From contig NJBF01000079.1 of the NCBI GenBank assembly GCA_003144275.1, forward strand, positions 1 to 8,074: a stretch of 8,074 nt of DNA, given 5' to 3'. The notes beneath the pieces are model-generated. The model did not search any database, had not been told where the DNA came from, and saw only the letters and a program-made list of their open reading frames with translations. Positions 1 through 8,074 of this stretch are shown here, in pieces; positions within the stretch are counted from its first letter, which is position 1, and the number at the start of each line of letters is the position of its first letter. The DNA is from Candidatus Heimdallarchaeota archaeon B3_Heim (GTDB taxonomy: Archaea > Asgardarchaeota > Heimdallarchaeia > Hodarchaeales > Hodarchaeaceae). Made by a program: the position numbers and the translations under genes.

Positions 1-20
1 ATATTTGTCTTTAGATAATT

Positions 21-389
21 TTATTCAAAGAAAAACGCTTTGAATTCAGTATCTTGCTGTAATAACTCTGTCACTTGGAGACCCAAAGGTGTTAATTGCC
101 AACCTTTCTCTCCACGTTCGACTAGACCAATATCTAAAAGAGAACGACTGTACTTCCCTGTTCGAATATGACTTCTGATCGTGTCTAATCCTACCCCAAT
201 AATTTTGCTTAATCTCTTATACCCCACTGAATCACGATAGAGCTCAATTAGTATTCTCTTCTTCGTCCGACCTAATCGCTCCATAAGTTCTTTTGGATCT
301 TGGATTATTTGAGAAGAATTGTCTCGTAAAAGCTCTTCAGACGATTTTGGATTAGGTAAATCGTTCCTATGTTCTTCTTTTTCCGCCAT
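21..389 (-). CDS. Winged helix-turn-helix protein (ArsR/MarR-like fold), putative transcription regulator
   Basis: 122 aa, ATG start. Pattern KKRILIEL...VGYKRLSKIIGVGLDTIRSHI...LLDIGLVER...GWQLTPLG fits helix-HTH-wing with the typical L.++GLV and W/Y.LT..G ending. Lies 42 nt downstream of rpl44e on the same strand. Confidence 0.72.
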   Translation of the reverse strand: MAEKEEHRNDLPNPKSSEELLRDNSSQIIQDPKELMERLGRTKKRILIELYRDSVGYKRLSKIIGVGLDTIRSHIRTGKYSRSLLDIGLVERGEKGWQLTPLGLQVTELLQQDTEFKAFFFE

Positions 390-431
390 AATTAATTCCC
401 AAAGATGCTATAGGTAACCTAATAGCTGAAA

Positions 432-734
432 TTAGGCTCTTTGAAGTTCTGATCTTCTTGCTCTGGGTCGGCTACGAATCCATTTTTTCCCGCACTCGCC
501 ACATGTAATTCGGATGTCGACTTTTTTAGTCGTTTTTGATGTCATATTTCGTGAAGCAATGGGTCGTCTTGAATAACGACCATGATTTCCAATTCGTGAA
601 GTCCATCGAGCCATTCTTCGGCTACCTTGCCCCATCCCACCACCTCGTTGTTTTGCTTTTTCAAGTTTCACTGATTGCACTGTATGTTTGTTGCAGTGTG
701 GACAGAATGTTCGCATTTTTGCGGGAATTTTCAC
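432..734 (-). CDS. rpl44e: 50S ribosomal protein L44e (eL42)
   Basis: MKIP.K.RTFCPHCNKHT and KTTKKVDIRITCGECGK: two CxxC zinc-ribbon halves, with the archaeal-type loop IGNHGRYS. GTG start with GGAG about 9-12 nt upstream. Confidence 0.97.
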   Translation of the reverse strand: MKIPAKMRTFCPHCNKHTVQSVKLEKAKQRGGGMGQGSRRMARWTSRIGNHGRYSRRPIASRNMTSKTTKKVDIRITCGECGKKWIRSRPRARRSELQRA

Positions 735-816
735 CTTATCTAGCTCCAGTCCGATTACCGAACTAACCTTTCTTTGATTGTAAGAAGGTAGTTAGTAAAT
801 CAATTTTTCCCCAATG

Positions 817-823
817 TTAAAAA
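817..823 (-). promoter_or_regulatory. Putative TATA box for rpl44e
   Basis: Minus strand reads GAAAAGCAGGAAG-TTTTTAA, a purine-rich BRE-like stretch followed by a TATA-like element. Predicts a TSS near 795. Confidence 0.4.
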
Positions 824-923
824 CTTCCTGCTTTTCTGACGATCATTCTTTAGATACTCTTTATTCTCCAACTTCTGCGATAGTCCTAAAAAGTCGATTT
901 TGACCAACTGATTTTGAAGTAAT

Positions 924-2150
924 TTGCCATTAGATAGAAAGTACAAATCAATAATCGAATCTGGTATTTTGTTAGGATCAGCTATCTTACTTGCGATATT
1001 TATAGCTCTATCATTAACGAATTATCTTGGTAACTCTTCAATGCCAAATGTTGCTGTATCTACCACCAGTATGATGCCAATTTACCGTGGTTTTCAGGAC
1101 GGAACAGAAAGTGACGGTACTCTTTATCCTTTTCGTGGTGATATATTGTTGGTTAGAAAAGTACCAGCAGATACATTGGAGGTCGGTGATGTTATTGTTT
1201 TTAATACACCAGCAGTTTCTGATCCAGTTGTTCATCGGATAGTAGCTAGATGGCGGAATGTTTCTGACTATATATTCTTCAAAACTAATGGTGACAACAA
1301 TAAACCTCCTGATATTTGGATCATTGGAGAAGACGACGTCATTGGATTGGTGGTTATTCGAATCCCTCATATTGGATGGTTTTTGTTAGCCATGCAGACG
1401 AACTTGGGAAAAATTCTCATCTTAACCCTTGCAGGTTTAGTCCTTTTCGGAGAAGAAATTTTTAATTCTTTAGGCCTATCAAAAAATAAGAAAGAGAGGG
1501 AAAAGATTACTACTGATACCAATAACCAAGAAATCGGTAATAATGACACGAAAATGCAATCTAAATCGATTAGTAGTATTATTAGGAAGAAAGAATCAAC
1601 CTATGTTTTACTGGGATTAGCTATCTTAATTATGTTCACTACAAGTAATGTTTTAGCAAGTGTATCTCATTCACCTTCTATTGATATCTTTGGAATCAAC
1701 GATTCAACAGAGAGTAATAGTCTTTTAGACTCTTCTTTAAATTCTCTCATTACGCTCAATAATCCCAGCAAATGGACAGGCCTATATCAAAGAGATGTGA
1801 GTTCTTACTTTGAGGTTCCTTATTTTAATAAGAGTGACACCCCGCAAAGAGGGTATCTCTACCCAATATTTATTGATTTCCCACAAAAAGTGTCTTTCTA
1901 CCCAATTTCTATCAAACTCCGATCTGGTGGTATTTTCAATAATATCGATTATTTCGAGATTCGTGTTAACCAAACTAAAGGACTTTATAGGTGGACAATT
2001 GTAAACAATTATATTGGGATACATACAATTAAAGGGGGGATAATTTCTCAGATAAACGGAACAGTTGAAATTTCAATTTATCTATATACAAGAGGTCTAT
2101 TTGCATCTTCACCTCTAATTTATACTTTTCCGATTTTTCTTCAGGGTTAA
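924..2150 (+). CDS. sec11: Signal peptidase I, ER/archaeal type (Sec11/S26B), with extra TM helices and a ~160-aa C-terminal domain
   Basis: N-terminal TM, then STTSMMP (Ser49), GDILLV, GDVIVF, PVVHRI (His104), KTNGDNN...D and VIGLVVIRIPHIGW, which are the Ser-His S26B motifs. TTG start. Confidence 0.92.
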   Translation: MPLDRKYKSIIESGILLGSAILLAIFIALSLTNYLGNSSMPNVAVSTTSMMPIYRGFQDGTESDGTLYPFRGDILLVRKVPADTLEVGDVIVFNTPAVSDPVVHRIVARWRNVSDYIFFKTNGDNNKPPDIWIIGEDDVIGLVVIRIPHIGWFLLAMQTNLGKILILTLAGLVLFGEEIFNSLGLSKNKKEREKITTDTNNQEIGNNDTKMQSKSISSIIRKKESTYVLLGLAILIMFTTSNVLASVSHSPSIDIFGINDSTESNSLLDSSLNSLITLNNPSKWTGLYQRDVSSYFEVPYFNKSDTPQRGYLYPIFIDFPQKVSFYPISIKLRSGGIFNNIDYFEIRVNQTKGLYRWTIVNNYIGIHTIKGGIISQINGTVEISIYLYTRGLFASSPLIYTFPIFLQG

Positions 2151-2162
2151 GTGATATTTTAT

Positions 2163-2918
2163 ATGGTAAATATTTGTTATTTAGTCGGTACGGCGGGTTC
2201 AGGTAAAACAATGCTGATTTCATCTCTTCAACAATACTTAAAACAAAAAGGAGCAAGTCTAACCATTGTTAACCTTGACCCAGCAGTTCGACATATCCCC
2301 TATCAAGCTGATATTGATATAAGAGATTATATTGACTTTGATCAACTTGTAGACGAATATAAACTTGGACCGAATGGTGCACTAATTGCTGCGACTGATC
2401 TTGTGGCCGATTACATAAATGATATCAGGGAAAATATCGAGGAGTTAGGAGAAAGTTCTGATATTGTATTAGTAGATACACCTGGTCAAGTGGAGCTTTT
2501 TGCTTACCGTAACGCAAGTATAAAAATCACAAGAAGCTTTCCAACAGATTCTACTTTACTCGCCTTTTTGTTTGATTCTGCTTTGGTTTCTAATATTTCA
2601 GGTTATTTATCTGTAAACCTTTTAGCGACTTCTGTGCAAATCCGATTGAGTTTACCGATTATTCATGTCATGTCTAAAACGGATTTACTCAAACCTCACC
2701 AAGTTGATGAAATTTTAGATTGGCGAGAAAATCCCTACGATGCAATTGATCAACTGTATGGCATGAATCGCGAATTTGCGTTAAAAACGGGTCAAATATT
2801 TGAAGATATGGGAGACATTCCCCTTATTCCGGTCAGTTCATTATCTGGAGAGGGGCTCGATCTTCTTAGTGCTCAATTAAGTCGTACTTTTTCCGCAGGG
2901 GAAGATTGGTCAATATAA
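2163..2918 (+). CDS. GPN-loop GTPase (archaeal homologue of Gpn1/Npa3, Gpn2, Gpn3)
   Basis: GTAGSGKT (G1), VNLDPA, LGPNG (GPN loop), DTPGQVE (G3), SKTD (G4), VSS (G5). ATG at 2163 is preferred over the track's GTG at 2151 because GTGAT then serves as an SD 7 nt upstream and the first beta-strand starts right after it. Confidence 0.95.
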   Translation: MVNICYLVGTAGSGKTMLISSLQQYLKQKGASLTIVNLDPAVRHIPYQADIDIRDYIDFDQLVDEYKLGPNGALIAATDLVADYINDIRENIEELGESSDIVLVDTPGQVELFAYRNASIKITRSFPTDSTLLAFLFDSALVSNISGYLSVNLLATSVQIRLSLPIIHVMSKTDLLKPHQVDEILDWRENPYDAIDQLYGMNREFALKTGQIFEDMGDIPLIPVSSLSGEGLDLLSAQLSRTFSAGEDWSI

Positions 2919-2929
2919 TTGTACTCAAT

Positions 2930-3331
2930 TTAAAATCGGGGACCAGGTAACATCCATATTAGCGATGTTATTACGATAAATAGCAAGGTAAAAGTAAATG
3001 TCCCAGAAAAAAGTAATCGTTTTTGGTCAATTTCATCTGGAGTGATTCTCAATCCCAGTCTAATGAACGCCACAGATGATGCTAAGCCAACTAGTAAGAA
3101 AAGAAACCATATACCAGTGGAAATTTTAGGGAATAAAACAAATGTGGTTCCAGTAATGATACCGGTAATTCCACCGAAAACTACTTTTGTATAGTACATT
3201 CTAGTATTGGGAGAAAGTTCATTAAACTTGTAGTTTGATTTTCTAGTTTCAGTAATAGTACTATCCTCATCAGGACGTCGAGTTATCTTACGTATTTTTC
3301 TCTGGCTGATATTTCGTCGTTCTCTTGACAT
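2930..3331 (-). CDS. 3-TM membrane protein, EMC6/RAB5IF(OPTI)-like family
   Basis: Basic N-terminal tail, then three hydrophobic segments: YYTKVVFGGITGIITG, GIWFLFLLVGLASSVAF and LLFSGTFTFTLLFIVITSLIWML, with the loop LRITPDEID. Resembles recalled RAB5IF (YWFRQIIAVVLGVIWG...LQIDEEE...EGFMTSFALFMVIW) and EMC6. AGGAGG SD at 3340-3345. Confidence 0.6.
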   Translation of the reverse strand: MSRERRNISQRKIRKITRRPDEDSTITETRKSNYKFNELSPNTRMYYTKVVFGGITGIITGTTFVLFPKISTGIWFLFLLVGLASSVAFIRLGLRITPDEIDQKRLLFSGTFTFTLLFIVITSLIWMLPGPRF

Positions 3332-3365
3332 CTTAATTTCCTCCTACTGAAGATTCTGAAAACTA

Positions 3366-3373
3366 CCTTTAAA
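3366..3373 (-). promoter_or_regulatory. Putative TATA box (TTTAAAGG) for the EMC6-like gene
   Basis: Predicts a TSS near 3345, immediately upstream of the AGGAGG SD. Confidence 0.45.
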
Positions 3374-3378
3374 CGGAG

Positions 3379-3422
3379 AAATAACTGAGATTGTAAAATA
3401 TATATACAATTTCAAGTTATTT
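3379..3422. repeat. Imperfect inverted repeat (17-bp arms, 9-nt AT loop)
   Basis: AAATAACT-GAGATTGTA / AAATATATA / TACAATTTC-A-AGTTATTT: 8+9 pairs, one G-T pair and one bulged A. Confidence 0.6.
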
Positions 3423-3605
3423 TGGCTAATAATGGAAAATTAGACACTGAGTTTTATTTTTTTTGAGATCGGCCAACTACTAAGAGTGATGAACTTCACT
3501 TGGTTTCACCAAGATATTCAAAGTTTTATACTAATATTTTGGAGATATAAAATTAAAGGATTTTGAATCCTGGACTTTTGAAATCAAGGCTACTTAGAGC
3601 GAGAG

Positions 3606-4232
3606 TTGAAGACAATTATGGAATATTCTGGAGAGTATTTGGTTAAGCTTGCGAGAAGAACTATTGAAACCTATTTAATGAATAAAAAGAAAATTAACCC
3701 CCCAAAAGATGCTCCTGGAGACCTCATGGATCAATCAGGTGTATTTGTGACTCTCCATCGTATTGATCAAGGTGATGAACCAGTTTTACGGGGATGTATT
3801 GGAAGAATTCAAAGTCCAGGGAGTACTCTCATCCAATCTACCATTGACTCTGCTATAGATGCTATTATTCACGATTATCGATTCCCTAATGTTACCTTTC
3901 CCGAATTAGATAAGATTACTGTCGAGGTTACAATCTTAACAGTTCCTGAAAAAATCATTGTTGAAGATCCAAAAGAATACTTTGGAATTATTAAGATTGG
4001 CCGACATGGGTTAATTGCAGAGCGAGGTTCATTCCAACGTGGGTTATTATTACCCCAAGTACCAGTCCAACAGGGATGGGATATTCAGACGTATCTTGAT
4101 CATGTATGTCAGAAAGCTGGGTTAATTTCACATGCCTGGCAAGATCTTGAAACAAATATTTTGTTTTTTGAGGGATTTATCTATTCAGAACTTGCCCCAA
4201 ATGGAGAAATAAAACAAAATATAGCTCATTGA
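3606..4232 (+). CDS. AMMECR1-domain protein (archaeal TIGR00296-like)
   Basis: GEYLVKLARRTIE, GVFVTL, LRGCIG, DYRF (usually DPRF), GRHGLI, GLLLPQV, C.KAGL. Start is either TTG 3606 or ATG 3618. Confidence 0.95.
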   Translation: MKTIMEYSGEYLVKLARRTIETYLMNKKKINPPKDAPGDLMDQSGVFVTLHRIDQGDEPVLRGCIGRIQSPGSTLIQSTIDSAIDAIIHDYRFPNVTFPELDKITVEVTILTVPEKIIVEDPKEYFGIIKIGRHGLIAERGSFQRGLLLPQVPVQQGWDIQTYLDHVCQKAGLISHAWQDLETNILFFEGFIYSELAPNGEIKQNIAH

Positions 4233-5338
4233 GTCTCTATTTTTTCTAAAAATATTTCAATTTTCTTTTTATTAATAGGATTGGGTAAAGCAATTTCTAA
4301 TTTATCCCGATAAGCGCAGCAAGTTTTATCATCTAATGACTCAATTGAAGGTACATTTCCATGATAACCAAATTGTATTGGCCGTAAACCAACTATATTC
4401 GATTGAGTCTCCATTGCACTTAGTGCTTTAAAACTAATCGTTTCACCATTATGATTAAAGCAGGTAGGACTGATAAACGTCTGAACACTTCCCTTTGATA
4501 CGTAATTTTGGCATATTGTTTCACAGACGGTCTGACAGTAGAAACAAAGATTATCTTCATCCTTATGTAAATCAAAAAATGATTTTAGTTCAATAAAAGT
4601 ATGTATTGGAGAAAAATGTTTTTCCACATATTTAATAAAAATATTTTCTGACTTTTTACCAGTTCTGAAGAACAATGGAAGAATTTTGACTCCCCTCTTT
4701 TTCATAAGCAATGCGGCTAATATTGAGTTCACATTAGGACGAATTAAAGCTATAGCAGTTCCTTGTGAGTTTGAAGGGATTCCATCCATCCCCTTTATGA
4801 TCTCTGAATAAATAAATGTCAATTTTCCTCGAACGTCAAGGAATATCTCAACTTGAGGTGTCGTAAGATTGACTTTAAGTCCAGAAATGTCAGACTCTAA
4901 AATTTTACTTCCTAGTTTTGCGGCGATTTCCATTGAGGAAAATGGATGTAAGCCCTCACGTCTGACCCTTACTGCAAAGCTACTATGAGGTGGAAAAAAT
5001 TCAAAAGCCAATTTGACACCATTGGCTAGGATTTCTTCTTCATCACTTCTAATGACGAAAGCTTGACTTAAAGAGGAGATTCCACTTATTTGCTGTGCAA
5101 TTTGTAGAATAATATTCTGAGGAATAACTGGAGGATTAAAATTGATTAGAAGACGACCACGAAAATCAATAATCGAAAAAGTTAACTCTGCCCTTTTCAA
5201 TAGTTCATTGATATTTGAACGAAGTAAACTGATCATACGACGTCTGGTTCTTCGACTTTTGATCCCAAGTTCTCCTCCCATCCGAATGAGTAGAACATTA
5301 CTACCAATAAGTTCAGAATAATCCTTTTTTTGATCCAA
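4226..5338 (-). CDS. ThiI-like THUMP-domain protein with degenerate PP-loop (probable pseudoenzyme)
   Basis: NFLD-like LLIRMGGELGIKS; THUMP SFAVRVRR...FSSMEIAAKLG...VNLTTP..EIFLDVR; then KGMDGIPSNSQGTAIALI-RPNVNS-ILAALLMKKRG, where ThiI has SGGxDS. TTG start. 7-nt convergent overlap with AMMECR1. Confidence 0.88.
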   Translation of the reverse strand: MDQKKDYSELIGSNVLLIRMGGELGIKSRRTRRRMISLLRSNINELLKRAELTFSIIDFRGRLLINFNPPVIPQNIILQIAQQISGISSLSQAFVIRSDEEEILANGVKLAFEFFPPHSSFAVRVRREGLHPFSSMEIAAKLGSKILESDISGLKVNLTTPQVEIFLDVRGKLTFIYSEIIKGMDGIPSNSQGTAIALIRPNVNSILAALLMKKRGVKILPLFFRTGKKSENIFIKYVEKHFSPIHTFIELKSFFDLHKDEDNLCFYCQTVCETICQNYVSKGSVQTFISPTCFNHNGETISFKALSAMETQSNIVGLRPIQFGYHGNVPSIESLDDKTCCAYRDKLEIALPNPINKKKIEIFLEKIETQ

Positions 5339-5405
5339 TGTAAACCCAAGGGGACTAGGAGAATTGAATTAGAGAAACCAAAAGTCTAATATTGTGTGCA
5401 TATAA

Positions 5406-5477
5406 ATGAGCGATTCAGAGTAACTATAATCTATCATAGCAAAGCTCAAACTTGTCAGGTTTCATCATTACGCTCAT
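5406..5477 (-). ncRNA. Box C/D guide sRNA (dual guide; predicted 23S rRNA targets in H69 and H71)
   Basis: AUGAGCG-UA-[C AUGAUGA 5468-5462]-AACCUGACAAGU-[D' UUGA 5449-5446]-GCUUUGCU-[C' AUGAUAG 5437-5431]-AUUAUAGUUACU-[D CUGA 5418-5415]-AU-CGCUCAU. Perfect 7-bp terminal stem and two guides of exactly 12 nt. Confidence 0.9.
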
Positions 5478-5501
5478 AAATATGAATTTGAGGATTTTCC
5501 T

Positions 5502-5918
5502 TTAATCCTCAAGATCATCGTCGTCTTCTTTGAGTTCCTCTGAAGCACGTATTAATTCAGCCATGGAATATTGTTGATCAAACTTTTTCCAGATCGAAGA
5601 TACTATTTCTTCATCGAGTCCTTTAACCTTCTTTTCGACCAGTTTTTTAGCGTCAGTACGTTTCGCAGGTAACTCTGTAAATCCCCACATGGCAGCTGGC
5701 ACAGCTTCAGGGTTTTTCTCAATGATGTAAACCGTTCCCTCTTGTTGTTGGAATGAAAAGAACTGAGGTTGGATAAGTGGACAATCTGATAATTTATGTA
5801 GTCCAGTTACAGTAAATAAATGATTACATCTTGTTTTATCTGGGGATGTTGCAGATGTTTTAAACGCACAGTGACCTTTATCAAGGTATCTCCATGCTGT
5901 GATTATTTCCGTTTTCAT
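5502..5918 (-). CDS. mak16: Mak16-like protein (eL28/Mak16 family; large-subunit biogenesis factor homologue)
   Basis: W..L....CAFK...C.......TGLH....CPL....F......G.VYII.K.PE..P..MW....L aligns with the recalled Mak16 N-terminus (IW..L....FCSFK...FCRNEYSLTGLCNRSSCPL..S.YAT.....G..YLY.K..ER..FP..LW). Acidic C-terminus EEDDDD-like (EDDDDLED). GAGTGAT SD 5 nt before the ATG. Confidence 0.85.
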   Translation of the reverse strand: MKTEIITAWRYLDKGHCAFKTSATSPDKTRCNHLFTVTGLHKLSDCPLIQPQFFSFQQQEGTVYIIEKNPEAVPAAMWGFTELPAKRTDAKKLVEKKVKGLDEEIVSSIWKKFDQQYSMAELIRASEELKEDDDDLED

Positions 5919-5975
5919 GATTTATCACTCTAATATATTGAAAGATAACTTTATTGTTTAATACAATGGGATAAT

Positions 5976-6048
5976 AGCCGCTGGTGGGACTTGAACCCAC
6001 GACCAACAGATTACAAATCTGTCGCTCTACCAACTAAGCCACAGCGGC
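5976..6048 (-). tRNA. tRNA-Thr(UGU), intronless, CCA not encoded
   Basis: GCCGCUG acceptor stem pairs with CAGCGGC; D arm GCUU-AGUUGGU-AGAGC; anticodon arm ACAGA-UU UGU AA-UCUGU (anticodon 6015-6013); T arm GUGGG-UUCAAGU-CCCAC; U73 discriminator, typical of archaeal tRNA-Thr. Confidence 0.98.
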
Positions 6049-6059
6049 AACTCTTTTAT

Positions 6060-6170
6060 TTTACTCTCATACCGATATCAAGATAATCTCGAAAGGTCGA
6101 TTGGTAGAGTTTGGTTTGCCTTAAGTTGGGATAACGAAATAGGGTTCACCCCATACATTATACAACCTGC
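6060..6170 (-). ncRNA. Candidate structured RNA or long structured pre-tRNA leader
   Basis: Hairpin 6168-6123 has 18 bp with three G-U pairs that work only on the minus strand. A second, weaker hairpin spans 6110-6063. The RNA would start about 28 nt downstream of a TTTAAA box. Confidence 0.4.
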
Positions 6171-6190
6171 AGGTGGCTTCTATCACCACT

Positions 6191-6198
6191 CCTTTAAA
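6191..6198 (-). promoter_or_regulatory. Putative TATA box (TTTAAAGG) for the leader/tRNA-Thr transcript
   Basis: Predicts a TSS at about 6170-6168, which coincides with the 5' end of the long hairpin. Confidence 0.5.
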
Positions 6199-6260
6199 CC
6201 GCTCTTAAATTTGCTTAAAGCCTTACTGAGTAATGAATGATATGATTTCGGTTAATTTCG

Positions 6261-6731
6261 TCACTCAATCATTAAATAACTTTGATTTCGAATAAAGAGA
6301 GTTAGGAGCCCTTTTTTTCTAGCTAGTCGCTTCAATTGCCTGTCATTTGTGGCGATCATCCCGTTATGTCTTTCCCCATACTCTAAAAGTATAAAATCGA
6401 TATTTTTGTGATCATAATCTGATTGCCAAATCGTGCAATATTTTTCTACGTAGGTGAGGGCAATCTGAGCTTCTTTTTCCACCTTTATTTTTCCGCTCTG
6501 ACGTAGTTTAGTCAGTTCATTGAGAATAGGTCTCAAGACAATTAATTTTCGTTTACCTGGTAGAACACGATCGAGTTCATAGGTCAAATTAAAACTTGTC
6601 ATTTGGCCAATGGCCATTAAAAAATTAGTGTCAAGAAAAATAATTCTTCCAGTATCTTCAATAGACGAGATTATTACCCAGTCCGTTGTTCTTTTCCGCC
6701 TGTGATCGTTCCCCAGCCTATCAAACGCCAT
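6261..6731 (-). CDS. PIN-domain ribonuclease, Fcf1/Utp24-like archaeal family (start codon uncertain)
   Basis: IFLDTNFL, ILNELTKL, NIDFIL and IATNDRQLKRLA retain all four PIN acidic residues. The position directly after aIF2-gamma is the conserved archaeal arrangement. Confidence 0.93.
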   Translation of the reverse strand: MAFDRLGNDHRRKRTTDWVIISSIEDTGRIIFLDTNFLMAIGQMTSFNLTYELDRVLPGKRKLIVLRPILNELTKLRQSGKIKVEKEAQIALTYVEKYCTIWQSDYDHKNIDFILLEYGERHNGMIATNDRQLKRLARKKGLLTLFIRNQSYLMIE

Positions 6732-8074
6732 CTTCTGTCTATTTGGCGACTAATTGCGATTCTTATACCAATTTCAGCACATACAGGTAATCGTAAGCTC
6801 ACAGCAACATTCCCTTTTGCAGCCATTACCACTTTTCCAACAGTTTTGGCTGTTCCAACACTTAACATCAGATTTTCATGCATCTCTATATTTTGAACCG
6901 TGCTTTGAGATTCGCTTCCAACTACGCGCTCCATCAAATGTGATTCAAATTCTAAAGTATCCCAACTAGGAGGTAAAGAATCAGAATATCCGACAACATT
7001 TCCTACTAACATATCACTTTTTGTTAGAGCAGAATCTAAATTTGTACCAATTCCTATCAATCCCCCTGGATGTGCGGTATCTAATTCCCCAAATCCAGAA
7101 CGTAGGCTCACAATTTTTGTATTTAAGAATTTATATTTGTTCCCTCTCCTAACTCCAGGTCGTATTTGGATATCGTCTCCTACAGAAAATTTCCCCTGTA
7201 TAATACTACCTCCAACAACACCGCCTTGAAGTTTCCCAGGAGATTGACCAGGTTTATTCACATCGAATGATCTGGCTATAAGCATTTGTGGTGGAATATC
7301 TGCATCTCGGGGAGGTGTCGGAAGATTTTCTTCAATGTTCTGTATCAATAAATCAATATTAGAGTGATGTATTGCACTAATAGGGATAACTGGTGATTTT
7401 TTAGCAGATGTGGTCGAAATGAATTTTTTTAAGTCTTTAAAGTTCGTAACAGCTTCTTTTTCGGTAACTAATTCAATTTTATTCTGGCAAACAATAACTT
7501 TTTCCATTCCTATTATGTCCATGGCAGCTAAATGTTCACGAGTTTGAGGCATAGGCACTCGTTCGTTTGCAGCTACCACTAAGATAGCTCCATCCATAAT
7601 ACTTGCCCCAGAAAGCATTGTTGCCATTAACACTTCGTGACCTGGTGCGTCTACGAAAGCTACACGCCTTAGTAAGACAGTTTCCTTCCCACAATTGGCA
7701 CAGACTTTTTTTGTTGTATATTTTGTTGGTGCTTCACACTTTACACATTCACGAAATTCTGTTTCCGCATACCCAAGTCGAATAGAAATTCCTCTTCGAA
7801 TTTCTTCACTATGAGTATCTGGAAATTTTCCTGTAAGTGCTTGCGTTAAAGTTGATTTACCATGATCTACATGGCCAATCATACCCAAACTAATCTCTGC
7901 TTGATTTGGTATTTCATTAGTTTTCTTTGGCTTTGTAGATGTTTCTTTCGTTATCGCCGTTTTAGTTGTCTTTTTTGCCGCCGCTTTCTTTCCTTTTTTT
8001 GGTGTTGTCTTTGCTTCTTTTTTTGTCGTAGCTTTAGTTGTCTTTTTTGCCGCTGCTTTCTTTCCTTTCGTTTC
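6674..8074 (-). CDS. eif2g: Translation initiation factor aIF2 gamma subunit (5'-partial; frame open to the window edge)
   Basis: NQAEISLGMIGHVDHGKST (G1), EEIRRGISIRLGYA, CVKC...CANC zinc knuckle, DAPGHE (G3), NKIE (G4), SAI (G5), C-terminal RWRLIGWG. The frame has no stop from 8074 to 7889, so the track's TTG start at 7888 is internal. Confidence 0.98.
   Translation of the reverse strand, partial: ETKGKKAAAKKTTKATTKKEAKTTPKKGKKAAAKKTTKTAITKETSTKPKKTNEIPNQAEISLGMIGHVDHGKSTLTQALTGKFPDTHSEEIRRGISIRLGYAETEFRECVKCEAPTKYTTKKVCANCGKETVLLRRVAFVDAPGHEVLMATMLSGASIMDGAILVVAANERVPMPQTREHLAAMDIIGMEKVIVCQNKIELVTEKEAVTNFKDLKKFISTTSAKKSPVIPISAIHHSNIDLLIQNIEENLPTPPRDADIPPQMLIARSFDVNKPGQSPGKLQGGVVGGSIIQGKFSVGDDIQIRPGVRRGNKYKFLNTKIVSLRSGFGELDTAHPGGLIGIGTNLDSALTKSDMLVGNVVGYSDSLPPSWDTLEFESHLMERVVGSESQSTVQNIEMHENLMLSVGTAKTVGKVVMAAKGNVAVSLRLPVCAEIGIRIAISRQIDRRWRLIGWGTITGGKEQRTG
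7961..8068 (-). repeat. 36-nt coding direct repeat (two copies, 72-nt period) encoding KGKKAAAKKTTK
   Basis: 7961-7996 and 8033-8068 are identical at 35/36 nt (one synonymous GCA/GCG change). Confidence 0.95.

Follow-up and report, generated by a model that had tools for sequence, protein, structure and literature searches.

The stretch of DNA analysed here, 8,074 nucleotides from the genome of a Hodarchaeales (Asgard) archaeon (hereafter, the window), is rich in translation and ribosome-biogenesis genes between positions 924 and 7888, where eIF2-gamma, PIN_9, tRNA-Thr, L28e-like, sRNA, THUMP, AMMECR1, and GPN-loop GTPase genes are found. A 408-aa ORF at 924-2150 has no Pfam match. The box C/D sRNA discussed below sits in the spacer between two genes that share its strand, the L28e/Mak16-like gene and the THUMP gene, and no ORF of at least 50 aa overlaps it. 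The features are collected in Table 1. The L28e-like protein has an acidic tail, and its gene directly precedes the sRNA in 22/22 genomes of the genus.

Table 1. Coordinates of the sRNA, of its parts, and of the neighbouring genes in the window, with those of a repeated 23S-like unit on another contig (C65) of the host genome.
Feature	Position	Strand	Observation
tRNA-Thr(UGU), further upstream of the sRNA	5976-6048		
L28e/Mak16-like gene, upstream of the sRNA	5502..5918	-	Pfam PF01778, E 2.4e-7, 31.8 bits, slightly below cut-off
Whole box C/D sRNA (72 nt)	5406..5477	-	direct reading; covariance model R1, 99.7 bits
Terminal stem, 5' arm AUGAGCG	5471..5477	-	perfect 7-bp pairing with 5406-5412
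C box AUGAUGA	5462..5468	-	UGAUGA invariant in 22/22 genus homologues
D' guide AACCUGACAAGU	5450..5461	-	nt 2-11 pair with 23S helix 71 CUUGUCAGGU; nt 5 opposite the G1945 equivalent
D' box UUGA, variant of CUGA	5446..5449	-	NUGA in 20/22 genus homologues, GAAA in 2
D'-C' linker GCUUUGCU, 8 nt, possible 2-bp GC/GC clamp	5438..5445	-	genus alignment A1
C' box AUGAUAG, variant	5431..5437	-	AUGA invariant in 22/22
D guide AUUAUAGUUACU	5419..5430	-	nt 1-11 pair with 23S helix 69 AGUAACUAUAA; nt 5 opposite the A1913 equivalent
D box CUGA	5415..5418	-	invariant in 22/22
Terminal stem, 3' arm CGCUCAU	5406..5412	-	pairs with 5471-5477
THUMP / ThiI-ferredoxin-like gene, downstream of the sRNA	4226..5338	-	Pfam; syntenic in 22/22
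~400-nt unit copies, contig C65	3-116, 1922-2098, 2344-2387, 3362-3826, 8529-8710, 12355-12735, 14719-14832		

Read directly on the minus strand, these 72 nt have the complete organization of an archaeal box C/D sRNA: 5'-AUGAGCG UA AUGAUGA AACCUGACAAGU UUGA GCUUUGCU AUGAUAG AUUAUAGUUACU CUGA AU CGCUCAU-3'. A first-pass annotation of this DNA, which left the strand unstated, had described complete elements with two 12-nt guides and a perfect 7-bp stem, and all of these are present at 5406-5477. Its claim of four complete boxes holds for C and D, which follow the consensus (RUGAUGA and CUGA, respectively), but D' and C' are only variants. These internal boxes, although off consensus, keep their GA dinucleotides (AUGA of C' in 22/22 genus homologues, UGA of D' in 20/22), and their sequence suggests that they are able to form a second kink-turn or kink-loop. 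The C-D' and C'-D spacers are exactly 12 nt each, for an expected length of ~12 nt, and the perfect 7-bp stem joins the RNA ends near boxes C and D. Within the linker, 97.7% of cells retain the clamp pairs 39-45 and 40-44 (numbering of alignment A1), and one double change is seen. The single-strand folding energy is ordinary (z = -1.3), which is expected, since the guides have to stay open.

A strict C-12-D'-linker-C'-12-D pattern finds one site only in the 3.95-Mb host genome (36% G+C), namely this sRNA, and zero matches in the reversed genome used as a control. The Rfam search suggested by the first-pass annotation gave a divided answer: no curated C/D family matches at or above its gathering threshold, the best matches being snoZ105 (20.8 bits for a threshold of 45) and sR12 (16.5 bits for a threshold of 38), but all 20 weak matches are C/D-box families and lie on the minus strand. 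The snR63, SNORD46, and snR75 families are absent from these matches, even at E values up to 10. As for the protein partners, fibrillarin (271 bits) and Nop5 (224 bits) genes are adjacent on contig C57 of the host genome, which also contains two L7Ae-family genes; the L7Ae/Nop5/fibrillarin machinery is, therefore, encoded by the host.

The sRNA is strongly conserved within its genus. BLAST retrieves one copy in each of the 22/22 genus genomes, at 80-99% identity, and the 22 homologues align without gaps. The invariant columns are UGAUGA of box C, nucleotides 2-10 of the D' guide, AUGA of box C', nucleotides 1-11 of the D guide, and CUGA of box D, while nucleotide 11 of the D' guide is nearly invariant. 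The guide ends predicted to be unpaired vary (U/G/A/C at nucleotide 1 of the D' guide, A/C/U at nucleotide 12 of the D guide), and so do the linker and the flanks. The terminal stem is present in 22/22 homologues, with differences in both sequence and register. Because these register shifts blurred a count of pairs at fixed alignment columns, that count was replaced by a duplex test carried out on each sequence, in which the two flanks of the same homologue form a duplex of -12.9 kcal/mol on average, versus -8.2 kcal/mol for non-cognate flanks. RNAalifold proposed a weak, internal fold for the genus alignment, running through the invariant guide columns and devoid of covariation, which was rejected as a real structure.

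Two further comparisons bear on the limits of the element and on how tightly it is constrained. Metagenome contigs from relatives match the window over positions 5406-5479 only, with dissimilar sequence on either side, and this constitutes an independent delimitation of the sRNA. The gene order PIN_9, L28e-like, sRNA, THUMP, AMMECR1 is kept in 22/22 genus genomes, across which protein identity falls to 41-50% for THUMP and 52-64% for the L28e-like protein. As the neighbouring proteins have diverged while the RNA core is invariant, the latter is more tightly constrained than the proteins that flank it.

The assembly of the host, a metagenome-assembled genome (MAG), lacks the helix 69/71 part of the 23S rRNA, its only 23S sequences being diverged copies of the 3' domain located on contig C65. 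Guide pairing was, for this reason, assessed on the 23S rRNA of congeners. Three genomes of the same genus are identical over the helix 69/71 region (...GCGGGAGUAACUAUAACUCUCUUAAGGUAGCCAUAUGCCUUGUCAGGUAAGUUCUGACG...), in which the target stretches read GGGAGUAACUAUAACUCUC ... CCUUGUCAGGUA. The D guide forms 11 contiguous Watson-Crick pairs, out of 12 nt, with helix 69 (AGUAACUAUAA), and the D' guide forms 10, also out of 12 nt, with helix 71 (CUUGUCAGGU). Complementarity thus exceeds 9 nt for both guides, and the N+5 pairs are Watson-Crick (U-A1913 and C-G1945) on the 23S of all three congeners. The N+5 nucleotide of the D guide is the second A of GUAAC, which is A1913 in E. coli numbering, and that of the D' guide is the G of CCUUG, G1945, located 32 nt away. 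The guide sequences quoted in the first-pass annotation were, thus, right, as were the two N+5 positions and their spacing, given there as about 32 nt and here exactly 32 nt; its guess of a eukaryote-like helix 69 stem also proved correct, the congener stem reading GGGAGUAAC.

The numbering relies on known pseudouridines. The three U residues in GUAACUAU are pseudouridines in E. coli, namely Psi1911, 1915, and 1917 (PMC2794176), which places the A targeted by the D guide at 1913. As there are no indels over the following 32 nt, the nucleotide targeted by the D' guide is G1945. E. coli 1915 and 1917 have their yeast equivalents in Psi2258 and Psi2260 (PMC2794176), so that yeast Am2256 corresponds to A1913, and the distance from 2256 to 2288 is likewise 32. 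The assignment of Am2256 to snR63 and of Gm2288 to snR75, given in the initial reading of the sequence, is confirmed, and methylation of both nucleotides is almost complete in yeast (PMC5199042). The two marks are also catalogued in human, Arabidopsis, tomato, tobacco, and Ostreococcus, with a constant distance of 32 nt, and neither of them is catalogued in Pyrococcus abyssi (PMC11542601).

Conservation in relatives, which had been named as a check of the first reading, is strong: in addition to the 22/22 genus genomes, guides and targets co-vary in other Asgard families. Homologues beyond the genus were collected with a covariance model and pattern searches, and each was set against the 23S rRNA of its own lineage. 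The D guide co-varies with rRNA positions 1910 and 1918, and the D' guide with positions 1946, 1948, and 1950. For example, the rRNA change from UAUAA to UAUGA is paralleled by a change from UUAUA to UCAUA in the guide, and the rRNA change G1910C, in family f3, by a C to G change in the guide. In helix 71, the rRNA variants CUUGUCAGGU, CUUGUCAGAU, CUUGUCGGAU, and CUUGCCGGAU are matched, in that order, by the guides ACCUGACAAG, AUCUGACAAG, AUCCGACAAG, and AUCCGGCAAG. Family f4 combines UAUGA and either CUUGUCAGAU or CUUGUCGGAU in its rRNA with the guides UCAUAGUUAC and either AUCUGACAAG or AUCCGACAAG, and Atabeyarchaeum the rRNA CUUGUCGGAC with the guide GUCCGACAAG. Five further families, with CCUUGCCGGAU in their rRNA, carry guides containing GGCAAG; among these, the guide UAUCCGGCAAGG of genome G087 forms 12/12 pairs. 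Across these lineages, position 5 of the D guide faces the same A in every lineage checked, and position 5 of the D' guide faces the same G in 12/13 lineages.

Two families depart from this scheme. In family f3 (L116-L141, L146-L148), the helix 69 guide is retained (UCAUAGUUAG, facing GCUAACUAUGA in helix 69), and the D' guide (CAAGGCAUU) is shifted, pairing with the adjacent upstream AAUGCCUUG of helix 71, around position 1940. About 25-30 nt upstream of the f3 sRNA, there is a conserved A/T-rich block, AAAAAAGAUAAUUAU, that looks like the RNA's own promoter. Lokiarchaeia, too, have the A1913 guide, and retargeting of the D' guide also concerns the Lokiarchaeia-like family f19. In family f4, the C-D' spacer is 11 nt long, and strict counting would shift the target by one nucleotide; in G078, one of the f4 genomes, a guide and the genome's own helix 71 are mismatched at one position. 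The f4 homologues (L069-L075, L106, L107, L223) are ~105 nt long, the linker being replaced by a 29-32-nt hairpin between D' and C' that shows compensatory changes (UCAGG/CCUGA, UCGGG/CCCGA, UUGGG/CCCAA). Their boxes are non-consensus, with AUGAAGA as C, and CCGA or CGGA as D.

Many Asgard families have kept the helix 69 guide and the helix 71 guide together, and the homologues found outside the genus lie in unrelated gene contexts. In all, 177/400 Asgard genomes contain the A1913-guide motif together with its box spacing, versus ~65 genomes (~70 hits) for a reversed-pattern control. The motif is rare in the largest family (6/135 genomes), and an A1913 guide was not found in the genomes of family f5, which belongs to the same class. 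Four guide-pattern matches in f5 were rejected as homologues, since they lie in apparent coding sequence and have no C box. The 23S rRNA of f5 (L081, L083-L085, L087-L089, L091) has a C at position 1915 of helix 69 (GUAACCAUGAC), a position that is near-universally U. When prokaryote species, each represented by one genome, were scanned with the pattern, nearly all homologues came from MAGs with a Hodarchaeota or Heimdallarchaeota label, Candidatus Hodarchaeum mangrovi among them, which identifies the window as DNA of a Hodarchaeales (Asgard) archaeon. One contig labelled Bathyarchaeia (L173) and two bacterial contigs were also retrieved, but have no C box and look like chance matches. The covariance model also gave weak hits, which are not homologous, in G021, G033, and G011 (second hits).

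Several peculiarities of the rRNA itself were observed along the way. Contig C65 of the host genome (L003), 15 kb long and without any other part of the 23S, carries a ~400-nt unit in about seven copies, complete or partial (Table 1). This unit and domain VI, the 3' end of the real 23S rRNA of the genus, are 77-81% identical. Similar stand-alone pieces of domain VI are found in at least six other genus genomes. They may be integration-site remnants or a repeat family. In two f4 genomes, G028 (L007) and G078 (L092), the 23S is interrupted by an insertion of ~850-880 nt, after GACUCU and before UAAGGUAGCC, presumably an rRNA intron located between the two predicted methylation sites. Finally, the only full-length 23S of one same-genus MAG (L004, G001:C57) reads GGGGGUAACUAUGACCC / CCUUGUCGCUUAAUUGGCGAC in helices 69/71, unlike the genus' own fragment on G001:C38, and is probably carried by a foreign contig binned into this MAG.

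How the sRNA is produced can be approached from its position. In the window, the L28e-like gene ends with a stop codon located 24 nt upstream of the sRNA, which makes this gene its likely co-transcription partner. Across the 22/22 genus genomes, this distance is about 20-40 nt, and no conserved A/T-rich promoter-like element was found between the stop codon and the sRNA. The likeliest scenario is, therefore, that of a shared transcript: the sRNA would probably derive from the 3' end of the L28e-like transcript, by co-transcription and subsequent trimming to its protein-protected core. One polyA metatranscriptome run contains contigs at least 99% identical to the window, over positions 5641-5947 only, in the L28e-like ORF; such data are uninformative on a 72-nt non-polyadenylated RNA. 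Two other runs, labelled 'metatranscriptomic WGS', are probably DNA, and among the assembled contigs of public runs, none of those derived from RNA libraries extends over the sRNA. The location of the sRNA behind an L28e-like gene recalls the eukaryotic snoRNAs that are hosted in ribosomal-protein genes.

On these grounds, the 5406-5477 element is best read as a functional dual-guide box C/D sRNA, predicted from its sequence to methylate the A1913 and G1945 equivalents of the 23S rRNA, with a probability of about 0.88. By analogy with known particles, the terminal stem would join boxes C and D into a kink-turn, boxes D' and C' would form a second one, and L7Ae would bind each of them, with a Nop5 dimer and two fibrillarin molecules completing the sRNP. 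The D guide would then pair with 23S nucleotides 1909-1919 (5' strand and loop of helix 69), and the D' guide with nucleotides 1942-1951 (helix 71). Fibrillarin would transfer the methyl group of SAM to the 2'-OH opposite the fifth guide nucleotide upstream of each box, and the methylated nucleotides would be the A1913 and G1945 equivalents, that is, those of yeast Am2256 and Gm2288. As the targets are 32 nt apart, a single particle could hold both strands of domain IV simultaneously, which could also aid the folding of this domain.

This last role could, in principle, be the main or the only one: the RNA would be part of a real C/D sRNP acting as an rRNA-folding chaperone on the helix 69 and helix 71 strands, with one or both sites left unmethylated. 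Such a function has been proposed for paired nearby guides (PMC4644070, PMC6009581), and it would agree with the 32-nt spacing and with the conservation of the guide pair in many Asgard families. Conserved guides with a mismatch at N+5 are also on record (PMC6009581), and the 11-nt D' spacer and degenerate boxes of f4 point the same way. Nevertheless, both N+5 pairs are Watson-Crick in every lineage checked, bar one ambiguous case, the host genus has canonical 12-nt spacers, and yeast methylates these same nucleotides almost completely (PMC5199042). A chaperone role is, moreover, compatible with methylation. A particle acting mainly or only as a chaperone is improbable.

Still less credible is a cis-acting element of the neighbouring mRNAs, either an L7Ae-binding kink-turn or a structure at the 3' end of the L28e-like transcript, that would control the L28e-like or THUMP gene. 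The constant position shortly after the L28e-like stop codon in 22/22 genus genomes, without a promoter-like element, is what such an element would show. It would, however, have no need for two stretches of 10-11 nt complementary to the 23S rRNA, even less for stretches that track rRNA changes in other lineages, and the homologues outside the genus are found in unrelated gene contexts. As for a coincidental grouping of short box-like motifs in an AT-rich spacer, the shortness of the boxes, the 36% G+C genome, and the ordinary fold could be invoked in its favour, but the conservation data practically refute it: over 22 species whose flanking proteins have drifted down to 41-64% identity, boxes and guides show no variation, guides and targets co-vary across the phylum, and the genome holds a single pattern match, with zero in the control.

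The dual-guide methylation sRNA favoured here closely resembles the archaeal box C/D sRNAs described so far (PMC4644070, PMC6009581), with which it shares the C/D'/C'/D boxes, 12-nt guides, terminal stem, length of ~60-70 nt, and N+5 rule, as well as two targets less than 100 nt apart, located in two helices, 69 and 71, that have been singled out as methylation hotspots. It differs from them by its origin, a mesophilic Asgard lineage, and by its degenerate internal boxes. Dennis et al. (2015) listed helices 68, 69, and 71 as archaeal methylation hotspots, with predicted sites dense around A1912 (PMC4644070). Lui et al. (2018) reported that in ~45% of Pyrobaculum sRNAs the targets of both guides are within 100 nt, and that exact methylation sites are mostly unconserved between groups (PMC6009581). 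The closest precedent is Sac-sR113 of Sulfolobus acidocaldarius (PMC4644070, Additional file 1), whose D guide CUCAGAGUUACU is followed by CUGA in the same register (GUUACU/CUGA) and is, thus, directed to the A1913 equivalent of helix 69, as is the D guide described here. Its D' guide (CAUAAAAUAG) is, in contrast, unrelated to helix 71, and the RNA is too short to judge common descent. In the sRNA lists of the seven species covered by PMC4644070, there are no guides containing CGACAAG, GACAAGG, or ACAAGGC, and none comparable to the D' guide directed to helix 71.

The first-pass annotation is borne out in every part that could be examined, but the degree of novelty had, accordingly, been overstated in it: helices 69 and 71 are known hotspots, the A1913 guide of Sac-sR113 is known, and dual guides to nearby sites are the norm. 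The sRNA architecture, the helix 69/71 hotspot, and the pairing of nearby targets are established archaeal features, and no new mechanism is revealed. Asgard C/D sRNAs themselves appear to be essentially undescribed in the searchable literature, no paper on them having been found in the literature searched.

The eukaryotic counterparts are two separate snoRNAs. Yeast snR63 (Am2256; human Am3760, plant Am2257) targets the same nucleotide as the D guide, but this RNA, a eukaryotic snoRNA, has only one known site. Likewise, snR75 (Gm2288; human Gm3792, plant Gm2289) targets the same nucleotide as the D' guide, but is encoded separately in eukaryotes. No sequence similarity to the sRNA was detected for either of them with Rfam. 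The descent of the snR63/SNORD46-type and snR75-type snoRNAs from the two halves of this sRNA is an unlikely scenario. If it were true, two snoRNA-guided modifications found throughout eukaryotes, at intersubunit bridge B2a and its neighbour, would have a traceable archaeal ancestor.

Inheritance of the marks themselves can be considered separately from that of the guide RNAs. As the sRNA family is widespread in Asgard archaea, and as both of its sites match marks that are universal in the eukaryotes surveyed, inheritance of the two eukaryotic marks from the archaeal lineage is plausible and can be tested. This supports an inheritance, by eukaryotes, of at least some of their rRNA methylation sites from the archaeal host lineage, as opposed to their invention with the nucleolus. 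Isolates of Hodarchaeales have been reported (bioRxiv 10.1101/2025.02.26.640444). The A1913 and G1945 equivalents constitute a concrete pair of sites to be looked at in the Asgard strains that are now in culture.
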